Of a DNA stretch of 64,000 nucleotides, positions 1 through 64,000 are shown in pieces. Source of the stretch: Shigella phage ESh24; sequence record ON528734. The stretch is one strand, 5' to 3'. How positions within the stretch are numbered: position 1 is the first letter of the stretch; each line of letters begins with the position of its first letter. The notes under the pieces are model-generated. The model ran no database searches, was not told the DNA's origin, and saw only the letters and a program-made list of their open reading frames with translations. The translations under genes and the position numbers were made by a program.

Positions 1-1
1 A

Positions 2-631
2 TACGAAGCACTAGTTAAAAATAAAGTGTTCTATTTCAGAAATTTTGTATCTACTTCTTTAACTCCTATCATTTTTGGACGTTTTGGAATCACACATGCT
101 GGTATTGGTCTTTTAGAACCAGAAGCTCGCAATGAATTAACAGTTGATAAAAATGAAGAAGGAATAACTATTAATCCAAACGAAATAAGAGCGTATAAAG
201 AAAATCCTGAATACGTTAAAGTTCAAATAGGATGGGCAATTGATGGAGCTCATAAAGTTAATGTTGTATATCCAGGAAGTCTCGGAATAGCAACAGAAGC
301 TGAAGTTATTCTACCGCGTGGATTGATGGTCAAAGTTAATAAAATAACTGATGCTTCTAATAATGACGGAACAACATCTAATAATACAAAACTCATTCAA
401 GCTGAAGTTATGACTACGGAAGAACTCACCGAATCGGTAATTTATGACGGCGACCGTCTAATGGAAACCGGCGAAGTAGTTGCAATGACAGGTGATATTG
501 AAATAGAAGACAGAGTTGACTTTGCATCATTTGTTTCATCAAATGTTAAACAGAAAGTAGAATCATCTCTTGGAATTATTGCGTCTTGCATAGATATTAC
601 AAACATGCCCTACAAGTTCGTTCAAGGATAA
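2..631 (+). CDS. Alt-like ADP-ribosyltransferase paralog, 3' portion (frame open to window start)
   Basis: Frame is open from position 2 to stop at 631. Product aligns with the Alt C-terminal region (FYFRNFVSTSL, SEAEVILPRG, DGDRLMETGEV versus FYFKNFVSTSL, SEAEVILPRG, DGDHLMETGEV in the next ORF). Confidence 0.6.
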   Translation, partial: YEALVKNKVFYFRNFVSTSLTPIIFGRFGITHAGIGLLEPEARNELTVDKNEEGITINPNEIRAYKENPEYVKVQIGWAIDGAHKVNVVYPGSLGIATEAEVILPRGLMVKVNKITDASNNDGTTSNNTKLIQAEVMTTEELTESVIYDGDRLMETGEVVAMTGDIEIEDRVDFASFVSSNVKQKVESSLGIIASCIDITNMPYKFVQG

Positions 632-634
632 ATC

Positions 635-2692
635 ATGGAACTTATTACAGAATTATTTGACGGCGCTTCGGCGCCGGTTGTTAACTTAAATCCTAAGCAT
701 AAAATACCTCAAATTTTTGCTATTCAAGCCGGTGAAGAAAGCGTTCTCCCCGGATTTAGATTTTGTACATACACCTCTGGCGGTGATACGAATAAAAACG
801 TTAAGCCAGGCGACAAAATGATGCATATCGTAATGATAGGTGTTAATGAGAAATTATCGTTAGTTAAGCTTAAAAACTTGGGTGGAAATCCAATTGGTGT
901 CATTAATGCGGTTTTTGATACTGCTCTTCAAACAATGAAACAGTATAAAATTGATGCATGCCTATTCCGCGTACTAAAAAGTAAAACAAATGGCGCAGCC
1001 CGTCAAATGCAAGTTATTGCTGACCGTTTAGTACGTACTAAAGGAGCAGGTCGATATGTTCTTTTAAAGGAAATCTGGGACTATGATAAGAAATATGCAT
1101 ATATTATGGTTTACCGTAAAAATGCCAATTTAGAAGACATTCCAGGTGTACCTCCTATTTCAACTGAGTTATTCACAAAAGTTGAATCAAAGGTTGGTGA
1201 TGTTTATGTAGACGTTAAAACAGGAAATGCTGTTCCTAAAACTGTCGCTGTTGCTGCTTCTATTGCTTTAGAAAATGATAAGCGCACGGATCAAGCTGTT
1301 ATTCAGAAAACTAAAATTAGTCGTCGATTAGCAGCACAAGCTCAATATTCTACTGTTGATGCTTCACTTCAGGGTGATAGCTTCGCTGCTAAGAAATATC
1401 AAGAGTTTGAATCTAAAGTTCCGGTATATAAAGCAGAAGGACCAATGAACTCTGGCGTTATTCAGATTGGTTCAAACTTCGGCAAAGGAGCTATCGGTGG
1501 TATGAGAAGTGCTTCTCGTTTTAAATCTAGCGATTATGAACTAGAAAACTTCCGAAATCATATTGCATTAGCCCATGCACGTTTACGTGATCCATCCATC
1601 AAGTTGCAGAGCGATATATCGTATCAAGGTTCTCAAGAATATTTAAAAAATAAAGAATTCTTTGATTATAAAACTGATAAAATTTTAAGCGATCTTGCCG
1701 ATATTAATATTTCTAACAGCTTTGATGTTATTAAGAAAATTATCAATGATTTGGTTAAAGGTTCTAAAGCTACGCCAGATGAAAAGACAGCTATTATTCA
1801 ATTTGTAATGAATGGCATTTATAAATTGATTAATGAATCTGCTGCCCAGGCATATGAATATGCAAGTACTGAAGTAACTCCAAAAGGATTAACTCAAGCT
1901 GAATCTGATGTAATTGAAGATTATTGTGCAGATTCATATGTTGAAATGAACTCATTCCTTTTGGGTAAACCAGATTCTACCCGTGAAGAATATATGGAAC
2001 GAGCTATTAAACATATTGAGACGCTTGATTCTGCATTCGCTAAAGGTTCAGTTCTTCCTCCAGGAACTACGCTTTATCGTGGACAAGAAGTTACCTTTAA
2101 AACTTTGCGTCATAACATTGAAAACAAAATGTTCTATTTCAAGAACTTCGTATCCACATCGCTTAAACCAAATATCTTCGGTGAGCATGGTAAAAACTAT
2201 ATGGCTCTAGATGATTCCGGTGCAGTATTTTCTGGCGAAGGAGAAGGTTCTGTTGATGCAGAAGATTTGATGCATATGGGTAGTCATTCTACATATGCTA
2301 ATGAAGATGCTGAAACTAGCGTGGGTATGGTAATTAAAGGAGCTGAGCGAATTAAAGTTATCGTTCCGGGTCATTTATCAGGATTTCCATCAGAAGCTGA
2401 AGTTATTCTACCGCGTGGAATTTTACTGAAGATTAATAAAGTAAGTACTTACTTTATGAAAGAAACTGCTTATAACAAGTATCTAATCGAAGGTACAATC
2501 GTTCCTCCTTCTGAACAATTAGAGGAATCAGTATATGATGGCGACCATCTAATGGAAACTGGTGAAGTTCGTCCAATGACTGGATTTAATCAATTCCTTG
2601 TAGAAGAATCAAAAGAAGAGGAAAACGAAGTTTCTCAAATCTTAGCTTCTTTGGTTAACATTAACGGAATGTCTAAAAAGTTCAAAATGTAG
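635..2692 (+). CDS. alt: ADP-ribosyltransferase Alt (capsid-packaged)
   Basis: 685 aa ORF adjacent to gene 54; STS and E-x-E type ART motifs near the C-terminus; length and position match T4 Alt. Confidence 0.85.
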   Translation: MELITELFDGASAPVVNLNPKHKIPQIFAIQAGEESVLPGFRFCTYTSGGDTNKNVKPGDKMMHIVMIGVNEKLSLVKLKNLGGNPIGVINAVFDTALQTMKQYKIDACLFRVLKSKTNGAARQMQVIADRLVRTKGAGRYVLLKEIWDYDKKYAYIMVYRKNANLEDIPGVPPISTELFTKVESKVGDVYVDVKTGNAVPKTVAVAASIALENDKRTDQAVIQKTKISRRLAAQAQYSTVDASLQGDSFAAKKYQEFESKVPVYKAEGPMNSGVIQIGSNFGKGAIGGMRSASRFKSSDYELENFRNHIALAHARLRDPSIKLQSDISYQGSQEYLKNKEFFDYKTDKILSDLADINISNSFDVIKKIINDLVKGSKATPDEKTAIIQFVMNGIYKLINESAAQAYEYASTEVTPKGLTQAESDVIEDYCADSYVEMNSFLLGKPDSTREEYMERAIKHIETLDSAFAKGSVLPPGTTLYRGQEVTFKTLRHNIENKMFYFKNFVSTSLKPNIFGEHGKNYMALDDSGAVFSGEGEGSVDAEDLMHMGSHSTYANEDAETSVGMVIKGAERIKVIVPGHLSGFPSEAEVILPRGILLKINKVSTYFMKETAYNKYLIEGTIVPPSEQLEESVYDGDHLMETGEVRPMTGFNQFLVEESKEEENEVSQILASLVNINGMSKKFKM

Positions 2693-2721
2693 TTTACAAG
2701 TCCCTCGTGTTGTGTTATAGT
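2692..2721 (+). promoter_or_regulatory. T4 early-type promoter (GTTTAC -35, 18 bp spacer, TATAGT -10)
   Basis: GTTTAC at 2692-2697 and TATAGT at 2716-2721, upstream of the 2753 ORF. Confidence 0.45.
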
Positions 2722-2752
2722 AGTCTTACTGACATAACATGAGGAACACAAA

Positions 2753-3043
2753 ATGAAATCTTCTCTGCGCTTTTTAGGTCAAGAACTTGTAGTTGAAGGC
2801 GTTATTCCTGCTGATAATGCTTTTAATGAAGCAGTTTATGATGAATTTATCAAAATTTTTGGAACAGATAAAAAGTTCGGAATTTTTCCTTCTGAAAATT
2901 TTTCAAAGCCAGAACAGACTGAAAGTATTTTTCAGGGTGTAGTAACAGGTAAATTTGAGTCAGAAGCTCCGGTAAAAATTGAAGTTTATATTGAAGACAG
3001 TTTAGTTGCTTCAGTTGCTGCTTTTATTTCATTCCGTAAATAA
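2753..3043 (+). CDS. hypothetical early protein (96 aa) between alt and gene 54
   Basis: ORF with its own early-type promoter, followed by a strong hairpin terminator. Confidence 0.55.
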   Translation: MKSSLRFLGQELVVEGVIPADNAFNEAVYDEFIKIFGTDKKFGIFPSENFSKPEQTESIFQGVVTGKFESEAPVKIEVYIEDSLVASVAAFISFRK

Positions 3044-3049
3044 AAATAT

Positions 3050-3067
3050 GGGGACCTTTCGGTCCCC
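3050..3067. terminator. bidirectional stem-loop terminator (GGGGACC-TTTC-GGTCCCC)
   Basis: Perfect 7 bp GC-rich stem between convergent ORF 2753..3043 (+) and gene 54 (-), with a T-rich flank. Confidence 0.7.
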
Positions 3068-3071
3068 ATTG

Positions 3072-4037
3072 TTATATTGCTCCTAATATTTTACTCTGCG
3101 AATTGACAATCCCTGTCATAGTATTAATGTTTGAAATGCTTCCTGCAGTTCCCCCTAATCTACTAAGTCGTGAAAGCGAATTAGATAGTCCAGTAACACC
3201 TCCACTATTTCCGAGAACGCTTTGAATACCATTTATAGCAGCAGATTCAAGCCATTCAAGCGCAGCTTGCCTATCAACTGCTCCAGCCTGCATCACTCTA
3301 TACGCAAAAGTAACGTCAAATGTAGTTATTTGGTTATCTCCATCATATGATAACTCAGGAGCGCTCACTGACACCGGAATGCATCCAGTGAACATCACCG
3401 CAGTATGTGGTAATCCATTGCGAGAATGAAGATTAACCTGAATATCTGCCTCGACATCTTGTGGCAAAGCTCGTAATCCAGTTACTGGGTCTTGAACAGC
3501 GTTAACCCAGTCTTGCATCGCACGATAATTACATGCTTCTGAATCCATTCTAAATGAAATAACCAAAGGGTCTAATTCTCTCCCAGTTATACGAATATTA
3601 GGAGAATTATAGTTCCAGTCAGTTTCATAGGATAATCTATTCTCTGGCATTTTTACAGAATATATCATCAATCCAGATGAGTTATATGCCATGTTAAAGA
3701 AGTCAATTAAATATGTACCAACTGTAAACGAGCCTAATAAACTTTGAACTGTACGTTGACTCATGGCACCAATAAGATATTTACTAACCCCTGATTTTCT
3801 TATCAGTTTTTGTGTGCCAGCTGTAATTAGCGTGGTAATTCCCTGATTAATATCACCTTGAGTCAATCCTAACCAATCTGAATTTAGACCCAAGTTATTA
3901 TAAGAAAAGTTGCTAATTGAACTTATCAACGAAGAGCTTTTAGTTGATGGAGTTGTCGCAAAAACGCAGCTAAACATATTATTACGTTGGAAATCTGCGT
4001 TTATTGCTTGATTATTAAATTCCTCTAAAGAATACAT
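3072..4037 (-). CDS. 54: baseplate tail tube initiator gp54
   Basis: 321 aa; position and length match T4 gp54 in the 54-48-29 block. Confidence 0.85.
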   Translation of the reverse strand: MYSLEEFNNQAINADFQRNNMFSCVFATTPSTKSSSLISSISNFSYNNLGLNSDWLGLTQGDINQGITTLITAGTQKLIRKSGVSKYLIGAMSQRTVQSLLGSFTVGTYLIDFFNMAYNSSGLMIYSVKMPENRLSYETDWNYNSPNIRITGRELDPLVISFRMDSEACNYRAMQDWVNAVQDPVTGLRALPQDVEADIQVNLHSRNGLPHTAVMFTGCIPVSVSAPELSYDGDNQITTFDVTFAYRVMQAGAVDRQAALEWLESAAINGIQSVLGNSGGVTGLSNSLSRLSRLGGTAGSISNINTMTGIVNSQSKILGAI

Positions 4038-5131
4038 TAAAAAGTCCCCGCATATAAAGAAGCACGGTTTAACGTGATAATTTCTCTCATAGTAATCTCG
4101 AGAGTAAATGTACTAGGGAGGTTTGGAGCAATAGCTAATCCGTTAAAGTTACCGTTAGGTGTTTTATCAAATCTAATGCTTTGTATTTGGCATGGACCAA
4201 ATATTTCCGTTTTTCCATCAAACTTAGATGTTGCACCAAAGTTTTTCACCATCCAAATTGTCGGGTTTGAAACTACTAGAACGTTAGTTAAACTCGATGT
4301 CATTTTCTCAAATAGTGTTTTATTTTTAGCTGCGTCTTCCGGAGATAAAGGTTCAATTAATGTAGAACGATACCAGTCATCTAAATACCCCTTTATTTCA
4401 GCAGCATATTGAGATTTACCCGTTTCACCATAAGAAAAATAGTTAAAATATTGATAGATATTAATGATAGCCATTAAATCTTCTGTTGAGCGTGGAGTCA
4501 AATCCCATGTAAACACTTTAGTTCTATTTTCAGCACCACCGTACATACTTCTGGCTGTCGTATAAATCTGTTCATTATTATCAGCCATTATACCTTGTGT
4601 TATACTTTCCAGTGCCCCAAATACTGCGGTTGAAGCAATATTACTTAACACACCAGTAGCAGTACCTCCGCCTCTACTGATAAGGCTTTCTTGAACATCA
4701 TTAAATCTATGTGATGATGTGTCAACATCAGATTTAGATCTCGGTAAAAGAATGTTTGCGACAGGAGCTTTACTTATTGTTCCTGAATTATTATTTGATA
4801 TTAATCCATTTGATAGTTTTGATACTGTACTACTAATAGTGTTTCTAGCTGTACTCAAAATACCTGAAGACGCAGAAGAGTAGTTAGATCTCATCGATCT
4901 AAGACTTCCAGAATCCCTAGATGACATATTGTATGCAGTAAATAATAATCCATTCTTATATAGATCTGTTACCTGGAAGTCCCCTGTAGTGTCATTACCA
5001 CTAGCACGCCCAGTTGGAAACTGGGCTGTGTATGTTTTAGTTACTACTTCTGATTTAGTGCTCTGTCCAGCTGAAATTTTCTCACCGGACTTTTTAATTA
5101 AATCAGTAGTTATTTCTTTAACAATTGCCAT
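4037..5131 (-). CDS. 48: baseplate tail tube cap gp48
   Basis: 364 aa; T4 gp48 length and position. Confidence 0.85.
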   Translation of the reverse strand: MAIVKEITTDLIKKSGEKISAGQSTKSEVVTKTYTAQFPTGRASGNDTTGDFQVTDLYKNGLLFTAYNMSSRDSGSLRSMRSNYSSASSGILSTARNTISSTVSKLSNGLISNNNSGTISKAPVANILLPRSKSDVDTSSHRFNDVQESLISRGGGTATGVLSNIASTAVFGALESITQGIMADNNEQIYTTARSMYGGAENRTKVFTWDLTPRSTEDLMAIINIYQYFNYFSYGETGKSQYAAEIKGYLDDWYRSTLIEPLSPEDAAKNKTLFEKMTSSLTNVLVVSNPTIWMVKNFGATSKFDGKTEIFGPCQIQSIRFDKTPNGNFNGLAIAPNLPSTFTLEITMREIITLNRASLYAGTF

Positions 5132-5139
5132 ATTATTCC

Positions 5140-6912
5140 TTAATTAACTCCAGTCGCATCAAATACACCAGGAGCAGTTGTGCTTGTGACAGGTGTCATA
5201 TTATGAACGACAGTATTTTTCTTAATAACATTATTAGTATTATTGATTGAAGGAGATGCTTGCTGAACAGGAGCTTGCTGTGCTTTGTTCTTTTCAATAA
5301 CCTGGACCTGTTTCGCTTCTGGCGATTTAGCAGAAGTTTCAGGTTTGGCATTAGGCTGATTTTTCTTGAGCTCTTGATAAGTAGCATCAATTTTAGAAAA
5401 TCTAGCAGCAAGTTCTTTTTTAACTGCCGGTGAATTATTTAAATCCGGGTCATCCATCCGTTTTTTAAGGTCTTCATAGGCAGATTCAACTGATTTAACC
5501 GTTGAGTCTTTACTCATATCAGCTGAATCAGCATATTTTTCAAAGCGAATCATCGCAGCACGAGCTTCATTAGCCTTCATTAAAGCATTTTTTCTTTCTT
5601 CAGGTGAAAGTTGCTTTAATTTTTCTTCTTCTGCTGCACGTTCTTCGTCGGTAGTTAGTGCTTCTTTATTATCAACACCGCGAATCCAATTAGATGCGCG
5701 AGTTTTCCAGTTCGCAATCTTGTCTAATCCTTTTGCTATCGGACCAAGGTCTCCATTCATTCTTTTATCTTGATAATTTGCAACTTTTTCCTGGTCTTCT
5801 TTATTGAGAGATGCTCCAGTAGAATTTTGGAAATTTTCTAGTGCTCTTCCTTCTACTTCGTCAGCAGTATCCTTCATGCCAGGAATGACTCGAAGAATTG
5901 CTGCAGATAATTTAGCCATACCTAATTGAATAAGTTCACCTAAATTAAAAAGAACACTTCCGAGTCCTTCAACAATAGCTGCTGTCAATCCACCCCAATC
6001 TCCCGCTTCCCAAAGTTGTTTAATTTTATCAATAGAATCAAAGATGCTCTGTAATAAAGGACCCCATGTTCCGGTTTCGCTAGAGAATTTAGTAAAATCA
6101 GTATTAAATAAATCCCAGGCTTTTGAAAATTTATCTGACCAGTATTTAAAATGAACCATCAACAGGTCTATTCCAACAACAACAGCCAATATCATTGCAG
6201 TCATTTTAGCAGCTTCAATAGCAGCACTAACGGTGTACTTAAATAACATGCTTGATATTTTATCAGTAATTGAAATGGATTTTTTAAATCCAAAATCAAC
6301 TGTCTTTGTTAATTTATCTAAAGCTTGAGATAATTTTAAGTTAAATGCTTCTTTTTTCTGTTTTTCTTCTGGTGATTCTTGCTTTGGCTCAACTGGCTGA
6401 GGGGTCGGGAAAAAATCAGCATCAGGGTCATTATTAACTGCTTCAGGAGCCGGTAATAAAGGACCCACAGATTCAGCTGTATCATCCTCAACGACTTTAA
6501 CAGGAATAGCGCTTTCAACTGTGGCTAAACTAGTTCCCGTCTGTTGAATTCCAGCTGTCTGAATTTTTTGCTCTAGTAAACTTGTTAATTTATCTAATTT
6601 GCTTCCGAGTGATTCACCGATTTCTTTATTAATATTGTTGCCAATTTCGACAGTTTCAGCAATTAACTCAGAACCGGCAGTAGTATCACTCACTGCGCTT
6701 TCTACGTTACCAATTGCTCCAACTATTTCATTAGATTTTTCTTCGACAGTTTGAGCTATTAATTCAGAGGCAGCTTGAGCATCATCCAATTTCGTAGATA
6801 TATCGTTAAGTCCAGATAAAGTGTTAGAAGCGGATTTAGCCGCTTCCTGTGTTGGTTTATTATCTGAAATAACTTTTCTACGCATCGTTTGCATTTCTTG
6901 TGGCTTTTTCAT
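5140..6912 (-). CDS. 29: tail length tape-measure / baseplate hub protein gp29
   Basis: 590 aa; T4 gp29 length and position. Confidence 0.85.
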   Translation of the reverse strand: MKKPQEMQTMRRKVISDNKPTQEAAKSASNTLSGLNDISTKLDDAQAASELIAQTVEEKSNEIVGAIGNVESAVSDTTAGSELIAETVEIGNNINKEIGESLGSKLDKLTSLLEQKIQTAGIQQTGTSLATVESAIPVKVVEDDTAESVGPLLPAPEAVNNDPDADFFPTPQPVEPKQESPEEKQKKEAFNLKLSQALDKLTKTVDFGFKKSISITDKISSMLFKYTVSAAIEAAKMTAMILAVVVGIDLLMVHFKYWSDKFSKAWDLFNTDFTKFSSETGTWGPLLQSIFDSIDKIKQLWEAGDWGGLTAAIVEGLGSVLFNLGELIQLGMAKLSAAILRVIPGMKDTADEVEGRALENFQNSTGASLNKEDQEKVANYQDKRMNGDLGPIAKGLDKIANWKTRASNWIRGVDNKEALTTDEERAAEEEKLKQLSPEERKNALMKANEARAAMIRFEKYADSADMSKDSTVKSVESAYEDLKKRMDDPDLNNSPAVKKELAARFSKIDATYQELKKNQPNAKPETSAKSPEAKQVQVIEKNKAQQAPVQQASPSINNTNNVIKKNTVVHNMTPVTSTTAPGVFDATGVN

Positions 6913-7442
6913 TCAAATAATCCAATAATATTGCCAATTCCGGTTATTGGACCATTAGGGCCAGGAATTGCTAAAGTTGTAAAAATATCATTTGCCCATT
7001 TTAAAACGAATGCTGGCATCTCAAGAAAATTAATTTCTTTAACTTCATCATTGACCTTAAGCAAGCATTTGGATAACATATCGCTTACAGTTAAAAATTG
7101 TTCAAATTTTCCAGGAGGTCTAAAATAAAATGTATTTCCTTGGTATTGAAATTCCAATCTTTGACATACATAAACGTCATTAATATCATAAGTATAACCA
7201 TCTATTTCTTTACGAGATTTAATCTTTCCATTAAATTCCAATAAATGAATAGAAACGAAATCAACTTCTGCCGGTGATAAATTCGGACAAATAGAATCAA
7301 TAAGAAGTTTTAAATTTTCATCAGGACCTTTAACATCTTTTAAAATGTTATAATGTTTAAGACCCATTTTAGGAATAGAAACTTCTTTATTACTTATTGG
7401 AAGAACTACTTTCTTCAGTGGTAGTATCAGATTTAAATTCAT
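6909..7442 (-). CDS. 28: baseplate hub distal subunit gp28
   Basis: 177 aa; T4 gp28 length and position. Start overlaps the end of gene 27. Confidence 0.8.
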
Positions 7443-8562
7443 TTTTAACCTTAACTGGGTCTATTGTTTCCAGTTTCGTTGCATTAGTGAACATATATAG
7501 ATGAGTTACTGAGTTATTATTGGATAATTCATGGATAACTTCATCAACGTAAAATTCTGTTTTAAATTGGTTTTTACTATCATTAAAAATAATTTTAACA
7601 CCAGGAGTCAAGTTAAAATTACCGACAGTAGAACATTTAGCATAGCCATCATATTGCGCCATAGTTTGAAGACGAATAGCTTCTTCATAGCCATTCCTAT
7701 AAGTCATTTCAGAATAAGCACCTGACCTTGATACTACAATAGAGTTTTCGCCCTTTCCTGTAGTAATCATTGGCAGTGAAGAATCTAAAAACGAATGTGC
7801 ATAGATAGTAGCATTTTTCATTGGGTCGCGTTTGTGAGGATTCGATTTAGTCAACCAAACGAAATCATATGCTAATGGATATTTTAATTCTTGGATGAAT
7901 TGACCTATTAAAGATGGCTCACCGACAATCATTGGATATGGTTCTTGATTTATCATCATATCATAGTCCATCATGTTAACTCCCATGATGTCTTGCCACA
8001 CAAACACAAATTTGTCACTTCCTACAGCTAGAGCAACTTCTCTAACATACGACAAATAGTTTTCAAATGTGCTAGTCCACGGAATATCAGGAACATAAGC
8101 ATTTATAGCATTTATTGCTGGAGTTAATAGTGTGCGGTCTTGATAAATGACACCAAGCATTTCCTTTATAGATTCACCTGCATCAGGGAAAAACGGTCTA
8201 CCAAATTTAAGATTTTCTATAGAATGAATAGTTCCCAATTCAATAGCAATGATGTTATCGCCTTTTGAATCTACTGACACGGAAAAATGCTTACATCCAT
8301 AAATTCGTGTTTTAACATTATTAATATCGTTTGCATTAGCTACAGAAATCTGAATTATTTCATTTCCATCCATTTTTGTATGGATGTTTTTAGAATCATA
8401 AAACTGCAGCATTCCTTCATTTCGGCCATAAAGAGAATCCCGCATAGTTAATGTGGTAATAGTAGCAGCTAATTCAACAAATCTATTATTACTCCAAGCG
8501 TCGTAGCTATCAAATAATTTAACGCTGAGATTTGGATATCCGGGGCGTTGCAACATACTCAT
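7390..8562 (-). CDS. 27: baseplate hub subunit gp27
   Basis: 390 aa; T4 gp27 length and position. Confidence 0.85.
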
Positions 8563-9311
8563 TATTGTTTATCCTTCTCAATCAGTTTTAATACGAATCC
8601 GCGCTCGGCAGGAATCATTTTCATTATTGAATTTAAGCTATAATTACTTTTTACAAGTGTGTGATTAATTTGATAAAAAGTAAATATCTCATCTGGGTTA
8701 ACTAATAGCTTAAACACATCTACTATATCAGTGTATTTTTTTACATACTTATTACAACACGACATGTGCAACGTTAAATTAATAGGATTCATTGCATCGA
8801 GAATTTTTTCTAATGTTTCTATCTCGATGGCATCAACAAGTTCTATTTGACTTGATTCGCTAATTTCCTTCCAATCATACCAAGTTTCATCTACTTGAAC
8901 AGAATGAATATTTTCAGTAATCATCTTTGCTTTATTTTCATAAAACTCAGAAGGAAACTTTAATTTAATTTTAACATTAGCTACATCAAAAACAGGCTCC
9001 TTTAATTCTTTTTGGTATATTTCAAATGGAACTGTCTTTTCTTTTTTACATTTTGGACATACAAATGTGACTGGTACTTTAGTTTTACCTATTGACCCTA
9101 CAAATACCTGCAAAAATATAAATGGTTGCCAAGTCTTTGGATAGTCTCCAAAATAATCAGCAATTAAATCAGCAATTACTTCTTTTTGTTCTTGTGGTGA
9201 CCGATGTTCTATATCGTTTCGAACTAACAAAAAATCTCGATAATCTTCTACCGTAAATGGTTTAAAACGATGAACACCATCTGGTAATTTACAACGAATA
9301 ATGTTTGCCAT
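8562..9311 (-). CDS. 51: baseplate hub assembly catalyst gp51
   Basis: 249 aa; T4 gp51 length and position. Confidence 0.85.
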
Positions 9312-9328
9312 AGATGCTCCTTTTATTC

Positions 9329-9340
9329 TATTTATAAATA
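9329..9340. promoter_or_regulatory. divergent overlapping late promoters (TATAAATA on both strands)
   Basis: TATTTATA at 9329-9336 (reads TATAAATA on minus, gene 51) overlaps TATAAATA at 9333-9340 (plus, gene 26). Confidence 0.6.
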
Positions 9341-9361
9341 TGATAAATAAAGGAGCTAAAT

Positions 9362-9988
9362 ATGTATGAATATAAATTTGACGTGAGAGTTGGTTCTAAA
9401 ATAATCAATTGTCGCGCATTCACGCTTAAAGAATATCTAGAACTTATTACTGCTAAAAATAATGGTTCTGTAGAAGTAATTGTTAAAAAGCTAATCAAAG
9501 ACTGCACAAATGCAAAAGATTTAAACCGCCAAGAATCAGAACTATTGTTGATTCATTTATGGGCACATTCTCTTGGTGAAGTTAATCACGAAAACTCCTG
9601 GAAGTGCACCTGTGGAACTGAAATACCAACCCATATAAATCTATTACATACACAAATAGATGCACCAGAAGACCTCTGGTATACACTGGGTGACATTAAA
9701 ATTAAATTCCATTACCCTAAAATTTTTGATGATAAAAATATAGCCCACATGATAGTATCATGTATAGAAACGATTCACGCTAACGGGGAAAGCATTCCAG
9801 TTGAAGACTTAAATGAAAAAGAACTGGAAGATTTATATTCTATCATCACAGAGTCAGATATTGTAGCTATAAAAGATATGCTTTTAAAGCCTACTGTTTA
9901 TTTGGCTGTTCCAATTAAGTGTCCAGAGTGTGGAAAATCTCATGCTCATGTAATAAGAGGACTCAAAGAATTCTTTGAGCTATTATAA
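9362..9988 (+). CDS. 26: baseplate hub subunit gp26
   Basis: 208 aa; T4 gp26 length and position. Confidence 0.85.
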
Positions 9989-10386
9989 TGGCAAATATTA
10001 ATAAGCTTTATTCTGACATCGACCCAGAAATGAAAATGGACTGGGACAAAGACGTTTCCAGATCGCTTGGATTAAGGTCAATTAAAAACAGTCTTTTGGG
10101 AATTATTACAACAAGAAAAGGTTCAAGACCGTTTGACCCTGAATTTGGATGTGATTTATCAGACCAGCTTTTTGAAAATATGACTCCTCTTACTGCTGAC
10201 ACAGTTGAGCGTAATATCGAAAGCGCAGTAAGAAACTATGAGCCACGTATTGATAAATTATCAGTTAATGTGATACCAGTTTATGATGATTATACTCTGA
10301 TAGTAGAAATACGCTTTTCAGTCATCGATAACCCTGATGATATTGAGCAGATAAAACTACAACTGGCTTCCAGTAATAGAGTATAA
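9988..10386 (+). CDS. 25: baseplate wedge subunit gp25
   Basis: 132 aa; T4 gp25 length and position. Confidence 0.85.
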   Translation: MANINKLYSDIDPEMKMDWDKDVSRSLGLRSIKNSLLGIITTRKGSRPFDPEFGCDLSDQLFENMTPLTADTVERNIESAVRNYEPRIDKLSVNVIPVYDDYTLIVEIRFSVIDNPDDIEQIKLQLASSNRV

Positions 10387-10412
10387 TGCTTCACGTATAA
10401 ACGTGGTATAAT
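10387..10412 (+). promoter_or_regulatory. middle-type promoter (MotA box TGCTTCA plus TATAAT)
   Basis: TGCTTCA at 10387-10393, 13 bp spacer, TATAAT at 10407-10412, upstream of uvsY. Confidence 0.5.
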
Positions 10413-10452
10413 GAATCTAAGTCCATCCAATAATAATTGAATAGAGAACAAT

Positions 10453-10866
10453 ATGAGATTAGAAGATCTTCAAGAAGAATTGAAGAAAGATGTGTTTATA
10501 GATTCGACTAAATTACAGTATGAAGCAGCTAATAATGTGATGTTATATAGTAAATGGCTTAATAAGCATTCAAGTATTAAAAAGGAAATGCTTAGAATTG
10601 ATGCACAGAAAAAAGTTGCTCTTAAAGTTAAATTAGACTACTACTCGGGACGAGGAGATGGTGATGAATTTAGTATGGATCGTTATGAGAAATCAGAAAT
10701 GAAAACAGTTCTATCAGCTGATAAGGATGTTTTAAAGGTTGATACCTCGTTACAGTATTGGGGGATTTTATTAGATTTCTGTAGCGGAGCTCTTGATGCT
10801 ATCAAATCACGCGGATTTGCTATTAAGCATATTCAAGACATGCGAGCATTTGAGGCTGGAAAATAA
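10453..10866 (+). CDS. uvsY: recombination mediator UvsY
   Basis: 137 aa; T4 UvsY length and position between gene 25 and uvsW. Confidence 0.85.
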   Translation: MRLEDLQEELKKDVFIDSTKLQYEAANNVMLYSKWLNKHSSIKKEMLRIDAQKKVALKVKLDYYSGRGDGDEFSMDRYEKSEMKTVLSADKDVLKVDTSLQYWGILLDFCSGALDAIKSRGFAIKHIQDMRAFEAGK

Positions 10867-11090
10867 TGAGATATAGCATTGATGATGCTTTTAATTATGA
10901 AGAAGAATTTGAAACGGAAATTCAATTTTTAATGAAAAAGCATAATCTTAAGCGTCAGGATATTCGTATCCTGGCCGACCACCCATGCGGTGAAGATGTA
11001 CTTTATATTAAAGGAAAATTTGCCGGATATCTAGATGAATATTTTTATTCTAAAGATATGGGCATTGATATGCATATGAGAGTTGTATAA
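10866..11090 (+). CDS. uvsY.-1: hypothetical protein (uvsY.-1 position)
   Basis: 74 aa ORF whose start overlaps the uvsY stop. Confidence 0.6.
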   Translation: MRYSIDDAFNYEEEFETEIQFLMKKHNLKRQDIRILADHPCGEDVLYIKGKFAGYLDEYFYSKDMGIDMHMRVV

Positions 11091-11118
11091 ATAGATATAT
11101 AATTCAGAGGAGACAATC

Positions 11119-11286
11119 ATGTCAGATAAGATTTGTGTTGTCTGTAAAACTCCAATCGATTCTGCATTGGTTGTTGAAACAGACAAAGGTCCTGTACATC
11201 CTGGGCCTTGCTATAATTACATTAAAGAACTACCAGTTTCAGAAAGTTCGGAAGAACAATTAAATGAAACACAACTTTTGCTATAG
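11119..11286 (+). CDS. uvsY.-2: hypothetical Cys-rich small protein (uvsY.-2 position), 55 aa
   Basis: Not in the supplied ORF track (below size cutoff). ATG at 11119 preceded by GAGGAG; product MSDKICVVCKTPIDS... has a CxxC...C pattern. Confidence 0.5.
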   Translation: MSDKICVVCKTPIDSALVVETDKGPVHPGPCYNYIKELPVSESSEEQLNETQLLL

Positions 11287-11341
11287 TGTGACCTTTAGTC
11301 TATAGTTTTGGCCCTTCCTTTTTGGTTGGGCCTTTTTTAAT

Positions 11342-11584
11342 TTAAAAGCTTTCTTCTACTTCATCGTCTGAATCTTCTAATTCAGCTCTTTTTCCTGCCA
11401 AAGCATCTCTGACTGAGATGTCATCAGTATCTTTTAATTCAGTTTCTTTAACTCTTTTCTTATAATAAGCTTCAAGTTCTTCTAAACCTTCTAATGTTTG
11501 ACAAGAGGCAATTTTACCCATAAATTCATCAATAGAAGCTTCATAAAGAAATTGTTTAAATTCTAGTAACATCTTTTTCTCCAA
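11342..11584 (-). CDS. uvsW.1: UvsW.1 small acidic protein
   Basis: 80 aa ORF immediately downstream of uvsW on the same strand. Confidence 0.75.
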   Translation of the reverse strand: MEKKMLLEFKQFLYEASIDEFMGKIASCQTLEGLEELEAYYKKRVKETELKDTDDISVRDALAGKRAELEDSDDEVEESF

Positions 11585-11597
11585 AGGGCCGAAGCCC

Positions 11598-13109
11598 TTA
11601 TAAATTAACTGTTTTCATTACGTAATTAAATTTTTCATCTGCGTAGCGCTGAATACGATCAATGCCGTGTTTTAAAAGATAGTTCAAATGAACATATTTC
11701 TTTTTAGTATTAGCAGATTTTGGCTTAACACCACAATCATCTATGAGGTCCCATACTGTTGCTATTGTCTTAGAACCATGCTTACGTAATACACGACCGA
11801 TTGTTTGTAATACAATAATTTTTGATTTAACACCGTGTGCTAAAACAACGTGGTGCAGATTTTTAACTGAAATACCAGTAGAAAATACACCATAACTAGC
11901 TACTATAATTATTCCTTTACCATTTTCAGCTAAGGTTTTCATTATATTGCGGGTTTCGGTATCAACTTCCCCTGATACGTAATAAACTTTATCGTATTCA
12001 TTTTTAATTAAATCGAAAATAGCTTTACCGTGCGATACATGTTTAAACATGACAAAAGCGTTTTCATCTTTTTGCGCAAGCTTAATAGCTAATTTAGCGA
12101 TCCATTTATTTCTTTTACTAAGCCCAGTAATAATTTTTATTTCTTCTTGATAAGTTTTTCCCTTTAATTTAGTAGTGAACTCATCAGGATAACGAAGAAA
12201 AATACTATTAATTTTTAGCTCAGTTACTTGTCCATCTTCCATTAACTTAGAAGTCGTTACTGGCTTAAATATTTCGCCAAACATTCCAACATACTGCATG
12301 ATATTGGCTTTGCCGTCACGTAATGAACCAGATAGACCAAATTTGAACATGCAGTTATTTAAACCTGATATGATAGATGAAATACTTTTTCCTGTAGCAA
12401 GATGACATTCATCATTCATCATCATTCCAAACTGTGAGAACCATTCTTTTGGTTGTTTTACTACAGTTTGCCATGTACCAACAACGACTGGTGCATCATT
12501 TTTATATTTATCATCTTTTGATGCTCCGCCACCAATTTTCTTTATCATTGCATGACTGAATAAACGATAGTCAACGAAGTCATCAGCCATCTGAGTTGTC
12601 AGAGCAGTTGTTGGAACAATGATAAGAATTTTACCTTCGTAATTTTCCAAATAATATCGCGCAAGCAAAGCTTGAATTAACGATTTACCAGCAGATGTTG
12701 GAAGATTAAGAATTCTACGACGATTAACTAATCCTTCGAACACTGCATCTTTTTGATACCAGTGTGGTTCAATTCTTTTATTTCCTGAATAGATTTCTAA
12801 TTTAGAAAGCCATTCATCAAAATCTTTTCTTGATAATTCTTCTTTTTCATTAATTTGTGGGTCAATCCAGGCTTTATAGCCAAAGTTATCACAGAACTTT
12901 TTAATTTGCCCGACTAAGCCGAATGGAAGAAGACGATTATAATCTAAAAGACGGATTCGTCCATCCCAGTGGCCATATTTGTATTTCGGATTAAAACGAT
13001 ACCCATCAGCTTCAAAGCTAAAGAAATCACGGAGTTCATGAAATGTACTTTCTTCACAATCAATTCTCACGTGACTAAAATCATAAAAATGTACTTTAAT
13101 GTCAGTCAT
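11598..13109 (-). CDS. uvsW: UvsW RNA-DNA / DNA helicase (SF2)
   Basis: 503 aa; putative Walker A (TSAGKS) and DECH (Walker B) motifs; T4 UvsW length and position. Confidence 0.9.
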   Translation of the reverse strand: MTDIKVHFYDFSHVRIDCEESTFHELRDFFSFEADGYRFNPKYKYGHWDGRIRLLDYNRLLPFGLVGQIKKFCDNFGYKAWIDPQINEKEELSRKDFDEWLSKLEIYSGNKRIEPHWYQKDAVFEGLVNRRRILNLPTSAGKSLIQALLARYYLENYEGKILIIVPTTALTTQMADDFVDYRLFSHAMIKKIGGGASKDDKYKNDAPVVVGTWQTVVKQPKEWFSQFGMMMNDECHLATGKSISSIISGLNNCMFKFGLSGSLRDGKANIMQYVGMFGEIFKPVTTSKLMEDGQVTELKINSIFLRYPDEFTTKLKGKTYQEEIKIITGLSKRNKWIAKLAIKLAQKDENAFVMFKHVSHGKAIFDLIKNEYDKVYYVSGEVDTETRNIMKTLAENGKGIIIVASYGVFSTGISVKNLHHVVLAHGVKSKIIVLQTIGRVLRKHGSKTIATVWDLIDDCGVKPKSANTKKKYVHLNYLLKHGIDRIQRYADEKFNYVMKTVNL

Positions 13110-13159
13110 GTCTAAATACCATGTAATAAATATATCTATATTTATACTGAGGAAATATT

Positions 13160-13837
13160 ATGATAGATAAAGATTATATTGCAGAGCTGAAGGCTCTTGA
13201 TGATAATAAAGAAGCTAAAGCTAAATTAGCTGAATATGCTGAACAGTTTGGTATAAAGGTCAAAAAGAATAAATCTTTTGATAATATCGTTGTTGATATT
13301 GAAGAAGCTCTCCAGAAGCTCGCTAGTGAACCTATGCCAGAGACTGATGGGTTATCTATTAAAGACTTAATTGATGCTGCTGATGCTGCAGAGGGATTAA
13401 AATATGACGATGAAGAAGTCAATCCAGAAGCAGCACTTCTGATTGATTCTCCAGTTAAATCTGATATTAAAATTGAAGTGGTAGAAACGGATAAAATTCC
13501 TGAAAATACTGATGTTTTGATTGAAGACACTCCTTTCGTTGAAGAAAAGTTTGAACAAGCTGTAGCTGAGATTATTGAATCTGAAAAACCTGTATTCGCT
13601 CTTCCAGAAAACTTTAGTCCAAATCTTCAATTATTAGGAAAAAATCCAGGTTTCTGCACTGTTCCATGGTGGATTTATCAATGGATCGCTGAAACTCCTG
13701 ATTGGAAATCTCATCCAACTAGTTTTGAACACGCGTCAGCACACCAAACTTTGTTTAGCTTAATTTATTACATTAATCGCGACGGATCAGTTTTAATTCG
13801 TGAAACACGCAATTCTTCTTTCGTAACATTAAAATAA
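13160..13837 (+). CDS. inh: Inh, inhibitor of prohead protease gp21
   Basis: 225 aa; position next to hoc; acidic central region. Confidence 0.8.
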   Translation: MIDKDYIAELKALDDNKEAKAKLAEYAEQFGIKVKKNKSFDNIVVDIEEALQKLASEPMPETDGLSIKDLIDAADAAEGLKYDDEEVNPEAALLIDSPVKSDIKIEVVETDKIPENTDVLIEDTPFVEEKFEQAVAEIIESEKPVFALPENFSPNLQLLGKNPGFCTVPWWIYQWIAETPDWKSHPTSFEHASAHQTLFSLIYYINRDGSVLIRETRNSSFVTLK

Positions 13838-13846
13838 GGATAACAT

Positions 13847-14977
13847 ATGGCTTTTACAGTTGATATAACTCCTAAAACACCTGCTGGAGTTATAGATCAG
13901 ACCCAGCAGTTTACTGCTACGCCCAGTGGTCAAACTGGAGATGGACCTATTACCTATGCTTGGACTGTTGACGATGCACCGCAGGAAGAAACGTCTGCAA
14001 CTTTTGATTATACGTTAAAAGGACCTGCCGGTCAAAAGACTATTAAGGTAGTTGCAACAAACCAAGTTGCAGATAGTAGTCCTGAAACAGCTCAAGCATC
14101 AACTACTATAACGGTTAAAAATAAAACTCAGACAACTACTTTGGCAGTAACTCCTAATAGTCCTCCAGCAGGAGTAATTGGAACCCCAGTTCAATTTACT
14201 GCTGCCTTAGCTTCTCAACCTGATGGAGCGTCTGCTACATATAAATGGTATGTAGATGATTCTCAAGTTGGTGGAGAAACTAACTCTACATTTAGCTATA
14301 CTCTAACTACAAGTGGAGTAAAAAGAATTAAATGCGTAGCCCAAGTAACAGCAGAAAATTACAATGAAAAGGAAGTTACTTCTAATGAAGTATCATTAAC
14401 AGTTAATAAGAAGACAATGAATCTACAGGTTACATTGACTCCTCCTTCTATTAACGTTCAGCAAGATGCTTCAGCTACATTTACCGCTAATGTCACTGGT
14501 GCTCCAGAAGAAGCGCAAATTGAATATTCATGGAAGAAAGATTCTTCTCCTGCAGAAGGGTCAACTAATGTATATACCGTTGATACCTCATCTATTGGAA
14601 GTCAAACTATTGAAGTTACGGCAACTGTTACTGCTACTGATTATGATAGCAAAACAGTTAAAACGACGGGTCAAGTTCAGGTAACTGATAAAGTTGCTCC
14701 AGAACCAGAAGGTGAATTACCTTATGTTCATCCTCTTCCACATCGCACTTCAGCTTACATCTGGTGTGGTTGGTGGGTTATGGATGAAATCCAAAAAATG
14801 ACTGAAGAAGGTAAAGATTGGAAAACTGAAGATCCAGATAGTAAGTACTACTTGCATCGTTATACGCTTCAGAAGATGATGAAAGATTATCCAGAAGTTG
14901 ATGTTCAAGAATCGCGTAATGGATACATCATTCACAAAACTGCTTTAGAAACTGGTATCATCTATACCTATCCATAA
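13847..14977 (+). CDS. hoc: Hoc, highly immunogenic outer capsid protein (Ig-like repeats)
   Basis: 376 aa; T/S/V-rich repeated Ig-like modules; T4 Hoc length and position. Confidence 0.85.
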   Translation: MAFTVDITPKTPAGVIDQTQQFTATPSGQTGDGPITYAWTVDDAPQEETSATFDYTLKGPAGQKTIKVVATNQVADSSPETAQASTTITVKNKTQTTTLAVTPNSPPAGVIGTPVQFTAALASQPDGASATYKWYVDDSQVGGETNSTFSYTLTTSGVKRIKCVAQVTAENYNEKEVTSNEVSLTVNKKTMNLQVTLTPPSINVQQDASATFTANVTGAPEEAQIEYSWKKDSSPAEGSTNVYTVDTSSIGSQTIEVTATVTATDYDSKTVKTTGQVQVTDKVAPEPEGELPYVHPLPHRTSAYIWCGWWVMDEIQKMTEEGKDWKTEDPDSKYYLHRYTLQKMMKDYPEVDVQESRNGYIIHKTALETGIIYTYP

Positions 14978-14983
14978 TCGTAA

Positions 14984-14997
14984 GGGGCTTCGGCCCC
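14984..14997 (+). terminator. rho-independent terminator after hoc (GGGGC-TTCG-GCCCC followed by T7)
   Basis: GC stem with a TTCG tetraloop followed by TTTTTTT. Confidence 0.75.
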
Positions 14998-15066
14998 TTT
15001 TTTCATTTTGAAAGCACACAAAACACAATCAGAAAATGATGTATATAATGGCACCAACTCGATAAC

Positions 15067-15282
15067 ATGAGATTGATTATGAGAACTGAAGTTGTGGTGT
15101 TTACGCTTCATGAGTCTGGAAAGTCATTCATTGAAATTGCTCGTGAATTAAACTTACAGGCGAAAGAAGTGGCTGTATTATGGGCTCGAGCTATGACTGC
15201 AAAGAATAAATTTGAGACTCGAGAAAAAGTTGTCTATAGAAAAAGACACATTAATAAAAAGGTGAAAAATGGAACAGTATGA
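15067..15282 (+). CDS. 24.3: hypothetical protein (24.3 position)
   Basis: 71 aa ORF between hoc and rnlB; start uncertain (alternative ATG at 15079). Confidence 0.55.
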   Translation: MRLIMRTEVVVFTLHESGKSFIEIARELNLQAKEVAVLWARAMTAKNKFETREKVVYRKRHINKKVKNGTV

Positions 15283-15547
15283 TCTTTATGAAAATGAATC
15301 TTTTGCTAATCAATTACGTGAAAAAGCATTAAAAAGTAAACAGTTTAAGCTAGAGTGTTTTATTAAAGATTTTTCAGAACTTGCTAATAAAGCAGCTGAA
15401 CAAGGTAAAACATATTTTAGTTATTATTGTACTGCTCGTGATAAATTGATTACTGAAGAAATTGGTGATTGGCTGAGAAAAGAAGGATTTAATTTTAAAG
15501 TCAATAGTGATCAGCGTGATGGTGATTGGTTAGAAATTACATTTTGA
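15269..15547 (+). CDS. 24.2: hypothetical protein (24.2 position)
   Basis: 92 aa ORF with an AGGTGA-type RBS; overlaps the upstream ORF. Confidence 0.6.
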   Translation: MEQYDLYENESFANQLREKALKSKQFKLECFIKDFSELANKAAEQGKTYFSYYCTARDKLITEEIGDWLRKEGFNFKVNSDQRDGDWLEITF

Positions 15548-15556
15548 GGATTAATT

Positions 15557-16561
15557 ATGTTTAAAAAGTATAGCAGTCTTGAAAATCATTACAACTCTAA
15601 ATTTATTGAAAAACTTTATAGCTTGGGATTGACTGGCGGCGAATGGGTAGCTCGTGAAAAAATTCATGGAACAAACTTTTCTTTGATTATTGAGCGTGAT
15701 AAAGTAACTTGCGCTAAACGTACTGGACCGATTCTTCCTGCTGAAGATTTCTTTGGGTATGAAATTATTCTAAAGAATTACGCTGATTCCATTAAAGCAG
15801 TACAAGATATTATGGAAATTTCAGCTGTTGTGACTTATCAGGTATTTGGCGAATTTGCTGGTCCTGGTATTCAGAAAAATGTTGATTATGGTAATAAAGA
15901 TTTTTACGTGTTTGATATTATTGTTACTACCGAAAGTGGTGATGTAACTTATGTCGATGATTACATGATGGAATCGTTTTGTAATTCATTTGGGTTTAAA
16001 ATCGCTCCACTTTTGGGTCGTGGTAAATTTGAAGATCTTATTAAAATTCCAAATGATTTGGATTCTGTTGTTCCGTCTTATAATTTTACCGTAGATAATG
16101 CAGGTTTAATTGACGCTAACAAATGTGTTTGGAAAGCTGAAGCAAAAGGCGAAGTATTTACCGCTGAAGGATATGTATTGAAACCTTGTTATCCTTCTTG
16201 GCTGCCTAATCGCAATCGTGTAGCCATCAAATGCAAGAATTCTAAATTTAGTGAAAAGAAAAAGTCTGATAAGCCTATTAAAGCTAAAGTTGAATTGTCA
16301 GAAGCTGATAACAAATTGGTGGGAATTTTAGCTTGTTACGTTACACTGAACCGAGTAAATAACGTTATTTCTAAAATTGGCGAAATTGGTCCAAAGGATT
16401 TTGGAAAGGTGATGGGGCTAACTGTCCAAGATATTTTGGAAGAAACTTCTCGTGAAGGTATTACTCTAACTCAAGCAGATAATCCTTCTTTGATTAAAAA
16501 GGAATTAGTTAAAATGGTGCAAGATGTACTTCGTCCAGCTTGGATTGAGTTGGTGAGCTAA
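15557..16561 (+). CDS. rnlB: RNA ligase 2 (Rnl2)
   Basis: 334 aa; nucleotidyltransferase lysine motif KIHGTN near the N-terminus; T4 Rnl2 length and position. Confidence 0.9.
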
Positions 16562-16568
16562 ATAAAAA

Positions 16569-16584
16569 GGGACCTTTCGGTCCC
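16569..16584. terminator. bidirectional stem-loop terminator (GGGACC-TTTC-GGTCCC)
   Basis: Between convergent rnlB (+) and gene 24 (-); T-rich flank. Confidence 0.7.
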
Positions 16585-16590
16585 TTTGTT

Positions 16591-17874
16591 TTATTCATCA
16601 ATGATAATTTTTGGTAGCTTAACACCCAATAAAACAGACAAATCTGAACGACCCGCCATTTTATCCATGTCTCCACCATCAATTACTCTTGCTTCTTTTT
16701 CATCTTTTGCTACGGTGTAAGGATTTGCAGATAAAGCATATCTAACTAATAAACCGATAGACGGTTGCAAGCTTTCTGGATCAACAACAACTTTAAATGC
16801 ACCTACATGTTCAGGGTCATCTAAATCGAGACCTTCTGTATACGGAGCATAGAAAATTGATCCAACGATTTCTTTTTCACCGATATTTTCTACTACGCCA
16901 ACGATTACATAATCTAATGGGCTATTAGTATCGCAATAAAGCGGTAAACCATTAGCTAAGAACCCATAGGCATTTTGTGAAAGATATTTATCATCTTCTG
17001 GTTTATGTTTTAACCAACCTGATGCAGCAAGAATCGCGGCGGCACGAGCAGAAGCAACACAGAACGTTGCTGTATAAGTTGATTCTTTTTGGATATGCGA
17101 AACCATTTCGCATACCATTCGGTATAATGAACGACCAGCTTCAGGTGCAGATGCATAACTCAAATCAATGAATCCAGTATCAGTAATTCCTGTAACTTTA
17201 TAACGTTTTGATACTGTAATCAAAGACTGCAGAATATCTTTATTGATTTCATCTGCCATTTCAGTTGCAAGCAAATCTTCTAAGAAATTAGGAGCATCGA
17301 ATCCATTTGCTTCTAAATCTTGTGCTAATTCAACTGTGATACCAGTTTTAAGTTTACGAGATTTAACTGCGGTTTGCCATTTATTAATCTGGAATCTAGC
17401 ATCCGCAATTTCACTATCAGAGCTTTCAAATTTGCTTGTTGACGCTGCGTCAGAAAATAGACGAACCTTTAAAAGAACAATTGCAATCTGAAGAGCTAAT
17501 TCTAAATCACTTTCTTCAATATCAGCAAATGGTGTATCTTCTAATACTTTATAAACGATATTATTATATTTGAATAAATCGCCTTTATTGAGAGTTAATT
17601 TAGACTCTTCTGTTAATTCTGTGATTTGTTCTCGGTCTACATATCCAGCTTCGCCAGCGTAAGTAGCACCAGTTTTAAATGTAAATTCATTGTCTGGGTT
17701 AAGGTATTTGATACCATAAAAAGCAGCAACAGGTTGATTAGTTCTTTGCGTTGCTACAATGTCAGAATATATTAATTTAGTGGTAGCGCGAGTCAAAGCA
17801 ACGAGATTTGGGCGACCGATTGAGTTGCTATTCGTTGTGGTTGATTCGCGCAGAAGTTCGTTGATTTTAGCCAT
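16591..17874 (-). CDS. 24: head vertex protein gp24
   Basis: 427 aa; paralogous to the downstream major capsid protein; T4 gp24 length. Confidence 0.9.
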   Translation of the reverse strand: MAKINELLRESTTTNSNSIGRPNLVALTRATTKLIYSDIVATQRTNQPVAAFYGIKYLNPDNEFTFKTGATYAGEAGYVDREQITELTEESKLTLNKGDLFKYNNIVYKVLEDTPFADIEESDLELALQIAIVLLKVRLFSDAASTSKFESSDSEIADARFQINKWQTAVKSRKLKTGITVELAQDLEANGFDAPNFLEDLLATEMADEINKDILQSLITVSKRYKVTGITDTGFIDLSYASAPEAGRSLYRMVCEMVSHIQKESTYTATFCVASARAAAILAASGWLKHKPEDDKYLSQNAYGFLANGLPLYCDTNSPLDYVIVGVVENIGEKEIVGSIFYAPYTEGLDLDDPEHVGAFKVVVDPESLQPSIGLLVRYALSANPYTVAKDEKEARVIDGGDMDKMAGRSDLSVLLGVKLPKIIIDE

Positions 17875-17901
17875 TGCGCTTTCCTTTCAGTTTATATGAT
17901 T

Positions 17902-17909
17902 TATTTATA
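17902..17909 (-). promoter_or_regulatory. late promoter TATAAATA for gene 24
   Basis: Plus strand reads TATTTATA, so the minus strand reads TATAAATA just upstream of the gene 24 start. Confidence 0.55.
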
Positions 17910-17926
17910 CCATAAAAACAACTAAA

Positions 17927-17942
17927 GGGACCCGAAGGTCCC
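17927..17942 (-). terminator. stem-loop terminator after gene 23 (GGGACC-CGAA-GGTCCC)
   Basis: GC-rich hairpin immediately 3' of gene 23 on the minus strand. Confidence 0.65.
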
Positions 17943-17957
17943 TTAAATCGTCAAAGA

Positions 17958-19523
17958 TTAGATACCTTTAACATATACACGGCGGAAGTAAGCGTTCTTA
18001 CCAAGGCTGTTCAGGATAGAAGGCATACCACTCTGAATGCGAGAAGCCGGAGCCTGAGCAGCGGATTCTGCAAATGGGTTGATACCGATACCGTAACGAG
18101 TTTTGAACCCCATTACCGGTTGGAAGTTCTTCGGATCAGAACCACGCAGTGGAGTCAGAGCTACATATGGAGCGTAGTAAATACCAGCATCCATTTCGTT
18201 CGGACCTTTATAACCTACAGTGAAATAATCCTGTTTAGCATACTGGTCGATATATACACGGTATTTACCACCCAGAACACCAGCAAATACTGACTTGGTA
18301 GTATCAGTGTTAAAGCCAGTAGCCAGACCCTGTGCAGCATAAGAAATGCCGGTATCAACTGAAGCCAGAACGTTAACTACGTTACGGGAAGCGATAATGA
18401 AGTTACCTTCACCACGACCGGTCTGACGAGCAATTTCAACTGCTTCTTTGTCAATCTGGAACAACAGAGCTTTAAAGGATTCACCCGCCCAGCGAGCACC
18501 ACGAATATCGATTGGGTCCTGGAAGTCAAATACACCAGCTTTAGAACCCGGAGTCAGGGTCATACCAGATTTACCAACCTGAGCGGAGTAGTTAATCCAA
18601 TCAACAACTTCACGGTTGATTTCCAGCATAATTTCTGTAGCCAGAATACCAGACAGTTCAGCATCAGCATCCATACCGTGAACAGCGCGGAGGTCTTGTG
18701 CTAATTCAATAGAGTAAGCAGCTTTCAGCTGACGAGATTTAGCTTCGATAACTTGTTTATCGATACGGAAGCCCATTTCATTCCACGGGTTATCGGTAGA
18801 ACCGTTAAAACCTTCTTGAAGTTCAGCGATAGAAGTAGCCATACCTTCAGCGATTTCTACCAGTACACCAGCTTCCATTTGTTTCTTAATTTCAGCATCT
18901 AATTTGTCTGCGTCAGATGCGCCTGAATCAATTTGTTTAGCTGCTGTAGCTTGCAGATACACAGTACCAGTGTCCTGGAAGAAGTGGGTGTAAATAGTTC
19001 CGACTTCAAGAGTATCACTTGCTTTCAAAGCAGCGAATTTCTTAGCAGCACCCTGACCAGAGAACATTGCATCTGGACCATACATTGGGTGGAATGCTTC
19101 TTTAGCGCCGGAAGCGATTGGATCTTTACCATATACTGCGCGCAGCGCGAATACCTGGCCAGTCGGGCTGTTCATCGGCTGAACACCGCAAATATCGAAA
19201 GCAATCAGGTTAGGAATAGCACGACGTACCATACCCATAACAGCTGGGCCAATCTGAGTTACTGCACCAGAAGTCTGACCCGCAGCGATGTTGGTAGCAT
19301 TGTAACCGTGGTCACCACCGATTTCAGCTTCTGTTAAGAAAGAACCGAATGCCTGAGCAATTTTTTCGTCTTTATATTCCGGAGCTGTCTGGAAATCTTT
19401 TTCCTGGTTTTCAAAGATTTTAGCGATAATCGCTTGTTTGCTATTAGCAATTTCCGGTAAACCTTCACCTTCCAGTAATGGCTTCCATTTGTTCAAAAGT
19501 TCAGCTTTAGTTTTGATAGTCAT
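17958..19523 (-). CDS. 23: major capsid protein gp23
   Basis: 521 aa; high-GC-codon, highly expressed gene; T4 gp23 length and position. Confidence 0.95.
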   Translation of the reverse strand: MTIKTKAELLNKWKPLLEGEGLPEIANSKQAIIAKIFENQEKDFQTAPEYKDEKIAQAFGSFLTEAEIGGDHGYNATNIAAGQTSGAVTQIGPAVMGMVRRAIPNLIAFDICGVQPMNSPTGQVFALRAVYGKDPIASGAKEAFHPMYGPDAMFSGQGAAKKFAALKASDTLEVGTIYTHFFQDTGTVYLQATAAKQIDSGASDADKLDAEIKKQMEAGVLVEIAEGMATSIAELQEGFNGSTDNPWNEMGFRIDKQVIEAKSRQLKAAYSIELAQDLRAVHGMDADAELSGILATEIMLEINREVVDWINYSAQVGKSGMTLTPGSKAGVFDFQDPIDIRGARWAGESFKALLFQIDKEAVEIARQTGRGEGNFIIASRNVVNVLASVDTGISYAAQGLATGFNTDTTKSVFAGVLGGKYRVYIDQYAKQDYFTVGYKGPNEMDAGIYYAPYVALTPLRGSDPKNFQPVMGFKTRYGIGINPFAESAAQAPASRIQSGMPSILNSLGKNAYFRRVYVKGI

Positions 19524-19541
19524 TTGTGTTAACCTTTAAAA

Positions 19542-20351
19542 TTAGAAACGAGATGCGACTTTCGCATATACACTTACAATATCTTCTGCACCTTGCGCAG
19601 ATTTATCTTCTACAGCTTCAGTGACGAAATTCAGTCCGGCTGCTTCAGTATCAGGAGTATTTATACTCTCAGTAATAGTGCTTTCATCTTTATTAGATTT
19701 CTTCACCATTTCTACGATGGCGCTCAATTTGCTTGAGAATGCATCTGAATAATCAATACCTTCGACCAGAGCAGAGACTTTTTCTTTTTGAGACTCAGTC
19801 AGATCTTTAGTACTTTCGCTCAATGCCACTTCACGCTGCACATAATTGATATATGCGTCACGCTTATTGAGTTCTTCGAACAGACGAGCTGATTCTTCTT
19901 TGTGTTCTTGCAGTTCTTCTTCCATTTCAGCTACAACATCAACTGATTCTTCTGGAACAACAACGTTGTGTTCAACGAAGAGCTCTTTCAATCCACCAAG
20001 CATGGATTCAAACAGTTCGGCTTTGATGCCTTTATCTACTGCTAATTTATTTTCAGTGAGCCATTCTTTTGCAAGATGGTCAAGGAATTTAGAAGCTTGC
20101 TCAGCGATTTTCTTCTCAGCTTTTTCTTCTGCTTCTTCTTTATTTTTTTCTACTTCTTCTTCTGCTTTTTCAGCAATTTTAGCGATATGAGATTCAGCTA
20201 ATTTAACGGCGTGCTGCTTGACGGTAGCTTCGAATACAGTGCCGAAAGTTTCTTTTGCTTCCGGAGAAATATTAACTGATTCGAAAATACTATCAAGAGC
20301 AACGGAAGCATCAATTTTCTGCGCTTCGGCAATCAGTTGTTCTTTAAGCAT
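19542..20351 (-). CDS. 22: prohead core scaffold protein gp22
   Basis: 269 aa; acidic coiled-coil-rich; T4 gp22 length. Confidence 0.9.
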   Translation of the reverse strand: MLKEQLIAEAQKIDASVALDSIFESVNISPEAKETFGTVFEATVKQHAVKLAESHIAKIAEKAEEEVEKNKEEAEEKAEKKIAEQASKFLDHLAKEWLTENKLAVDKGIKAELFESMLGGLKELFVEHNVVVPEESVDVVAEMEEELQEHKEESARLFEELNKRDAYINYVQREVALSESTKDLTESQKEKVSALVEGIDYSDAFSSKLSAIVEMVKKSNKDESTITESINTPDTEAAGLNFVTEAVEDKSAQGAEDIVSVYAKVASRF

Positions 20352-20381
20352 TTTGTAGTCCTGTTGTTTAGATAATAATAT

Positions 20382-21020
20382 TTATAACGCTTTTTTCATG
20401 GCCTCTGCGAGAGCCATATAGGCGTCATCGGCACTTGTATCGGCTTCCGCCGTCTGTGATTCGGTAATTTCCTTAGGAGTTACCCATGCATCTGGAGCAC
20501 TTGGACCCCATACTGCATCAACACCTACAGTTAATTTGAATCCTTCGTTTACGATACGATAACCTTTATTTGTGTCAGTCAATGAACCTAATCCACGAGA
20601 AGAAACTCCTGGAATCCATCCGGCACGAATATTAGCTGCTAATTTATCTCCAGGACCGTGGTCACCTTCAATAACACGAGCTCGTCCGTATACGTCATTT
20701 CCTTTCCACCACATATCTTCTATAATGATAGCGGCTTGCATTGGGTCAACATTAGCGCGTGGAGGATGATTTAATTCTCCGAGAGCTTGTTTAGTTAAAA
20801 CTTGCTCATTGATATAGTCTTTTACCGCTTTTTCTAATATACGTTTTGGATAAAGACGTTTATTTCTATTGACGACTTCTGCTTGCATGAATATTCCTTC
20901 GATGTATAAACCAGGTTTTAAACCTAAGTCTTTCCCATCATGGGATTCAAGCATTGGCACACCATCAATAATTTCGCCAGGTTGACCCCAAGTTTCAATT
21001 AGCAATTGGGGTTCATTCAT
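20382..21020 (-). CDS. 21: prohead core protease gp21
   Basis: 212 aa; T4 gp21 length and position. Confidence 0.9.
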   Translation of the reverse strand: MNEPQLLIETWGQPGEIIDGVPMLESHDGKDLGLKPGLYIEGIFMQAEVVNRNKRLYPKRILEKAVKDYINEQVLTKQALGELNHPPRANVDPMQAAIIIEDMWWKGNDVYGRARVIEGDHGPGDKLAANIRAGWIPGVSSRGLGSLTDTNKGYRIVNEGFKLTVGVDAVWGPSAPDAWVTPKEITESQTAEADTSADDAYMALAEAMKKAL

Positions 21021-21445
21021 TAGCTTAATCCTAATGCTTTACGGCGTTTAAGAGCTTTTTTACGCTTACGCTGAGCACGAGATTGACCTGCTGGATTGGC
21101 AATCTTCGTTTTGGTAGCTTTACGAGCAATTTGTCTACGTTTTGCTTTAGACAACCCGGTAGTTTGAAATGCATTACGTTCGCGGGTTTTGCGATCTTTA
21201 GTGCGAGTAATTTCACCACGGGCAGAAACATGTTTAACGATGAATTCATTTAACGGCATATTTTCATTAATAGAAGCTAATGCAACCGCTAAATCAGTTT
21301 CATCATCAAGCATATTCTCGATAATTTTATTTATATCGTCTTTATTTAAAGCAGAAGACAACTCGTCAAAGCGACCCTGTGCTTCAGGAATAAGTGCTTC
21401 GACATTCTCGAGAACTAATTCATGAGTTTCAGGGATTAGAATCAT
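21020..21445 (-). CDS. 68: prohead core protein gp68
   Basis: 141 aa; T4 gp68 length and position. Confidence 0.8.
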
Positions 21446-21683
21446 TATTCATCATCCTCGTCTTCGTCAGAGTCTTTGTCTTTTTTGTCGTCTTTATCAT
21501 CATTATCGTCGTCGTCATCTTCATCCTCGTCATCAGGTTCTTCACCCTCGATTAAGAAATTACGAGCGATAGTGATTTTTTCTTCTTTGATTAAATCAGT
21601 CGTTCTTGCAGCCATGGCTTCAGCAAATAATTTACGAGCGGCTACGAGGTCGTTTGATTTAATAGCTTCAATTAAACCTTCCA

Positions 21684-21684
<1 letters not shown>
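21445..21684 (-). CDS. 67: prohead core protein gp67 (acidic C-terminus)
   Basis: 79 aa with a poly-Asp/Glu tail; T4 gp67 length and position. Confidence 0.8.
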
Positions 21685-23309
<1,625 letters not shown>

Positions 23310-23318
23310 TTAAGCAGG

Positions 23319-23336
23319 ATGGGGATTTCTCCCCAT
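23319..23336 (-). terminator. stem-loop after gene 19 (ATGGGGA-TTTC-TCCCCAT)
   Basis: Inverted repeat directly 3' of gene 19. Confidence 0.5.
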
Positions 23337-23341
23337 TCATT

Positions 23342-23833
23342 TTATTCCCAATAATCGAGAGCAAGAGTTACTTCAAAGGTTTGGATTTCATTGTTTGAAT
23401 CCCAATCTAATTGAAGTTCACCCACGTTAGTAGGCCACAGACCTTTAATTTCAATTTCTTTTGTTACTGTTTTAGCATCACGAGCATATTGACGAACAAT
23501 AGCGCTCTTTTTATACTCTGCAGGTTTTCCACCAGTAATTTCGTTTCCTTGTCCTGCGGCAATGCTTTGCCAATCAACAAACTTCTGGCGAGCATCATGA
23601 GCTTCATCGTTCATTACTGTAACAGTCCAGTCATCGAATGTACGATCGCCTGCCACGTTAATTTTACGGTTCATAAATCCGACTGGAATTTTTTCTACAA
23701 TACCAGCTGGTAAAGCAGTGGCTTTACATTGGAACGTAAAATTTTGTCCAAGATAAGAAATTTCTACTTGGAATAAGTTAGGTCGAGCAAAATCACCAGA
23801 TTCAAACGCTCGTGTTACATCATCTACAAACAT
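23342..23833 (-). CDS. 19: tail tube protein gp19
   Basis: 163 aa; T4 gp19 length and position. Confidence 0.9.
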   Translation of the reverse strand: MFVDDVTRAFESGDFARPNLFQVEISYLGQNFTFQCKATALPAGIVEKIPVGFMNRKINVAGDRTFDDWTVTVMNDEAHDARQKFVDWQSIAAGQGNEITGGKPAEYKKSAIVRQYARDAKTVTKEIEIKGLWPTNVGELQLDWDSNNEIQTFEVTLALDYWE

Positions 23834-23847
23834 ATTAGCCTCTGTAG

Positions 23848-23855
23848 TATTTATA
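23848..23855 (-). promoter_or_regulatory. late promoter TATAAATA for gene 19 (proximal)
   Basis: TATTTATA on plus strand. Confidence 0.5.
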
Positions 23856-23906
23856 TCCCTATGTTTAACCTAGGGCATATAGAATTAAAGAATTAAGGAT
23901 ATAGTG

Positions 23907-23914
23907 TATTTATA
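23907..23914 (-). promoter_or_regulatory. late promoter TATAAATA for gene 19 (distal)
   Basis: Second TATTTATA on plus strand in the 18-19 intergenic region. Confidence 0.45.
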
Positions 23915-23915
23915 T

Positions 23916-23933
23916 GGCCTGTCGAAACAGGCC
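23916..23933 (-). terminator. stem-loop after gene 18 (GGCCTGT-CGAA-ACAGGCC)
   Basis: Perfect 7 bp inverted repeat 3' of gene 18. Confidence 0.55.
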
Positions 23934-23949
23934 TTTAGAATGCACCGTA

Positions 23950-25929
23950 TTAACCAGCAAGACCAGTTAACTCATCGAAATCTGCACCAGTAGCAGTCGC
24001 AACGAAGTTAAGCTGGATATAATTTATACTGCGCGCCGGTTGGATGTAGAATGTTGCAACAAACTCATTTCTATCAATTACTGACGGAGTGTTATTTGTT
24101 GTATCGCAAACTACACGATATTCATAAATTCCACCGAGAGCTTTAATTCCCTGTAAGTACTGGGCAGTTTCTGTGCGGAATGATGAACGAGTAAACGCAT
24201 TGTTTAATTCGAACAAACGATATTTTGAACTACGTCCGATATTCGTTTTCAACATATTAAACAGACGACGAACGTTAATACGATCAAATGGAGAAGGAAC
24301 AGAAGTAGCTGTTTTATCACCATACAATACGTAACCATCACCACCTGTACCAGTTACCGGGTTGATAGCTTCTTGGTATAAACGGTCGCGCTGAGCCTGG
24401 CGAGTTTCAATAGCAAGTTTAATAACGTTAAGAATCTGGCCACGATTATAACCAGCTGGAGACATCCAAGTCTGAGAAACGTTATCGGTTCTCGCGCATA
24501 AACCAGCAATATCAGCTGCTAATGGAACCCAACGATTCACATCATTATATTTGTCATACTGATATTTGTAGTTGCCATCGATTGCTGCATAGGTTGAACT
24601 GATATTAAAGTTATTATCAGTGTATGAACCTGCTGCAGTTCTCCAATTGACTAAGTTATCAACAGCACGGGTTACAGGAATTCCAACTACAGTTTCACGC
24701 GGTGGTGAGCACAATACTAAGCAATCCTGGCGAGCATCACCAATTGAAACGACGTGTTTTTGGACAGTAGATGCTGTTTCTAAAGATTCACCAGCACAAG
24801 AACCCGCAATAAACAGTTGAACGTCAACAGATTCACGGTCAGCAAAGAAGTCCCAAGCTTCCATCAAATCTCCTGCTGTTACTTCAGCATTTGATGATAA
24901 TCCACCAGACAGAGTTAAAATTCCAGAGAAGCCTTCTGGCCAATTTTGTGCAGTTGCAAAAATATATTCTGAGCCGCCTTTTGCGAAAAAGTCATCGATA
25001 TAGATGTTACTATCGTAAATATCTTTTTCGCCACGCTTAGTTGAAAGAACAACGCTTTGAACAATAGCATCATTACGACGAACTATAATAGCGTACTGTG
25101 AATCAGTTTGTGGTCCATATCCAAACACCGCTTTAGCAGTAGATGCACGAGTACCACCACCTGGATAAATTGGGAGTAATGCAGAAGCGCCTTTCGCATA
25201 GTCAGCTTTAGATACGATTTCAATTTCAATTTTATCGCCTAATTCGCCTGGATAGAGAGCTACTACTCCTGGAATTCCATATTTTTCAAGATTTGCCTGA
25301 AAATCAACTGCTGTCATAGCAGTTTCAGCGCTCTCGATTTCAGCTAATAAAATACCGGAATCAGTAATAATTTTTCCAAGAGTTATTACTGCAGCTAAAC
25401 CGGAAGAAGATGAAGAAATTTCTGCAGTCCAGTTATAACCTAATGCTGGGTATTCGCCAACTTCTTTAGCTTTAGCAATAATTTTTGCAGTAGGAATATT
25501 AATTTTCTTAATTTTTCCATCTGCGTCTACTTCAGTAATTTTACCTTCAGTTTCAATATCATCTGAAACATATTTGACCGTGATTTTATCTCCAACTGCA
25601 TAGTTACTACCTGGGGTAGAAATTGTGTATTCAATATTACCAGCAATTGGCGATGAGTTTTTAGCGGTATCTCTATCAACAGCACGAACTACTCGTAAGT
25701 CATTTCCGTACTGCAAGAAATTCATCGCAGACATAAAGTAGTCAGCCGTTTCAGCCGTAGGCTGACCAAAAGTATTAACTAAATCTACTTCGTTTGTAAC
25801 CTGTTTAATTTGAAAAGCAGGACCCCACTGGAATTTACCGGCCAAAGCTGCTGTACCAGTAGAGTTATTAACCACGGTGCTTTGAACCGTAGTTTCTTTG
25901 AGCTCAATGCCCGGAGATAATAAAGTCAT
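23950..25929 (-). CDS. 18: contractile tail sheath protein gp18
   Basis: 659 aa; T4 gp18 length and position. Confidence 0.95.
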   Translation of the reverse strand: MTLLSPGIELKETTVQSTVVNNSTGTAALAGKFQWGPAFQIKQVTNEVDLVNTFGQPTAETADYFMSAMNFLQYGNDLRVVRAVDRDTAKNSSPIAGNIEYTISTPGSNYAVGDKITVKYVSDDIETEGKITEVDADGKIKKINIPTAKIIAKAKEVGEYPALGYNWTAEISSSSSGLAAVITLGKIITDSGILLAEIESAETAMTAVDFQANLEKYGIPGVVALYPGELGDKIEIEIVSKADYAKGASALLPIYPGGGTRASTAKAVFGYGPQTDSQYAIIVRRNDAIVQSVVLSTKRGEKDIYDSNIYIDDFFAKGGSEYIFATAQNWPEGFSGILTLSGGLSSNAEVTAGDLMEAWDFFADRESVDVQLFIAGSCAGESLETASTVQKHVVSIGDARQDCLVLCSPPRETVVGIPVTRAVDNLVNWRTAAGSYTDNNFNISSTYAAIDGNYKYQYDKYNDVNRWVPLAADIAGLCARTDNVSQTWMSPAGYNRGQILNVIKLAIETRQAQRDRLYQEAINPVTGTGGDGYVLYGDKTATSVPSPFDRINVRRLFNMLKTNIGRSSKYRLFELNNAFTRSSFRTETAQYLQGIKALGGIYEYRVVCDTTNNTPSVIDRNEFVATFYIQPARSINYIQLNFVATATGADFDELTGLAG

Positions 25930-25957
25930 TTTTAATCCTCTTTAATATGCTTTAATA

Positions 25958-29098
<3,141 letters not shown>

Positions 29099-29139
29099 GA
29101 TTTCTCCTAATCTGGGCTTTAATTAGTTTATAATATTTA

Positions 29140-31650
<2,511 letters not shown>

Positions 31651-31662
31651 TTAAAATCCTTT

Positions 31663-31678
31663 GGGGCCTTGCGGCCCC
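31663..31678 (-). terminator. stem-loop after wac (GGGGCC-TTGC-GGCCCC)
   Basis: GC hairpin between the wac stop and the gene 13 start. Confidence 0.5.
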
Positions 31679-31681
31679 ATG

Positions 31682-33139
31682 TTATGCTGGTGATAAAAAG
31701 GTAGAAAGCAATACCCATTCGCCGTCTTTACGAACGTAAGCTTGCCCATCTCTTGGTGCTTCAGGAATATAACCGGCTTCCTGTAAAGTCTGGACATCCC
31801 TTTGTAATGAAGATACATCGCTTTTAATGCTACGAATCTCTTGATTAATTGAAGCAATGTTAGTCTCATTAGCTTTTATTGAATTAGTCAATCCGCGTTC
31901 TTCGACAGTTGAACCATTTGGATTTGTTCCATTTACTAATTTATTTAATGCTACAACTTGTCCTTTAATTCCGGAATTGTTATTACCAATTTCAACTTGT
32001 AAGTTTTGAACATCATTGTTCAATCTATTAACGGAAGTTTCAACTGTTGAAATTCTATTTAAAAGAGACCCAGGAGGAGAAGGTTGTCCACCGCTAGAAT
32101 CAGTTCCAACAATTTGGTTTAGCCATGAAACATTTGCTCGTAGTCCAGATGAAGTGTTTTCACCAACAACTCCATTTAAAAACTCAATTGATGTGGTATT
32201 ATCTTTAATTTGACCTTTAATACTAGAAGGAATATCATCTGAGCCAATTGATGTTTCAATGACAGTCAATCGTTGTTTAATACCTCCGCTTTTATTTAGT
32301 TCATCATTTAAAGCTGAAATTTCTTGGGTATTAGTGTTAACATCTGTGATTATTGAAGTATTTCCTGGATATCCAATAGAAGTTTTGATAGATTTAATTT
32401 CGGAACTAAGATTAATCTGTGATTGATCTAAATTATGCACACGTGAATATATGCTTTCACTAAATGAAGATGGTCTTTGTCCAAGTTCTTGTCTAAGATT
32501 TCCGACTTCAATTGTCAGTGAACCTACATCAGATTCAATAAATTTTTCTTCCAAATCACTTAGACGTATTCCTTGGGAAGTTATAGCATCTGTATTATTA
32601 ATGATACGGTGCTTCATACCCGTGCTGCTATTTCCTACAACAGGAAGACCATTAATGTCTTGCCCAGCATATTGTCCTAATTCCCTTTTAATCCATAACA
32701 AATCATTTCTAATCGTTCTATAAACTGAATTTGCTTGCGAATTAAATGGACCAATGTCAGCAAGAATGCTATCGACAGTATTATTAGTTCCATTTAATAT
32801 TTCGGTATGTTCACTCGTAAGCGTTTTAAGATCAGTGATATCCTTTTTATTGATACTTATTTGCGATAAAGCTTCTATATCACCAGATACATCTAAGATA
32901 CCCTGAATGGTTTTAATATCTTCCTGGGATGTTTCTAATGCTGTTTTAAGAATTCCTATATTTTCGTCAAGAACCTCAACATTTTTAAACACGGAAACAG
33001 TTGGTCTATTCATTGACCCATCGTTTCCATACTTAGTACTAGCTCCTAATATTTCTTCACCATTTTTAATCCATGAAATACGTTCCTGACCTTCGCCAGG
33101 AACGCTATCAACAAAAGGTAACTCTTTTAATTCAATCAT
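31682..33139 (-). CDS. wac: fibritin (whisker / neck collar) with C-terminal foldon
   Basis: 485 aa; coiled-coil heptads; C-terminal [27 protein letters not shown] is the fibritin foldon. Confidence 0.95.
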
Positions 33140-33148
33140 TTGTAATCC

Positions 33149-34705
33149 TTAGTAATGAATTTTAATAATATAGTTTAATGATATATTCCATGGTCTAGTT
33201 TCATAACCAATTAATCCTTCACGGTTTAACGTGCCAAACGAGTCACGAGCGCCACCCATTTCAAATCCGTCGTTAGTAAAGAACAAATGGTTGTCCCAGT
33301 CGGCGCTTCTACCATTGCCTAAATATCCACTACCATTAGATGCGCCAAACGGTGCATAACCTCTGTTATTTCCATTTTCCCCCCAGGCACCAGCATGTTT
33401 ATGGTATGACATTTGTTGTGCCTGAACACCGCCAACATGCATTCCGTCACATCCTACACCAAGTCTATCCTTCCCATAACCATCTTGTCCGCGTTGATTT
33501 AAAATATGACTGCCTGTGCCAGCTCCTCTAACAAAAAGACCTCGCATATCAGGAATACCAGGATTATTCCAATCACCACCAAATCTTGTTCCAACTGTGT
33601 TTCTATAATCAGGAAATTGGGCACCTGAGATGGTTCCACCATGACACATAATCCAACCTGGAGGCGCTGAATCACCCGCAAACATCATAATAGTTCCAAC
33701 CGGAACCCTTTCGGACGCATATCTTTCAGTGGCAACAGGTTGATCGCCATTTTTCCACATTCCGCCGCGCGACCAAATTCCGTTTGCTGTAAGATGGTCT
33801 AAATTTAAAGAACCATTAATAGTTTGTCCACCACGAGTATTAATTACATCTGCGTTCCATGCTAATGCTCCAGAACTATCACCTTCAGGGGCAATACCAG
33901 CTTGCGTCGTTAATTTTACTACCCCACGCATAGAACCGGTAGCTCCTCGACCATTTAGTGTTTCACCTGTTACTGCAACATCCCCCAAATTATTATTAAT
34001 TTCTGCTTGTGTTCCTAGACGTATAACACCCTTATATTCTTGTGTTGCAACAGAATTCATAAAGGTATACGGGGAAATTGCATATCCTTCACGGAGAGTT
34101 CCTTGACGAGTTTGCGCAACAGTAGATAATTGAACTACACCTCTCACAGATTCTGATGCAGTATCTTCGGAAGGAGCTATTTGTGAAATTAATTTTATTG
34201 CAAGTTTTTGCGTTTTTAATGGAGTCATTGCCGTAGTATCATCTACTCCAGCTAAAGCTGCAGGTGTAGATGATATTTTAATAACCCCATTTGATGACTC
34301 AGACGAATATCTATTTTGGAACACATCGTCAGTATGGTATTTCAGTTTTTGCGGCGTTATTGATGAATTATTATCTGAGCCTTCTAATGTTTCTTCATTT
34401 GTTGAATAGCGCGTTAAACCATACTTAGTTTCAGTAGCATTTGGATACAATAATCTTGTTGCTAATGTAGCTGGTGTAACGATTTTAGAATTATTAGTTC
34501 CATCTAAAACCTCTTGCTCTGACGCAATCATTGCTATTCCTTTAACTTCCATAGTTGCATCAGGAATACCATTTACGCCGATATTACTTATTTTTGATAA
34601 TGCAGACTGCACTGTCGTGACAGTGTCAGGAAAATTCGATCCTACTGGATCGAATTTAACATATTTTGATTCATTTGATACGTGCTGATATGTATTGTTA
34701 CTCAT
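33149..34705 (-). CDS. 12: short tail fibre protein gp12
   Basis: 518 aa; T4 gp12 position. Confidence 0.85.
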
Positions 34706-35361
34706 GCTATTCTCTCAAAATAATAAAATACCGTAGGTTGTGTGTGACTATCTAGCGTAACAGTTTGCGCACCTAATAATTGCCAAGTTCCGTATCCAGG
34801 TTTAGAAGGAGAAATTATTTCTTGTTTGAAAGTAATTCCTTTATCAGAGTATTGTTCTAAGATATGTTCTTGGTTATCTAAATACTTAACTTGTATTTTA
34901 TTTCCTATGGTAGGATGGTCTTCAAATGAATCAATTGCAATAAATTTTGCAACCATTTCCTGCAGAGCTGTTCTAACGGCACTGGTAAATTCGATTGAAG
35001 TCATTCCATTAGTAGCTTTAACAGGAATGCCAAACATATTAACAATAACTGGGTCACCTGGTTTGGCTGAAGTATCAGTAACAGTTCCTTCAAATGACCA
35101 ATAGTCTGTTTGCTGCACGCCAGTAGGAGATACGCCACTTATATTAACTAATACAGCTCCAACCTGTTGCTCTGCCATATTTCTAACATCATTGATAGCA
35201 GATTCTACATTTGGGTCATAAAAACCTTTTGCTATTTGTGAAATTGTTACAGCGCCTACTGGCTGATTATTCATAACCGAAATATCATTTTTCTTAGTTC
35301 TAAAACCAAGAAAATCTGCTAAGCGGGAAATAACTCCCGCTTTATTATTAAGTAAACTCAT
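34702..35361 (-). CDS. 11: baseplate wedge / short-fibre attachment protein gp11
   Basis: Start set at MSLLNNK (219 aa), overlapping the gene 10 stop. Confidence 0.85.
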
Positions 35362-37166
35362 TATGCAATCCTTATCCAACGGTATACAGTAATAGACGGT
35401 TGAATATTACTAATATTAGCAGGAGGAGTATGTGAAGAGTTTGTTGTTGCATAATCTTCACGATATTTTGTATATATAGGACCAGTTTCATCTGGGTCAT
35501 ATTGGCAACCTCCAATAATAACCGATCCATTTTCGTCTTCAATTAAAACTCTTTCGTCGGTTTTAGTCGCAGGAAGATTTGCGTTTTCAAGTGTCACCGT
35601 TGTTGTTCCAACCGTTCCACCGGCAGTATGTGAAGGATTTCCGCTAGAATCTAAATCATTATTGTTTAAAGCAAAGTTTGGATCCGTAACATCATCATTC
35701 CATCCTACTAAAACTTGTCCTTTACCAAATAATTTCCATGAACCAAATCCCATATAAGTCACCGGATTATTTGGGTTTATAGCATTTTCATAAATTGAAC
35801 CAACAGGATAAATGCTGTCGAAAATAGATGATATTGAATTATACGTTCTAGTATAAGAATCAACTTTTTCAACATTTGGCCAACCGATTTTATCAAAATC
35901 TGTTAAGGCCACATCACCAGTAACTTCAGTAGATGATCCTTTACTAACATAACGGTCATCAGTCAATTCAATGATGTCATCTTTTTCTAAAAGAGTTCCT
36001 AAATCATTATTGAACCATGTTATAACGATTATATCACCTGATTCAAATTTTCTATCAAATAAAAGACTGATCGGTTTTCCATCTTCATATTCTATAGAAT
36101 AATCTGTGTTTGATTCTTTCCATTCACCGCCAAGAGATATACATCCTTCTTGCGTATCTGAATTAGCGCCTTCACATAAAAACAGAGGATATCCGGCTGT
36201 TCCAGCTTGTTGTTGTAAAATTCCATTAAAACGAACTTCAAGAGAGTTAGGATTAATAGGTTCACCAGGAATTAATCCAAAGGCAGAAAATGGAATTGAT
36301 TTCATCGTCGATAAATTAGTAACATAAATGCTTCCTTCTAAAGAAGTCTTTGATGTTAATTTTGAATCTAATACTTTTATTTGACGTCTTGTATATGAAC
36401 TTCTCCACTGCGATACACCATCCATAAATGTTTCAATTTGAACAGTGTCACCAACATTACAAGGCTGTCTTAATCTAATATTAAATCCATCAAGAGGAAT
36501 CAATTCTCCTTCATTTTCCCCAGGAGAGCCAAAGTCACTGTTTTCGCTAAATACATCACCGTAATACAATTCGTTACCACGATGTTTTACTCTGATGTTG
36601 TTGACATTATAACTAGTTCCATTAAAAACATCTAAAAAGTCTGTTTGTCCTTGAACTTCGACTAAAAATTCTTTACGAGCTACATTGCTAATGTCTGAAC
36701 TAATAATTTTGTCAATTTGTTTATTTTTGACATATTCCCAACGACCCGGAGCGCAATAAACTAGCTCTAAATCACTAAATTGAACGTTAATTTCAACCGA
36801 TGACGATGATCCTTTGATAGTATCACCAGAAGCGGCTACTAAAGTAACTGGATTAACATTCCATGTTGCAAATACATCCCTAGCTCTAATTACTTTATTA
36901 TAATCATTAACAGTTCCTTTAGGAAGTTGCAGTGTTACTCTTCCAGACGAAGTATTAATAGCGTATGATTTTCCCCATTCAGCTTTTAACGTTTGCCCAG
37001 ATGAAGCATTATAAGTTTTCCAGGCACCGGCTGAATATGGAACATTACCATCACCAAGTTCATAATAAAGCTCATCAAAGTTTTCATTTATTTTTATACC
37101 ACCTTTACGCAGGTAGTCACCGGTACCATCATCTACAACATTACCGATATTAATATTTTGTTTCAT
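35361..37166 (-). CDS. 10: baseplate wedge protein gp10
   Basis: 601 aa; T4 gp10 length. Confidence 0.9.
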
Positions 37167-38032
37167 TATTGAGCCACCCCGATTTTCTGCGTAGCGATAA
37201 CTTTAACTGCTGCTCTCATACCGACAGTTGAAGAACTTATAGTCGCCGTTACATAATTTTCTTTAATACTAAATGCAATATTAGCGATTTCGTCTTCTTC
37301 GGTTTCATTCCCAACTCGCATGACAGCATATTCAGAAGAAATGACCTCTGAATTAACAGTATCCACAAGAATATTTATTTCTGCTGTTTTAATTTTTCTT
37401 CCATCTACCGATTGGCACGTAACTAGTAATTTAGCCATATTGTATTCAGTACGATGAAATAGTGGAATATCAACTGATCCAGATGTAGAAATATTCCATG
37501 TACCTTCAGCTGGTGATTCCTTTTGTCCAAACATGCTTTCAATAGAATAATTCCAAACCGATGTAGAATTATCAGATGAAATACAGCGTAAAGTAACTTT
37601 ACTATATGGAGTAGTTACTACTAAATTACCTGAAACACCTTTAATTGAATCAATAGCCTGAATCGTTAAAGGATTAGTAACTGATATTGATCCATTAGAG
37701 TTAATGAATTCAACACAATCGCCAAGTTCTCCTCTTTCAATAATAACTTTAACACCTACAGTAGAGGTATCAATATCATGTCTAGTACCAACTTTCACCG
37801 GAGTTGCGTACTCTGTGATAGAATGCTTTTGATAATATCCAGTAGCATGGATAATTTGGCCGTCAGCACCAGTGCCATTTGCTACTGCCATTTTACGCTG
37901 ATCGCCAAACGCATTATAAATTGCATTAAAATCACTATTAATTTTATTACCACCGTCGAATAAGATATCACCAGTAGAAGCGTTACCAATTTCGCCGGTA
38001 TCAATCAATTTCTTTGGTTCTTGAATGAACAT
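37166..38032 (-). CDS. 9: baseplate wedge / long-fibre socket protein gp9
   Basis: 288 aa; T4 gp9 length. Confidence 0.9.
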   Translation of the reverse strand: MFIQEPKKLIDTGEIGNASTGDILFDGGNKINSDFNAIYNAFGDQRKMAVANGTGADGQIIHATGYYQKHSITEYATPVKVGTRHDIDTSTVGVKVIIERGELGDCVEFINSNGSISVTNPLTIQAIDSIKGVSGNLVVTTPYSKVTLRCISSDNSTSVWNYSIESMFGQKESPAEGTWNISTSGSVDIPLFHRTEYNMAKLLVTCQSVDGRKIKTAEINILVDTVNSEVISSEYAVMRVGNETEEDEIANIAFSIKENYVTATISSSTVGMRAAVKVIATQKIGVAQ

Positions 38033-38056
38033 AGCGGTTTCCTTATGAGTTTATAG

Positions 38057-38064
38057 TATTTATA
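38057..38064 (-). promoter_or_regulatory. late promoter TATAAATA for gene 9
   Basis: TATTTATA on plus strand upstream of the gene 9 start. Confidence 0.5.
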
Positions 38065-38073
38065 AAGAAAAAA

Positions 38074-38091
38074 GGGAGCCCATGGGCTCCC
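38074..38091 (-). terminator. palindromic stem-loop after gene 8 (GGGAGCCCATGGGCTCCC)
   Basis: Perfect palindrome 3' of gene 8. Confidence 0.55.
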
Positions 38092-38096
38092 TTAAT

Positions 38097-39101
38097 TTAA
38101 AATGTAAACAGAATATTGATTTCTTCTGTTTGATCCATTGCCATGATAATGGGTGGCCTATTTTCCATATAAATCATTTCGCCCGAATGCCTCATTAAAT
38201 CTTCCGGATCATAGTAATCCTTTTCAGCTTTAACGTTTGGGTCATTTGGATGAACTTTAGCTTCAAGAGGATTCGTGATTATCGATATTTGTCTAAATCC
38301 TTTATTTCCTGGCAATGCAGCTTCAGGAAAATAAACTGAATCTAAATATGCTTTAAAACGGATAGTATTTGCCTTAACACGGTAAATTAATCCAAAATCG
38401 TCTTGTTGCCAAGTGAGATTATCTTCATACCCCCATCTAGTCGGGTCTTCTTTTAATTCCTCAGGCCAAGGAACTACGATATATTCATTCGTGCATCTGT
38501 TTATAGATACATCAGGCGGAATCTCAAAAAGATATTCCCATACATACCCATCTCCAGGTTCGATTGTTCCTTCAGCATCTCCTCGACCTTCAGGAGGAGT
38601 CATTGATCTAGCAGAAGGAGTCCATTTTCCACCTAACTTAAGGCATTCATCCTTATCAGTTAAAGATGCGATTGAACACATTCCGGTATCAGGAACATCT
38701 AAACAACGATATACTAACCAGCCTGCGCCTGATTCAGTAGCGTTGTAAGGAGCTGAGTTACACACTACAATATCGTTAATTCTAAATGTGTATGGATCCG
38801 GATATCTAGTATCTCCCCAATCTCTGCGAGGAATAACTGCATCAAGCATAGATGGAAGAACCTTCACGGTTCCCATCATATGAGTCCACATGTCAGTTAC
38901 ACCTAATACAGAATCGGTAGGATAAGGCGGGGCAAAGCCCGCCTCATTTTCATTTGATGACCACGGTTCTGATCTTCCAAATGTGATAAAGATAGTGTTT
39001 TTATCCGGACCACTTCCAATTGAATTATAAAAATTCAACATTTTTTCTGTTCTAAATTTTGAAGTAACTATCGCACGATAGATAACACTTGAATCATTCA
39101 T
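38097..39101 (-). CDS. 8: baseplate wedge protein gp8
   Basis: 334 aa; T4 gp8 length. Confidence 0.9.
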   Translation of the reverse strand: MNDSSVIYRAIVTSKFRTEKMLNFYNSIGSGPDKNTIFITFGRSEPWSSNENEAGFAPPYPTDSVLGVTDMWTHMMGTVKVLPSMLDAVIPRRDWGDTRYPDPYTFRINDIVVCNSAPYNATESGAGWLVYRCLDVPDTGMCSIASLTDKDECLKLGGKWTPSARSMTPPEGRGDAEGTIEPGDGYVWEYLFEIPPDVSINRCTNEYIVVPWPEELKEDPTRWGYEDNLTWQQDDFGLIYRVKANTIRFKAYLDSVYFPEAALPGNKGFRQISIITNPLEAKVHPNDPNVKAEKDYYDPEDLMRHSGEMIYMENRPPIIMAMDQTEEINILFTF

Positions 39102-42100
39102 CTATTTTAACCTGTGTTGGATTTTCAGGGTCTCTTGGATTTCCTATATTATCTTTTAGACGTTTATTAACTAAATCTCTAAATTGCGCAAATGTTGTTC
39201 CAGATGCATCAAATAAAGGACTCATTAATTTACGTCGTTCAGATGGCAATTGACCTTGAAATATTGAATTATTATTTTCAGCATTATAGTCATCAGGAAG
39301 AGGATATTTTACACCAGCCATTGGGCCAGGCTCATAAATTGCTTCGCCTGTTACCGAATCATGCTCAATTTCACCAGTTGGAGTCAATTTAGCTACTCTA
39401 TCAGCATATTCAGTAGGCAATCCAGAATCCCATTTATAGTTTTTGTATTTATTAATTATAGTCTCTGTATGTTTAAGAGTTAAACCAACATTAATAAACA
39501 TTGTTAAAAGGGTAATTGCTATAAATCCAAATCCTACTGGATGAACAAAACGAATAACGTCAGATTTCCAGCGGGAAGAAGGTAAATTGGATTTAATTTT
39601 CATTACATAATATGATCTACTTCTATTAATATAGTCTATATTATTTTGAAGCAAGTCCTTTCCTTTAACCCCACGAATAATTTCGCCTTCAAAACTAGGA
39701 AGTCTTTCTGCTTTAACTTCTTGACCAGCAATTAATCGTCCCAAAAGATTATGAATAGTTACGGTCCATTGCAATTTACCATTAGAATAGCTTCTTTCTA
39801 TATAAGTAACATTACATCTTCCTGTAGCTGTATAAATCGTTTGTCCTACTAAGTCTTCAGTCAAAGAATCAGATTGAACGATTATATCATATTCAGTACC
39901 AGCCCCAGATTCAATTTCAATTTCAACCTCTTCATTATAAAGAACTTTAAAAAGAAATTTGTATGATGCTTCAATTCCTTTAGTAGAATAAAAATCATAG
40001 CTACGCGATTCGAAAAATCTTGCAACAGCATCACGTTTGTCAGCATTTAAATAAATGTTTCTTTTATATATCTCTGACCACAAATATTCCCACGCATGCT
40101 CTTCTCGTGGATATTTGTTACGAATTAAATTTCGTAAATTATTATACTGAGTTCCATATCCATCAGAAAGATACTGAATATATGCTTCGCAAAATGCCTC
40201 AAAATTCGAATCCTGTAACAAATAAGAATCAGGCATCATTGTGCCAATCAATGGTCTTAAATCAGGATCAGCTAATCCATGCTCTTCTTCCGGGGACCAA
40301 GGAGTTTCACGCTCTTGGTTTTGTAAAAATGCTTTTAAAAATATTCCAGTTGGCTTCCAAATTATTTCAACCGTGTCTCTCACCCGATAGTTAAAATCAT
40401 AGTAAGAAATTATTTCACCAGAAGACTTATAAAAAAGCATCCCAGATGCGTATTTTTTAAATCCCGTGAATTTAACATTTGGCATTACTATAGTACAATC
40501 GCCATCATCCCAGTATTCATGAACTAATCTATCTGGTGATGTTTCCGGAATATTTTCTATAACTTTAGTGTATTTTAAATCAGCATAAACTACTACAGCT
40601 CTATCAGAGTTGTTTATCCAACAGCGTGTGTTAGATTTTTTAGACCAGTTAAAGAATGGTTCTGCATAGTATTTCATCGGCTGAGGCGTAAAAGTTTCCC
40701 AATCAGATTTTTCATCTGCTATAAATGCCATCATATGATAATGCTTATCAGCTAACCATTCACGAGGAAATTCATATTTGACAGCACCAATTAACTGATA
40801 TTTTGCTGCAGTTTCAGGGTCATTAACAACATTATCACTTAAAAATTTAAAATTACTCGAAGACAGAGAAACTAATTTACCGTCAGTTGACATATTCGCA
40901 TATCCGGGTTGAATACGTCTTCTTTCTTCTTCGGTATTACCAAAAACTCTTTTCCACGTTTTTGTGTCATGATTTAAAACATATATTCCTTTATCAGCAG
41001 AATCAATTATTTTTGAAGTTCTCGGATTGGCATTTAATGTTTCAACTTCACCAATAATAAGAGCAAAAACTTTATCACCGATAGAATCCATTTTATAGCA
41101 TACTGCTTTAGGATTTCCGGTTATAGTCATTGTATCGGGCTCAAAAAGTCTTTCCGAATATGTTGGAGATAATGGATCAGAATCTATAGGTGCATTACTC
41201 GTTTTTATGTATCTAACTTTGTCTCTGGCGACAACGTAAATGTAATCATCGGTGCAAGTAATAGCTTCTGCAATGCGGTATACATTAGCTGGTAAAGTCG
41301 CATAAGTGGCAAAAATTTCTACATCAAATCCTAGATGCAATTGGTCACCAAGTTTAGCGAATGTTATATCCTGTGAACTAAATCTGACATCATCAGCTGA
41401 CCATCTAACATCAGTAGATTTACGGCCGTAGAAAATCTTGTCGTATCCTAGAACGTATGTTGTGTTTGCAGATTGGTAATATACTGTCTTAGATAAAGGA
41501 TATCCTACACGGTCATTGAAGAGCTTTACAGCTTTCCAAGTTTGTCCTTTATCATTGGATACTTTAACTACAGGTTGATAGCGCTCAAAAAGATATAGAA
41601 TTCCTTCTGATTCCATCAAATAAACACGGTTAATATCCTTACATACTTGCTGAATAGAACCTTGTATTTCATGATACTCATTTTCACCAATAATAAAATT
41701 ACTTATTGATGAAACATCAACATATGATGGGCTGAATTGGAACGATTCATTCATCAATGCAGCCATTATAGTGTCATTATTAAAATTGACATAATTAGAA
41801 TTGTTAAGAGTAAATTTTTCCTGAATGAATTTATTGGCTAATTGCATTTCAATCATGTTTTGAAATGTGTAAGCATTCGTAGCAAAAGTTTCAAACTCTT
41901 CTGTATAAACCCAATCAGATTGCTCAAAATCTTGTGCAGCTGTAGCTACTCTAATGATGTATGATGTTAGTGGATCAGCATCATCAAAAAAGAAACTATT
42001 ATTTGCTGTATATCCTAAATTAATCCAACGATATTGATCGCTCGGGAGATTTTCCCCCGAGTCTGTTTTTGTCTCAGCGATTTCTACAAAATAGTAGAAA

Positions 42101-42192
42101 TTAGCACCAACGTCATCCCAGCGTACTTGCACCTGATTTGCGGATAACTTGGAAATTCTGAGACTAGTGACTGAAGGTGCTTTTACTGTCAT
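39094..42192 (-). CDS. 7: baseplate wedge initiator gp7
   Basis: 1032 aa; T4 gp7 length. Confidence 0.9.
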   Translation of the reverse strand: MTVKAPSVTSLRISKLSANQVQVRWDDVGANFYYFVEIAETKTDSGENLPSDQYRWINLGYTANNSFFFDDADPLTSYIIRVATAAQDFEQSDWVYTEEFETFATNAYTFQNMIEMQLANKFIQEKFTLNNSNYVNFNNDTIMAALMNESFQFSPSYVDVSSISNFIIGENEYHEIQGSIQQVCKDINRVYLMESEGILYLFERYQPVVKVSNDKGQTWKAVKLFNDRVGYPLSKTVYYQSANTTYVLGYDKIFYGRKSTDVRWSADDVRFSSQDITFAKLGDQLHLGFDVEIFATYATLPANVYRIAEAITCTDDYIYVVARDKVRYIKTSNAPIDSDPLSPTYSERLFEPDTMTITGNPKAVCYKMDSIGDKVFALIIGEVETLNANPRTSKIIDSADKGIYVLNHDTKTWKRVFGNTEEERRRIQPGYANMSTDGKLVSLSSSNFKFLSDNVVNDPETAAKYQLIGAVKYEFPREWLADKHYHMMAFIADEKSDWETFTPQPMKYYAEPFFNWSKKSNTRCWINNSDRAVVVYADLKYTKVIENIPETSPDRLVHEYWDDGDCTIVMPNVKFTGFKKYASGMLFYKSSGEIISYYDFNYRVRDTVEIIWKPTGIFLKAFLQNQERETPWSPEEEHGLADPDLRPLIGTMMPDSYLLQDSNFEAFCEAYIQYLSDGYGTQYNNLRNLIRNKYPREEHAWEYLWSEIYKRNIYLNADKRDAVARFFESRSYDFYSTKGIEASYKFLFKVLYNEEVEIEIESGAGTEYDIIVQSDSLTEDLVGQTIYTATGRCNVTYIERSYSNGKLQWTVTIHNLLGRLIAGQEVKAERLPSFEGEIIRGVKGKDLLQNNIDYINRSRSYYVMKIKSNLPSSRWKSDVIRFVHPVGFGFIAITLLTMFINVGLTLKHTETIINKYKNYKWDSGLPTEYADRVAKLTPTGEIEHDSVTGEAIYEPGPMAGVKYPLPDDYNAENNNSIFQGQLPSERRKLMSPLFDASGTTFAQFRDLVNKRLKDNIGNPRDPENPTQVKIDE

Positions 42193-44171
42193 TGTGATAT
42201 AGGCTCCAAATCGATAGTTAAGTATTGCGGACGTAAATCATTTTCAAATACAATCAGTGAACCATCACGGGTAAAGATAACATCATCGGTTGGGTCAGAA
42301 TATAATTCAATAGTCTGAACCTCAAATTTTTCAGATGTTAAATTAATTTTAGCGATATTCCAATAAATCATGTCAGCTGGATAATTTATTTCACCGATAA
42401 CATAGTATTTGTCGCGTCCATCAGAATTTGCTAATTTGTTAAAATCGTTGCCTGTATACGGCTGAATGTTTTCATTTTCTGTAACATCGCCAGAAGCAAA
42501 TGGACCAATAATAACTTTACCAATTCCTTTAGAATCTCGGTCTGTTGATACTATACGAACGTCATATAATACATCTTCTTCTAAACCAGTATCAGGATTT
42601 ACAACCTTTCGTCCAGAATTAAATGAAAACGTATTAGATTCCATAGAACGATCTTTTATTTGATTATTGTATTTAATACCTGCTTCAGGCGTTTTATAGA
42701 AGTTTTGTACTTCACGAACAATTTGAATAGTCGCTGATGAACCAATGATAGAATGATCTGCATCATCTACGTAAGTTAACATCTTAGACTTGGCAAAAGA
42801 TGAGTTAAAAATTTCTACATCTTCGATATAATAGCGATCAATTTTATCAATTATTTGACCTTCAAGCCACTGTTCGGATTCTTGCAGCTTATTTAAAGCA
42901 TATGTGACTTTTAAATTAGTCTTAATAAAAAGATAATTAGGAGAAATAATTGATGGCGTAATAGGAGCTAAATTATAGTCTTTGAGATAATTTTTAATAT
43001 CTTCACGTTGTACAGTAGTTAAATACAGACCTGATTTAGGTTTAGCAGCAATAAATGCATACCCAGGTTTAGTAGAATCAGTGAAAGTTTGAACTGCCTG
43101 AATAATAGAACCGAATCTCTCTGAAACGAATGTATCATAGTCAGTCGCAGTTACGCAGCGTTGCTGGGTTTCGCGTTTAATAGTACCCAATTCGCGAATA
43201 CGCTCAATATCTTCTGGATCGCCACCGCCATCTGCCCCAACAAAATCTGGGTCATCATTTGGATTTTCGTTAATATTGATGACAGTTATATTTGTTAATG
43301 TATCTGCGTATGAAAATCCGACTGCACCATTCGCATCTGCACCGTTAGTACTGATATACTCAATAACAATCGTAGAGTTCTGAGTAGGTTTAAGACCTCC
43401 AATATAATTAGCAGTCAATGCTCCTTCTGCCGCATTAACGGAAATCTCACCTTCACCAAAATAAAATTCAGTATTTCCATCAATAGTTTCACGCATGTAG
43501 TAAATTGTTGATGTAGAACCAGCATGAACCATTGACTTTCTTGTCCAGTTAATCCATTCTGCTCCATCAACGTATAGTTTAACTTGGTTTCTATCTATGT
43601 TTTTGTCATAAATGATAATAGGTGTTAATTTATCATAAATGATTTCAGTTCTTACTATACGTCCTTGAGCTAATTTTAATCGTGGAAAATATTGGTTATT
43701 TTTATCACGAATAGCAATAACATCTTCGGTAGATACAAAGTTATATGGATTAACAGAAGTATCTTTTGCATATGCTAAAAAGCGAGTACCGCGAGGAATA
43801 GTAATGTAATTCCTATTCAATGCGTCGGTGCATGTTAACATAATTTCAGTTTGAGCAGCTGATTTTGAAGTAGGTAAATATCCGTTATCTTGCGCAGCTT
43901 GAACAACTGAACTTCGTAAGTTAGCAGTACGCATAAAGCTTTCATACACAGCAGCATTACCAAACTGCTGAATGTACAGCGTATTATAAGCTAAAAGGTC
44001 GCACAGAACGTTTAATCTTGATCCTTCAAAATCATAATCCAAAAATTCATTTTGGCCATTAAGCCATTCAATGAGGTTTTGTTTTATTTCAGCAAATGTA
44101 CCCCCGACGAATATCTCGGGAATAGCATTTGCTGTTCTTGTTAATTGATAATTTACAGGGGTATTTGCCAT
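42189..44171 (-). CDS. 6: baseplate wedge protein gp6
   Basis: 660 aa; T4 gp6 length. Confidence 0.9.
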   Translation of the reverse strand: MANTPVNYQLTRTANAIPEIFVGGTFAEIKQNLIEWLNGQNEFLDYDFEGSRLNVLCDLLAYNTLYIQQFGNAAVYESFMRTANLRSSVVQAAQDNGYLPTSKSAAQTEIMLTCTDALNRNYITIPRGTRFLAYAKDTSVNPYNFVSTEDVIAIRDKNNQYFPRLKLAQGRIVRTEIIYDKLTPIIIYDKNIDRNQVKLYVDGAEWINWTRKSMVHAGSTSTIYYMRETIDGNTEFYFGEGEISVNAAEGALTANYIGGLKPTQNSTIVIEYISTNGADANGAVGFSYADTLTNITVININENPNDDPDFVGADGGGDPEDIERIRELGTIKRETQQRCVTATDYDTFVSERFGSIIQAVQTFTDSTKPGYAFIAAKPKSGLYLTTVQREDIKNYLKDYNLAPITPSIISPNYLFIKTNLKVTYALNKLQESEQWLEGQIIDKIDRYYIEDVEIFNSSFAKSKMLTYVDDADHSIIGSSATIQIVREVQNFYKTPEAGIKYNNQIKDRSMESNTFSFNSGRKVVNPDTGLEEDVLYDVRIVSTDRDSKGIGKVIIGPFASGDVTENENIQPYTGNDFNKLANSDGRDKYYVIGEINYPADMIYWNIAKINLTSEKFEVQTIELYSDPTDDVIFTRDGSLIVFENDLRPQYLTIDLEPISQ

Positions 44172-44179
44172 TTTAAATC

Positions 44180-44473
44180 CTATTTAATGAATACTTTAGA
44201 TGATGCCTGAGCCACAGTATCACCGCATGATATTGGATCAGCCATTTGAACAGCTTTCTTTCCTGTGACATATACCTTAGAAGTTCTAGGTTGTGTCACT
44301 CCGCCATGTGTTTCATATGGCTTTTTAATTTCTGTATGTTCTGTAATTGGATCGCCTGCTATTAGAACAGCAATTCCTCCAGTGAATACTTTACTTTGTG
44401 TGGCATTCACAGCTGTTGGAGGCCAAGCTTCATGGCCAGCAGTAACACACTTATCATAACTTAATCCTGACAT
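44180..44473 (-). CDS. 5.4: PAAR-repeat spike tip protein gp5.4
   Basis: 97 aa Gly/Val-rich PAAR-like protein immediately upstream of gene 6. Confidence 0.8.
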
Positions 44474-45031
44474 TTATTGCCTCTCATACACGTAGCTTCT
44501 TAATTTATTAGCCCAACGACTCCAATTTCCAACTATAGTTTTTGTGTAATTTTTAACGAGAGTTTTTCTTATTGGAGCAGGAGGATCCGTTGGTTCAGTA
44601 GTATCAGAAGATGACCTAGAATTACTGCCAGAACCTCCAGATTCACTTTGTTCTTGGTAGTCATATATTAATGTTACTTCGTAAGTGAATGTCTTCTGGA
44701 GATTTTGAGGAGCTTTCCATAAATATAACTGAGTATTAGAATCAGTTGGAAGGTCTTCCCATGAAGCAGCAGTTTTAAATTCATCATCTAAACGATATTT
44801 CAATGCGTCATTTCCAAATCCAAATACAGATTCATACGTTCCATATAAACGATTTTCTTCTACTAAAACCCCAGGAGTTTCTTCGTAACTAGTTATATTT
44901 ATAGATACTAACGTTTCACCTGTTTCTAATTGAGCGGTAAAGGTGACGTCGATAGAAGAACCTTCCATGGATTCTCCTAAATCAGCGCTCATTGGAAGTA
45001 TATTAGCCAATGTCAATCCTCGATCCATCAA
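44474..45031 (-). CDS. conserved hypothetical protein between gene 5 and 5.4 (5.1-like)
   Basis: 185 aa ORF; start overlaps the 3' end of gene 5. Confidence 0.6.
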   Translation of the reverse strand: MMDRGLTLANILPMSADLGESMEGSSIDVTFTAQLETGETLVSINITSYEETPGVLVEENRLYGTYESVFGFGNDALKYRLDDEFKTAASWEDLPTDSNTQLYLWKAPQNLQKTFTYEVTLIYDYQEQSESGGSGSNSRSSSDTTEPTDPPAPIRKTLVKNYTKTIVGNWSRWANKLRSYVYERQ

Positions 45032-46730
45032 TTGTGTATTGACCAGATGAAATAGAACTCATAGATGCCATTTTTTCTGTCCAATCACCACCAACGTCCC
45101 AATCAACTGTCCCAGCAACTTTCCAAGAAAGATTTCCATTTACTGTATTAGTTTGATTTCCTTCAACTAAAGTAGTAGCATCTCCTTTAACTGTAATGTC
45201 AGCATTACCTTCAACTACAATAGTAACATTACCTTTAACTAGAATAGTTCCATTACCTTCAACCGTCTTAGTTTCATCGCCACGGACAAATATTGTGTTG
45301 CTTCCATCTATTTGGTGAAGACGATTATCCATATTGTAATAAATTTCTGATCCACCGACGTTAGTCTTTTTATCACCGGCTACCAAAAAATTACCATCAG
45401 CGTTGGTTATATCATACAAATTATCAACAGTTTTTCTTGTTCTTCTTCCTGACGGTGATACTTCTTCATAAGTTCCAGTTGGATGAACTAATCTATATCG
45501 TTCTTGCCCAGGGGTATCATCAAATTCCTGAATATGACCGCTTTCAGTTTCCATTGTGTGCACATAAGGATATTCGCCTTTATATGAAGAAACAGGTTCT
45601 TTGAATAAAATTCTCGAATCATTCGGAATAGGAGGATCGGCCGGGTCAGAAGACTTTACTACAGTAGCAGCCATTGCTGACAAAGACCTAGCTGGCGTTT
45701 TAACTTCAATACCGTATGATTCCAAATTCCCTGTAAGAATAATCATGGTAACACGGGATGCACGGCCTTTTGTTTGTTGATACCACAATGAATCACGACC
45801 GGCTTTATATGCTTTTTCCCAATCTCCGGCTAACATAGCAGTTAACATTGTGTTAAATTTAGCTACGCCACCAACGCCCATTTGGAATGCCATATTTTCT
45901 AACGCCATTTGACGAGAACGATTAACTGCTTGCCAAACTGGGCCAACTTTAGAATGTGATTTAATGTCACGTTGCATATCAGCCAAATCGCGTTCAAATA
46001 AAGTTACCGCTTCTTCCATTGTAATAGAACCTGGATTTCCGGTAATTTCACGACCAATTTGTTTTGATAAAACTTTATTAATTTGGGTCATATCACGAAC
46101 TGGCTGCTTCATGATAAGATGACCAATACCAATTGTCGGATATCCTTCGGTATCCCAATAAACTTTTAGTCTTAATCCTTCATCACGGCGAAGCATTTCA
46201 GCCATTGACATATTTGGATTATCATCAGTTGGAATCTCTGATAGCGGTCTATCATCAGGATTTATCGCAGTGTCTAGATTGCTATCTTGGATAATATTAG
46301 AAGACGAATCATATCCTACTTCTCCGCCTTGGTTTAATACGTTAGTATCATTTCCTAGACGTCTAGGATACTGTCCAGTTGGGTCAGAAAATCCTTCAAG
46401 TCTATTAGGTTTTTCGCGAACTATTCCGCCATAAGTGCCAAGGACAATTCCGTTAGTTTTCCATTTGTCTAAAAAATGACCATATACTCTAGTTCCTTCT
46501 ACTGGCCCTGTAACAGAACCTCCAATTCCAGACATTGCTGCAGAAGTTATCGGTTGAATAACTGACATCCATGGCAATTTATCGGTTGGAATACCCATTA
46601 CATCGCCTTGTGCTCTTTGGGGTGGATGCAGACCAACCACACGAACACGAACACGACCTAATTTTAATGGGTCCATTCTATCTTCAACAACACCAACAAA
46701 CCAATTAAGGTTATTACTTATCATTTCCAT
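45003..46730 (-). CDS. 5: baseplate central spike with lysozyme domain gp5
   Basis: 575 aa; central T4-lysozyme-like segment (LRLKVYWDTEGYPTIGIGHL) and C-terminal VxGxxxxx beta-helix repeats. Confidence 0.95.
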   Translation of the reverse strand: MEMISNNLNWFVGVVEDRMDPLKLGRVRVRVVGLHPPQRAQGDVMGIPTDKLPWMSVIQPITSAAMSGIGGSVTGPVEGTRVYGHFLDKWKTNGIVLGTYGGIVREKPNRLEGFSDPTGQYPRRLGNDTNVLNQGGEVGYDSSSNIIQDSNLDTAINPDDRPLSEIPTDDNPNMSMAEMLRRDEGLRLKVYWDTEGYPTIGIGHLIMKQPVRDMTQINKVLSKQIGREITGNPGSITMEEAVTLFERDLADMQRDIKSHSKVGPVWQAVNRSRQMALENMAFQMGVGGVAKFNTMLTAMLAGDWEKAYKAGRDSLWYQQTKGRASRVTMIILTGNLESYGIEVKTPARSLSAMAATVVKSSDPADPPIPNDSRILFKEPVSSYKGEYPYVHTMETESGHIQEFDDTPGQERYRLVHPTGTYEEVSPSGRRTRKTVDNLYDITNADGNFLVAGDKKTNVGGSEIYYNMDNRLHQIDGSNTIFVRGDETKTVEGNGTILVKGNVTIVVEGNADITVKGDATTLVEGNQTNTVNGNLSWKVAGTVDWDVGGDWTEKMASMSSISSGQYTIDGSRIDIG

Positions 46731-47304
46731 AAGATTTCTCCATTATACGTATAAGGTCGTTCATAAATGAATTGATGTCTGATTTTGCTATTATTTTTAT
46801 TTGACGAAGTTTTTCATTTTCAAGAACAGCAGCTTCATACGTATCGACCGCAGCAAGTGCTCCTTCGTATTGAGGATATTTTCTAGCTTTATCGCCTTTA
46901 TCATACCAAACATATGGATTATCATCGTATGATATTAAATTATAAAATTTTTCACCGTTCTCATTCACGTGATATACTATTTGGTCTCCACCTACATTTT
47001 TGTATTTTTGTATAGATGCTTGATAAGCAGCTTCTTGCGAAGTAATCCATCCATAATACGGGTCATAATTATCATTACACATCAATAAAACCCAATACAA
47101 CTGTGGATTTCCATATATAGCATTTGCTAATTCTTCCGGGCGTGGTGAACCTTTAATATAATAAGTACGTAAGCGGTATCCCGCAAGAGCGCGTTTAAAA
47201 TAGTCTTTATAGTTTCTAAAAATATCTGTCATAGGAATAGTCGGCGCGTTTTTATTCACCGTTTTGGCCGCATATTCAATCGGATCAAAAAATGTAAAGA
47301 GCAT
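46714..47304 (-). CDS. 53: baseplate wedge protein gp53
   Basis: 196 aa; T4 gp53 length and position. Confidence 0.85.
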   Translation of the reverse strand: MLFTFFDPIEYAAKTVNKNAPTIPMTDIFRNYKDYFKRALAGYRLRTYYIKGSPRPEELANAIYGNPQLYWVLLMCNDNYDPYYGWITSQEAAYQASIQKYKNVGGDQIVYHVNENGEKFYNLISYDDNPYVWYDKGDKARKYPQYEGALAAVDTYEAAVLENEKLRQIKIIAKSDINSFMNDLIRIMEKSYGNDK

Positions 47305-47317
47305 GGGCCCTCCTGTT

Positions 47318-47340
47318 TATAAATATATTATCTATTTATA
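47318..47340. promoter_or_regulatory. divergent late promoters (TATAAATA plus strand for gene 4; TATAAATA minus strand for gene 53)
   Basis: TATAAATA at 47318-47325 and TATTTATA at 47333-47340. Confidence 0.55.
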
Positions 47341-47351
47341 AGGAGAATCCA

Positions 47352-47804
47352 ATGGCATATTCTGGAAAATGGGTTCCTAAAAATATATCAAAGTATAGAG
47401 GTGACCCTAAAAAAATTACGTATAGATCAAATTGGGAAAAATTCTTTTTTGAATGGTTAGATAAAAATCCAGAAATTATTGCATGGGGTAGTGAAACAGC
47501 AGTAATTCCTTATTTTTGTAATGCAGAAGGGAAAAAACGTAGATACTTCATGGATATTTGGATGAAAGATTCTTCTAGACAAGAATTTTTTATTGAAATA
47601 AAACCTAAAAAAGAAACACAACCGCCAGTTAAACCAGCACATCTAACAACTGCAGCGAAGAAAAGATTTATGAATGAAATTTATACATATTCCGTTAATA
47701 CCGACAAATGGAAAGCAGCGCAAGCTTTAGCTGAAAAGCGTGGAATAAAATTTAGAATTCTAACAGAAGATGGATTACGAGCTCTTGGCTTTAAGGGGGC
47801 ATAA
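47352..47804 (+). CDS. 4: head completion protein gp4
   Basis: 150 aa; T4 gp4 length and position. Confidence 0.85.
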
Positions 47805-48628
47805 TGGCTATTTTTCAAATAATTAATGAAAGCACTCCCCAAGTTCCAAAGGTTAAGCAATCATTAAACGAAAAGAAATGGATTCAGATAGGTCTTGAAT
47901 ATAAAAAGGCCAAAGCAAAAGGAATGACAGGAAAGCAATTTGCTGAAGAAAGAGGAATCAAATACTCTACGTTTACTTCGGCAATGTCAAAATATGCTTC
48001 GGGAATTAAAACGGCTGAAAAGATTCAAAAGCTTGAATCAAAACCAATGAATAAGCTCAATAAGCAAGAAAGACAACTGCTTATGATAAATTCATTCAGG
48101 CAAACATTGCGTGATAAAATTCGTAATGAAGGTGCAGCAATTAATAATAAAACCAGAAAGTGGTTTGCTGAAACTATTAAGCAAGTAAAAGGACATAAAG
48201 TTGTTCGCCCGCAGCCGGGACGAATATATGCTTTTGCTTATGATGCTAAACACAAGGAAACTCTTCCTTACTGGGATAAATTTCCTTTGATAATTTACCT
48301 TGGTTTAGGTAAGCATAACTTAATGTACGGATTGAACTTGCACTATATTCCACCTAAAGCTCGTCAGCAATTTCTAGAAGAGCTTTTAAAGCAATATTCA
48401 AATACACCTACTATTACTAATAAAACGAAATTAAAAATTGATTGGAGTCAAGTGAAAGGATTTAGGGGTGCAGATCAAATGATTAAGGCATATATACCCG
48501 GTAATATTATGGGTAGCCTTGTTGAAATCGCCCCGAAAGACTGGGCGAACGTTGTGTTGATGCCACTTCAGCAGTTCGTTTCAAAAGGAAAACGTTTCTC
48601 TGCAAACAAAGTCTGGTCAAATATCTAA
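47804..48628 (+). CDS. 2: DNA end protector protein gp2
   Basis: 274 aa; T4 gp2 length. Confidence 0.85.
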
Positions 48629-48734
48629 TTCTATTATCTTCCATTCTTTTCTATTGTTTGTTCTAATTGGAATTGAATGGAAGGGACTTAGACCCATTAT
48701 ACCACTAACAGTTATAAAGCATTATGAGGAATAT

Positions 48735-49265
48735 ATGTCGCAAGCTCTGCAACAAATTTTTAACCAAGCAAATACAACTAACTTTGTAGTATCAATACCA
48801 CATAGTAATACTACATCTGCTTTTACTTTAAATGCTCAGTCAGTTCCTATTCCAGGAATTAGAATACCTGTTACTGATACCGTGACTGGGCCGTTTGGAC
48901 TAGGTCGAGCACAACGACCGGGTGCTACATTTGAGTATGATCCACTCATCGTGAGATTTATAGTTGATGAAGAACTTAAGTCATGGATAGGAATGTATGA
49001 ATGGATGCTAGGAACTAGCAACTATCTTACAGGTGAAAATACTGCCCAAAAAACAGGTCCTGAGTACATTACGCTTTACATCTTAGATAATAGCAAAACT
49101 GAAATCGTGATGTCAATAAATTTTTATAAGCCTTGGGTTTCTGACCTATCTGAAGTAGAATTTAGCTATACGGAAGATTCAGACCCGGCTTTAGTATGTA
49201 CTGCAACGATTCCTTACACCTATTTTCAAGTAGAAAAAGATGGAAAAATTATAGCAGAAGTTTAA
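48735..49265 (+). CDS. 3: tail completion / sheath stabiliser gp3
   Basis: Start set at MSQALQQ (GAGGA RBS), giving 176 aa. Confidence 0.8.
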   Translation: MSQALQQIFNQANTTNFVVSIPHSNTTSAFTLNAQSVPIPGIRIPVTDTVTGPFGLGRAQRPGATFEYDPLIVRFIVDEELKSWIGMYEWMLGTSNYLTGENTAQKTGPEYITLYILDNSKTEIVMSINFYKPWVSDLSEVEFSYTEDSDPALVCTATIPYTYFQVEKDGKIIAEV

Positions 49266-49289
49266 TGCTTCAGTTTTGTGTGTTATAAT
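49266..49289 (+). promoter_or_regulatory. middle-type promoter (TGCTTCA MotA box plus TATAAT)
   Basis: TGCTTCA at 49266-49272, 11 bp spacer, TATAAT at 49284-49289, upstream of gene 1. Confidence 0.45.
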
Positions 49290-49314
49290 CTTAATTAAAT
49301 TTGAGGAGAAACAC

Positions 49315-50039
49315 ATGAAACTAATCTTTTTAAGCGGTGTAAAGCGTAGTGGAAAAGATACTACTGCTGATTTTATCATGAGCAATTATTCTGCAGTTAA
49401 ATACCAACTTGCTGGTCCTATTAAGGATGCATTGGCTTATGCATGGGGAGTATTTGCAGCAAACACTGACTATCCTTGCTTAACTCGTAAAGAGTTTGAA
49501 GGAATTGACTATGATCGTGAGACTAATTTAAATCTGACTAAATTAGAAGTAATCACGATTATGGAACAAGCATTTTGCTATCTTAATGGTAAAAGTCCGA
49601 TTAAAGGCGTGTTTGTTTTTGATGACGAAGGACAAGAATCAGTTAATTCCGTAGCATTTAACAAAATTATTGACGTTATAAATAATATTGAAGATCAATG
49701 GTCAGTCCGTCGTCTGATGCAAGCCCTAGGTACGGATTTGATTGTTAATAACTTCGACCGCATGTACTGGGTAAAATTATTTGCTTTAGATTATCTTGAT
49801 AAATTTAACTCAGGTTATGATTATTATATCGTTCCTGATACTCGTCAAGATCATGAAATGGATGCGGCTAGGGCGATGGGTGCTACAGTAATTCATGTAG
49901 TTCGTCCTGGTCAAAAATCCAATGATACACATATTACAGAAGCTGGATTGCCAATTCGTGATGGCGATTTAGTAATTACAAACGATGGTTCTCTTGAAGA
50001 ACTTTTTTCTAAAATTAAAAATACACTAAAGGTACTATA

Positions 50040-50040
<1 letters not shown>
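49315..50040 (+). CDS. 1: deoxynucleoside monophosphate kinase gp1
   Basis: Start set at MKLIFLSGVKRSGKDT (P-loop; GAGGAG RBS), giving 241 aa. Confidence 0.9.
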
Positions 50041-50737
<697 letters not shown>

Positions 50738-50749
50738 TTTCACAAAGTT

Positions 50750-50779
50750 GTTTACATACTGATGAGGTAGTGATACTAT
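50750..50779 (+). promoter_or_regulatory. early-type promoter (GTTTAC, 18 bp spacer, TACTAT) inside a 9 bp inverted repeat
   Basis: GTTTAC at 50750-50755, TACTAT at 50774-50779; GATGAGGTA/TACCTCATC flank the -10. Confidence 0.45.
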
Positions 50780-50809
50780 TACCTCATCAAAATTAATTAG
50801 GAAAATAAA

Positions 50810-51067
50810 ATGAAAACTTTCAAAGAGTTTGCTATAAAAACTACTATTACTGAATCTTCCCACGGTATGGAAGTAAAACTTGGAATGGCTTTAGCTGAAG
50901 CTGAGCGTCTTTTCTCTCGTATTAAAGAACTTGCTGCTGCAGTCGATCCTTCGTCTTTTAAAGGAGACCAAACGAAAGTTAAAGCACTTTTAGCATTATG
51001 CTCCGATGCGGGAGAAATCGCTAAAAATGGTTCTAAGATGAAGAAACGATTAGAAGATTTAAAATAA
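50810..51067 (+). CDS. internal-protein-like small protein with divergent capsid-targeting leader (ipI position)
   Basis: 85 aa; N-terminus MKTFKEFAIKTTITE resembles the IP capsid-targeting sequence; located after 57B where T4 has ipI. Confidence 0.6.
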   Translation: MKTFKEFAIKTTITESSHGMEVKLGMALAEAERLFSRIKELAAAVDPSSFKGDQTKVKALLALCSDAGEIAKNGSKMKKRLEDLK

Positions 51068-51079
51068 TTTCACAAAGTT

Positions 51080-51109
51080 ATTTACATAGGGTTTTAGTTG
51101 TGATACTAT
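51080..51109 (+). promoter_or_regulatory. early-type promoter, second copy of the 50729-50808 element
   Basis: ATTTAC at 51080-51085, TACTAT at 51104-51109; flanks are near-identical to the first copy. Confidence 0.4.
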
Positions 51110-51138
51110 TACCCTATCAACTACTGAGGAGAATAAAA

Positions 51139-51324
51139 ATGAAACGTTGTGAATTAATTCGAAATGTTGCTATTGCAATTTCTGCTTCCGCTTTTAGTTT
51201 TTCAATGTTTGTTGGATTTATATGCGGATTATTGACTACAGCAGAAAATGTTTTTTCACTTGTAGTAGCATTTTTAATTGGTTTAATCGCTATTGTTATG
51301 GATAAAATTTCTAAAGGTGAATAA
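51139..51324 (+). CDS. small hydrophobic (membrane) protein
   Basis: Start set at MKRCELIRN (GAGGAG RBS); two hydrophobic helices. Confidence 0.55.
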   Translation: MKRCELIRNVAIAISASAFSFSMFVGFICGLLTTAENVFSLVVAFLIGLIAIVMDKISKGE

Positions 51325-51729
51325 ATGAATATTAACGAATATTATGTTTATGCTGGAGATTATGCAAATCCTTCTCATTTTGAAGGTAATTTAATACCTG
51401 ATAGAGTTTTTAATACTCCTTTTGAAGCGTGGAGTTGGGTTGAAAGTAAAAATGGATTTTCTTATCGTTATGTTGAAGTAACTGATTGGAAAGGAACTAA
51501 ATATCCTAAAGAGCATTATTATGTAGACCCATCTAAAGTAAATTTTCTTTTGTTCGCAGGCGATAATTACTATCCTTGCGGTGGATATGATGATTTGATT
51601 GCGTATGCTGAAACAGAAGATGAATTACGCCAAATTATTGAAGACAATAAATCAAAACGATTTGGCGATAGTTTTGACTGGTGGCAAATCGTAAATGCCC
51701 ATACACATACTATTGTTGATAAAGGTTAA
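51325..51729 (+). CDS. hypothetical protein (134 aa)
   Basis: ORF directly abutting the upstream ORF. Confidence 0.6.
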   Translation: MNINEYYVYAGDYANPSHFEGNLIPDRVFNTPFEAWSWVESKNGFSYRYVEVTDWKGTKYPKEHYYVDPSKVNFLLFAGDNYYPCGGYDDLIAYAETEDELRQIIEDNKSKRFGDSFDWWQIVNAHTHTIVDKG

Positions 51730-51731
51730 TA

Positions 51732-52019
51732 ATGATTCTTTATGCGAAAGTATCATCCATTGAAAATGGATATAAATATGATCAAGAAGCAGCTAAAGCC
51801 TTGATTGATGATTATGGCATTTTAACATGTTTTGAAGTTGAAAAGGTTTACATTGATCGTTCATCTTCGCAAGTTAAATTAGTAAATGAAGACCGTAAAT
51901 TTAATACAGTAAATTTTGATTTCTTTATTGAAACAGAAAAAGGTCCTCTTGAATATGATATTTTCAAGAATCCTTTGGGTCTTGAATGCATCGTAAGTAT
52001 GTATCATCATAAATGGTAA
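51732..52019 (+). CDS. hypothetical protein (95 aa)
   Basis: ORF 2 nt after the previous stop. Confidence 0.6.
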   Translation: MILYAKVSSIENGYKYDQEAAKALIDDYGILTCFEVEKVYIDRSSSQVKLVNEDRKFNTVNFDFFIETEKGPLEYDIFKNPLGLECIVSMYHHKW

Positions 52020-52116
52020 ATATGCTTTAAGAATTATTTGTTATTATTAACTCATACCGCACTGATTAATACCCTCTATCATCAAGGGTTCTTGTTTGAG
52101 AGCCTTTGTTAATAAT

Positions 52117-52189
52117 TGGGAATTAGCCAAGTTGGTAAGGCATAGCACTTTGACTGCTAGATGCAAAGGTTCGAGTCCTTTATTCCCAG
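52117..52189 (+). tRNA. tRNA-Gln (anticodon UUG)
   Basis: Acceptor TGGGAAT/ATTCCCA, anticodon loop CTTTGAC, T-arm GGTTCGAGTCC. Confidence 0.8.
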
Positions 52190-52190
52190 C

Positions 52191-52277
52191 GCGAGAATGG
52201 TCAAATTGGTAAAGGCACAGCACTTAAAATGCTGCGGAATGATTTCCTTGTGGGTTCGAGTCCCACTTCTCGCACCA
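52191..52277 (+). tRNA. tRNA-Leu (anticodon UAA), type II long variable arm
   Basis: Acceptor GCGAGAA/TTCTCGC, loop CTTAAAA, encoded CCA. Confidence 0.8.
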
Positions 52278-52282
52278 AATTT

Positions 52283-52356
<74 letters not shown>

Positions 52357-52402
52357 ATTTATGACTCGTCGTGAGACGCTCAGTTCTTTATTAGGGACTG
52401 AT

Positions 52403-53011
52403 ATGCATTTTTATCTTTATAAAATAACAAATAAAATTAATAATAAAATTTATATTGGTGTGCATTCTACCGAAAATTTAGATGATGGATATATGGGTTC
52501 TGGTAAATTATTAAAAAGAGCCCAAGATAAATATGGTATAGAAAATTTTTCTAAAGAAATATTAGAGTATTTTGACGATAAAGAATCTATGCTTGAAGCC
52601 GAGAAAAATATTGTCACAGAAGAGTTTTTAAATAGACCAGATGTGTATAATTTAAAACTTGGAGGTGAAGGTGGATGGGATCATATAAATAATTATCCTA
52701 TGACAGATCAGCAACGCGAATTAATTTCATTGGGTGTTAAAAAGGCACATTCTAATGGAAAATTAAAAGGATGGTCTTCAAATGGATTAATGAAGAATGG
52801 CTTTGCTGGTAAAACTCATTCTCAAGAAGCTAAACGTAAAATAGCAAAAGCAAACGAAGCAAAAGTTTCTGTGGATGAAAGAAAAAGAAGAATAGAAATT
52901 TCTAAATTATATGATTTTTCTAAACGTGGCGAATTGTCTAAATATGCTAAGCATATTGGCGTAAGTCATACTCAAGCAAAAAGAATTCTAAATCAAATTA
53001 ACAATATATAA
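52403..53011 (+). CDS. segB: GIY-YIG homing endonuclease (SegB-like) inside the tRNA cluster
   Basis: Start set at MHFYLYKITNKINNKIYIGV (GIY-YIG core; track start 52361 abuts tRNA-Gly with no RBS); basic C-terminal DNA-binding region. Confidence 0.8.
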   Translation: MHFYLYKITNKINNKIYIGVHSTENLDDGYMGSGKLLKRAQDKYGIENFSKEILEYFDDKESMLEAEKNIVTEEFLNRPDVYNLKLGGEGGWDHINNYPMTDQQRELISLGVKKAHSNGKLKGWSSNGLMKNGFAGKTHSQEAKRKIAKANEAKVSVDERKRRIEISKLYDFSKRGELSKYAKHIGVSHTQAKRILNQINNI

Positions 53012-53017
53012 ATATTT

Positions 53018-53107
53018 GGAGGCGTGGCAGAGTGGTTTAATGCACCGGTCTTGAAAATCGGCAGTCGCTCCGGCGACTCATAGGTTCAAATCCTATCGCC
53101 TCCGCCA
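53018..53107 (+). tRNA. tRNA-Ser (anticodon UGA), type II
   Basis: Acceptor GGAGGCG/CGCCTCC, loop CTTGAAA, long variable arm, CCA. Confidence 0.8.
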
Positions 53108-53112
53108 GTTTT

Positions 53113-53188
53113 GCTGATTTAGCTTAGTAGGTAGAGCAACTCACTTGTAATGAGAAGGTCGGCGGTTCGATTCCGTCAATCAGCACCA
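53113..53188 (+). tRNA. tRNA-Thr (anticodon UGU)
   Basis: Full cloverleaf traced by hand (acceptor GCTGATT/AATCAGC, loop CTTGTAA). Confidence 0.8.
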
Positions 53189-53189
53189 A

Positions 53190-53264
53190 GGCCCTGTAGC
53201 TGGAAGGTTCAAGCAAGCGACTCATAATCGCCAGATGGTGGTTCAATTCCACCCAGGGCCACCA
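53190..53264 (+). tRNA. tRNA with CAU anticodon, Ile2 (lysidine) type
   Basis: Loop CTCATAA; anticodon arm GCGACTCATAATCGC resembles the bacterial ileX type rather than Met. Confidence 0.7.
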
Positions 53265-53276
53265 AATTATGAATTA

Positions 53277-53363
53277 GGGGAGTTATCCCGTAGAGGTAGC
53301 GGTGTGGACTGTAAATCCATTGTCATTGCGACTCGGGTGGTTCGACTCCATCACTCCCCACCA
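53277..53363 (+). tRNA. tRNA-Tyr (anticodon GUA), type II
   Basis: Acceptor GGGGAGT/ACTCCCC, loop CTGTAAA, long variable arm. Confidence 0.7.
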
Positions 53364-53367
53364 ATTT

Positions 53368-53443
53368 GGATGTGTAGCTCAATGGCAGAGCGATCGCCTG
53401 TTAAGCGATTGGTTATAGGTTCGAATCCTATCACGTCCGCCAA
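53368..53443 (+). tRNA. tRNA-Asn (anticodon GUU)
   Basis: Acceptor GGATGTG/CACGTCC, loop CTGTTAA. Confidence 0.7.
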
Positions 53444-53446
53444 ATA

Positions 53447-53522
53447 CGAGGCATAGCTCAGAAGGAAGAGCAAGGACCTTCTAAGTCCTAGGTCGTAGGT
53501 TCGATCCCTACTGCCTCGACCA
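53447..53522 (+). tRNA. tRNA-Arg (anticodon UCU)
   Basis: Full cloverleaf traced by hand; loop CTTCTAA; CCA encoded. Confidence 0.8.
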
Positions 53523-53538
53523 ATTAAGTGAGGAAAAT

Positions 53539-53889
53539 ATGAAAGGTAATGTTTATTTAGTAGTTCACGATTTAACATTTTATTTTAATCACAATGACAC
53601 TGTTATTTCTGAACGTGTAATTAATTTGCTTTATCAACACGCGGATTATGTTTATGTCGAAAACGAATATGGTCATTGGCAATTTCTCAAAAATCGTTCA
53701 TTTGGCTTAGATGGTTACGAATACTTTGAACGTAAAGACCTTTTAGATAAAATTCCGTTATCTACGCAATATCAAAATCACGAGTCTTTATATAAATGCC
53801 GTCCAATTCGAAATGCTGAATCTGCGTATGAAGCAATTGATTTATGGCGTAAACGTCGTGAACAGATTGATGCTTTAAAAGAATATTAA
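53539..53889 (+). CDS. hypothetical protein (116 aa)
   Basis: GAGGAAA RBS 6 nt upstream of the ATG. Confidence 0.6.
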   Translation: MKGNVYLVVHDLTFYFNHNDTVISERVINLLYQHADYVYVENEYGHWQFLKNRSFGLDGYEYFERKDLLDKIPLSTQYQNHESLYKCRPIRNAESAYEAIDLWRKRREQIDALKEY

Positions 53890-54230
53890 GAAACCGGGTC
53901 GCTACCGGTAAGTCGTCGGACTGATGTTCCCTGGGTAAGGAATCGTGTTAATAAATCTTTATGATTTGTTGATGCCCTCTTACATCACAGCAGAAACGGC
54001 GCACCGAATTATCGATTCGAGGAAATATCTTTGCCGTAAGCCGAGTAGCGTTTTTGACGGAACGTTCGGATATGGTCGAGATATGGCCTTTTAAAAAAAT
54101 ATTGAGTAGCGTCAACTGCTTAATAACCGGGTTCGAATCCCGGCGTTTCGTACAAACACTTGCCTTAGCAGGTGGAACCCCGACAAGGTTGCCGCAAGGC
54201 TTAGCCCCGACCGAAAGGTTGGGGCTTTTT
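53890..54230 (+). ncRNA. candidate small stable RNA region (T-arm-like hairpin and strong terminator)
   Basis: No convincing ORF; CCGGGTTCGAATCCCGG T-arm-like element at about 54124-54142; ends with a 10 bp GC stem (AGCCCCGACC-GAAA-GGTTGGGGCT) plus TTTTT at 54203-54230. Confidence 0.35.
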
Positions 54231-54305
54231 AGTTTGAATCACTCAGAGAATGCTGTTACGGATAATAAATAATTAATAACCAATAAATTATTTCAAGGAT
54301 TTTAA

Positions 54306-54869
54306 ATGAAAACCTATGCCGAATTTTTAACCGAAGCAGCAAAATTACCATCTGAAGCAGATCTTACTAAAGTATTCTTCCACTTGGACCCAAAAGACCG
54401 GGGCGATTTTCTTAAGTGGAAAGCTAAAGCTATTGAAATGTATAACATCGATAATAGTTCTTTTACGATGAGTCAAGAAAATAAATTCAATAAAGCATTT
54501 TTCAAAATTTCTAAGAAACTTGCATCAGGCGCTCAGGTTCCTAAATCTGCCTTAGCTACTCCTGAACGTGCGCCTGTTAAAATTTCTAAGAATATGTTCG
54601 ATACTAAAAAATACGTTAATGCTTTGAATAAAGCTCTTGATGCATTGGATGATGCAAAGAAGGCAGCACACGATCTTCAAGACGTATACACCGATTTTGA
54701 TCGTAAAACTAAAGGTTCTATTTCAAATAGCGAACGCAATAGTGTAAGTGTTTATTCTGATAGCCTTGATGTTCTTGGCGATGCGTATACTGAAATTAAA
54801 AATCGTATTAACACCGCATCTAAGCTAAAAGCTGCCGCAGAAGCTATAATAACTAAACTAAGCAAATAA
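54306..54869 (+). CDS. internal-protein-like protein with capsid-targeting leader (187 aa)
   Basis: N-terminus MKTYAEFLTEA is the T-even IP capsid-targeting motif; the body is a basic, Ala/Lys-rich protein. Confidence 0.7.
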   Translation: MKTYAEFLTEAAKLPSEADLTKVFFHLDPKDRGDFLKWKAKAIEMYNIDNSSFTMSQENKFNKAFFKISKKLASGAQVPKSALATPERAPVKISKNMFDTKKYVNALNKALDALDDAKKAAHDLQDVYTDFDRKTKGSISNSERNSVSVYSDSLDVLGDAYTEIKNRINTASKLKAAAEAIITKLSK

Positions 54870-54877
54870 TTTTAAAT

Positions 54878-54902
54878 CCCTATCTAAATGATAGGGCTTT
54901 TT
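54878..54902 (+). terminator. rho-independent terminator (CCCTATC-TAAATGA-GATAGGG followed by CTTTTT)
   Basis: Stem-loop followed by a T tract directly after the 54306 gene. Confidence 0.65.
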
Positions 54903-55034
54903 GGTATCTAGGCCTTTCCAGGCCTCTCTAGGCATCATTTAGTTTCTACCCTTTATAATATATTATCCTATCCTTTGATTTCCCCTCCCTGCCCTAGAAT
55001 TCCCCAAAACTTTTTAAAAAATTTTTCACAAAAC

Positions 55035-55064
55035 TGTTTACATCCTTGTCCTTCCATGGTACTA
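55035..55064 (+). promoter_or_regulatory. early-type promoter (GTTTAC, 18 bp spacer, TACTAT)
   Basis: Shares TTTCACAAA..GTTTACAT with the 50750 and 51080 elements. Confidence 0.45.
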
Positions 55065-55108
55065 TACAACTATCAACTACTGATACAGAAAACAACTTGG
55101 AGAATAAA

Positions 55109-55372
55109 ATGGATAATTACGGTGAACTGTTCAACTTCTTTATGAAATGTGTTTCAGAAGATTTTGGTCGTACAGTGAATGATATTAAAGTTATCGGTCC
55201 TGACCATCCGATGTTTGAAACCTACGCAGTAATGGGTAATGAAGATGGTCAGTGGTATACTGTAAAAGTTGTGATTAACATGTTCACTGCTGAAGGTTAT
55301 GTTAAACTGTCTTCTAAAGTTTACCATGATAACGATGAAATCGCAGAAGAATATTTCAATAATATGAAATAA
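55109..55372 (+). CDS. hypothetical protein (87 aa)
   Basis: Start set at MDNYGEL (GGAGAATAAA RBS); the track's 55046 start lies inside the promoter -10. Confidence 0.6.
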   Translation: MDNYGELFNFFMKCVSEDFGRTVNDIKVIGPDHPMFETYAVMGNEDGQWYTVKVVINMFTAEGYVKLSSKVYHDNDEIAEEYFNNMK

Positions 55373-55441
55373 TTGTGTACAAACACCAAGGACGGTGTTA
55401 TTATAGACTTATCAAAACAAATACAGAAAACGGAGAAATAA

Positions 55442-55618
55442 ATGACTACATTAATTATTTGGTTTGACGAAAATGAAGAAACATACTGCGTGAACATTGG
55501 AGAAAGCCCAATGCCAGAATTTGAATCTTCGGATAAAAACTCGGTTGTATCTTGGGCTGAAGGTTATAAAGCAGCAAAAGGCGATGTTGAAATAGTTTAC
55601 AAACTATCCGGAGTATAA
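55442..55618 (+). CDS. hypothetical small protein (58 aa)
   Basis: Not in the ORF track; ATG at 55442 preceded by GGAGAAATAA; product MTTLIIWFDENEETYCVNIG... Confidence 0.5.
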   Translation: MTTLIIWFDENEETYCVNIGESPMPEFESSDKNSVVSWAEGYKAAKGDVEIVYKLSGV

Positions 55619-55661
55619 TACTCTCGTGGATTTTAAATCTTAATTAACCTAAGGAAATACT

Positions 55662-56255
55662 ATGAACACACTGAAGAAAATTGTTGAGTTTATTCGCACT
55701 AAACTTGGTTCTGCTATGGCTAAAAATCTATCTGTTGAAGAGCAGTATACTGCTGCGGCAGCAAAATTGCTTGATAAAATTAAAGATCTAAAAACTGCTT
55801 CTGTTAAATCTATTAATGAAGAAAAGCGTATTCGTGAACTTATTGTCGAAAAGAATAAGCAGGCCGAATCAAAAGAGCGTGAAATTCGCAAGCTTCTTTC
55901 CGAAGGTCAAGATGTAACAATGCATGCTAAACTCGGTTTACTATATCGTCGAACAGCTGAGCAGTTGACTACTAAAGCTGATGGTTATGCTGAAATGCGA
56001 ATTGAAATTGCCAAGAAAGTAGTTGAGTTAGATGATGCTCGCCAAGAACTTGCAGTTAAATTGGAATATATCCGTGAAACTCGTGCAGCAAATGCCCTTG
56101 GAATTAGTACTGCTGATGATGTAGTTGAAATTGCAGCGCTGACTAAGGTTGATATTGAAGATACTCTTGCCCGAGTTGAAACCTTTAATGGCAATATTTC
56201 CGGGGTTGAAACTACCTCTGCCGATGTTCAGGAATATATTAATTCTCTGAAATAA
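55662..56255 (+). CDS. hypothetical coiled-coil protein (197 aa)
   Basis: Heptad-rich, charged; AGGAAA RBS; followed by a GC hairpin. Confidence 0.6.
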
Positions 56256-56261
56256 CGATAA

Positions 56262-56275
56262 GGGGCTTCGGCCCC
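56262..56275 (+). terminator. stem-loop (GGGGC-TTCG-GCCCC)
   Basis: GC hairpin after the 55662 gene; U-tract is weak. Confidence 0.45.
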
Positions 56276-56296
56276 TATTACTTGGAGTAAGTAGGA

Positions 56297-56905
56297 ATGA
56301 AAATGCAAAGTGATTTCAATTCAATGTTTGAAGAGTTCCAAAGACATGTTGATGTTCCAGACCAATTATTAAATGCTCTTAAACGTATGGCAGAAGGGCG
56401 TAATTATTATTGGGGTTCTTCATATGAAACTGATGAAAGTCTTTCTGGAAGATTTTCTAGAGGTAAAAAGTCTTTAATACGTCCTGGAATACTTATTAAC
56501 AGTATTGAATCAATTCATTTATTAACATGTGATTTTGACGTTGAATTTACTGATTTTGTTTCTCCTGAATGGACGGTCTGTTATTTAAACGACGATTATG
56601 ATTATCTTGGCGTTTATAGTTTAAGTGATGCATGGTTTAAACGTAATTTACAAAAGTCAAATTTATTCTATATTGATACTACTGTAAAGTTTCAGGGCAA
56701 GAAATATTTCTTTACTCTTATAGTTGATTCTGAAACGAAGCATGAAAATAAACGTATTCTTAGTAAAAAGAATATCTTAACTATTGTTGATGATCTTTTT
56801 GATAAATTCGTAGAAAATCCCAATTTTGAAAGCGATTTATTACTAGAAAAATTTGTTAAGGAATGTAGAGAATATGTCAAAGCCATCAATGTATCTTCCA
56901 AGTAA
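56297..56905 (+). CDS. hypothetical protein (202 aa), first member of a shared 3' junction family
   Basis: ORF ending ...EKFVKECREYVKAINVSSK; its 3' end carries the RBS and start of the next gene. Confidence 0.6.
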   Translation: MKMQSDFNSMFEEFQRHVDVPDQLLNALKRMAEGRNYYWGSSYETDESLSGRFSRGKKSLIRPGILINSIESIHLLTCDFDVEFTDFVSPEWTVCYLNDDYDYLGVYSLSDAWFKRNLQKSNLFYIDTTVKFQGKKYFFTLIVDSETKHENKRILSKKNILTIVDDLFDKFVENPNFESDLLLEKFVKECREYVKAINVSSK

Positions 56906-57266
56906 ACCCTTAAAGTATGAATTAAAGCGTCAGATAATTTCTACTGATGTATTAATAGGTCCTGTTATACTCATATCATTTGTAATTCTATTGATTATTG
57001 GAGGTGTTTTAGATGTTATGACTGATATTGATTCTGGCGAAATACTGGTATTAATGCTAATTCTTCCATTAATAGTTCCACTTTTATTAGTACCTGTAAA
57101 TTGGGTAGGATACTGGTATCAAGGAAGACATTATCGTAAACGCGTACGTGATTGGAAAGCACAGTGTGAAAAGATTAAAAAGGAACACCAGCTTAAACTT
57201 GCTGCGTATGAATTTAATGAAATTATGAAATTTGTTAAGGAATCACGATGCAAAAGCCAAAACTAA
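56874..57266 (+). CDS. small two-helix membrane protein (e.x family paralog)
   Basis: Start set at MSKPSMYL (AAGGAATG junction module); two hydrophobic helices; C-terminus ...FVKESRCKSQN. Confidence 0.6.
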   Translation: MSKPSMYLPSKPLKYELKRQIISTDVLIGPVILISFVILLIIGGVLDVMTDIDSGEILVLMLILPLIVPLLLVPVNWVGYWYQGRHYRKRVRDWKAQCEKIKKEHQLKLAAYEFNEIMKFVKESRCKSQN

Positions 57267-57610
57267 ATAAAGTCAAATATTCGCTTCCTGAGTCATTTTT
57301 AATTTTTGCTGTGGCGTTGGCTGCAGCTCTTGCGGGTAGTCTTTTTGGATTGTTAATTGACTGTCTTATTTTAAACATTGACGGCACAGTAAATATAATA
57401 GAAGTTTGGAGTGAACTTCACTATACTAAAATTATTTCATTATTTTCATTCTTTGGTACCATGTTATATTTTCATTATGATAATTTTAAAATAAATTGGC
57501 AAAGAAAAAAAGATTACAAAATACAATTAAAAGAATATAATAGTTACATGTCTCATATTGAAAAAGAATCAATGGAAGAGTTTGTGAGTGATTGTAGGAA
57601 AATCAAATGA
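57248..57610 (+). CDS. small two-helix membrane protein (paralog)
   Basis: 120 aa; two hydrophobic helices; C-terminus ...FVSDCRKIK. Confidence 0.6.
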   Translation: MQKPKLNKVKYSLPESFLIFAVALAAALAGSLFGLLIDCLILNIDGTVNIIEVWSELHYTKIISLFSFFGTMLYFHYDNFKINWQRKKDYKIQLKEYNSYMSHIEKESMEEFVSDCRKIK

Positions 57611-57747
57611 TTTTAAAAACTCGCTGGTATGATTTAGATGATGGGGATGATGGCATTTCAGTTGATAGAGTTGATTGGAATGGTTGTTCCAAAGATATGA
57701 AAAATTTGTTGATTAGGGAGTTTAGAATGGGATTATCAAGCAACTAA
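57607..57747 (+). CDS. hypothetical small acidic protein (46 aa)
   Basis: ATG overlaps the upstream stop (ATGA); not in the ORF track. Confidence 0.4.
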   Translation: MILKTRWYDLDDGDDGISVDRVDWNGCSKDMKNLLIREFRMGLSSN

Positions 57748-57775
57748 GCCATCTATTATAACAGATGATAAATTC

Positions 57776-58077
57776 GTGTGTATTCATAATGGTCGCGCTA
57801 AGTTAACGAACGCTGATTGGTTCACAGATAAAATTATGATTCTGTGGTATATTATTAGTCTTCCTGTGACATCATTCGTATTTTACTTTTTTATAAAAAA
57901 TCCAATGGGCAGAATAGGAGATTGGATTCTTTTAACCATACTTGTTAATATTTTTACAGCAGCAATATTATCTGGGATATGGTACACGTTCATTGAAATG
58001 CCATGGCGGCTACGCAGACAACAAAAGATTTTTGATGAAAAGAAATATACTCAAAATTTAAATAACTTTATCACTGA

Positions 58078-58096
<19 letters not shown>
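57776..58096 (+). CDS. small membrane protein (paralog)
   Basis: 106 aa; hydrophobic helices; C-terminus ...FITECRKLQ. Confidence 0.55.
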
Positions 58097-59065
<969 letters not shown>

Positions 59066-59069
59066 AGTT

Positions 59070-59099
59070 GTTTACTTTCTCCTAAAACTGTGATAGTAT
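59070..59099 (+). promoter_or_regulatory. early-type promoter (GTTTAC, 18 bp spacer, TAGTAT) inside a 7 bp inverted repeat
   Basis: ACTGTGA/TCACAGT flank the -10 hexamer. Confidence 0.45.
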
Positions 59100-59136
59100 A
59101 TTCACAGTTACTAATTAAAATATTTAAAGGAAACAC

Positions 59137-59718
59137 ATGAAAACGTATAAAGAATTTATCGCTGAAGCTTCTGTGGAAAAGGCCAAAGGCATTAATAAAG
59201 ATGAGTGGACCTACCGTTCGGGAAACGGCTTTGACCCTAAAACGGCTCCTATTGAACGGTACTTAGCTACAAAGGCTTCCGACTTTAAAGCCTTCGCTTG
59301 GGAAGGACTTCGTTGGCGTACCGATTTAAATATTGAAGTTGATGGACTTAAATTTGGCCATATTCAGGATGTTGTTGCTAGTAACTTAGACGCAGCTTTT
59401 GTTAAAGCCGACGGTGACCTTCGTCGCTGGAATTTAAAACTGTTCTCTAAACAGAAAGGCCCGGTGTTTGTGCCTAAAGCTGGTAAATGGGTTATTGATA
59501 ATAAATTAGCTAAGGCTGTCAACTACGCTGGTCTTGAATTCGCCAAGCACAAATCATCATGGAGAAGTCTTGATGCAATGGCCTTCCGTAAAGAATTCGC
59601 CGAGGTTATGACTAAAGGCGGCTTTAAGGCAGAACTAGATACCTCTAAAGGTACGTTTAAAGACGCTAATGTTCAGTACGCTTACGCCGTTGCTAATGCA
59701 GCCCGCGGTAATTCTTAA
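59137..59718 (+). CDS. ipIII: internal protein III-like (capsid-targeted)
   Basis: 193 aa; N-terminus MKTYKEFIAEA; position immediately after e. Confidence 0.75.
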   Translation: MKTYKEFIAEASVEKAKGINKDEWTYRSGNGFDPKTAPIERYLATKASDFKAFAWEGLRWRTDLNIEVDGLKFGHIQDVVASNLDAAFVKADGDLRRWNLKLFSKQKGPVFVPKAGKWVIDNKLAKAVNYAGLEFAKHKSSWRSLDAMAFRKEFAEVMTKGGFKAELDTSKGTFKDANVQYAYAVANAARGNS

Positions 59719-59826
59719 TAAAGCCGAGTTCGAACCTGGTAATTGATAAATACAGAAACGGGCAATTCATGTGTGTGAATTGCCTCAAACTTAAAGAATA
59801 AAACTATTTACATTTAAAGGAAACAC

Positions 59827-60300
59827 ATGAAAACATATCAAGAATTTATTACTGAAGCAGCTATTAATTCTCAAATTATTGCTGAATCTTTTACTGATCT
59901 TTTGAAATTTAAAAAAGGACAGAAAATCACTGCTGTATTGGATGATGGTACAGAAGTTGAGATGGATGTGCAAGGATATAATTATGCAGTAGATGGAAAA
60001 CTGTATAATAAATCTCATGCTAAATTTGATTCATTTGACGACTTTGTTAATACAGTTGAAGATGAAAAAACTCGTCGATCCATTGCAACTGGTGATGCTA
60101 AGGTTCTTATGGCACATGGTCATGAACGCATTCGCGCTAAACAGAATAAAATGGGTGAAGATAATTTTGCATTAGTCGGTTATCAATCTGGTAAACAAAC
60201 CTATGGTTATCAGCGTACTGCTACCATGTATAACAAAAATGGTAAAATTGCCTTTGTAAATAGTAAAGGTTCTATTCAGTACGTTAAATCATTCAAATAA
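59827..60300 (+). CDS. internal-protein-like protein (157 aa) at the ipII position
   Basis: N-terminus MKTYQEFITEA; shares the 15 nt upstream sequence ATTTAAAGGAAACAC with the 59137 gene. Confidence 0.7.
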   Translation: MKTYQEFITEAAINSQIIAESFTDLLKFKKGQKITAVLDDGTEVEMDVQGYNYAVDGKLYNKSHAKFDSFDDFVNTVEDEKTRRSIATGDAKVLMAHGHERIRAKQNKMGEDNFALVGYQSGKQTYGYQRTATMYNKNGKIAFVNSKGSIQYVKSFK

Positions 60301-60453
60301 GCAAATAAGAAATATGGGAACAAACTGGACCTCATGATTCTGTGAGGGATTCCCGCCAACCTGTAATAAGGTCGAGCCCAAGTGCGGTAATGGGTAAATA
60401 CAGAAATGGACAATTCATGCGCCACGGAATGGCCCAAACTTAGAGAGAATAAA

Positions 60454-60996
60454 ATGAGAACATTTTTAACTGGTCCTTATCTATCCCTGATGAATGCTTT
60501 TACACACCATTCTGATGCTAGAGTAGAAGAAATTTGTAAGAATGATTATCTTCCACCAATGGAAGATGTGCTCAAACAGTACTGCACACTTCGTATAGAT
60601 GGTGGACGTCAATCCGGTAAATCAATTGCTGTGACTAACTTTGCTGCTAATTGGCTGTATGATGGCGGAACAGTTATTGTTCTTTCTAATACTTCAGCTT
60701 ACGCTAAAATTTCTGCAAATAACATTAAAAAGGAATTTTCGCGTTATTCTAATGATGATATACGTTTTCGTTTATTTACTGATTCTGTCCGTAGTTTTAT
60801 CGGTAATGAAGGTCATAAATTCCGTGGGTTATCGCTTTCTCGTATCTTGTACATAATTGACGAACCTATTAAAGCTCCTGATATGGATAAGATTTACAAT
60901 ATCCATATTAAAACGGTACAACACTGTTGTCGAAGCTATAATGCTGAAACAGGTGAAACAGTTCGTCCTCAATTTTTTGTGATTGGAATGCAATGA
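60454..60996 (+). CDS. small P-loop NTPase (Walker A GGRQSGKS, Walker B LYIIDEP)
   Basis: Start set at MRTFLTG (GAGAGAATAAA RBS), about 180 aa. Confidence 0.6.
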   Translation: MRTFLTGPYLSLMNAFTHHSDARVEEICKNDYLPPMEDVLKQYCTLRIDGGRQSGKSIAVTNFAANWLYDGGTVIVLSNTSAYAKISANNIKKEFSRYSNDDIRFRLFTDSVRSFIGNEGHKFRGLSLSRILYIIDEPIKAPDMDKIYNIHIKTVQHCCRSYNAETGETVRPQFFVIGMQ

Positions 60997-61322
60997 TGAC
61001 AGACACACAGCTTTTCGAATATCTTTATTTTTCGCCAAAAACTATTAAAAATAAATTGGTGAATCATTTTGAAATTTTGGCAAATAACAACATTTTGAGC
61101 GAATTTTATCCCAAGCAATACAAATTACAAAAAGGCGTATTCAAAGGATGCAGAGTTTTGTGCACGGCTCCTAATGCACGGCTAATGAATAAAATTCCAT
61201 ATTTTACCATGGAATTTATTGATGGGCCTTTTAAAGGACTAATCACGCAGAGTTTAATGGCATATGATTCTGAGCCATTTTTAATTAAAGAACAATCTTG
61301 GATAAATTTATTTTCTAATTGA
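60993..61322 (+). CDS. hypothetical protein (109 aa), translationally coupled to the P-loop NTPase
   Basis: ATGA start/stop overlap with the upstream gene. Confidence 0.55.
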
Positions 61323-61329
61323 GGTTTAT

Positions 61330-61692
61330 ATGAAAGCATATCAAATTCTTGAAGGCACGCATAAAGGTACTATTTATTTTGAAGATGGTATTCAAGCACG
61401 AATTATTGTCTCTAAAACCTTTAAAGAGGACTCTTTTGTAGACCCAGAAATTTTCTACGGTTTGCATGCCCGTGAAATTGAAATTGAAACACAACCTACA
61501 GTTAAAATTGAAGGTGGTCAACACCTGAACGTTAACGTTCTGCGTCGTGAAACTCTGGAAGATGCAGTTAAGCATCCGGAAAAATATCCGCAGCTGACCA
61601 TCCGTGTATCCGGTTATGCAGTTCGCTTTAACTCTCTGACTCCGGAACAGCAGCGCGACGTTATCGCTCGTACCTTCACCGAGAGTTTGTAA
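61330..61692 (+). CDS. autonomous glycyl-radical cofactor, GrcA/YfiD-like
   Basis: C-terminal [57 protein letters not shown] carries the RVSGY glycyl-radical motif; the 3' half uses CTG/CGT/CCG codons unlike the rest of the window. Confidence 0.85.
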
Positions 61693-61913
61693 TGGCAAAG
61701 ATAATTATTGAAGGTTCTAAAGATGTGCTAAATGCTTTCGCCGAGTGGTTTAGTAATTCAGGCGAACAGCAATTTAATGAAGCATGGAACATGGGTGATA
61801 TTAATGGAATTTATCCTACGACAGAAATTTCTGTTCAGGGATATGGCATTCATGAACCTATTCGTTTAGTTGAATATGATTTATGCACTGGTGAGGAAGT
61901 CAAATATGATTGA
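61692..61913 (+). CDS. hypothetical protein (73 aa)
   Basis: TAATG stop/start overlap with the GrcA-like gene. Confidence 0.5.
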   Translation: MAKIIIEGSKDVLNAFAEWFSNSGEQQFNEAWNMGDINGIYPTTEISVQGYGIHEPIRLVEYDLCTGEEVKYD

Positions 61914-62172
61914 AGATATTAAAGGTTATAAGCCACATACCGACGAAAAAATCGGTAAAGTAAATGCTATTAAAGACGCTGAAGTTCGTTTAGGACTTAT
62001 CTTTGATGCTTTATACGATGAATTTTGGGAAGCATTTGATAGCTGTGAAGATGATGAACTTGCGAAGAATTACGCCGAAAGCCTCGATCAGTTAACTATT
62101 GCTAAAACGAAACTCAAAGAAGCCAGTATGTGGGCTTGCCGTGCTGTGTTCCAACCAGAGGAAAAATACTAA
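61906..62172 (+). CDS. hypothetical acidic protein (88 aa)
   Basis: Start set at MIEDIKG, overlapping the upstream stop. Confidence 0.5.
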
Positions 62173-62450
62173 TGGCTCAATTAAGCGCAGGGTTTGGTTA
62201 TGAGTATTATACTGCACCTCGTCGTGTATCTGCCGCTCCTAAGAAAATTCAAAGTCTTGATGACTTCCAAGAAGTAATTCGTAATGCTTTCCAGGACTAT
62301 GCGCGTTATCTTAAAGAAGATTCACAGGACTGTCTCGAAGAAGATGAAATTGCTTACTATGCGCAGCGTCTTGAACAGCTTAAAAACTTACATGAGGTTC
62401 GTGCAGAAGTTTCAAAGTCTATGAATAAATTGATCAGATTTAAAGAATAA
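62172..62450 (+). CDS. hypothetical protein (92 aa)
   Basis: Start set at MAQLSAGF (TAATG overlap). Confidence 0.5.
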
Positions 62451-62452
62451 CT

Positions 62453-62482
62453 GTTTACTTTTCCTCTTGACTGTGGTATAAT
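62453..62482 (+). promoter_or_regulatory. early promoter for regB (GTTTAC, 18 bp spacer, TATAAT)
   Basis: Consensus-like; an 8 bp imperfect inverted repeat CTTGACTG/CAGTTAAG brackets the -10. Confidence 0.55.
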
Positions 62483-62509
62483 TTTTCTATCAGTTAAGAG
62501 GAGAATAAC

Positions 62510-62971
62510 ATGACTATCAACACAGAAGTTTTTATCCGTCGAAATAAGCTCCGTCGTCACTTTGAGTCGGAGTTTCGTCAAATTAACAATGAGATTCGTG
62601 AGGCATCAAAAGCAGCAGGAGTCTCATCGTTTCATCTAAAATATTCTCAACATCTTCTTGATCGTGCAATTCAACGGGAGATTGATGAGACATATGTTTT
62701 TGAATTATTCCATAAAATAAAAGACCATGTTTTAGAAGTTAATGAATTCCTGAGTATGCCTCCGCGTCCTGACATTGACGAGGATTTTATTGATGGGGTT
62801 GAATATCGTCCTGGACGTTTAGAAATCACAGATGGAAATCTTTGGCTTGGATTTACAGTTTGTAAACCTAACGAGAAGTTCAAAGACCCGTCACTTCAAT
62901 GTAGGATGGCAATTATCAACAGTCGTCGTTTACCAGGAAAGGCTTCTAAAGCAGTAATTAAAACTCAATGA
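62510..62971 (+). CDS. regB: RegB sequence-specific endoribonuclease
   Basis: 153 aa, MTINTEVFIRRNKLRRHFESEFRQINNEIRE...; own RBS contains GGAG. Confidence 0.92.
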   Translation: MTINTEVFIRRNKLRRHFESEFRQINNEIREASKAAGVSSFHLKYSQHLLDRAIQREIDETYVFELFHKIKDHVLEVNEFLSMPPRPDIDEDFIDGVEYRPGRLEITDGNLWLGFTVCKPNEKFKDPSLQCRMAIINSRRLPGKASKAVIKTQ

Positions 62972-62978
62972 GGTAAGC

Positions 62979-63524
62979 ATGAGAAAAGCACTACTCGCTG
63001 GTCTATTGGCCATTTCAATGATGGCACATAGCTCCGAGCATACTTTCAGTAATGTCCAACTCGATAACATGCGTTACGCGTATCAATTCGGGGAACAATT
63101 TTCTAAGGATGGAAAATATAAAACACACAAAAATATCCACAAGAGCGGATTAGGTCATATAATGGCTGCTATTTTATGGCAAGAAAGCTCTGGCGGAGTT
63201 AATTTAAAATCTAAACCAAAGCATCACGCCTACGGAATGTTCCAAAATTATTTGCCTACTATGCGAGCAAGAGTTAAGGAACTTGGTTATAATATGACCG
63301 ATGCTGAAATAAAAAGAATGTTGAATAAACGATCCAATTCAGCTTCCTGGGCGTACATTGAACTTTCTTATTGGTTAAATATACATAAGGGCGATATAAG
63401 AAAAGCAATATCCTCTTATAATTCGGGATGGAATGTTAAAGCTGGTTCTAAATATGCTTCTGAAGTCCTAGAAAAGGCTAATTACCTTAAAAATAATAAA
63501 CTTTTGGAAATAGTAAATGACTAA
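62979..63524 (+). CDS. vs.1: secreted protein with lytic-transglycosylase-like motif (vs.1 position)
   Basis: 181 aa; N-terminal signal peptide MRKALLAGLLAISMMAHS; WQESSGG motif. Confidence 0.6.
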   Translation: MRKALLAGLLAISMMAHSSEHTFSNVQLDNMRYAYQFGEQFSKDGKYKTHKNIHKSGLGHIMAAILWQESSGGVNLKSKPKHHAYGMFQNYLPTMRARVKELGYNMTDAEIKRMLNKRSNSASWAYIELSYWLNIHKGDIRKAISSYNSGWNVKAGSKYASEVLEKANYLKNNKLLEIVND

Positions 63525-63864
63525 AATTTTGGTTTTATGTATAGGATTAATTTCATTTTCTGCTTCTGCATCAGCAGATACATCATATACTGAAATTAGA
63601 GAATATGTAAACCGCACTGCGGCAGATTATTGTGGGAAAAATAAAGCATGCCAAGCTGAATTTGCACAGAAATTAATATATGCATATAAAGATGGAGAAA
63701 GAGATAAATCAAGCAGATACAAAAACGATACATTATTAAAACGATATGCTAAAAAGTGGAATACCTTAGAATGTTCAGTTGCGGAGGAGAAAGATAAAGC
63801 CGCTTGTCATTCAATGGTTGACCGTTTGGTAGATTCTTATAATCGAGGATTGAGTACTAGATGA
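63517..63864 (+). CDS. vs: secreted Cys-containing small protein (vs position)
   Basis: 115 aa; signal peptide; four Cys; located after regB and vs.1. Confidence 0.55.
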   Translation: MTKILVLCIGLISFSASASADTSYTEIREYVNRTAADYCGKNKACQAEFAQKLIYAYKDGERDKSSRYKNDTLLKRYAKKWNTLECSVAEEKDKAACHSMVDRLVDSYNRGLSTR

Positions 63865-64000
63865 TTGTAAAATATATCAAGGGCGATATTGTCGCCCTAT
63901 TTCTTCAAGGTAATATTATTGCGCACGGGTGCAATTGTTTTCATACAATGGGCAGTGGTGTAGCTGGTCAATTAGCAAGAGCCTATCCCAAAATTTTAGA
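63861..64000 (+). CDS. partial ORF (3' end outside window), possible macro-domain-like N-terminus
   Basis: ATGA overlap with the upstream stop; MIVKYIKGDIVALFLQGNIIAHGCNCFHTMGSGVAGQLARAYPKIL loosely resembles the macro-domain N..GxGV.G motif. Confidence 0.4.
   Translation, partial: MIVKYIKGDIVALFLQGNIIAHGCNCFHTMGSGVAGQLARAYPKIL

Follow-up and report, generated by a model that had tools for sequence, protein, structure and literature searches.

A two-gene alt locus in Shigella phage ESh24 and its relatives: the alt ortholog and an ancient full-length paralog, both probably encoding head-packaged ADP-ribosyltransferases

Introduction

When a T4-like phage carries two Alt-like genes side by side, which of them corresponds to the Alt protein of T4, and what might the other one do? 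The question is raised by the left end of a 64,000-nucleotide stretch of the Shigella phage ESh24 genome (record ON528734; one strand, 5′ to 3′; this whole stretch is referred to here as the window), where two open reading frames of the Alt family of ADP-ribosyltransferases (ARTs) lie in tandem on the + strand, at 2..631 and 635..2692, with a gap of 3 nt between them. Alt is an injected head protein, present in about 40 copies, which has its N-terminal peptide cut by gp21 and modifies Arg265 of the alpha subunit (PMC2988021, PMC9958956). Two further R-S-E ARTs of this phage group, the T4 proteins ModA and ModB, also modify host proteins (PMC2988021). Unlike the Alt proteins, neither has the Tevenvirinae_ADPRT N-terminal domain. 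They are small, expressed early and not packaged, and are encoded elsewhere in the genome.

The two-gene arrangement is itself already known, being annotated in hundreds of GenBank/RefSeq records, and a duplication of alt, full-length in 44RR, was noted in comparative work by Nolan et al. 2006 (PMC1524935). Besides that comparative note, the literature searched yielded no study of the function, proteomics or targets of the second paralog.

Results

Identity of the locus

That the window opens with two tandem paralogs of the Alt family had been predicted from the sequence, and this is borne out: both products match Pfam PF03496 (ADPrib_exo_Tox) and phrog_802 (‘Alt-like RNA polymerase ADP-ribosyltransferase’), with catalytic motifs present in each. 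When the two frames are compared directly, the upstream partial product and the downstream protein are 36% identical over 207 aa (BLASTP, E = 5.6e-32), a similarity far beyond chance that upholds the proposed relationship between their catalytic regions. The motifs quoted in the original prediction occur in both frames, except that the upstream copy reads TEAEV and SEAEV is found downstream only. NCBIfam has no family for either protein.

Phages ESh28, RB3 and RB32, in which both genes are annotated, are 97–98% identical to the window at the nucleotide level (megablast). The gene order in the window is the 3′ end of alt, the second gene and alt.-3, then 54, 48 and 29 on the − strand. The same order is found in RB32, ESh28, G4507 and T4, so that the genomic position of the Alt family is conserved; in RB32 and T4 the synteny reads ligase, alt.1, alt, the second gene or its remnant, alt.-3 and gene 54. 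The conserved right flank in the window is

2753..3043, + strand: alt.-3 (DUF5498, 96 aa; Pfam PF17602, E = 1.4e-64; 100% identical to T4 Alt.-3)

We are confident that this is the two-gene alt locus of Tequatrovirus, made up of the alt ortholog and a full-length, ancient paralog, both of which would encode head-packaged ARTs with different targets.

The upstream gene

On the + strand, reading frame 2 runs without a stop from base 2 of the window to a TAA at 629–631, a run of 209 codons that reads YEALVKNKVFYFRNFVSTSL...TEAEVILPRG...DGDRLMETGEV...KFVQG and stop. Its features are

2..631, + strand: alt ortholog in its RB32-type allele, 3′ end comprising the final 209 codons and the TAA (PF03496, E = 4.4e-15; 99% to RB32 alt)
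50..58, + strand: codons of the S-T-S motif (FVSTSL) of the upstream ART, from sequence; invariant column in alignment A1
296..304, + strand: codons of the E-x-E catalytic motif (E-A-E) of the upstream ART, from sequence; invariant columns in A1

The Pfam match scores 56 bits against a cut-off of 23.4, and the match to phrog_802 (E = 4.9e-75) covers profile positions 485–674, the C-terminal part, which is the part lying in the window. The product is 99% identical in amino acids to RB32 alt (YP_803137, 697 aa) and 70% identical to residues 487–682 of T4 Alt (BLASTP). In relatives, alt, the counterpart of this gene, sits directly after alt.1, and by both position and sequence the upstream frame is the ortholog of T4 Alt (NP_049811). 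The two nevertheless belong to different allele classes: T4 Alt and RB32-type Alt are almost 100% identical over the N-terminal 240 aa and 90–97% over the last ~90 aa, whereas the central region and catalytic domain are 24–62% identical.

The start of the gene and the codon for its catalytic arginine fall 5′ of the window and are both known from relatives alone; a GTG ‘start’ at 26 is an artefact of the window edge. In RB32 alt, the visible part of which matches the upstream frame as given above, the arginine lies in VYRAQ, and judging from RB32 the upstream copy should carry it as well. It appears very unlikely that the upstream frame is a truncated pseudogene, because relatives 100% identical over the last 209 residues have an intact 697-codon alt and because the visible part has a dN/dS of at most 0.06.

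The downstream gene

The ATG at 635 opens a 685-codon frame that contains FYFKNFVSTSL, SEAEVILPRG and DGDHLMETGEV, with the following features:

635..2692, + strand: second Alt paralog, complete, 685 aa (PF03496, E = 6e-20; equals RB32 ‘alt.-2’, YP_803136)
2078..2080, + strand: catalytic arginine codon, Arg482 in TLYRGQ, a residue invariant across alignment A2 (16 sequences)
2153..2161, + strand: codons of S507-T508-S509; S507 and S509 invariant in A2
2393..2401, + strand: codons of E587-A-E589 (ExE); E587 and E589 invariant in A2

The protein consists of a Tevenvirinae_ADPRT domain starting MELITELFD (~aa 1–240), a helical linker (~240–470), a C-terminal ART domain of the C3/VIP2 type with R-S-ExE motifs (~416–620) and a conserved tail. 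R482, S507, S509, E587 and E589 are invariant among all 16 family members aligned, T4 Alt included. The Pfam match reaches 71.9 bits (cut-off 23.4), and phrog_802 is matched over residues 1–685 with E = 2.5e-256, which makes this a full-length family match; PF26846 and PF03496 are recorded together on a protein 98% identical to the second paralog (P0001) and on both genes of locus L006. The closest named counterpart is RB32 alt.-2, annotated there as ‘similar to alt’, which is 99.3% identical and agrees in position and in the 3-nt spacing; this gene and the second genes labelled ‘Alt-like RNA polymerase ADP-ribosyltransferase’ in Tequatrovirus are the same gene as that of the window, with no material difference. 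T4 Alt shares its architecture, the MELITELFD start, the R, STS and ExE motifs and the YDGDHLMETGE tail, but at 41% identity overall (BLASTP) the downstream protein is a distinct paralog. Against close relatives both genes have a dN/dS of 0.02–0.05, and both are under strong purifying selection. Both products look functional from their sequences, being intact as far as visible and having kept their catalytic motifs.

The remnant in T4

Downstream of alt, T4 has two genes, alt.-1 and alt.-2 (NP_049810, NP_049809), that are 95–96% identical to residues 1–56 and 62–116 of the second paralog (BLASTP), match phrog_23015 and phrog_15247, and are without a catalytic domain. The T4 junction before alt.-1 is identical to that between alt and the second gene in the window. 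In BLASTN, T4 DNA aligns to positions 420–982 of the window and then to 2673–2773, the two pieces overlapping on 9 bases, and the comparison locates three features:

974..982, + strand: left copy of the 9-bp direct repeat CTAAAAAGT, left end of a 1699-bp deletion in T4
2673..2681, + strand: right copy of CTAAAAAGT, right end of the T4 deletion
794..798, + strand: run of five A, four in T4

Judging from these alignments, T4 alt.-1 and alt.-2 are the remnant of the second gene, left by a 1699-bp deletion between the CTAAAAAGT repeats and by a 1-nt frameshift at the A5/A4 run that splits it in two. The T4 record reads the same region as a duplication of ‘the first part of gene alt’, and a note in RB32 speaks of an ‘apparent insertion in alt.-2’. 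We consider both less parsimonious, as the 9-bp junction repeats indicate a deletion in the T4 lineage; where the T4 record describes a partial duplication, the window shows an ancestral duplicate that was full length.

States of the locus among related phages

Of 498 phage records, 91 (T4 and 90 others) have the T4-type deletion junction as one unbroken sequence. The second ART domain is found at 95% identity or higher in 402 phage records, and in Tequatrovirus roughly 80% of records retain the pair. Three forms of the locus occur: the two-gene form, the T4 form in which alt is followed by the deletion remnant, and a form with a single chimeric gene, this last in a few phages that include ECML-134 and Yersinia phage PST. 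In the chimeras (ECML-134, PST and four metagenomic contigs) the N-terminus of alt is joined to the body of the second paralog at no fewer than five different breakpoints, and from their sequences these genes are evidently products of unequal crossover. Collapse of a tandem repeat during assembly was considered and rejected, given that the paralogs share no exact match longer than 25 nt (19 nt at most near the breakpoints) and that the isolates ECML-134 and PST, whose genomes are complete, have the chimeric state too. These two lack the ART domain of alt, leaving that of the second paralog as the only ART domain at the locus. Because the natural chimeras swap N-terminal domains while their ART domain stays under purifying selection, the N-terminal domains of alt and the second paralog would seem to be interchangeable. 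Reciprocal losses of one or the other catalytic domain in natural phages would agree with enzymes that are partly redundant, rather than with two that are each essential in a role of their own.

Other T4-like genera likewise have full-length alt genes in tandem or in duplicate, as ‘altb’ in JS98/JS10 and as the full-length duplicate in 44RR, though these are much more diverged and come from other genera and hosts; the catalytic domain of JS98 altb is 52% identical to that of the second paralog, and JS10 Alt (P0012) is 48% identical overall.

Expression signals

Candidate signals around the second gene are

624..628, + strand: AAGGA resembling a Shine-Dalgarno sequence, within the 3′ end of alt and 6 nt ahead of the second gene's ATG, from sequence
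2693..2721, + strand: sigma-70 or T4-early-like promoter match before alt.-3 (TTTACA, 17 nt, TG-TATAGT), a match to consensus only
3048..3069, no strand assigned: GC-rich hairpin with a 9-bp stem between the convergent alt.-3 and 54, terminator-like on both strands

The 3-nt gap between the genes suggests that they may be co-transcribed and possibly translationally coupled. In RB32 the late-promoter motif TATAAATA is found 24 nt upstream of the alt start codon. A late promoter belonging to the second gene itself was sought and rejected, there being no TATAAATA in positions 1–3200 of the window. The match before alt.-3 agrees at 10 of 12 positions and has the extended −10 TG; promoter-like sites in the region as a whole are not above shuffled expectation. 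At the position of the hairpin a terminator is annotated in phage G4507.

Divergence between the paralogs and predicted structure

Similarity between the two proteins is unevenly distributed along their length. The N-terminal domain of the second paralog is 56–76% identical to that of Alt, the linker 6–20% and the catalytic domains 17–42% in windows of 50 columns, and from STS to ExE the paralogs practically cannot be aligned (alignment A1).

Fold comparison with Foldseek was made for the downstream protein, for which the AF2 model has a pLDDT of 73 (moderate confidence), with poorly modelled variable loops at residues 516–554. All of the top 50 matches listed in the PDB are ART toxins. The C-terminal domain resembles those of Vis, Certhrax, C3bot, CDTa, iota and VIP2 (target TM about 0.6), and the best match is Vis (4xzj; E = 1.3e-6, target TM 0.63). 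A phmmer search of the downstream protein against the PDB gave no match at E ≤ 0.01, so that the relationship to the toxin fold is one of predicted structure alone, from which the second paralog is predicted to adopt the ART fold. Toxins of the C3, VIP2, iota and Vis type (R-S-E; PF03496) share the predicted catalytic fold of the second paralog as well as its R, STS and ExE motifs, but are 14–20% identical to it in sequence and do not have the ~450-aa N-terminal extension carried by the phage Alt enzymes. Delivery also differs, C3/VIP2-type toxins being secreted and Alt being delivered from the phage head, which among the phage enzymes is established for Alt only.

Alternative readings

The original prediction had named the downstream gene full-length alt, which would make the cut upstream frame the extra paralog. 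The downstream protein is indeed close to T4 Alt in length (685 against 682 aa) and is the sole complete copy in the window, and the single chimeric gene of PST, with the catalytic domain of the second paralog, goes under the name ‘alt’. Yet T4 Alt is 70% identical to the upstream product and 41% to the downstream one, the place directly after alt.1 that alt occupies in T4 and RB32 is that of the upstream gene, and it is the 5′ end of the downstream gene to which T4 alt.-1 and alt.-2, lying 3′ of T4 alt, are 95–96% identical. The names are thus reversed, and we regard this very improbable reading as already refuted by the sequence comparisons. If the downstream gene is the second copy, it might be a decaying or non-functional duplicate of the kind seen in T4. 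The fact that T4 and 90 other records hold only the deleted, frameshifted remnant means that, in some hosts at least, these phages can do without the gene. Decay is extremely improbable all the same for an intact 685-codon frame with every catalytic residue and a dN/dS of 0.02–0.05, whose ART domain recurs at 95% identity or more in 402 records and is the only one that the locus supplies in ECML-134 and PST.

A different possibility is that both enzymes are active and largely redundant, acting for example on RNA polymerase alpha, with the duplication serving dosage or robustness. Both carry the ExE signature of arginine-specific ARTs on the same N-terminal domain, and losses are tolerated in either direction, the T4-type deletion removing the second ART and the chimeras the first. 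Plain dosage duplicates, however, would be expected to stay alike or to be homogenised by the recombination evidently active at this locus, whereas the catalytic domains (17–42%) and linkers (6–20%) have diverged widely, the STS–ExE stretch hardly aligns at all, and about 80% of Tequatrovirus records retain both genes. We therefore think redundancy rather unlikely. A bolder reading, somewhat less likely than not, sees in the second paralog a head-delivered ART evolving on its own, with a diverged catalytic domain that modifies host proteins left alone by T4 Alt, for instance a defence or stress-response factor; we put this proposal forward tentatively.

Discussion

How the pair might work can be outlined from what is known of Alt. 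A single transcript from the late promoter that precedes alt would cover both genes, and their products would be sent to the prohead core by way of the N-terminal domain they share. Once inside the prohead, both proteins would be trimmed by the gp21 protease (the MELITELFD N-terminus of the second gene contains an I-x-E site) and then be injected with the DNA. In R-S-E ARTs the catalytic motif that closes the ARTT loop is E-x-E or Q-x-E; ExE is the arginine-specific variant, as seen from C3-like versus iota/VIP2-like toxins, and predicts arginine specificity for both enzymes. The divergent region between STS and ExE corresponds to the substrate-recognition region of C3-like toxins, and could direct the second enzyme to different host targets. 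We infer in this way both the packaging of the two proteins and the distinctness of their targets.

As a result of a genome scan the finding is an ordinary one, since many public records already label the two genes Alt-like ARTs. What is known of injected phage ADP-ribosyltransferases comes nearly all from T4 Alt; with most of the second gene missing from the T4 reference strain, the second enzyme has gone unstudied. If this enzyme has host targets of its own, the T4-based picture of the first minute of T-even infection is incomplete. T4-like phages are also in wide use in therapy cocktails and in screens of defence systems. The gene pair, together with its natural chimeras, offers ready-made domain swaps for capsid targeting and substrate choice of Alt proteins. 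If the proposed reading is true, the second paralog would represent a widespread first-minute activity in host takeover or counter-defence in wild T-even phages, and the polymorphism of presence, absence and chimerism at this locus would reflect host-specific selection.

Gene assignment

Over its first 2.7 kb the window has 97–98% nucleotide identity with Shigella phage ESh28, RB3, RB32 and hundreds more Tequatrovirus (T4-like) records. To the right lies alt.-3 (DUF5498), whose product matches that of T4 at 100% identity, followed by the minus-strand genes 54, 48, 29, 28 and 27; this agreement of the flanking genes confirms the Tequatrovirus identity of the window. Two open reading frames precede alt.-3:

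2–631, + strand, frame 2: upstream ORF, open from base 2 to the TAA at 629–631, 209 codons, ending in NMPYKFVQG and the stop
635–2692, + strand: downstream ORF, complete, 685 codons from the ATG at 635

An alignment of their products over 207 aa has 36% identity and E = 5.6e-32, and the motifs from which a tandem Alt-family pair had been proposed, FYF(R/K)NFVSTSL, (T/S)EAEVILPRG and DGD(R/H)LMETGEV, are found in both. The upstream product scores 56 bits and the downstream one 71.9 bits for PF03496 (ADPrib_exo_Tox; Pfam gathering score 23.4), phrog_802 ('Alt-like RNA polymerase ADP-ribosyltransferase') takes in both, and near-identical proteins have the precomputed Pfam architecture PF26846 (Tevenvirinae_ADPRT) plus PF03496. 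The tandem pair is thus confirmed and chance resemblance excluded. The longest exact identity between the paralogs is the 25-nt stretch CAGAAGCTGAAGTTATTCTACCGCG (2391–2415 and 294–318), which encodes the ExE motif (EAEVILPR) and is identical at synonymous sites too, in DNA otherwise about 40% identical; it could be a small gene-conversion tract or reflect nucleotide-level constraint.

The original prediction was right about the pair and had the names reversed, taking the downstream gene for alt. In RB32 the order is ligase (30), alt.1, alt (697 aa), 'alt.-2' (685 aa; 'apparent insertion in alt.-2; similar to alt'), alt.-3 and 54, and in T4 it is 30, alt.1, alt (682 aa), alt.-1 (61 aa), alt.-2 (67 aa), alt.-3 and 54, the T4 annotation stating that alt.-1 and alt.-2 'reflect an old duplication of the first part of gene alt'. 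The upstream ORF matches the end of RB32 alt at 99% identity and residues 487–682 of T4 Alt at 70%. For the downstream ORF, identity is 99.3% with RB32 alt.-2 and only 41% with T4 Alt; T4 Alt.-1 matches its residues 1–56 at 95% and T4 Alt.-2 its residues 62–116 at 96%. These identities make the fragment alt, and the complete gene the second paralog.

In vb_GEC_SH_GT and ESh31, where the gene is intact at 697 codons, the last 209 residues are 100% identical to the upstream ORF, and differences between its visible part and relatives are almost all synonymous (dN/dS 0–0.06). Judging from these relatives, the 5′ part lying outside the window, the upstream gene is very unlikely to be a pseudogene.

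Origin of T4 alt.-1 and alt.-2

The T4 stretch between the end of alt and alt.-3 matches the window first at 420–982 and next at 2673–2773, two pieces that overlap on nine bases, CTAAAAAGT:

974–982 and 2673–2681: 9-bp direct repeat CTAAAAAGT, the exact end points of the T4 deletion (compare L003, the T4 record, 123065–123450)

A split alignment that overlaps on a repeat means that T4 has undergone a 1699-bp deletion between 9-bp direct repeats in a formerly full-length second gene. T4 Alt.-2 ends in a read-through tail (SKCSLQVPRVVL and the stop), which is window 2682–2720 translated out of frame, and one further nucleotide lost from the A5 run (794–798) splits alt.-1 from alt.-2. The T4 annotation and the RB32 note read the polarity otherwise, as a partial duplication and an insertion, respectively. 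Of 498 matching phage records, 91 have the T4-type junction as contiguous sequence, many independent isolates among them; the deletion is therefore a natural polymorphism and not a laboratory accident.

Locus states and alt alleles

The locus exists in three states. The first is two full genes: in 402 phage records the catalytic domain of the second paralog (1835–2689) is matched at 95% identity or more; zero phage records match this domain at between 60% and 95% identity, and its next relatives, at about 52%, are genes of the 'altb' type found in JS98. The T4-type deletion accounts for 91 records. The third state is a single chimeric gene of 684–686 codons between alt.1 and alt.-3, whose 5′ part is alt and whose remainder (linker and ART domain) is the second paralog, found in the isolates ECML-134 and Yersinia phage PST and in four metagenomic contigs:

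L012 (ECML-134), 1501–3561: chimeric alt gene
L013 (PST), 1501–3561: chimeric alt gene
L007, L008/L009, L010 and L011: further chimeric alt genes

The breakpoints lie near nt 150, 300, 460, 540 and 660 (five or more different), in a region where the paralogs are only 57–78% identical at the nucleotide level. Assembly collapse could in principle produce such genes; exact identity between the paralogs never extends beyond 25 nt, however, and the chimeric state is present in finished isolate genomes, which makes a collapse unlikely. The chimeras indicate recurrent unequal crossover within the conserved N-terminal domain.

The alt gene is itself a mosaic, with window 2–631 the 3′ end of an RB32-type allele (RB32 alt, L001, 3538–5631; compare T4 alt in L003). 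Between T4 Alt and the RB32-type protein there is almost no difference in the first 240 and last ~90 residues, but the central linker and catalytic region is only 24–62% identical. Over the visible 209 residues, identity is at least 95% in 315 records, 80–90% in 27 and 60–80% (the T4 class) in 191. In phage G4507 a T4-type alt stands beside an intact second gene, so alt alleles and the second gene reassort.

Other features of the window

52117–53522: tRNA cluster (Gln, Leu, Gly, Ser, Thr, Met/Ile(CAT), Tyr, Asn, Arg)

A GIY-YIG/NUMOD3 homing-endonuclease-like ORF (52361–53011) interrupts this cluster. The T4 set has Pro and is not known to include Tyr or Asn, so the two sets seem to differ. 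A 97-nt 'tRNA-Phe(aaa)' call at 54057–54153 has no Rfam support and is probably spurious.

Constraint, structure and proposed role

The second gene is under strong constraint, with dN/dS against RB32, ESh28, GT and ESh31 of 0.02–0.05 overall and 0–0.045 in the catalytic domain, and 0.13 against a 75%-identical homolog. An alignment of 16 sequences, drawn from both paralog classes and including T4 Alt, shows no variation at R482, S507, S509, E587 or E589. Modelled with AlphaFold2 (mean pLDDT 73, pTM 0.67), the second protein has a mixed alpha/beta N-terminal domain (~1–195), a long helical region (~200–470) and a beta-rich C-terminal domain. A sequence search of the PDB with the second paralog found nothing; the top 50 Foldseek hits listed against the PDB were solely ADP-ribosylating toxins, including Vis (E = 1.3e-6, target TM 0.63), Certhrax, C3bot, CDTa, iota/CPILE-a and VIP2. 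A predicted disordered segment (pLDDT about 30) that follows the ART domain contains YDGDHLMETGE (2537–2569; YDGDRLMETGE at 440–472 in the upstream gene), invariant in 16/16 family members. Sites of the gp21 protease follow the pattern (L/I)-x-E, which L-M-E fits, and the motif may act as a signal for packaging or C-terminal processing; a review account of gpAlt mentions N-terminal trimming only.

The second gene begins 3 nt after alt, with AAGGA 6 nt before its ATG. The T4 late-promoter motif (TATAAATA) is absent throughout window 1–3200; in RB32 it lies 24 nt before the alt ATG, just past a hairpin. Both genes would thus share one late transcript.

3048–3069: terminator-like hairpin after alt.-3

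Directly after the second gene, segment 2693–2752 holds a strong early-promoter-like site (GTTTACA, 17 nt, TG-TATAGT) and an imperfect inverted repeat (CCTCGTGTTGTGTTAT ... ATAACATGAGG) overlapping the GAGG Shine-Dalgarno of alt.-3; it is kept in T4 just past the deletion (97% identity, 3 mismatches in 101 nt).

T4 Alt is a late protein, present in about 40 copies in the prohead core, that loses an N-terminal peptide to gp21, is injected with the DNA and mono-ADP-ribosylates one of the RNA polymerase alpha subunits at Arg265 and, to a lesser extent, other host proteins, so that some early promoters are transcribed about two-fold more (PMC2988021, PMC9958956). Both proteins of the pair start with MELITELFD, within which lies an I-x-E site. 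This is the kind of site that gp21 cleaves. Their N-terminal domains are 56–76% identical, and this domain has been swapped repeatedly in nature with constraint on the remainder kept. From these features we infer that the second protein, too, would be packaged, trimmed and injected.

ExE, the arginine-specific form of the motif, is present in both proteins. The linker is only 6–20% identical between them, and the segment from STS to ExE, where C3-like toxins have substrate-recognition loops, is essentially unalignable and poorly modelled. That the second enzyme has a target spectrum different from that of Alt is a tentative proposal from such comparisons, to which we give slightly less than an even chance. 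Partial redundancy of the two enzymes is a live alternative, with which the natural, reciprocal loss of either catalytic domain is compatible.

Relation to previous work

The pair is already known at the annotation level, as 'Alt-like RNA polymerase ADP-ribosyltransferase (x2)' (RefSeq), 'alt_1/alt_2' (vB_SsoM_113) and 'alt/alt.-2' (RB32). The duplication was noted by Nolan et al. 2006 (PMC1524935), who also reported full-length alt duplicates in phage 44RR, and in the T4 record; no functional study of the second paralog was found in the literature searched. Our analysis adds, modestly, the assignment of the ORFs, the exact deletion mechanism behind T4 alt.-1/alt.-2, a rough census of locus states and the recurrent chimeras of alt and the second paralog. 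The model phage T4 lacks an enzyme that is conserved, otherwise common and probably injected.

Follow-up and report, generated by a model that had tools for sequence, protein, structure and literature searches.

What do the roughly 340 bp at positions 53890-54230 of Shigella phage ESh24 (sequence record ON528734) encode? A sequence-only reading of the window, the 64,000-nucleotide stretch of this genome analysed here, had marked the interval as a candidate for one stable RNA beside the tRNA genes of a T-even phage. Alignment supports the stable-RNA part of that claim: over the whole interval the DNA is ~95% identical to the region of phage T4 that bears rnaD and rnaC, and it is syntenic with that region, sharing its strand and its place at the distal end of the tRNA cluster. 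The matching T4 DNA is annotated in AF158101.6 as misc_RNA rnaD ("small, stable RNA; species 2 RNA") and rnaC ("species 1 RNA"), and the older T4 record X03016.1 has a species 2 RNA, a species 1 RNA, a stem-loop and a terminator in the same places; the two records place both ends of species 1, and the 3' end of species 2, 1 nt apart. The homologous region is kept in ~800 phage records. We conclude, with a probability of about 0.9, that the locus carries orthologues of T4 rnaD and rnaC followed by a 3' trailer and the terminator of the tRNA operon, a reading that covers identity, structure and operon context. The idea of a single RNA did not survive, since two RNA genes, a conserved trailer and a terminator share the interval. 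Both RNAs are thus already known rather than new, and the present stretch holds this phage's copies of them. The species 1 and species 2 RNAs at the end of the T4 tRNA cluster have been known since the 1970s and were sequenced decades ago.

rnaC: a tRNA-like end and a pair of complementary loops

The rnaC orthologue occupies 54012..54152 on the plus strand (the X03016 boundaries map to 54013-54151), is ~138-141 nt long and, aligned over its full length with few differences, is 97-98% identical to T4 rnaC. The T4 gene (AF158101.6 70908-71046; X03016.1 4741-4877) shares the strand, the predicted fold and the position, with rnaD preceding it and the same trailer and terminator following; a few substitutions distinguish the two copies, as does an A-rich linker that has A7 here and A5 in T4. 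A covariance model of the rnaC family, R1, scores the locus at 163.8 bits (E = 7.5e-40), its sole match in the window, and the minimum free energy of -50.2 kcal/mol lies well below that of shuffled controls (z = -4.1). Comparison across related phages, a check that the sequence-only reading had recommended, shows that 30 of the 53 rnaC pairs undergo compensatory change and that 94.3% of cells are paired, against 36-44% when the partners are slid. All of the family-wide helices, namely the acceptor-like stem, the long arm, the 10-bp hairpin and the T-arm, as well as the complementary loops, form in the window sequence, giving a predicted tRNA-like four-way junction.

An acceptor-like stem, formed by the two ends of rnaC, adjoins the T-arm. 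The 5' strand, CGAUUCG (54013..54019, plus strand), faces CGUUUCG at 54144-54150, leaving two central U.U mismatches. Among relatives one A-U pair of this stem becomes G-C, and in Tegunavirus TG1 and L030 the U.U mismatches are replaced by U-A and C-G pairs. The T-arm (54127..54143, plus strand) consists of CCGGG at 54127-54131, the loop UUCGAAU and CCCGG at 54139-54143, with the 3' strand of the acceptor-like stem directly after it. Its third pair is G-C, U-A or A-U and its second is C-G or U-A. The T-arm-like hairpin noted earlier is therefore real: GGTTCGAATCC at 54130-54140, inside the CCGGG/CCCGG stem, supplies the loop and some of the stem of this hairpin, which is a portion of the tRNA-like 3' end of rnaC. 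Exact copies of GGTTCGAATCC occur only here and in tRNA-Asn, while sites with at most one mismatch number 8 against 0.75 expected by chance. The DNA after the discriminator position reads (A)CAA, not CCA. In nine Enterobacter phage records, the CIP9 lineage, the T-loop is the non-canonical UGCAUGC, so strict tRNA mimicry is not universal in the family.

The remainder of the molecule departs further from tRNA. At the position of a D-arm, a long irregular arm of ~25 bp (54020..54090, plus strand) carries the apical 6-nt loop L1, UUGACG (54054..54059, plus strand). Its helices, numbered 2-4, show compensatory change at 18 of 25 pairs, and in VPA32, fGh-Ecl01, L032, L056 and L057 the stems of the arm are wholly rewritten with L1 retained. 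A single-stranded, A-rich linker, UUAAAAAAA (54091..54099, plus strand), follows, with A7 here against A5 in most relatives and an invariant AAAAAU. Next comes a 10-bp hairpin (54100..54125, plus strand), the "pot. stem-loop structure" of X03016.1, in which 7 of 10 pairs are compensatory and whose 6-nt loop L2 is CGUCAA (54110-54115). Across genera, the invariant parts of rnaC are the loops, the linker and the unpaired motifs CGAGGA, GGCCUU, AAAAAU and UAAC.

L1 and L2 are complementary over 6 bp, and this complementarity is perfect in all 27 rnaC homologues (27/27). It is preserved through change: the loops are UUGAUG/CAUCAA in TG1 and L030 and UUGGCG/CGCCAA in the Klebsiella phages L056 and L057, so that two separate lineages show one compensatory event each, at different positions. 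The best explanation of this sequence pattern is a kissing interaction of L1 with L2, which would form inside a single molecule or join two molecules. With arms of ~25 bp and 10 bp, an intramolecular kiss is geometrically demanding.

How does this architecture compare with that of known tRNA-like domains? Like tRNA and the tRNA-like domains of tmRNA, YrlA, the gammaherpesvirus vtRNAs and mascRNA, rnaC has a 7-position end stem and a 5-bp T-arm. Its T-arm loop, GGUUCGAAUCC, and the one unpaired, discriminator-like base after the end stem are likewise tRNA-like, and model R1 weakly detects true tRNAs (19-25 bits). Unlike tRNA, rnaC lacks an anticodon arm, a D-arm and an encoded CCA, it has two U.U mismatches in the acceptor-like stem, and the body is replaced by the ~25-bp arm and the 10-bp hairpin, joined by the putative kissing helix. 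ARAGORN finds no tmRNA, the sole Rfam tmRNA_permuted match (13.6 bits) lies in the tRNA region, and, unlike in tmRNA, the acceptor-like stem of rnaC has no G3.U70. Matches to the YrlA family (RF02553) reach 19-25 bits, against a gathering score of 69, and fall on true tRNAs, with none on rnaC. The termini of YrlA form a Ro-binding stem, not an acceptor stem, whereas those of rnaC form the acceptor-like stem.

Protein and tRNA readings of the same DNA

Could the region instead encode small proteins? The ORF list for the stretch holds only a 49-aa ORF with a GTG start (53945-54094, plus strand), a 72-aa ORF with a TTG start (54054-54272, plus strand) and a 55-aa ORF with a TTG start (53948-54115, minus strand). 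That the two plus-strand ORFs are genes is extremely improbable, even though both match PHROGs families (phrog_24262, E = 2e-36, and phrog_28391, E = 9e-35) and "hypothetical protein" features overlap the region in many phage GenBank records. The 72-aa frame is stopped or frameshifted in T4, T2, RB69, VR25, CIP9, COW86c, PetCM3-4, TG1, VPA32 and fGh-Ecl01, the frameshifts arising because the length of the linker, including its A-run, varies among relatives. Interruptions of the 49-aa frame occur in T4, VPA32 and fGh-Ecl01, and the plus-strand frames are broken in the Karamvirus homologues as well. Neither GTG nor TTG start is preceded by a ribosome-binding site, a Pfam search with the 49-aa and 72-aa ORFs gave no match, and substitutions in rnaC and rnaD track base-pairing rather than codon positions. 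The earlier judgement that the interval contains no credible ORF thus agrees with the comparative data, in which no ORF is conserved across it. The two PHROG families are artefacts of automatic ORF calling on near-identical genomes.

A second reading, that the locus is an unusual or degenerate tRNA gene, stems from ARAGORN, which draws a 97-nt "tRNA-Phe, anticodon AAA" at 54057-54153 that would have to be a pseudogene or a long-armed tRNA. The call recurs in the relatives L003 and L027, its T-arm is canonical, a 7-bp stem, ACGGAAC/GTTTCGT, can be drawn for it, and some GenBank records name this spot tRNA-Lys, tRNA-Asn or tRNA-OTHER. We nevertheless regard this reading as highly improbable, and the ARAGORN model itself is ruled out by covariation. 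Pair 4 of its acceptor stem changes in the wrong way, being G.U in E. coli phages and A.C, U.C or C.C elsewhere, while the same 5' column covaries instead with its partner in the long arm (UG, UA, GC, AU); the real partner of the 3' strand is the 5' end of rnaC itself. The supposed anticodon falls in the length-variable A-run. With the Rfam tRNA model (RF00005) there is no match over 53886-54232 at E <= 10, against 34-74 bits for the nine real tRNAs, and rnaC does not form the tRNA cloverleaf of D-arm, 5-bp anticodon stem with 7-nt loop, T-arm and acceptor stem. Nor is the locus a degraded tRNA or ORF remnant without conservation, given that compensatory substitutions keep its structure across many Tevenvirinae genera.

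rnaD: a conserved core and a hypervariable tip

The rnaD orthologue, ~120 nt long, spans ~53886..54005 on the plus strand, as placed by alignment to T4 rnaD (AF158101.6 71053-71171; X03016.1 4615-4734). It is ~92% identical to the T4 sequence and 100% identical to that of phage OES_C-2, and the rnaD-family covariance model R2 gives it 145.8 bits. Its predicted fold has z = -2.2 relative to shuffled controls, and 13 of 23 pairs are compensatory. A 5' hairpin (53893-53909, plus strand) exposes the invariant loop GUCGCUA. It is followed on the same strand by a long hairpin whose basal stem pairs 53912-53918 with 53997-54004 and which has a conserved internal-loop region above. The 5' hairpin, the basal stem and the internal-loop region are the same in T4. 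The distal hairpin (~53933-53985, plus strand) differs from that of T4 and is hypervariable, with three classes among relatives.

In T4, rnaD begins 2 nt past tRNA-Arg. Here the two are separated by a 116-aa ORF (53539..53889, plus strand; phrog_3355, E = 8e-55) that T4 does not have and whose stop codon abuts the conserved rnaD start. T2 and RB69 share the arrangement found here, the counterparts of the ORF being T2_136 and RB69ORF150c. The homology of rnaD still holds, because a start directly after tRNA-Arg is a trait of the T4 layout and not of the RNA. With 351 nt of ORF between rnaD and tRNA-Arg, the 5' end of rnaD would have to be formed otherwise than in T4.

Two further features of rnaD were considered and rejected. 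In X03016.1 species 2 ends in ...CACCA, which would make rnaD tRNA-like with a CCA end. However, this phage does not encode the final A: ...CACC is followed by G here and by A in T4, so this rnaD has no encoded CCA-like end, and in several phages the CC is also CA. The second candidate was pairing between 5 nt of the rnaD loop (CGCUA) and UAGCG, present in two copies in rnaC. This complementarity is at chance level, the UAGCG bases lie in rnaC stems, and pairing between the two RNAs is disfavoured also by genera that have one RNA without the other.

An invariant trailer and a terminator

The conserved 3' trailer, or 3' external transcribed spacer, runs from 54153 to 54202 on the plus strand, with a hairpin at 54157-54174 and the invariant segment AACACUUGCC(U)UAGCAGGUGGAACCCCGACAAGG. 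It is nearly invariant: among 20 distinct sequences from four genera, ~35 nt do not vary at all. Some of these sequences come from phages without rnaC, in which the trailer directly follows rnaD. Trailer and terminator together have a minimum free energy of -36.5 kcal/mol (z = -3.9).

The strong terminator recognised in the sequence-only reading was recovered by a terminator scan at 54203..54231 on the plus strand, ~50 nt past the mature end of rnaC. Its 10-bp stem (54203-54226; seven G-C pairs) is capped by a GAAA loop and followed by U5 (TTTTT at 54227-54231). X03016.1 labels the site "pot. terminator", and in Dhakavirus the stem shows a compensatory flip from C-G to G-C. This terminator closes the tRNA/stable-RNA transcription unit.

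Transcription and processing

How might the two RNAs be made? The tRNA genes lie upstream on the same plus strand (52117-53522) and end in the subcluster Ser-Thr-Met-Tyr-Asn-Arg (53018..53522; called by ARAGORN, with Rfam tRNA scores of 34-74 bits). Just 5' of this second subcluster is an exact match on the plus strand to the T4 late-promoter consensus, TATAAATA (53007..53014). It is a candidate promoter of the transcript that carries rnaD and rnaC in this phage, both RNAs being of the late class in T4 (PMC9697503). We propose that one transcript, probably started at upstream promoters of this kind, carries rnaD and rnaC along with the 116-aa ORF and the tRNAs that precede it, and that the host tRNA-maturation machinery then excises them, as T4 and the anatomy of the locus suggest.

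The 7-position acceptor-like stem and the 5-bp T-arm of rnaC would together present a 12-bp minihelix to RNase P. A 12-bp acceptor/T-arm minihelix is the element that RNase P recognises, so that a cut at 54012/54013 would give both the 5' end of rnaC and a 3' precursor of rnaD. The spacer between the two genes, GAATTA (54006..54011, plus strand; bounded by alignment to the T4 annotations), lies just 5' of this expected cut. In Karamvirus, COW86c and Moonvirus, rnaC exactly occupies the gap between two tRNAs (Trp or Met, then Gly), and rnaD-like elements begin immediately past a tRNA 3' end; since rnaC is thus embedded among tRNAs, excision of the RNase P type is to be expected. Base-paired, stable ends would then shield both RNAs from exonucleases.

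Distribution and annotation

The two RNAs are conserved to different degrees: identity reaches 95% or more in 683 of 748 records for rnaC, but in only 51 of 736 for rnaD. By blastn, rnaC is 95-99% identical to 676 records, several of which annotate it as rnaC. Scans of IMG/VR with exact patterns found 12 loci for rnaD and 14 for rnaC, all in close relatives. Degenerate rnaC DNA patterns returned 33 loci from IMG/VR, of which only the known T4-like ones scored with R1, and 13 loci from metagenomes, made up of 11 near-identical T4-like copies and 2 chance matches.

A covariance-model search, also suggested by the sequence-only reading, was run with Rfam 15. At E <= 10 over 51800-54500 it returned the real tRNAs and noise, with no family matched by rnaC, rnaD or the trailer, and on a Karamvirus tRNA array the outcome was likewise tRNAs and noise. 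Because Rfam 15 gives no match, covariance-model scans miss both. In most GenBank genomes of T4-like phages rnaD and rnaC are unannotated or mislabelled, as hypothetical proteins or odd tRNAs, and this mislabelling is the source of two phantom protein families in PHROGs.

Possible functions

What might these RNAs do? Papers from 2010, 2022 and 2025 call the function of both unknown, and our search of the literature on T4 stable and tRNA-like RNAs and on T4 RIL-seq found nothing on function. In T4 they are expressed: RNAC was seen by northern blot in infected cells, expression was followed by northern blot and RNA-seq, and by RNA-seq RNAC and RNAD are late RNAs (PMC9697503).

We propose, tentatively, that rnaC may mimic tRNA, binding, titrating or redirecting a factor of the host or the phage that recognises the tRNA acceptor/T-arm. 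Possible targets of such a decoy would be a host nuclease of tRNA-targeting defence, a tRNA-processing factor or a translation factor. In this view rnaD and the trailer would form structured modules of their own, with accessory roles that depend on the host. The fuller scheme, in which rnaC is a dedicated tRNA mimic whose body is locked by the 6-bp kiss and which acts in trans as decoy or adaptor, with rnaD and the trailer as further functional RNAs, seems unlikely as a whole. If true, this scheme would supply a mechanism for RNAs that have gone without an assigned role for ~50 years, and it would define RNA families, absent from Rfam, across at least eight Tevenvirinae genera.

It is also conceivable, if rather doubtful, that the structures act in cis only, as processing punctuation, as protection of the 3' end or as an attenuator of downstream read-through, and that the stable RNAs are by-products. 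T4 deletions of the entire tRNA region are viable on laboratory hosts, which counts for such a role and against the function proposed above for rnaC. The elements always lie inside or at the end of tRNA operons, abutting tRNA ends; rnaC is cleanly missing in Dhakavirus, where the locus is otherwise unchanged; and, as we read the sequence, GUUGGGG could pair with the trailer segment CCCCGAC (54178-54184) in competition with the 5' arm of the terminator. A processing handle, however, requires only the minihelix, yet loops, linker and unpaired motifs are held invariant across genera and the putative kissing loops are maintained via compensatory change. In addition, rnaC is far more conserved than its neighbours, and during adaptation of a T4-like phage to a new host rnaD acquired a convergent SNP (PMC12685909).

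Analogous to 3'ETS-leuZ of the E. coli glyW-cysT-leuZ operon, the segment at 54153-54231 is a terminator-bearing 3' spacer of a tRNA operon that is unexpectedly conserved; the two share no sequence similarity, and the likeness is one of position only. By that analogy the modules, especially the terminator-bearing trailer and rnaD, might be base-pairing regulators or sponges of host small RNAs, which we judge distinctly unlikely. The ~35 nt held invariant in four genera would fit such a role, the precedent of 3'ETS-leuZ is among the references of PMC10884466, and RNAC and RNAD have been termed "small regulatory RNAs" (PMC9697503). On the other side, the conserved trailer sequence is mostly paired in the predicted fold, no target has been identified, and a review of 2010 knew no characterised trans-acting regulatory RNA of T4 (PMC3014915). 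A blastn search of the region against 5,426 complete E. coli genomes, which short seed matches would escape, returned no match, and therefore neither a homologue in the host or its prophages nor any long complementarity.

The comparative structures suggest mutations that can be tested, in the tRNA-like junction of rnaC with its kissing-loop helix, in the core and hypervariable tip of rnaD and in the invariant trailer. Presence and absence across genera also provide a natural comparison, Dhakavirus being without rnaC and Karamvirus having the two RNAs apart rather than adjacent.

Finally, we note that the next ORF on the plus strand encodes 187 aa (54306..54869 in the ORF list; phrog_2280, function unknown). 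The sequence-only reading named it the "IP gene", and its N-terminus, MKTYAEFLTE, may resemble the capsid-targeting sequence of the T4 internal proteins.

Identity of the two RNA genes

What lies between the tRNA cluster of the ESh24 phage and the next credible ORF, which starts at 54306? Nine tRNA genes occupy 52117-53522 on the + strand (ARAGORN, with Rfam tRNA matches), followed on their 3' side by a 116-aa ORF at 53539-53889. A blastn query spanning 53880-54300 matched 805 of the 50,697 phage records searched, almost all of them T4-like, with Escherichia, Shigella, Yersinia and Salmonella as hosts; in T4 (AF158101.6) and RB5 the matching DNA is labelled rnaC and rnaD. The T4 record lists rnaD (71053-71171; misc_RNA 'small, stable RNA; species 2 RNA') and rnaC (70908-71046; misc_RNA 'species 1 RNA') directly after tRNA-Arg, and pairwise alignment with it places rnaD at 53886-54005 and rnaC at 54012-54152, both on the tRNA strand. 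An older T4 record, X03016.1, whose species 1 boundaries correspond to 54013-54151, describes a species 2 RNA of 120 nt, a species 1 RNA of 137 nt (CGAUUCG...CGUUUCGU), an internal stem-loop and a 'pot. terminator'. By sequence, position and structure, the two elements belong to the T4 rnaC and rnaD families. On the ARAGORN and Rfam results it is no tRNA, tmRNA or YrlA, and no homologue was found in E. coli genomes. The window itself is mosaic Tequatrovirus DNA, with its closest records only ~95-96% identical over 5 kb.

The sequence-only reading had proposed a candidate stable RNA here, citing a T-arm-like hairpin, a strong terminator and the lack of a credible ORF. The observation is real and the interpretation right: GGTTCGAATCC lies at 54130-54140 within a CCGGG/CCCGG stem (54127-54143), its only other exact match in the whole window being tRNA-Asn; a terminator-like hairpin at 54203-54226, of 10 bp including 7 G-C pairs, is followed by T5; and ORFs in the gap begin only with GTG or TTG. 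Since both RNAs are annotated in T4, they were already known, and the remaining value lies in their comparative structure, family range and annotation artefacts. An omics study (PMC9697503, 2022) classed RNAC and RNAD as late RNAs 'of yet unknown functions', validated the late class by northern blot and described an RNAC riboprobe. Experimental evolution (PMC12685909, 2025) found one convergent SNP in rnaD as a T4-like phage adapted to host ECOR34, again stating its function as unknown; further literature searches found nothing on the function of either RNA.

The locus differs from that of T4 in several respects. The 116-aa ORF (phrog_3355, no assigned function), whose stop codon directly adjoins the conserved beginning of rnaD, separates tRNA-Arg from rnaD, as in T2 (T2_136) and RB69 (ORF150c), but is absent in T4. 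The tRNA set has Met, Tyr and Asn and lacks Pro and Ile. A SegB-like GIY-YIG/NUMOD3 homing-endonuclease ORF (phrog_314; 52361-53011) sits between tRNA-Gly and tRNA-Ser, whereas T4 segB lies between tRNA-Ile and tRNA-Arg. Far from the cluster, a T-loop-like GGTTCAAATCC (one mismatch) occurs at 26865-26875; it is probably a chance match, since neither ARAGORN nor our rnaC covariance model found anything there.

Coding and tRNA annotations

We rejected the 72-aa (54054-54272) and 49-aa (53945-54094) ORFs as genes, their frames being interrupted in T4, T2, RB69, VR25 and more distant homologues. The 72-aa frame is shifted in most relatives because the A-rich linker of rnaC differs in length (A7 in the window, A5 in most relatives). 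Both ORFs match PHROGs families (phrog_24262 and phrog_28391) and neither has a Pfam match; these families must have arisen from automated ORF prediction in nearly identical genomes, and appear to be phantom protein families born of mis-annotated RNA genes. Many GenBank records carry a 'hypothetical protein' label over the rnaD/rnaC region, and some label the rnaC spot tRNA-Lys, tRNA-Asn or tRNA-OTHER. ARAGORN calls a 'tRNA-Phe(aaa)' at 54057-54153 and repeats the call at two Karamvirus-type loci (L003 1551-1646 and L027 7816-7911), each time taking the 3' two-thirds of rnaC for a tRNA of 96-97 nt. We rejected this candidate as well: the Rfam tRNA model does not match it, and its acceptor pairing changes the wrong way in homologues, from G.U to A.C, U.C and C.C.

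Structure and range of rnaC

Of 748 records, 683 have an rnaC of 95% identity or more. Diverged copies were fetched from Mosigvirus RB69, Gaprivervirus VR25, Kanagawavirus CIP9, Moonvirus, Tegunavirus TG1, Karamvirus (Pet-CM3-4, VPA32, fGh-Ecl01 and myPSH1140), Erwinia phage COW86c, and Klebsiella phages kv_tblp8 and Clarke_MM3; the gene also occurs in Kosakonia, Serratia and other Erwinia phages. In Karamvirus, COW86c and Moonvirus it exactly fills the space separating two tRNA genes (Trp or Met, then Gly).

RNAalifold and direct pair counts yielded a single consistent fold. Using a covariance model built from 15 sequences, we aligned 27 copies; 30 of 53 pairs show compensatory changes, and 94.3% of alignment cells are paired against 36-44% with the partners slid, figures that lean somewhat towards structure because the alignment is fitted to the model. 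MAFFT alignments give the same picture. In the modelled fold, rnaC forms a tRNA-like four-way junction, its body being unlike that of a tRNA. It comprises an acceptor-like stem (54013-54019/54144-54150), whose two central U.U mismatches are replaced by U-A and C-G in TG1; a long arm (54020-54090); the single-stranded A-rich linker; a 10-bp hairpin (54100-54125); and a T-arm (54127-54143) that runs straight into the 3' strand of the acceptor-like stem, with one unpaired base after it. In the CIP9 lineage (L008 1505-1654) the T-loop is UGCAUGC instead of UUCGAAU on an intact T-stem, and this loop is fixed in nine Enterobacter phage records whose whole rnaC is 99-100% identical.

The long arm ends in the loop UUGACG (54054-54059), and the reverse complement of exactly this sequence forms the loop of the 10-bp hairpin (CGUCAA, 54110-54115). 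Of the 27 sequences, 23 keep both loops unchanged, including those of phages with completely rewritten stems. The variants, UUGAUG/CAUCAA in TG1 and locus L030 and UUGGCG/CGCCAA in both Klebsiella phages, are all compensatory, representing two events at different positions, and full complementarity is kept in 27/27. This covariation is strong evidence for a predicted loop-loop helix, either within one molecule or between two; an intramolecular kiss would need a bend, since the arms are unequal in length. A literature search that stopped short of the 1970s-80s papers turned up no account of this interaction, and we make no claim that it is new. A 9-mer, GAGTAGCGT, occurs twice in rnaC (54043-54051 and 54104-54112), each copy leading into one kissing hairpin; the repeat hints at internal duplication, and is not retained in those homologues that have diverged furthest.

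rnaD as a separate module

rnaD varies much more than rnaC: no more than 51 of 736 records reach 95% identity. The first 45 nt and the last 25 nt hardly vary; between them lies a hairpin that folds in every case and falls into three or more sequence classes unrelated to one another (T4-like, T2-like and Dhaka/Gapriver-like). The sequence-only reading had named compensatory change across related phages as a check, and rnaD, like rnaC, bears it out: 13 of 23 pairs are compensatory in a model-fitted alignment, among them one in the basal stem that flips from G-C to C-G.

Diverged rnaD-like elements were detected by the rnaD covariance model at 24-33 bits (L003 507-612, L005 531-635, L007 325-429, L014 322-426, L027 6803-6907, L004 1112-1216 and L008 1140-1272). 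Unannotated in their records, they lie directly after tRNA-Asn in Karamvirus and COW86c and after tRNA-His in Moonvirus and Kanagawavirus, and do not adjoin rnaC. Conversely, rnaC is cleanly absent in Dhakavirus (JS10, dhabil and several IMG/VR contigs), where rnaD abuts the trailer, the conserved stretch that otherwise follows rnaC; the junction (L010 1497-1706 and L012 1497-1707; also L016, L023, L024 and L026) reads ...GCGCAC(C/A)GAA, then CACTTGCC.... Given these separate sites and this loss, rnaD and rnaC are independent modules, adjacent by happenstance in T4-type phages.

The Karamvirus and Moonvirus tRNA arrays hold further conserved stretches of 100-160 nt that are neither tRNA nor CDS (L003 613-750, 827-984 and 1144-1249, with homologues in L004, L005, L007, L008, L014, L027 and L032). 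Their z-scores for folding, -1 to -2.6, do not stand out; in Moon and CIP9 the 827-984 element is also found just before the tRNA-Met that lies upstream of rnaC.

Proposed biogenesis and possible role

Homology and anatomy establish that the tRNA strand carries two genes for stable RNAs, which have conserved base-paired ends and are closed off by a terminator. We propose that rnaD and rnaC would be co-transcribed with the tRNAs and the 116-aa ORF, the late-promoter consensus TATAAATA lying at 53007-53014. An RNase P-type cut at 54012/54013 could be directed by the 12-bp acceptor/T-arm minihelix, and exonucleases may trim the ends back to stable stems. Because an ORF and not a tRNA precedes rnaD here, its 5' end would, differently from T4, be made by an endonuclease cut.

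What might rnaC do? That its loops, linker and unpaired motifs do not vary points to a specific partner, and we tentatively favour tRNA mimicry, as a decoy or adaptor in trans, at a probability of about 0.3. Strict mimicry is weakened by the two U.U mismatches, by the non-canonical T-loop of the Enterobacter phages and by the lack of an encoded CCA, the discriminator position being followed by CAA in every homologue. It is doubtful that the RNAs have a purely cis role or are by-products, and base-pairing or sponge activity seems improbable; the rest of the probability we leave unassigned.

Trailer, terminator and late-promoter motifs

The 50-nt trailer (54153-54202) is almost invariant among 20 distinct sequences drawn from four genera (Tequatro-, Mosig-, Gapriver- and Dhakavirus). 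Its conservation holds in phages without rnaC and exceeds that of the rnaD middle, and trailer plus terminator fold with z = -3.9. Together with the terminator (to 54231), the trailer may constitute a third RNA, a 3' ETS that bears the terminator, or else serve as a signal for processing or attenuation. An E. coli tRNA operon has a 3' external transcribed spacer that acts as a small-RNA sponge, and the likeness to it is one of position only. Within the trailer, CCCCGAC (54178-54184) is a second occurrence of the terminator's 5'-arm sequence.

In addition to 53007-53014, exact matches to TATAAATA occur on the + strand at 52684-52691 and 51771-51778, one of the three directly preceding tRNA-Ser; over the whole window the motif is enriched (22 found against ~10 expected). 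In many relatives it immediately follows the terminator U-run. SH-1 and many other relatives carry an insert of ~570-640 bp after the terminator, at whose far end the terminator hairpin occurs again (in SH-1, L002 2766-2860 and 3376-3418); this arrangement suggests that a gene cassette was inserted and the terminator duplicated with it.

Follow-up and report, generated by a model that had tools for sequence, protein, structure and literature searches.

Four consecutive small genes of Shigella phage ESh24, lying just before nudE and the lysozyme gene e, end in nearly the same short peptide, and the DNA coding for this peptide overlaps with the ribosome-binding site (RBS) of the following gene. 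This arrangement raises the question of whether the repeated DNA at the gene junctions is kept as a site of gene duplication and exchange, or whether the peptide itself is selected and the RBS shares its codons. We examined the locus in a stretch of 64,000 nt (sequence record ON528734), hereafter called the window, and compared it with T4 and other T4-like phages.

Gene order and protein families of the e.5–e.2 run

The window belongs to a Tequatrovirus, and the four genes correspond to T4 e.2, e.3, e.4 and e.5 (T4p125–128; PHROGs 2203, 2330, 2604 and 2607; newer Pfam families PF26873, PF26876 and, with some doubt, PF26896), adjoining nudE and e on the upstream side (Table 1). The e.5–e.2 region is colinear with T4 at 93.5% identity, and the T4-colinear annotation bears out the position directly 5' of nudE and e which an earlier sequence-only reading had given the block. 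The start at 56853 proposed there is the TTG of a mechanically called ORF; e.4 begins at ATG 56874, as in T4. Stops and starts overlap at all four junctions (-32 nt at e.5/e.4, -19 nt at e.4/e.3 and -4 nt each at e.3/e.2 and e.2/nudE), and the run is therefore probably translationally coupled. The four genes are non-core accessory genes between e.6 and nudE/e, and at 13 out of 13 loci analysed, across genera, e.6 is followed by a soluble motif protein and then by one to three membrane motif proteins. Rfam covariance models gave no match at E ≤ 0.1 between positions 55500 and 59200. An 18-mer identical to the hairpin of the e.6/e.5 gap is found at position 14981, there with a T-run behind it.

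Table 1. Features of the e.6–e region in the window
Feature	Position	Strand	Basis and remarks
e.6 homologue	55662–56255	+	T4 annotation; phrog_1203; conserved upstream anchor outside the motif set; 60–98% identity across genera
GC-rich UUCG hairpin, e.6/e.5 gap	56259–56276	+	no T-run behind it
e.5, 202 aa, soluble, FVKECR in C-terminal helix	56297–56905	+	phrog_2607; precomputed PF26876 on homologues; 0 TM segments
16-mer copy 1, AAATTTGTTAAGGAAT	56849–56864	+	codes KFVKE of e.5; includes AAGGAA, the e.4 RBS
e.5 motif codons F-V-K-E-C-R	56852–56869	+	pattern scan
e.4, 130 aa, two-helix membrane protein, basic helical cytoplasmic C-tail ending FVKESRCKSQN (stop)	56874–57266	+	phrog_2604; PF26873 on homologues
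16-mer copy 2, AAATTTGTTAAGGAAT	57228–57243	+	codes KFVKE of e.4; includes AAGGAA, the e.3 RBS
e.4 motif codons F-V-K-E-S-R	57231–57248	+	sequence
e.3, 120 aa, membrane protein, one strong and one weaker hydrophobic helix, ending EEFVSDCRKIK (stop)	57248–57610	+	phrog_2330
e.3 motif codons F-V-S-D-C-R	57581–57598	+	sequence; R-K codons AGGAAA are the e.2 RBS
e.2 N-terminal fragment, 46-aa ORF, frameshift-terminated	57607–57747	+	phrog_2203 positions 1–43; T4 alignment
+1 T insertion disrupting e.2	57733–57734	+	GGGATTATC here, GGGATATC in relatives
e.2 remainder in another frame, two TM helices and C-tail	57776–58096	+	phrog_2203 positions 62–166; without a good start of its own
e.2 motif codons F-I-T-E-C-R	58067–58084	+	sequence; TGCAGGAAA here is the crossover site
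nudE (e.1), Nudix hydrolase	58093–58533	+	T4 annotation and relatives; final gene of the overlapping run
e, T4 lysozyme	58571–59065	+	context; own late-promoter cores TATAAATA at 58537 and 58550

The first three proteins belong to the e.5, e.4 and e.3 families, with matches of e.5 to phrog_2607 (E 9e-109, residues 1–202), of e.4 to phrog_2604 (E 3e-70, residues 1–130; PF26873 is assigned to 98 homologues) and of e.3 to phrog_2330 (E 4e-60). No continuous ORF spans the 166 positions of phrog_2203, which is matched by two fragments in different frames; judged by these matches, the sequence is a member of the e.2 family and the gene is disrupted here. All PHROG matches carry the label 'unknown function', and searches of Pfam-A (in a copy without PF26876), NCBIfam and PDB sequences gave nothing significant for e.5, e.4, e.3, e.2 or e.6. 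The products of e.3 and e.4 were annotated earlier as predicted membrane proteins, and one source names an e.3 homologue 'e.3 conserved hypothetical, predicted membrane protein'. Topology prediction gave two clear hydrophobic helices each for e.4 and e.2, a weaker second segment for e.3 and none for e.5. The claim of three two-helix membrane proteins thus holds for e.4 and e.2, with the qualifications that the second helix of e.3 is weaker and that the e.2 hairpin is stranded by the frameshift.

The suspicion that the proteins might turn out to be unrelated is countered by their common tails and by the full-length similarity of e.4 and e.3 in hhalign (89.8%, E 1.8e-6). With the motif trimmed, these two still aligned colinearly over 100 columns (E 6.7e-4, 27% probability, from small alignments of hydrophobic regions), while the corresponding comparison of e.2 with e.3 and e.4, likewise from small alignments, gave 0.1–0.4% and nothing beyond the tail, so that e.2 is tied to both by tail and architecture only. 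Pairwise BLASTP of the four proteins aligned the tails alone, plus a weak full-length alignment of e.4 and e.3. On this similarity, e.4 and e.3 look like distant two-helix membrane paralogues, which may have arisen by tandem duplication. The 121-aa membrane protein of Marfa also matches phrog_2604. A combined e.4 and e.3 profile searched against 1.84 billion representatives retrieved 9 proteins, each of them a T-even relative of e.3/e.4 or a fragment, and no distant relatives were visible in this search. The AF2 models are of low confidence: for e.5 (pLDDT 58, pTM 0.62) the tail forms a helix at residues 181–196, and a Foldseek comparison of this model with PDB structures returned nothing below E 0.01 (TM about 0.2); for e.4 (pLDDT 64) helices at 24–50 and 56–129 describe a helical hairpin and a long helix only.

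The C-terminal motif and its overlap with ribosome-binding sites

The strict pattern F[IV]x[ED][CS][RK] has four matches among the 182 ORFs of the window (≥40 aa, both strands), all of them 3–11 residues before the stops of the consecutive genes e.5, e.4, e.3 and e.2, which confirms what had been noticed from the letters about the ends of these genes. The tails read EKFVKECREYVKAINVSSK in e.5, MKFVKESRCKSQN in e.4 and EEFVSDCRKIK in e.3, each directly before the stop, and that of e.2 contains FITECR. A scan of 583 ORFs from the remaining ~105 kb of T4 did not find the looser form F[IVL]xxC[RK] within the last 22 residues of any annotated gene. At the DNA level AAATTTGTTAAGGAAT occurs exactly twice in the window. 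The window has 13 exact direct repeats of at least 16 nt, this one included, and repeated 16-mers are generally frequent here (47 observed, about 1.6 expected from order-1 Markov simulations). Of the two copies reported before, the one at 56849–56864 is exact, and the second lies at 57228–57243 instead of 57226–57241.

The motif codons carry the signal for translation of the next gene at two registers. AAGGAA on the K-E codons precedes the starts of e.4 and e.3, and AGGAAA on the R-K codons, followed by ATG as described in the sequence-only reading, precedes those of e.2 and nudE. Its further statement that the residue-encoding DNA is both RBS and start of the next gene stands for the RBS; the start codons lie 4–11 nt after the motif and not inside it. 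Among 98 distinct contexts the downstream Shine-Dalgarno (SD) sequence lies in or touches the motif in 67, at offsets of +6/7 or +15–18. K, E and R abound in the motif and directly after it, and for this reason the purine-rich codons (AAG-GAA, AGG/AGA-AAA) double as the next SD in about two thirds of contexts. The motif is nevertheless kept in 13 DNA contexts in which the next RBS is located 28–39 nt downstream, and also at FLEYCR and FIAKCR, which have no coupled gene behind them. The residues are retained with varying codons, TTT and TTC for F, TGT and TGC for C, and AGA, AGG, CGT, CGA, CGC and CGG for R; for the motif Arg, AGR is used in excess (55/85). Overlapping frames together with the RBS could be the source of some conservation at the extreme ends.

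As a protein sequence the motif is conserved in at least six groups of T4-like phages. It reads FIMECR (e.5), FVKEIR (e.4) and FIKECR (e.3) in Mosigvirus, FIAECR/FIKECR, FIKEVR and FIKECK in Dhakavirus, FIKHCR, FLKEIR and FIKYCR in Marfavirus, FIKYCR, WIRSCR, WIKEMK and FIAKCR in Jiaodavirus, and FVDQCR, FIKNVR and FIKQCR in a Karam-like contig. In the alignment of the e.5 family from these groups the only invariant columns are F..CR, M1 and one N. These alignments show that in all the T-even phages of enterobacteria purifying selection acts on the motif at the level of the protein. Within Tequatrovirus variability is lowest in the C-tails (0.15–0.16 bits, compared with 0.45–0.65 bits in the TM1-loop-TM2 regions). 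Across all products the tail takes the form F-[IVL]-x-x-[C or hydrophobic]-[RK] and marks ten or more PHROG families that are otherwise unlike one another, soluble as well as two-helix membrane proteins (2607, 8788, 2604, 2330, 2203, 9796, 32323, 22510, 9798 and others). In the proteins of the e.4 type C is replaced by I, V, M or S, and the position therefore fits a packing role and not a reactive cysteine; a reactive or metal-binding Cys was ruled out on this ground.

We consider it reasonably probable that e.5–e.2 form an accessory block in which a conserved protein motif doubles as SD sequence and serves as a putative amphipathic docking or assembly helix. The block would then be a clean natural case of a functional peptide and the RBS of the next gene on common codons.

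Loss of e.2 and alternative explanations

The fourth gene, e.2, is broken in ESh24 by the +1 T, which splits it into the 46-aa ORF and an orphan part with the two TM helices. Relatives align over 445 nt with the 446-nt query, and intact e.2 codes for 162 aa in T6, HY01 and IMG/VR contigs; in the T4 reference e.2 is frameshifted at a different site. About 67 of 513 Tequatrovirus records (~13%) lack the e.2 interior. In T2, IME340, PP01 and ZN18-type genomes e.2 is exactly absent; the crossover falls within the junction repeat TGCAGGAAA, which is present at both the e.3 end and the e.2 end, and e.3 in these genomes has the e.2-type ending DCRKLK. This exact presence/absence polymorphism shows that the short junction repeats served as crossover point at least once, and cassette content does differ between related phages, as had been predicted. 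The block thereby illustrates how, in the hyperplastic regions of phages, short repeats turn into breakpoints at which genes are gained or lost. Other losses have other breakpoints: UFV06-type phages carry an in-frame e.4/e.2 chimera fused inside TM1 at a 6-nt overlap, a Mosigvirus has an internal e.3 deletion, and loss of the e.4 TM hairpin as well as frameshifts are also found. The frequent loss or disruption of e.2 and e.3 means that individual members are dispensable, and phages can grow without at least these two genes; such dispensability speaks against an obligatory complex of fixed stoichiometry.

A different explanation of the locus is that the junction is a coding and RBS module kept mainly for duplication, deletion and exchange of cassettes, with the peptide as a passenger; it would then be comparable to PeSL elements or to the conserved CTS leader of internal-protein genes. 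Besides the e.2 polymorphism, it could account for scattered motif genes in other genera, such as one of 102 aa that KPV15 carries between nudE and e or an e.2 homologue at another position in a Mosigvirus, and for the fact that the e.5/e.4 and e.4/e.3 junctions have not only the 16-mer but also ATGnCAAAGCCA in common. However, junction DNA identity extends over just 9–16 nt and is lost between genera, where codons drift and residues stay, and in the e.5 family the motif does not vary, even far from a junction RBS. The rearrangements at other sites, the absence of promoter and terminator elements of the PeSL type from the junctions, and the fact that none of the genomes in this sample has gained a further copy or a foreign cassette at any of the junctions likewise speak against this explanation, which we regard as unlikely. 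From the cassette array built by duplication or recombination that the sequence-only reading proposed, the e.2 crossover in TGCAGGAAA and the likeness of e.4 and e.3 survive, limited by the shortness of the identity and the other breakpoints. The idea of the junction as primarily a DNA recombination module or a generic RBS is not supported, given a motif that is conserved as protein with changed codons and even without a role as RBS.

The motif may also act as an independent signal for each protein, be it a tag for processing or degradation, a helix for membrane association, or a place where Cys or Arg is covalently modified. Like sorting or degron tags it is short, terminal and found on unrelated domains; the I-x-E within it is similar to the T4 prohead-protease site and to the EFIxE of the IP capsid-targeting leader, and the e.2 tail and the ipIII leader are alike at 14 of 18 nt. 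After eight comparisons this likeness to the CTS is not significant (the best pair was reached by 5 of 500 shuffles, the others by 26–411 of 500). Moreover, E is not conserved outside Tequatrovirus, Mosigvirus and Dhakavirus (FIKHCR, FIKYCR, FIKQCR, FIAKCR), so that an I-x-E protease site is not general, the replacements of Cys in the e.4-like lineage speak against Cys chemistry, and integral membrane proteins are unlikely capsid cargo. A separate signal of this kind appears quite improbable to us.

That unrelated proteins have come to end alike by chance, from the need for an in-frame AGGA or AAGGA, fits with AAGGAA and AGGAAA followed after 5–9 nt by ATG being ordinary T4 ribosome-binding sites, with the preference for AGG/AGA Arg codons and AAG-GAA at the motif and with the frequency of overlapping starts in T4 early genes, but is highly improbable because the best-conserved residues F, I/V and C are not coded by SD-like sequence, the SD takes two different positions with respect to the peptide, Arg is retained with CGN codons, the motif survives where no SD overlaps it, and none of many other overlapping T4 gene pairs has it; the sequence-only reading, which would have been undone by unrelated proteins with a generic RBS, withstands this objection.

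Putative role of the motif and comparison with known systems

Returning to the reading of a conserved motif that doubles as SD, we propose that F and C/I/V/M at positions i and i+4 would form the hydrophobic core of an amphipathic cytoplasmic helix. In helix modelling F and C/I/V lie within about 45 degrees of the direction of the hydrophobic moment in nearly all tails. The putative helix might provide a common docking or assembly surface, most likely tying soluble e.5 to its membrane partners in an inner-membrane complex or docking all of them to one common partner, and translational coupling would keep the subunits co-expressed. A bolder and doubtful extension is that the C-terminal F-I-K-x-C-R helix may be a portable docking tag that directs at least ten T-even accessory proteins, soluble or membrane-anchored and otherwise unrelated, to one common inner-membrane assembly or host target. 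Because the tag codons supply the next RBS, an ORF recombined in frame upstream of the tag would gain the docking helix and the coupled expression of its neighbours, in other words a plug-and-play system for evolving accessory functions; such a docking module would explain the diversification of these functions at the membrane in T-even phages. T4 is the best-studied large phage. A literature search by gene name (e.2–e.5, nudE) found no functional study, and no paper on a common C-terminal motif or on dual coding of the RBS in e.2–e.5 was found. The peptide joins uncharacterised phage protein families, soluble with membrane, and thus offers a cheap experimental handle.

Superinfection exclusion, lysis timing and anti-defence at the membrane, named in the sequence-only reading, would be candidate functions of the block. 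Among known T4 proteins, Imm, Sp, RI and holin-type two-helix proteins, which belong to superinfection exclusion and lysis control, are small, non-essential proteins of the inner membrane. The predicted two-helix hairpin with charged cytoplasmic tail resembles class II holin topology, and the block adjoins the lysozyme gene. The e.5–e.2 run, however, lacks a late-promoter core, unlike e, and Imm, Sp, RI and t, the last of which is the T4 holin, do not carry its tail motif; no sequence match of e.5–e.2 to holin or exclusion families was found in Pfam, NCBIfam or PDB.

PeSL elements are non-coding cassettes of an early promoter and a stem-loop in the hyperplastic regions of T4-type phages (Arbiol 2010, PMC2839356; Comeau 2014, PMC4122927). 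Like the junctions described here they are short and conserved, lie where genes meet in plastic regions and are proposed to mediate indels and shuffling, whereas the e.5–e.2 junctions are coding and carry an RBS in place of promoter and terminator. Junctions of the PeSL type were ruled out: none of the four has a terminator-like hairpin or a strong promoter, and the only hairpin lies in the e.6/e.5 gap.

The IP genes of T-even phages code for a conserved N-terminal capsid-targeting leader, which targets the scaffold and is then cleaved by gp21 (Repoila et al. 1994, as summarised in PMC3012670 and PMC4122927). Membership in this IP/CTS family, with its N-terminal MKTYxEFIxE and gp21 site, was rejected for e.5–e.2, as the motif is C-terminal and DNA similarity to the ipII and ipIII leaders does not rise above shuffles after correction for multiple testing. 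The IP leader is located at the N-terminus of soluble capsid cargo; several carriers of the e.5–e.2 motif, by contrast, are membrane proteins. The two systems nonetheless resemble each other in that diverse small proteins are alike only in a short conserved terminal peptide, that coding DNA and RBS are repeated between neighbours (for the IP genes a 23-nt exact repeat at 59122 and 59812 in the window), and that the locus is polymorphic between related phages.

Gene layout and the tail motif in the window

The window is a Tequatrovirus genome in the orientation opposite to the T4 GenBank record. Its segment 56200-58600 has matches of 80-99% identity in 513 phage records and is colinear with T4 (93.5%), from whose annotation the gene names were taken. 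From e.5 through nudE the stop/start overlaps are 32, 19, 4 and 4 nt. This run contains no late-promoter core, while two lie upstream of e. The e.6/e.5 boundary carries a GC-rich hairpin with a UUCG loop, and a second, identical copy with a T-run looks like a terminator.

Features of the window and of related loci (window coordinates unless an analysed locus, L, is named)
Feature	Coordinates	Remarks
e.6	55662-56255	
e.5	56297-56905	202 aa
e.4	56874-57266	130 aa
e.3	57248-57610	120 aa
e.2	57607-57747 + 57776-58096	in two pieces
nudE	58093-58533	
e (lysozyme)	58571-59065	
ipIII, ipII		3' of e
18-nt hairpin TAAGGGGCTTCGGCCCCT, UUCG loop	56259-56276	3' of e.6, without T-run
Identical copy of the hairpin	14981-14998	3' of a 376-aa gene, with T-run
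Variable TM1-loop-TM2, e.4	56955-57101	residues 28-76
Variable TM1-loop-TM2, e.3	57296-57475	residues 17-76
23-nt exact repeat ATTTAAAGGAAACACATGAAAAC	59122-59144 and 59812-59834	RBS and first codons (MKT...) of ipIII and ipII
Small acidic tandem family	L004 3231-4025; L005 2183-3221	also L019 and L021; 3' of an e.3-like gene

The sequence-only reading had proposed that four consecutive genes share a C-terminal peptide, and the tails bear this out: among all 182 window ORFs of at least 40 aa, F[IV]x[ED][CS][RK] matches four times, always in the tails of e.5 (EKFVKECREYVKAINVSSK, then stop), e.4 (MKFVKESRCKSQN, then stop), e.3 (EEFVSDCRKIK, then stop) and e.2. In T4's other 105 kb, the core pattern is not found near the C-terminus of any real gene. 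The shared tail is thus a real feature, far exceeding what chance would give.

The 16-mer AAATTTGTTAAGGAAT, reported as an identical pair, does occur in two exact copies, at 56849 and at 57228 (2 nt from the position first given, 57226). The window contains 13 exact direct repeats of at least 16 nt, this one included; 47 repeated 16-mers were observed versus about 1.6 in simulated sequences. The proposal that tail DNA doubles as the next ribosome-binding site (RBS) also describes a real overlap, which takes two registers: the e.4 and e.3 starts use AAGGAA on K-E codons of the preceding tail, and the e.2 and nudE starts use AGGAAA on R-K codons, as had been noted for these last two junctions. 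T4 nudE is annotated with 151 aa from an ATG (58078) made by the e.2 motif codons (GA-ATG-C), and T2 and T6 nudE with 146 aa from the ATG (58093) 3' of AGGAAA; the 146-aa model fits the RBS better.

Peptide and ribosome-binding site across T-even groups

Loci for comparison were drawn from IMG/VR and GenBank and anchored on e.6. Besides Tequatrovirus, the tail motif recurs in five groups: Mosigvirus (FIMECR, FVKEIR, FIKECR, FITECR), Dhakavirus (FIAECR/FIKECR, FIKEVR, FIKECK, FLEYCR), Marfavirus (FIKHCR, FLKEIR, FIKYCR), Jiaodavirus KPV15 (FIKYCR, WIRSCR, WIKEMK, FIAKCR) and an Enterobacter-phage-like (Karam-like) contig (FVDQCR, FIKNVR, FIKQCR). Proteins with the motif belong to ten or more PHROG families, every one labelled 'unknown function', and in all 13 loci analysed e.6 is followed by a soluble motif protein and then by one to three in the membrane. 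In the e.5-like alignment across these groups, no column is invariant except F..CR, the initiator Met and one Asn.

A mere DNA module at the junction, as first envisaged, does not account for these data, since the codons drift while the residues stay (Arg by AGA, AGG, CGT, CGA, CGC and CGG, Cys by TGT and TGC, Phe by TTT and TTC) and the motif is kept without an RBS role. It is intact in 13 distinct DNA contexts in which the next RBS lies 28-39 nt further on, and also where no coupled downstream gene exists. The downstream Shine-Dalgarno sequence lies within or touches the motif in 67 of 98 contexts, at offsets of +6/7 or +15-18, and AGR codons are over-represented at the motif Arg. The motif is more than a junction: it is a feature of the protein, and the best reading is that the peptide is under selection and its codons were co-opted as the RBS of the next gene.

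Probable kinship beyond the tail is limited to some members. By hhalign, e.4 matches e.3 from end to end (89.8%, E 1.8e-6), and the two stay colinear over 100 columns with the motif removed (E 6.7e-4); a 121-aa Marfavirus protein shows the same relation to e.4 as e.3 does. The proteins e.2 and e.5 are tied to other members through the tail only. An e.4+e.3 profile retrieved nine representatives from 1.84 billion proteins, all T-even. GenBank names on e.3, e.4 and e.6 homologues ('sulfurtransferase', 'host specificity protein', 'DNA primase') look like propagated misannotation, because family matches support none of them. The e.2-e.5 genes themselves are known T4 ORFs; as far as we found in the literature searched, the shared C-terminal motif, its family and genus breadth and its dual use as RBS are undescribed.

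Conserved tails, variable hairpins and gene loss

Three two-helix membrane proteins had been predicted. Two clear hydrophobic helices and a basic C-tail were found in both e.4 and e.2, whereas in e.3 one hydrophobic segment is strong and the other weaker; e.5 has no hydrophobic helix. Modelled as helices, nearly all tails turn F and residue i+4 (C; I/V/M/S in e.4-like proteins) towards the hydrophobic face, with the motif Arg at the polar boundary, and the tails are helical in the low-confidence AF2 models. Cysteine chemistry is disfavoured; aliphatic residues take the place of Cys in some tails, which points to packing as the role of this position.

Across 88 cluster representatives of e.4 and 37 of e.3, variability is lowest in the C-tails (0.15-0.16 bits), a constraint that reaches well past the 19-32 nt of overlapping frames, and highest in TM1-loop-TM2 (0.65 bits e.4, 0.45 bits e.3). 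Within Tequatrovirus this segment is three to four times as variable as the cytoplasmic tails, and lengths vary (e.4 125-131 aa; e.3 120/124 aa). Behind this variability may lie either diversifying selection on the periplasmic face or an anchor under relaxed constraint.

T6, HY01 and several IMG/VR contigs have e.2 intact, as a single 162-aa ORF. In the window an extra T at 57733/4 leaves a 46-aa ORF and an orphan membrane part, which match positions 1-43 and 62-166 of one PHROG profile; the alignment spans 446 nt here versus 445 nt in relatives. The T4 lesion lies elsewhere (-1 in an A-run, A5 versus A6), and the old T4 reference NC_000866 has a second +1, absent from the newer assembly OZ035787. 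The annotated 102-aa T4 e.2 is thus a truncated product, and the differing lesions suggest that e.2 was inactivated repeatedly.

Gene content does vary between related phages: of 513 Tequatrovirus records, about 67 have no e.2 interior. The gene nudE directly follows e.3 in T2, IME340 and a ZN18-like contig, where e.3 carries the e.2-type ending ...DCRKLK (then stop); this places the crossover inside TGCAGGAAA, common to the e.3/e.2 and e.2/nudE junctions. Of the cassette array built by junction recombination, then, e.2 presence or absence is the one clear case of gain or loss through a junction, but other events use other breakpoints: the in-frame e.4-e.2 fusion inside TM1 of the UFV06 type (only 6 nt overlap), a 250-nt internal deletion in the e.3 of one Mosigvirus that leaves start and tail (L010 6601-6700), the in-frame loss of both TM helices in a 69-aa e.4 variant (P0159) and the independent e.2 frameshifts. 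No extra copy or foreign cassette was found at a junction among the sampled genomes.

Searches of Pfam, NCBIfam and PDB gave no matches for the block's proteins, Foldseek no fold match and Rfam no RNA family in the region, and literature searches found no functional study of these genes. We propose that the tail would be an amphipathic cytoplasmic docking helix, through which soluble e.5-type and two-helix membrane proteins would join, mutually or on one common inner-membrane partner, with translational coupling ensuring co-expression. In favour of this model are the conserved gene order, the i/i+4 hydrophobic pattern, and tails that stay constant while the membrane hairpins vary. Individual members are dispensable, because e.2 and e.3 are often lost.

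Comparison with known systems

Junction reuse with a conserved C-terminal peptide, there ending in Cys, recurs in a further tandem family, whose small acidic members (65-105 aa, phrog_899 and phrog_4882, 'unknown function') each end G-x-W-[VI]-S-S-S-x-x-C, then stop and TAAGGAAAnnnnATG. The closest analogues of the e.2-e.5 array are the internal-protein (IP) genes with their conserved capsid-targeting leader and the PeSL cassettes (PMC3012670, PMC2839356, PMC4122927). PeSLs are non-coding promoter-terminator units of T4 hyperplastic regions (PMC2839356, PMC4122927), and units of this type are absent at these junctions. The repeat ATTTAAAGGAAACACATGAAAAC is the known leader module, to which the e.2-e.5 junctions show no significant similarity. 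Like the e.2-e.5 tails, the IP leader is a short terminal peptide common to several proteins, with repeats in the DNA of RBS and start; unlike them, it is N-terminal and its function is known (PMC3012670, PMC4122927).

Follow-up and report, generated by a model that had tools for sequence, protein, structure and literature searches.

Two similar spacers flank ip4 in the internal virion protein (IP) locus of Shigella phage ESh24, and we consider it probable that they differ in origin: the downstream one (copy 2) would lie within a conserved, structured non-coding RNA element, and the upstream one (copy 1) would be a truncated duplicate of that element and one of several alleles of the spacer behind ipIII. 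The repeat pair is not a set of matched recombination sites, as the two copies are unequal. In the 64-kb stretch of DNA analysed (64,000 nucleotides, record ON528734; hereafter the window) the gene order e, ipIII, ip4, vs.8 is that of a T4-like phage (Tequatrovirus). The features referred to below are the following:

59070 to 59109, + strand: part of the e-ipIII spacer, an early-promoter-like GTTTAC of T4 type (59070-59075) followed by a stem-loop.
59122 to 59168, + strand: first copy of a shared ribosome-binding site and capsid-targeting leader, comprising upstream sequence and the first 11 codons of ipIII.
59137 to 59718, + strand: ipIII, an open reading frame for internal virion protein III, 193 aa (phrog_5341 'internal virion protein', E = 1.6e-117).
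59716 to 59803, + strand: copy 1, putative truncated duplicate of the element upstream of vs.8, joined to the TAATAA stops of ipIII and delimited by repeat statistics.
59761 to 59784, + strand: perfect 9-bp palindrome in copy 1 (GGCAATTCA, loop TGTGTG, TGAATTGCC).
59812 to 59858, + strand: second copy of the shared ribosome-binding site and capsid-targeting leader, comprising upstream sequence and the first 11 codons of ip4.
59827 to 60300, + strand: ip4 (IpIV), internal virion protein, 157 aa (PF24183, DUF7412, E = 5.7e-96).
60316 to 60354, + strand: 5' hairpin domain of the putative element, in which GGGAA (60316-20) pairs with TTCCC (60350-54).
60355 to 60395, + strand: predicted three-way-junction core, comprising P1, H1, H2 and the 3' junction.
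60364 to 60453, + strand: copy 2, the segment of the element with a counterpart in copy 1; it begins in the H1 loop (TAATAA), takes in the tail and reaches the vs.8 start codon.
60396 to 60437, + strand: 3' tail of the element, with a small hairpin of GCCA (60421-24), loop CGGAA and TGGC (60430-33).
60454 to 60996, + strand: vs.8, a P-loop-like protein of unknown function, 180 aa (phrog_1488, E = 1.4e-79).

The gene name ipIII is the one annotated in T4 and its relatives; ip4 also matches phrog_3155 'internal virion protein' and is annotated as Ip4 in Shfl2 and PST. An example of an ordinary spacer of the IP locus is that between e and ipIII. Its stem-loop is made up of AACTGTGA (59086-59093), loop TAGTATAT and TCACAGTT (59102-59109), and the spacer is homologous to 'inverted repeat A/A'' of T4 X04567, annotated there as a potential e terminator and the IpIII -10 region.

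A sequence-only reading of this DNA had proposed that the spacers after the genes starting at 59137 and 59827 share a repeat of about 60 bp, and that both IP genes share a leader and upstream sequence. The latter was recovered by repeat search as 47 nt of 91% identity (59122-59168 versus 59812-59858). The repeat is likewise real, and the coordinates and sequences quoted for it are correct, but its actual span is longer at roughly 88 nt (59716-59803 versus 60364-60453), and the first copy begins not at 59719 but 3 nt earlier, at the ipIII TAATAA stop codons. Repeat search returned two blocks, one of 56 nt at 77% identity (59716-59771 versus 60364-60419) and one of 17 nt at 82% (59781-59797 versus 60430-60446). 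Alignment of the two spacers gave a Smith-Waterman score of 34, compared to a mean of 9.0 (sd 1.4, max 16) for 1000 dinucleotide shuffles, none of which reached 34. The aligned stretch, about 85-88 nt, runs from the ipIII stop codons to just short of the ip4 ribosome-binding region; in the second spacer it starts 64 nt past the ip4 stop codon and extends as far as the start codon of vs.8. The two copies are direct repeats on either side of ip4, and the longest runs identical between the copies are 12 nt (TAAATACAGAAA) and 9 nt.

Copy 2 makes up the 3' two-thirds of a stretch of about 120 nt (60316-60437, + strand) that comprises a 5' hairpin, a three-way junction and a tail. This stretch is probably a structured non-coding RNA element, whose existence, ends and stability we infer from comparative sequence data. 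Within the 5' hairpin domain, CCTCA (60330-34) and TGAGG (60343-47) enclose loop TGATTCTG. The domain is kept in all Tequatrovirus copies, with compensatory variants (CCTTA/TAAGG in L046, GGGAG/CTCCC in L024) and a shorter loop in L048 and L024. In the core, P1 pairs 60355-57 with 60393-95; H1 consists of ACCU, loop GUAAUA and AGGU (60359-72) and is followed by the junction CGA, and H2 consists of GCC, loop CAAG and UGC (60376-85) and is followed by the 3' junction GGUAAUG (60386-92). Across phages the H1 consensus ACCU-GUAAnA-AGGU is near-invariant and the 3' junction reads GGUAA, an apparent invariance that is partly by construction since most core loci were retrieved with patterns demanding CCTGTAAnAAGG and CGGTAA. 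The tail is kept across T4-like genera as ATG[TC]GCCAnGGAA[TC]GGCCC. GTTTACA in other T4-like genera is part of this conserved tail and was rejected as a conserved early promoter because the -10 is not kept.

The core covariance model gave a single match in the 64-kb window, at 72.5-73.6 bits, and no second copy of the core was found elsewhere in the window, tRNA region included. Among 61 distinct sequences 89.7% of cells in the core helices were paired, compared to 76% in shuffles and 28-43% with slid partners, two-sided changes were seen in 70 cells versus 20 +/- 3 in shuffles, and the covariation score was 0.325 as opposed to 0.086 for shuffles and 0.033-0.061 for slid partners. Covariation was observed in two of the three core helices, P1 and H2, with the pair types CG, GC, AU and UA. 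The counts were CG43/GC9/AU5/UA4 at 12:60, CG43/GC11/AU7 at 11:61 and CG47/UA9/GC2 at 32:51, none unpaired, in an alignment fitted by a covariance model that was itself built with the same structure and for helices, P1 and H2, of 3 bp each. The four best-supported core pairs contain zero unpaired cells. G-U pairs were also present, GU being the commonest type at P1 10:62 and GU/UG types occurring at H2 33:50. H1 was predicted by RNAalifold independently of the covariance model. A first RNAalifold core model (CUGUA/UGCGG plus GGU/GCC) was dropped, as looser pattern matches covary for the H1/H2 fold instead. Folded as a single sequence, the window element shows no unusual stability (z = +0.5). 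The core thus shows what is expected of a structured non-coding RNA in general, namely compensatory helices on one strand in divergent genomes, for helices that are short and an alignment fitted by covariance model.

In hundreds of genomes, among them that of T4, the stretch of about 120 nt before vs.8 carries either a protein annotation or none. Part of it is a 33-aa open reading frame (MRDSRQPVIRSSPSAVMGKYRNGQFMRHGMAQT; 60342-60443), which the records of ADUt, UFV09, G4498 and vB_Eco_Some list as a hypothetical protein and those of T4 and ECML-134 as part of vs.8. Within KYRNGQFM the copies differ twice, both times by a change that is synonymous in this frame. We nevertheless regard it as extremely improbable that the stretch is conserved as coding sequence, be it for the 33-aa frame or for an N-terminal extension of vs.8. 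The start of the frame varies (ATG, GTG, CTG, ATA, TTG) because it is located inside a hairpin arm, and it tracks the pairing of that hairpin rather than coding; among relatives a conserved start and frame was found neither for the 33-aa frame nor for the extension. In addition, T4 and the window differ by 8 nt of indels in this stretch, which changes the frame relative to vs.8, and in-frame extensions upstream of vs.8 vary among phages, the T4 frame being open and the frame here closed by TAG at 60441-43. The cores of rV5-like and Ivi-like phages have a stop just upstream and no common reading frame, and conservation is accounted for by helix covariation. From the sequence, the true start of vs.8 is placed at ATGAGAACA.

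Of 1116 phage records with a match to copy 2, 548 had one that covered at least 80% of it. The element lies upstream of vs.8 in more than 1000 T4-like genomes whatever gene precedes it: denV in T4, ip4 in the window, F1, SA21RB and UFV09, and ipIII in L022 and L025. The core was also found in Vequintavirus (rV5-like) and Ivi(-like) phages, Kc304, KpCHEMY26, phiC120, 46-kb gut phages and Vibrio phages, outside the T4-likes always in unannotated gaps, and isolates with the core motif have gammaproteobacterial hosts. The strict core gave no match in 185,579 bacterial and archaeal species genomes, and a prophage or bacterial origin was rejected on this count. No vs.8, vs.7 or IP homologues were found near the motif outside T4-like phages, which removes the reading of the element as a vs.8-specific cis-regulator.

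Outside the T4-likes the core usually lies inside or adjoining tRNA gene clusters, on the same strand. tRNA genes accompany the motif at 25 loci, 23 of them non-T4-like and the remaining two being the window and a further T4-like locus; at every one the tRNAs are on the motif strand, and the nearest tRNA in the non-T4-like loci is mostly 30-600 nt away. At one locus (L132) tRNA-Ser is followed after 32 nt by the motif and an intrinsic terminator, and in Ivi the element sits between two terminator-like hairpins. The link to tRNAs fails in the window itself, because T4-like phages have their tRNA cluster 6 kb away from the element. Searches with Rfam 15 (4227 models, among them tRNA, tmRNA, riboswitches, small ribozymes and group I introns) gave no match at E<=10 over 60290-60470, 57000-62000 and an rV5-like copy, and ARAGORN found no tRNA or tmRNA at the element. 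A mimic of the 16S rRNA 3' end (GUAACAAGGU, UGCGGU) was rejected: GUAACAAGGU matches E. coli 16S 1497-1506, and its alignment score of 10 is at chance level (shuffle mean 9.7-10.2; 227-311 of 500 shuffles as high). A literature search by sequence strings and keywords found no published description of the motif or relevant T4 transcript map.

A near-identical core of about 30 nt in unrelated phage families might also be a DNA-level feature, that is, a mobile cassette or a protein-binding DNA site spreading horizontally among phages, and T4-type phages are known for mobile promoter/stem-loop cassettes. This appears very improbable to us. P1 differs between families by compensatory changes, which argues for long-term selection for pairing and not for recent transfer; the helices contain G-U pairs, and G-U pairing is strand-specific; and the orientation of the core always agrees with that of the neighbouring genes and tRNAs.

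Whether the core at 60355-60395 defines an undescribed family of phage non-coding RNAs, spanning T4-like, rV5-like and other virulent phages of Gammaproteobacteria and mostly expressed with tRNA clusters outside the T4-likes, we hold to be an even call. The element would be a short, stable RNA or an RNA module that is produced jointly with adjacent genes and tRNAs, a reading suggested by the position of the junction in or beside same-strand tRNA clusters, some with terminator-like hairpins after or around it. In T4-like phages it would be carried in a polycistronic transcript just upstream of vs.8. Judging from its conservation, the element probably acts through a conserved binding partner. 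That unrelated phages keep the core so strictly would speak for a partner conserved in the host or in the phage, possibly a factor in phage-host conflicts over tRNA or translation, and the RNA could act as a decoy, an inhibitor or a processing module.

Copy 1 consists of what is left, in degenerate form, of the junction core's 3' half (59716-59745) and of the well-conserved tail block TAAATACAGAAACGGGCAATTCATG (59746-59771). With the 5' hairpin, P1 and H1 lost it cannot form the junction, and it is not detected by the core covariance model R1, even at E<=10. It is present in 15 of about 890 related records, which represent 12 other phages. Identity of copy 1 between phages is 87-93%, versus 93-97.5% for the flanking genes, and it changes faster than both its flanks and spacer 2. 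At least three alleles of the spacer between ipIII and the next IP gene were observed, namely copy 1, the T4 promoter with stem-loop and a short spacer of 41 nt; T4 and SA21RB carry alternative spacers at the place of copy 1.

The clean hairpin GGCAATTCA-TGTGTG-TGAATTGCC that had been noted in the first copy was borne out at 59761-59784, with a predicted folding energy of -14.5 kcal/mol (z = -4.6) that 0 of 200 shuffles equalled. The matching stretch of copy 2 forms an imperfect hairpin only (z = +0.3). Among 10 phages the arms in copy 1 covary (GGACAATTC/GAATTGTCC versus GGGCAATTC/GAATTGCCT), and the loop is inverted in TB004 and VEc74 compared to W143 and G4498. Compensation between the arms could stem from their homogenisation at the DNA level and not from selection on RNA. 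The hairpin does not have the form of an intrinsic terminator: its stem runs into TCAAACTTAAAG on the + strand, and a T-run after the stem occurs on the minus strand only, where alone a terminator-like site was called.

Identity between the copies is about 90% in the tail and about 65% in the adjacent junction remnant, and the better-kept tail could mean that it has a separate function of its own. Copy 1 might accordingly be a working duplicate of a regulatory tail, a cis signal before the start codon through which ip4 or ipII is controlled like vs.8. The block concerned is TAAATA(C/T)AGAAA(C/T)GG(A/G)CAATTCATG plus the hairpin, and it could act as a late-promoter-like GATAAATA, an RNA processing site or a translational operator. 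Both copies stop 10-45 nt short of a start codon. The T4 late-promoter consensus is TATAAATA, and GATAAATA, found in the copies of the window, W143, VIPECOOM01, JE01, TB004 and Shfl2, matches it at 7 of 8 positions; however, GGTAAATA, found in G4498-type copy 1 and in all copies 2, matches at only 6 of 8. No sigma-70 or T4 early promoter was found in 59719-59826, and copy 1 is without GTTTAC. The equivalent block differs in other T4-like genera (GTTTACATA...), copy 1 as a whole changes faster than its flanks, and most relatives are without it. All in all, we consider regulation through a duplicated tail unlikely.

If copy 1 is instead a decayed duplicate, it would have arisen secondarily from the 3' two-thirds of the element and been joined to the end of ipIII at an 8-nt microhomology, TAATAA(A/G)G, a sequence that in ipIII forms the stop codons and in the element the H1 loop. 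The imperfect hairpin of the tail would then have become a perfect palindrome, most simply via intrastrand template switching, and its loop would flip between genomes. Copy 1 itself would most likely serve as a stem-loop between cistrons that shields the ipIII message or stops part of it, and its homology to copy 2 would be a by-product.

IP cassettes do exchange at this locus, as the same copy 1 spacer precedes either ipII (W143, VIPECOOM01-03, JE01, TB004) or ip4 (the window, Shfl2, G4498, ECML-134, SCS4, VEc74, ECO07P2). Shuffling of cassettes at the T-even IP locus, with promoter/stem-loop linkers, is the subject of Repoila 1994 as described in PMC2839356 and PMC4122927. The sequence-only reading had gone further and taken the direct repeats of about 60 bp, together with the shared leaders, as homology arms for exchange or deletion of IP cassettes by homologous recombination. 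The arrangement around ip4 and the identical runs of 12 and 9 nt fit this, as does the earlier description of IP loci as shuffling hot spots. Variants are also shared patchily between the copies, which could be a trace of gene conversion now and then: copy 2 variants recur in copy 1 as GGTAATGGGTAAATA in the G4498 type and as ...ACAG in the window, and ECML-134 has GAAAT.

The swap of ip4 for ipII-denV has other boundaries, however. Its left edge is the homology of ribosome-binding site and leader (59812-59858), and its right edge is the 5' edge of the element (GGGAAC...), not copy 1 or copy 2; at 77% over 56 nt the repeat is a poor substrate next to the leader at 91%. Neither a hybrid copy nor a recombinant of copy 1 and copy 2 with the order ipIII, hybrid, vs.8 was found among related records. 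One candidate, vB_Eco_Some, was discarded, its order being simply e, denV, ip4, element, vs.8. In two genomes without ip4, ipIII directly adjoins the element; the latter is complete in both, and the sequence at the junctions suggests deletion at microhomologies. The proposal was to fall if the repeats proved not to be conserved at IP boundaries in other genomes, and that is the outcome: copy 1, being confined to 12 other phages, is no general IP boundary, and copy 2 must be conserved for another reason because the core is kept in phages without IP genes as well. Recombination between the repeats as the basis of cassette exchange is thus quite unlikely in our judgement.

Shuffling of T-even internal protein genes and intergenic stem-loop linkers are already known, and the repeat as a recombination device would add little to them. 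The element is a different matter. If the RNA reading is true, T4 has an unnoticed small RNA whose sequence has for decades been wrongly annotated as the beginning of vs.8, and its confirmation would provide a new and readily testable phage RNA in the best-studied phage model as well as correct a widespread annotation error. Copy 1 would be a natural example of such an element being duplicated, truncated and reshaped, its palindrome perfected and its loop flipped, in a hyperplastic locus.

Small RNAs encoded with a phage tRNA cluster have a precedent in the T4 stable RNAs species 1 and 2 (rnaC, rnaD). The core resembles these in that outside the T4-likes it is a candidate non-coding RNA module on the tRNA strand, tens to hundreds of nt away from tRNAs, but differs in that the tRNA region of the window gives zero matches to the core model. 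HDV-like theta ribozymes, found in phages of Bacteroidota and Bacillota, likewise adjoin tRNAs (PMC10879173), whereas the core motif does not abut tRNA 3' ends and occurs in phages of gammaproteobacterial hosts. An HDV-like or theta ribozyme fold was rejected by inspection: it calls for a P1 3' strand of about 7 nt and for P1.1 in the space that separates the P3 hairpin from P4, as well as for a cleavage site abutting the tRNA 3' end. Here the nested double pseudoknot cannot form because only 2-3 nt (CGA, CAA, CA) separate H1 and H2, a misfit in topology, and the nearest tRNA is 32-600 nt away.

For copy 1 the closest comparison is with PeSLs and the T-even promoter/stem-loop intergenic elements, as presented in Arbiol et al. 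2010 (PMC2839356) and Comeau et al. 2014 (PMC4122927) and, via these, Repoila et al. 1994. Like them, copy 1 is a short stem-loop module between small variable genes in a hyperplastic region that varies between close relatives, modules of this type being thought of as linkers for modular shuffling. The likeness lies in the hairpin at 59761-59784, the three spacer alleles that replace each other among relatives and the two different downstream IP genes, and copy 1 is an alternative allele at the exact site of the T4 ipIII-ipII promoter/stem-loop. Unlike PeSLs, copy 1 is without the early promoter TTTACW-N17-TAYWAT of T4/PST type, whereas the e-ipIII and T4 ipIII-ipII spacers have a promoter, and it appears to be derived from the element upstream of vs.8 and not from a promoter cassette; it is also rare. 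Copy 1 further resembles 'inverted repeat B/B'' of T4 (X04567, a potential terminator) in being a strong same-strand stem-loop about 45 nt past the ipIII stop without a clear U-tract. The two sequences are unrelated: the arms are 14 nt long in B/B', which has a -10-like hexamer in its loop, and 9 nt long in copy 1, whose loop is (TG)n or GC-rich.

Finally, quasipalindrome correction by intrastrand template switching, the Ripley model, was reportedly shown classically in T4 rII. The pattern here is like that model in that the hairpin is imperfect in copy 2 (GGACAATTC...GGAATGGCC) and perfect in copy 1 (GGACAATTC...GAATTGTCC), and in that both loop orientations occur among genomes, a sequence pattern that suggests template switching at the copy 1 palindrome.

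Tequatrovirus membership was assigned to the window, a T4-like phage whose region 59000-60600 matched 887 phage records and was 95.5% identical to ECML-134 and 94.8% identical to Shfl2. T4 carries e, ipIII, ipII, denV and vs.8 in the same locus, and the window reads as follows:

58078-58533: nudE
58571-59065: lysozyme gene e
59137-59718: ipIII
59827-60300: ip4
from 60454: vs.8

The position of denV in this locus is variable, the gene being mobile: W143 (L056; 1-266 and 1930-2110) has it ahead of the IP genes and also retains, where T4 has denV, a remnant with an internal deletion; the TB004 gene (L059; 2288-2652) is truncated, and that of vB_Eco_Some (L156; 347-763) is placed after e and before ip4. 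Just 5' of e, two matches to the T4 late-promoter consensus (TATAAATA; 58537-58544 and 58550-58557) were located, which could in addition drive late read-through into ipIII, ip4 and the element upstream of vs.8. The tRNA cluster of the window spans 52117-53522. After a 530-nt gap, ARAGORN called a 97-nt 'tRNA-Phe (aaa)' (54057-54153) of odd length and anticodon that may be a T4 stable RNA (species 1 or 2) and not a tRNA.

A repeat shared by the spacers after ipIII and ip4 had been claimed from the sequence and was recovered by repeat search, with copy 1 (59716-59803) between ipIII and ip4 and copy 2 (60364-60453) upstream of vs.8. The search matched 59716-59771 to 60364-60419 (56 nt, 77%), a further block at 59781-59797 to 60430-60446 (82% identity) and a leader repeat at 59122-59168 to 59812-59858 (91% identity). 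Local alignment of the two spacers scored 34 across about 85-88 nt, against a mean of 9.0 +/- 1.4 and a maximum of 16 in 1000 dinucleotide shuffles. The clean hairpin described for the first copy also held up, as 59761-59784 was far more stable than shuffles (z = -4.6); stability above shuffles was not found for the equivalent stretch of copy 2.

Copy 2 makes up the 3' two-thirds of an element of roughly 120 nt (60316-60437) that comprises a 5' hairpin, a predicted three-way-junction core and a tail. The block that begins with GGGAAC at 60316 and extends to the start of vs.8 matched 1116 phage records. It follows denV in T4, ip4 in SA21RB, F1, ADUt and UFV09, and ipIII in two contigs from IMG/VR; the second spacer has no special tie to IP genes. 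In the IMG/VR contigs L022 and L025, the full element comes immediately after ipIII (junction ...CCTATTTACATT / CAAATAAAATGGGAAC). It looks as if the ip4 ORF was lost precisely between ACATT (ip leader region) and TCATT/CGTT (ip4 end), and on that reading the junction would be a microhomology deletion, not a repeat crossover.

Public annotation treats the element as the vs.8 N-terminus or as a 33-aa ORF or hypothetical protein (T4 and several other records), covering 60342-60443 and 60406-60453 in the window and 2220-2339 in T4 (X04567). The T4 annotation, ORF 64.0, has five alternative starts and that of ECML-134 gives 195 aa. T4 and the window differ by an 8-nt indel that breaks the frame of the supposed ORF, and the start codon of that ORF reads ATG, GTG, CTG, ATA or TTG across relatives because it belongs to a hairpin arm with compensatory changes. 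Coding was rejected since neither frame nor start codon is conserved; the stretch is therefore non-coding and the true start of vs.8 is most likely ATGAGAACA at 60454.

BLAST also located a 30-45-nt core of the element in unrelated phages, in stretches left without annotation: Vequintavirus, Ivi (45 kb) and Winklervirus Kc304. Klebsiella phage KpCHEMY26, phiC120 and Vibrio phages were further BLAST additions. Pattern scans of IMG/VR and metagenomes placed it in several genera of T4-likes, rV5-likes, Ivi-likes, 46-kb gut phages, a 360-kb contig and others. It occurs once in the 64-kb window, and the strict pattern gave 0 matches in 185,579 bacterial and archaeal species genomes. About 60 loci carry the motif besides these:

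60355-60395: window
1495-1553: L007
1488-1546: L008
5335-5393, minus strand: L013
12905-12963, minus strand: L066
6695-6752: L132

Some phages hold two tandem copies, one standard and one diverged (e.g. CCTGTAATAAGGCCAGTCCGCGACGGTAA), the latter a useful source of compensatory changes:

5087-5143 and 5198-5256, minus strand: L018
357-415 and 471-527: L053
9015-9073 and 9129-9185: L110
824-882 and 910-967: L107

An initial RNAalifold model of the core held invariant pairs only and was wrong, as variants from looser scans show compensatory changes for another fold. There, two hairpins sit inside a closing helix (P1): H1 (ACCU, GUAAnA, AGGU) and, across a junction of 2-3 nt, H2 (G-N-N, loop, N-N-C), after which comes the junction GGUAA. 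The parts lie in the window as follows:

60316-60354: 5' hairpin domain, with compensatory variants in L046 and L024
60355-60357 with 60393-60395: P1
60359-60372: H1
60376-60385: H2
60386-60392: GGUAA-type junction

In a covariance-model alignment of 61 distinct sequences, 89.7% of the cells were paired versus 76% with shuffled and 28-43% with slid partners, figures to be read knowing that the helices are short and that the same covariance model fitted the alignment. P1 pairs were CG, GC, AU or UA and the middle pair of H2 was CG (47), UA (9) or GC (2), with none unpaired in either; the outer pair of H1 was AU or GC. RNAalifold on the covariance-model alignment predicted H1 independently. The invariance of H1 and GGUAA is overstated, since both were included in the retrieval patterns. 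The core is modelled as a candidate three-way-junction RNA motif, near-invariant across T4-like, rV5-like, Ivi-like, 46-kb gut, Klebsiella and Vibrio phages. Resemblance to the 3' end of 16S rRNA was at chance level only, and an HDV-like theta-ribozyme fold does not fit.

All tRNAs were on the motif strand in 25 out of 25 motif-bearing loci that also had tRNA genes. The nearest was usually 30-600 nt away in the 23 non-T4-like loci, with tRNAs sometimes flanking both sides, and the cluster of the window is 6 kb upstream of the element. In L132 a tRNA-Ser gene precedes the motif by 32 nt and an intrinsic terminator comes after it; Ivi has a terminator-like hairpin on either side of the motif, and in rV5-likes the motif precedes a good sigma-70 promoter that would serve the following gene. 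No vs.8 or IP homologues were found beside the motif outside T4-likes. We read the core and element as an RNA module or small RNA co-expressed with neighbouring genes. No Rfam 15 family matched at E<=10 and no published description of the RNA was found; this well-conserved candidate structured RNA merits experimental follow-up.

The rV5-like gene past the motif and promoter (L007 1678-2016, magaca_86; L044 1269-1676) encodes a small protein with an N-terminal arginine-rich/AT-hook-like stretch (TKKRRRRGRP). In six 46-kb gut phages (L013, L020, L023, L039, L047 and L054) the motif is flanked by AGTGCTCTT(A/T)(T/C)CGTTGTG repeats, recurring nearby, which allow a long closing stem and resemble rrn/lambda boxA (UGCUCUUUA).

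Alignment of copy 1 to the element starts no earlier than the H1 loop (TAATAA); copy 1 lacks the 5' hairpin, P1 and H1, and was undetected by the core covariance model. The join falls at the stop codons of ipIII (TAATAAAG), and T4 has these stop codons with no copy 1 behind them. At full length copy 1 is present in only 15 records (12 phages), none exceeding 91% identity to the version in the window. Comparison of the window with its relatives gave 87-93% identity for copy 1; ipIII and ip4 show 93-97.5%, and the ip4-vs.8 spacer 96-98% in the same-length relatives ECML-134 and Shfl2 and about 90% in G4498 and VEc74. The junction remnant inside copy 1 has drifted (15/23 positions match) and the tail block holds at about 90%. 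The tail hairpin of copy 1 forms a perfect palindrome, against imperfect versions in copy 2 and in other genera, and its arms in the window carry a compensated A-T to G-C change. The loop occurs in both orientations, ATGCGTGC (W143) versus GCACGCAT (TB004) and ATGCGTGT (G4498) versus ACACGCAT (VEc74), reverse-complemented between otherwise near-identical sequences; this palindrome flip-flop points to hairpin or template-switch events at the level of DNA. An ip cassette carrying its own element may have inserted after the ipIII-element junction, giving two elements, and deletion between two TAATAA(A/G)G motifs would then have truncated the first.

Copy 1 is followed by ipII in W143, VIPECOOM01-03, JE01 and TB004 and by ip4 in the window, Shfl2, G4498, ECML-134, SCS4, VEc74 and ECO07P2. 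Ahead of the next ip gene, ipIII is followed by one of at least three spacer alleles: the promoter and stem-loop of T4 (15-22 records), copy 1 or, in SA21RB, a spacer of 41 nt. The check proposed with the sequence-only reading was to look for cassette replacements bounded by the repeats. Between ip4 and ipII-denV genomes, homology instead ends within the leader, which contributes about 25 nt of upstream and 33 nt of coding sequence, and restarts at the 5' end of the element (GGGAAC); no copy 1/copy 2 hybrid was seen among the genomes examined. The observation behind that reading was confirmed and its interpretation is partly supported: the repeat is a commonplace result of rearrangement at a hyperplastic locus and not the exchange device. 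IP cassette exchange as a general idea is right and already known, promoter/stem-loop elements at the two IP loci being described in earlier work as probable shuffling linkers (PMC2839356, PMC4122927).

Follow-up and report, generated by a model that had tools for sequence, protein, structure and literature searches.

Orthologs of the T4 vs.8–vs.7 gene pair, encoding a predicted terminase-like ATPase and its coupled partner, follow a conserved pseudoknotted RNA in Shigella phage ESh24

Does a small P-loop ATPase gene that follows the internal-protein genes of a denV-less phage stand in for denV, or is it a gene that T4 itself carries? The question is raised by Shigella phage ESh24, from which a stretch of 64,000 nucleotides (sequence record ON528734; hereafter the window) was analyzed. 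The original prediction held that an ATPase gene and a coupled neighbor occupy the position where T4 carries denV and that, as a minimal pair in a hypervariable region, they are a candidate accessory or anti-defense module. We favor a different account, to which, taken whole, we give a probability of roughly 0.6: the two ORFs are the coupled T4 vs.8 and vs.7 orthologs, specifying a predicted terminase-like ATPase and its probable adaptor, they are no substitute for denV, and a structured RNA lies upstream of them. Within this account, the identity and architecture of the pair are secure.

The window is Tequatrovirus (T4-like) DNA, its plus strand equaling the T4 minus strand. A 1.5-kb query spanning the vs.8–vs.7 region matches 886 phage records, with top matches 95–98% identical (vB_EcoM_FT, wV7, RB51 and RB32 among others), and the matching records label the ORFs vs.8, vs.7, vs.6 and vs.5, with Ip4 ahead of them. 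Among close relatives, Shfl2 is collinear with the window at 93–96% identity, and ES12, which is 95–97% identical over the genome as a whole, encodes a Vs.8 100% identical to that of the window. The two internal-protein (IP) genes expected upstream of the P-loop ORF are indeed there and, by their PHROG and DUF7412 matches, are ipIII and Ip4. Gene identities beyond vs.5 are assigned by collinearity with annotated relatives. The features of the locus are as follows.

58078–58533, nudE.
58571–59065, e.
59137–59718, ipIII (phrog_5341, E 1.6e-117).
59827–60300, Ip4 (DUF7412, E 5.7e-96; phrog_3155).
Between Ip4 and vs.8, a gap of 153 nt.
60454–60996, plus strand, vs.8, 180 aa, a predicted stand-alone P-loop ATPase.
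60601–60624, plus strand, Walker A of Vs.8.
60847–60867, plus strand, Walker B of Vs.8 with its catalytic glutamate.
60993–60996, plus strand, ATGA, overlap of the vs.8 stop and vs.7 start codons, read from the sequence.
60993–61322, plus strand, vs.7, 109 aa, the coupled partner.
61330–61692, vs.6, GrcA-like (Pfam Gly_radical, E 2.2e-18).
Further downstream, vs.5 and then ORFs at the vs.4 and vs.3 positions.
62510–62971, regB, by collinearity with annotated relatives.
Beyond regB, ORFs at the vs.1 and vs positions.

By sequence, the two flagged ORFs are orthologs of T4 vs.8 and vs.7, a gene pair that is already known. The vs.8 product is 86.7% identical to T4 Vs.8 over 180/180 aa (tblastn) and that of vs.7 is 99.1% identical to T4 Vs.7 over its full length; Vs.8 belongs to phrog_1488 (E 1.4e-79, residues 3–180) and Vs.7 to phrog_2049 (E 3e-54). 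PF26834 is a precomputed tag on Vs.7 relatives, a Pfam search with Vs.7 itself giving no match. In T4, the gene order, the ATGA coupling and the downstream vs.6–vs.3, regB, vs.1 and vs genes are all as in the window. The pair is also widespread: by tblastn, 1009 phage records match vs.8 and 929 match vs.7. It occupies one slot in 10/10 annotated loci inspected, from at least eight Tevenvirinae genera, and vs.8 is followed by vs.7 in Tequatrovirus, Mosigvirus (RB69), Karamvirus, Kanagawavirus, Jiaodavirus, Dhakavirus, Moonvirus and Tegunavirus, the vs.7 homolog of the last being weakly detected. That slot lies between the IP/denV cassette and vs.6 in T4, RB51, wV7, RB69, T2, Shfl2 and five further genera, so placing the pair downstream of the cassette and at the head of the vs.8–vs.3 gene block.

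The one discrepancy with T4 concerns the start codon. The T4 vs.8 database entry begins further upstream and gives a protein of 216 aa, without otherwise differing in substance; that start runs over the conserved RNA element described below and is probably an annotation artifact. A 196-aa reading of vs.8 from the ATG at 60406 was likewise rejected, since the reading frame of the extension is not conserved and the extension overlies the same noncoding RNA.

Both motifs claimed for the 180-aa P-loop ORF can be read in its sequence: Walker A, GGRQSGKS, at residues 50–57, of the terminase type R-Q-x-G-K-[ST], and Walker B with the catalytic glutamate, LYIIDEP, at residues 132–138. Across 18 Vs.8 homologs, with identity down to 41%, DGGRQSGK is invariant, as are E137, P138 and the C-terminal G..Q, and Y133 and I135 are nearly so; invariance of this kind argues that the motifs are not chance. 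When a profile of the 18 homologs was aligned by hhalign with the window's own gp17 (25961–27793, minus strand), Vs.8 residues 49–147 fell on gp17 residues 159–266 (E 2.8e-4, probability 41%), with DGGRQSGKS on 159-NLSRQLGKT-167, the conserved RG of Vs.8 on an RG of gp17, and LYIIDEP on MIYIDEC at 251–257. Vs.8 also matches the terminase large subunit PHROG 2 weakly (E 5.7e-5), and scores 13.1 bits (E 0.077) against Pfam Terminase_6N, below the 22-bit cut-off. A BLASTP comparison of Vs.8 with gp17 gives a weak P-loop match and is otherwise uninformative, PDB sequence searches with Vs.8 or its profile return nothing below E 0.18, PADLOC reports HerA alone for Vs.8 (E 0.031) and nothing for Vs.7, and NCBIfam holds no family for either protein.

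The structural picture extends the kinship. The AlphaFold model of Vs.8 (pLDDT 80.8) has a five-stranded RecA-like core, structure comparison finds the same fold in a solved terminase ATPase domain, and the top fold matches are the RecA1 domains of RNA/DNA helicases together with packaging ATPases, including phi29 gp16. Compared with T4 gp17 (PDB 2o0h, Terminase_6N), Vs.8 has only 180 aa and matches subdomain I alone. Its sequence ends ...FFVIGMQ (residue 180) right after the strand that bears the coupling (C) motif in gp17, so that a terminal GMQ stands where gp17 has its TTT coupling motif; the coupling motif, ATPase subdomain II and the C-terminal nuclease domain are all missing from Vs.8, and the adenine-binding Q of gp17 is not conserved. 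As these alignments read, Vs.8 is a free-standing paralog of ATPase subdomain I of the T4-type large terminase rather than a terminase, and its kin are terminase ATPases rather than a housekeeping kinase family, the identity against which the original prediction had wished it checked. Vs.8 is predicted to bind ATP and probably to hydrolyze it, and by itself would be unable to translocate or cut DNA. Its terminase homology and Walker motifs are noted also in a 2026 preprint (bioRxiv 10.64898/2026.04.30.721860).

The translational coupling of the P-loop ORF to the 109-aa ORF, another element of the original prediction, holds well beyond this phage. A stop/start overlap is found in 14/14 distinct vs.8–vs.7 junctions of other phages, drawn from several genera (ATGA in 11, TAATG in 3), and such retention argues that the coupling is not chance. 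The Vs.7 model (pLDDT 89.6) consists of two N-terminal helices and a small barrel, and suggests a resemblance of the C-terminal half to SH3/KOW-like small barrels. The family is tiny, with 14 representatives among 1.84 billion clustered proteins and 26 clusters in a larger collection, where all named sources among the matches are phages. Vs.7 has no similarity to gp17, and the idea that vs.7 is the next piece of a split terminase was rejected on that account. From the conserved coupling and the co-occurrence with vs.8, we infer that Vs.7 is a partner subunit of Vs.8.

What might such a pair do? The gene block that it heads is rich in counter-defense genes, since vs.3, alias TadIV-1, is accompanied there by vs.4, which we take to be the cyclic-nucleotide sponge Acb2. 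In work that cloned a T4 vs.8–vs.3 fragment with the native vs.8 promoter, vs.3 was alone among the singly tested genes in inhibiting type IV Thoeris, and none of Vs.4–Vs.8 did so when expressed singly (PMC13243611). An in-silico screen directed at EcAvs2, an immune sensor, singled out Vs.8, which activates that sensor, co-expression of the two being toxic; the authors propose that such activators may be anti-defense proteins that Avs2 has learned to detect (bioRxiv 10.64898/2026.04.30.721860). The non-terminase activators Ksap1 and Ksap2 also trigger Avs2 and, like Vs.8, are small phage proteins whose sheet resembles that of a terminase ATPase, but they come from other phage lineages, and Vs.8 is reported to keep both Walker A and Walker B (bioRxiv 10.64898/2026.04.30.721860). 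Given that Vs.8 activates Avs2, the pair would most likely serve counter-defense or host takeover, with some sensors having come to recognize it.

In mechanistic terms, Vs.7 would be produced together with Vs.8, to which it would most likely bind as an adaptor subunit. Our tentative proposal, one we would put well short of even odds, is that the resulting complex is an ATP-loaded mimic of the terminase ATPase equipped with an SH3-like adaptor. Such a mimic would engage partners that recognize the terminase-ATPase fold, of which Avs2 is the one documented case. A simple decoy would be expected to block EcAvs2, whereas Vs.8 activates it. This weighs against the favored account, as do the hhalign probability of 41%, the sub-threshold Terminase_6N score, the adenine-binding Q and TTT coupling motif of gp17 that Vs.8 does not conserve, and the lack of type IV Thoeris inhibition by singly expressed Vs.4–Vs.8.

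The gap in front of vs.8 presents a further feature. Over the 140 nt before the gene, nucleotide conservation exceeds that of the proteins: the blocks CCTGTAATAAGGTCGAGCCC..GCGGTAA.GGG and GCCA.GGAATGGCC are common to eight genera in which Vs.8 identity is 35–45%. The blocks belong to an RNA element whose almost invariant core, ACCUGUAAUAAGGUC...GCGGUAA, is flanked by covarying helices on either side. Its parts in the window are listed here.

60315–60436, plus strand, structured RNA element (vs.8 leader), 122 nt; covariance model R1, 87.7 bits, E 5.7e-20.
60316–60320 with 60350–60354, P1, 5 bp.
60325–60327 with 60401–60403, pseudoknot, its 5′ strand in the P1 loop.
60330–60334 with 60343–60347, P2 hairpin, in the P1 loop.
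60356–60358 with 60391–60393, P3, 3–4 bp, stacked on P4.
60359–60362 with 60369–60372, P4, ACCU-GUAAUA-AGGU, with loop GUAAUA.
60376–60377 with 60384–60385, P5 mini-hairpin.
60386–60390, junction GGUAA, followed by the 3′ strand of P3 and then that of the pseudoknot.
60421–60424 with 60430–60433, P6 hairpin, GCCA-NGGAA-UGGC.

The element stands upstream of vs.8 in 36/36 T4-like loci with enough downstream DNA, and in T4 it starts right after the denV stop codon. With the covariance model, the window and T2 each yield a single copy, and Karamvirus PS49 and Kanagawavirus PEi20 two each, in tandem. P6 is found in T4-like phages only, 15–25 nt ahead of the AUG.

Because of the pseudoknot, single-sequence minimum free energy folds of the leader disagree with one another, and comparative analysis was used in their stead. 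The helix table compiles 14 copies of the element from about a dozen lineages. Run unguided, RNAalifold recovers P3, P4, P5 and P6. Across 22 core sequences, pairing holds in 93.9% of cells and covariation shows in three pairs, for example pair 6/39, which is AU in 9, UA in 6, CG in 4 and UG in 3. In 12 full-length type-B sequences the figure is 95.4%, against at most 44.6% when the partners are slid by 1–3 columns, with compensatory changes in P1, in P3 and in two pseudoknot pairs; in the upstream copies of PS49 and PEi20, P3 is fully compensated (CUGG/CCAG). Duplexes of the pseudoknot strands average −4.9 kcal/mol when matched and −3.3 kcal/mol when mismatched, and none of 20,000 permutations did as well, a figure that is inflated by relatedness among the sequences. 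The frequent G–U pairs make the structure valid on the vs.8 sense strand only.

Several more familiar identities for the leader were considered and set aside. ARAGORN calls no gene in 59000–62000, so a tRNA was rejected, as was a relative of T4 rnaC/rnaD, with which there is no sequence similarity. A conserved upstream ORF, in the form of 'MCQGMAQ...' extensions, does not fit either, since frame and stop differ by lineage and it is the nucleotides that are conserved. Rfam 15 has no family for the element at E ≤ 10 with a 181-nt query or at E ≤ 1 with 3.5 kb. A scan of 59700–61400 for promoters and terminators gave counts no higher than in shuffled sequence, and no site in the leader. With this comparative support and with the Rfam, tRNA, rnaC/rnaD and chance controls, we regard the 122-nt element as a real structured RNA, covariation-supported and pseudoknotted. 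No description of it was found in the literature searched, where queries for the core sequence and for a T4 noncoding RNA at the vs.8 locus returned nothing relevant.

The RNA also has a life outside T4-like phages. The same core and helix order, built from differing helix sequences, recur in nine further viral contigs of about six lineages, one group of carriers being Vequintavirus-like. There, P1 takes the forms GGGG/CCCC, GGAAC/GUUCC, GCGU/ACGC and AAACA/UGUUU, and the pseudoknot those of CCAG/CUGG, GAGG/CCUC and GGGUA/UACCC. In each of the nine contigs the RNA is embedded in a tRNA gene cluster or borders one, sharing the strand of the tRNAs, and vs.8 and vs.7 are absent. T4-type terminase genes lie 0.4–2.5 kb from the RNA in some of these other lineages: an intron-split terminase gene is found 0.5–2.5 kb downstream of it in the Vequintavirus-like loci and in locus L033, and in locus L024 the terminase gene comes first and the RNA after. 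Inheritance of the gene order, and not a functional link, may account for this proximity. Rfam 15 gives no match to the Vequintavirus copy, and at the other loci shows tRNAs and group I introns elsewhere only. Among 596 Gb of bacterial and archaeal genomes, the core pattern has 11 matches, all at 15 bits or less and with no tRNAs nearby, which we regard as chance on both counts; a second viral scan with a variant core pattern found nothing new. The closest parallel in T4 is that of rnaC/rnaD (species 1 and 2), small structured phage RNAs that sit at a tRNA cluster as the non-T4-like copies do. However, rnaC has a tRNA-like 3′ half, and the vs.8-leader motif has none.

Upstream of vs.8–vs.7, the RNA would either control expression of the pair, as a leader, a processing site or a ribozyme, or be an RNA partner of Vs.8 and Vs.7. 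It is possible, though we hold it doubtful, that the element founds a new pseudoknotted phage RNA family that acts as a ribozyme, senses a ligand or protein, or scaffolds an RNP, with vs.8–vs.7 as its dedicated cargo or partners. If so, T4-like phages would carry an RNA plus terminase-like-ATPase module, and the copies in tRNA clusters near terminase genes would tie the role of the RNA to packaging-type ATPases or to tRNA-targeting immunity.

Two narrower alternatives each strike us as unlikely, and about equally so. One is that Vs.8 and Vs.7 act on the upstream RNA or assemble with it, loosely after the manner of phi29 gp16 and pRNA or of a helicase-like chaperone acting on a ribozyme or some other RNA. 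The order RNA–vs.8–vs.7 is kept in all T4-like loci checked while the DNA upstream varies, Vs.8 shares its fold with helicase RecA1 domains and packaging ATPases, Vs.7 may resemble SH3/KOW domains, which often bind nucleic acid, and terminase genes neighbor the RNA in other lineages. The phi29 pair likewise joins a packaging-type ASCE ATPase to a structured phage RNA, and the gp16 N-domain (5hd9) is among the Foldseek matches of Vs.8; this is analogy only, for pRNA resembles the vs.8 leader neither in sequence nor in structure and the T4-like element is not near head genes. The other alternative makes the RNA purely a cis-regulatory leader, be it riboswitch, protein operator or processing site, and gives the proteins an unrelated task in DNA metabolism or in the control of packaging, where they might titrate gp16 or gp17. 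Consistent with a leader, the T4-like copies add P6 before the start codon where stand-alone copies lack it, and copies are arranged in tandem in Karamvirus and Kanagawavirus, as in some riboswitches; yet P6 leaves the ribosome-binding site uncovered, and in other phages the motif is found within or next to tRNA clusters, not immediately ahead of an ORF. Packaging control would suit a protein that shares the nucleotide-binding subdomain of gp17, but the vs block is presumably expressed early and packaging late.

Far less probable is the reading with which we began, that of a novel accessory or anti-defense module in denV's place within a hypervariable region. Its premise is sound: as predicted, denV is absent, with no homolog found across the 64-kb window by tblastn (best E 3.1) or blastn, nor in collinear Shfl2, where 163,900 of 165,919 bases were searched. 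The upstream cassette is variable too, and counter-defense sponges are encoded nearby. The T4 order, however, refutes replacement. It runs e-ipIII-ipII-denV-vs.8-vs.7-vs.6, which bears out the placement of denV between ipII and the vs genes and at the same time undoes the proposed substitution, since in T4 itself the pair directly follows denV and so is no alternative to it. T4, RB51, wV7, RB69, PEi20, PS49 and a Dhakavirus all hold both denV and vs.8–vs.7. DenV has no similarity to Vs.8 or Vs.7, and is a mere neighbor in T4 gene order. Nor, within the loci sampled, is the pair hypervariable, given its constant slot; the variation lies in the IP/denV cassette that separates e from vs.8 and has the following contents.

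In T4, ipIII-ipII-denV.
In RB51, wV7 and ES12, denV-Ip4.
In RB69, an ORF, denV and three ORFs.
In T2, ipIV only.
In the window and 13 records (ECML-134, Shfl2, PST and others), ipIII-Ip4.
59799–59817 of the window, plus strand, 19 nt that match RB51 denV at its 3′ end (blastn, 18/19 identities, denV nt 399–417).

The 19-nt remnant, the sole blastn match to denV in the window, lies just upstream of Ip4 and marks the cassette junction. In line with this, ES12 and the window diverge exactly over 59113–59798, a span taken up by denV in ES12 and by ipIII in the window. The slot that denV fills in RB51, wV7 and ES12 thus holds ipIII in the window, not vs.8. The loss of denV from the upstream IP cassette, as in T2 and Shfl2, is ordinary lineage variation. 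T2, whose e-to-vs.8 interval does not contain denV, is the classical denV-less case, its higher UV sensitivity being attributed to the missing v gene. Escherichia phage records that match denV number 468, fewer than the 551 that match vs.8, and denV-less T-even phages are by this count a common natural state.

Weakest of all, with next to no probability, is the notion that vs.8 is a nonfunctional fragment of a duplicated terminase and vs.7 a chance ORF: the T2 record has vs.8 in three pieces and Vs.8 ends abruptly at the position of the gp17 coupling motif, but the full-length frame, catalytic residues and C-terminal G..Q are invariant across genera at 35–45% identity, the Vs.7 fold is predicted with confidence and its sequence is 99% conserved from T4 to the window, and the coupling overlap is maintained.

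Returning to the favored account of a coupled vs.8–vs.7 pair behind a structured RNA, the pair is a textbook T4 one and the absence of denV is natural. An account of what Vs.8 and Vs.7 do would show why T4-like phages retain a protein that exposes them to host immunity. It is the RNA that is the item worth following: the vs.8 leader is a candidate for a new functional RNA class, and offers a handle on the regulation of the vs.8 block.

Directly 5' of vs.8, which encodes a stand-alone terminase-ATPase-like protein, lies a conserved pseudoknotted RNA element, and this arrangement holds in every T4-like genus sampled. The element finds no family match in Rfam 15. Tandem duplication has occurred in Karamvirus and Kanagawavirus. 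Copies lie at these positions:

Window 60315-60436, plus strand: pseudoknotted RNA element, directly 5' of vs.8
T2 locus (L052) 2863-2984: RNA element
Tandem-copy locus L004, 2215-2333 and 2350-2469: two copies
Tandem-copy locus L005, 2222-2337 and 2357-2476: two copies

One Jiaodavirus-like contig (L027) also carries a second, weak covariance-model match (9895-9983, minus strand; 23.7 bits) approximately 310 nt 3' of the main element; within this match the P6 hairpin sequence, GCGCCAAGGAATGGCCCC, occurs a second time.

In T4 (MT984581, 3390-4040), vs.8 is recorded as encoding 216 aa from a start far upstream, with an N-terminal extension that overlies the conserved RNA and whose frame is not conserved in other phages; the true start is likely that of the 180-aa form. 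In T2 (LC348380), tblastn matches vs.8 in three pieces only (3001-3536), and the annotation is a 110-aa ORF, which together point to frameshifts or sequencing errors in this record. T2 vs.8 is possibly a pseudogene.

Upstream in the window, in the interval 59113-59817, ipIII fills the exact slot held by the endonuclease V gene, denV, in RB51, wV7 and ES12, and a 19-nt leftover of the denV 3' end persists at the slot junction. denV was not found in the 98.8% of the collinear Shfl2 genome that was checked. On the other side of vs.8, vs.6 (61330-61692, plus strand) encodes a GrcA/YfiD-like autonomous glycyl-radical cofactor (Pfam Gly_radical, E 2.2e-18), with a C-terminus nearly identical to that of E. 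coli GrcA.

In unrelated phages, the same RNA core occurs within or adjoining tRNA clusters. The window has a tRNA cluster of its own:

52117-54153, plus strand: nine tRNAs
53889-54005, plus strand, in the cluster region: homologue of T4 stable RNA rnaD
54012-54152, plus strand, in the cluster region: homologue of T4 stable RNA rnaC, its 3' part labeled 'tRNA-Phe(aaa)' by ARAGORN

Beyond the T4-like phages, a T4-type large-terminase (TerL) gene lies 0.4-2.5 kb from the motif, and several of these RNA-adjacent genes are interrupted by group I introns:

L033, minus strand: RNA 6720-6755; TerL exons 4309-4677 and 2925-4067
L053: RNA 643-729; TerL from 2917
L024: TerL C-terminal part 150-950; RNA from 1313

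This placement beside TerL resembles that of the RNA before terminase-like vs.8 in T4-like phages, and the proximity could reflect inherited synteny.
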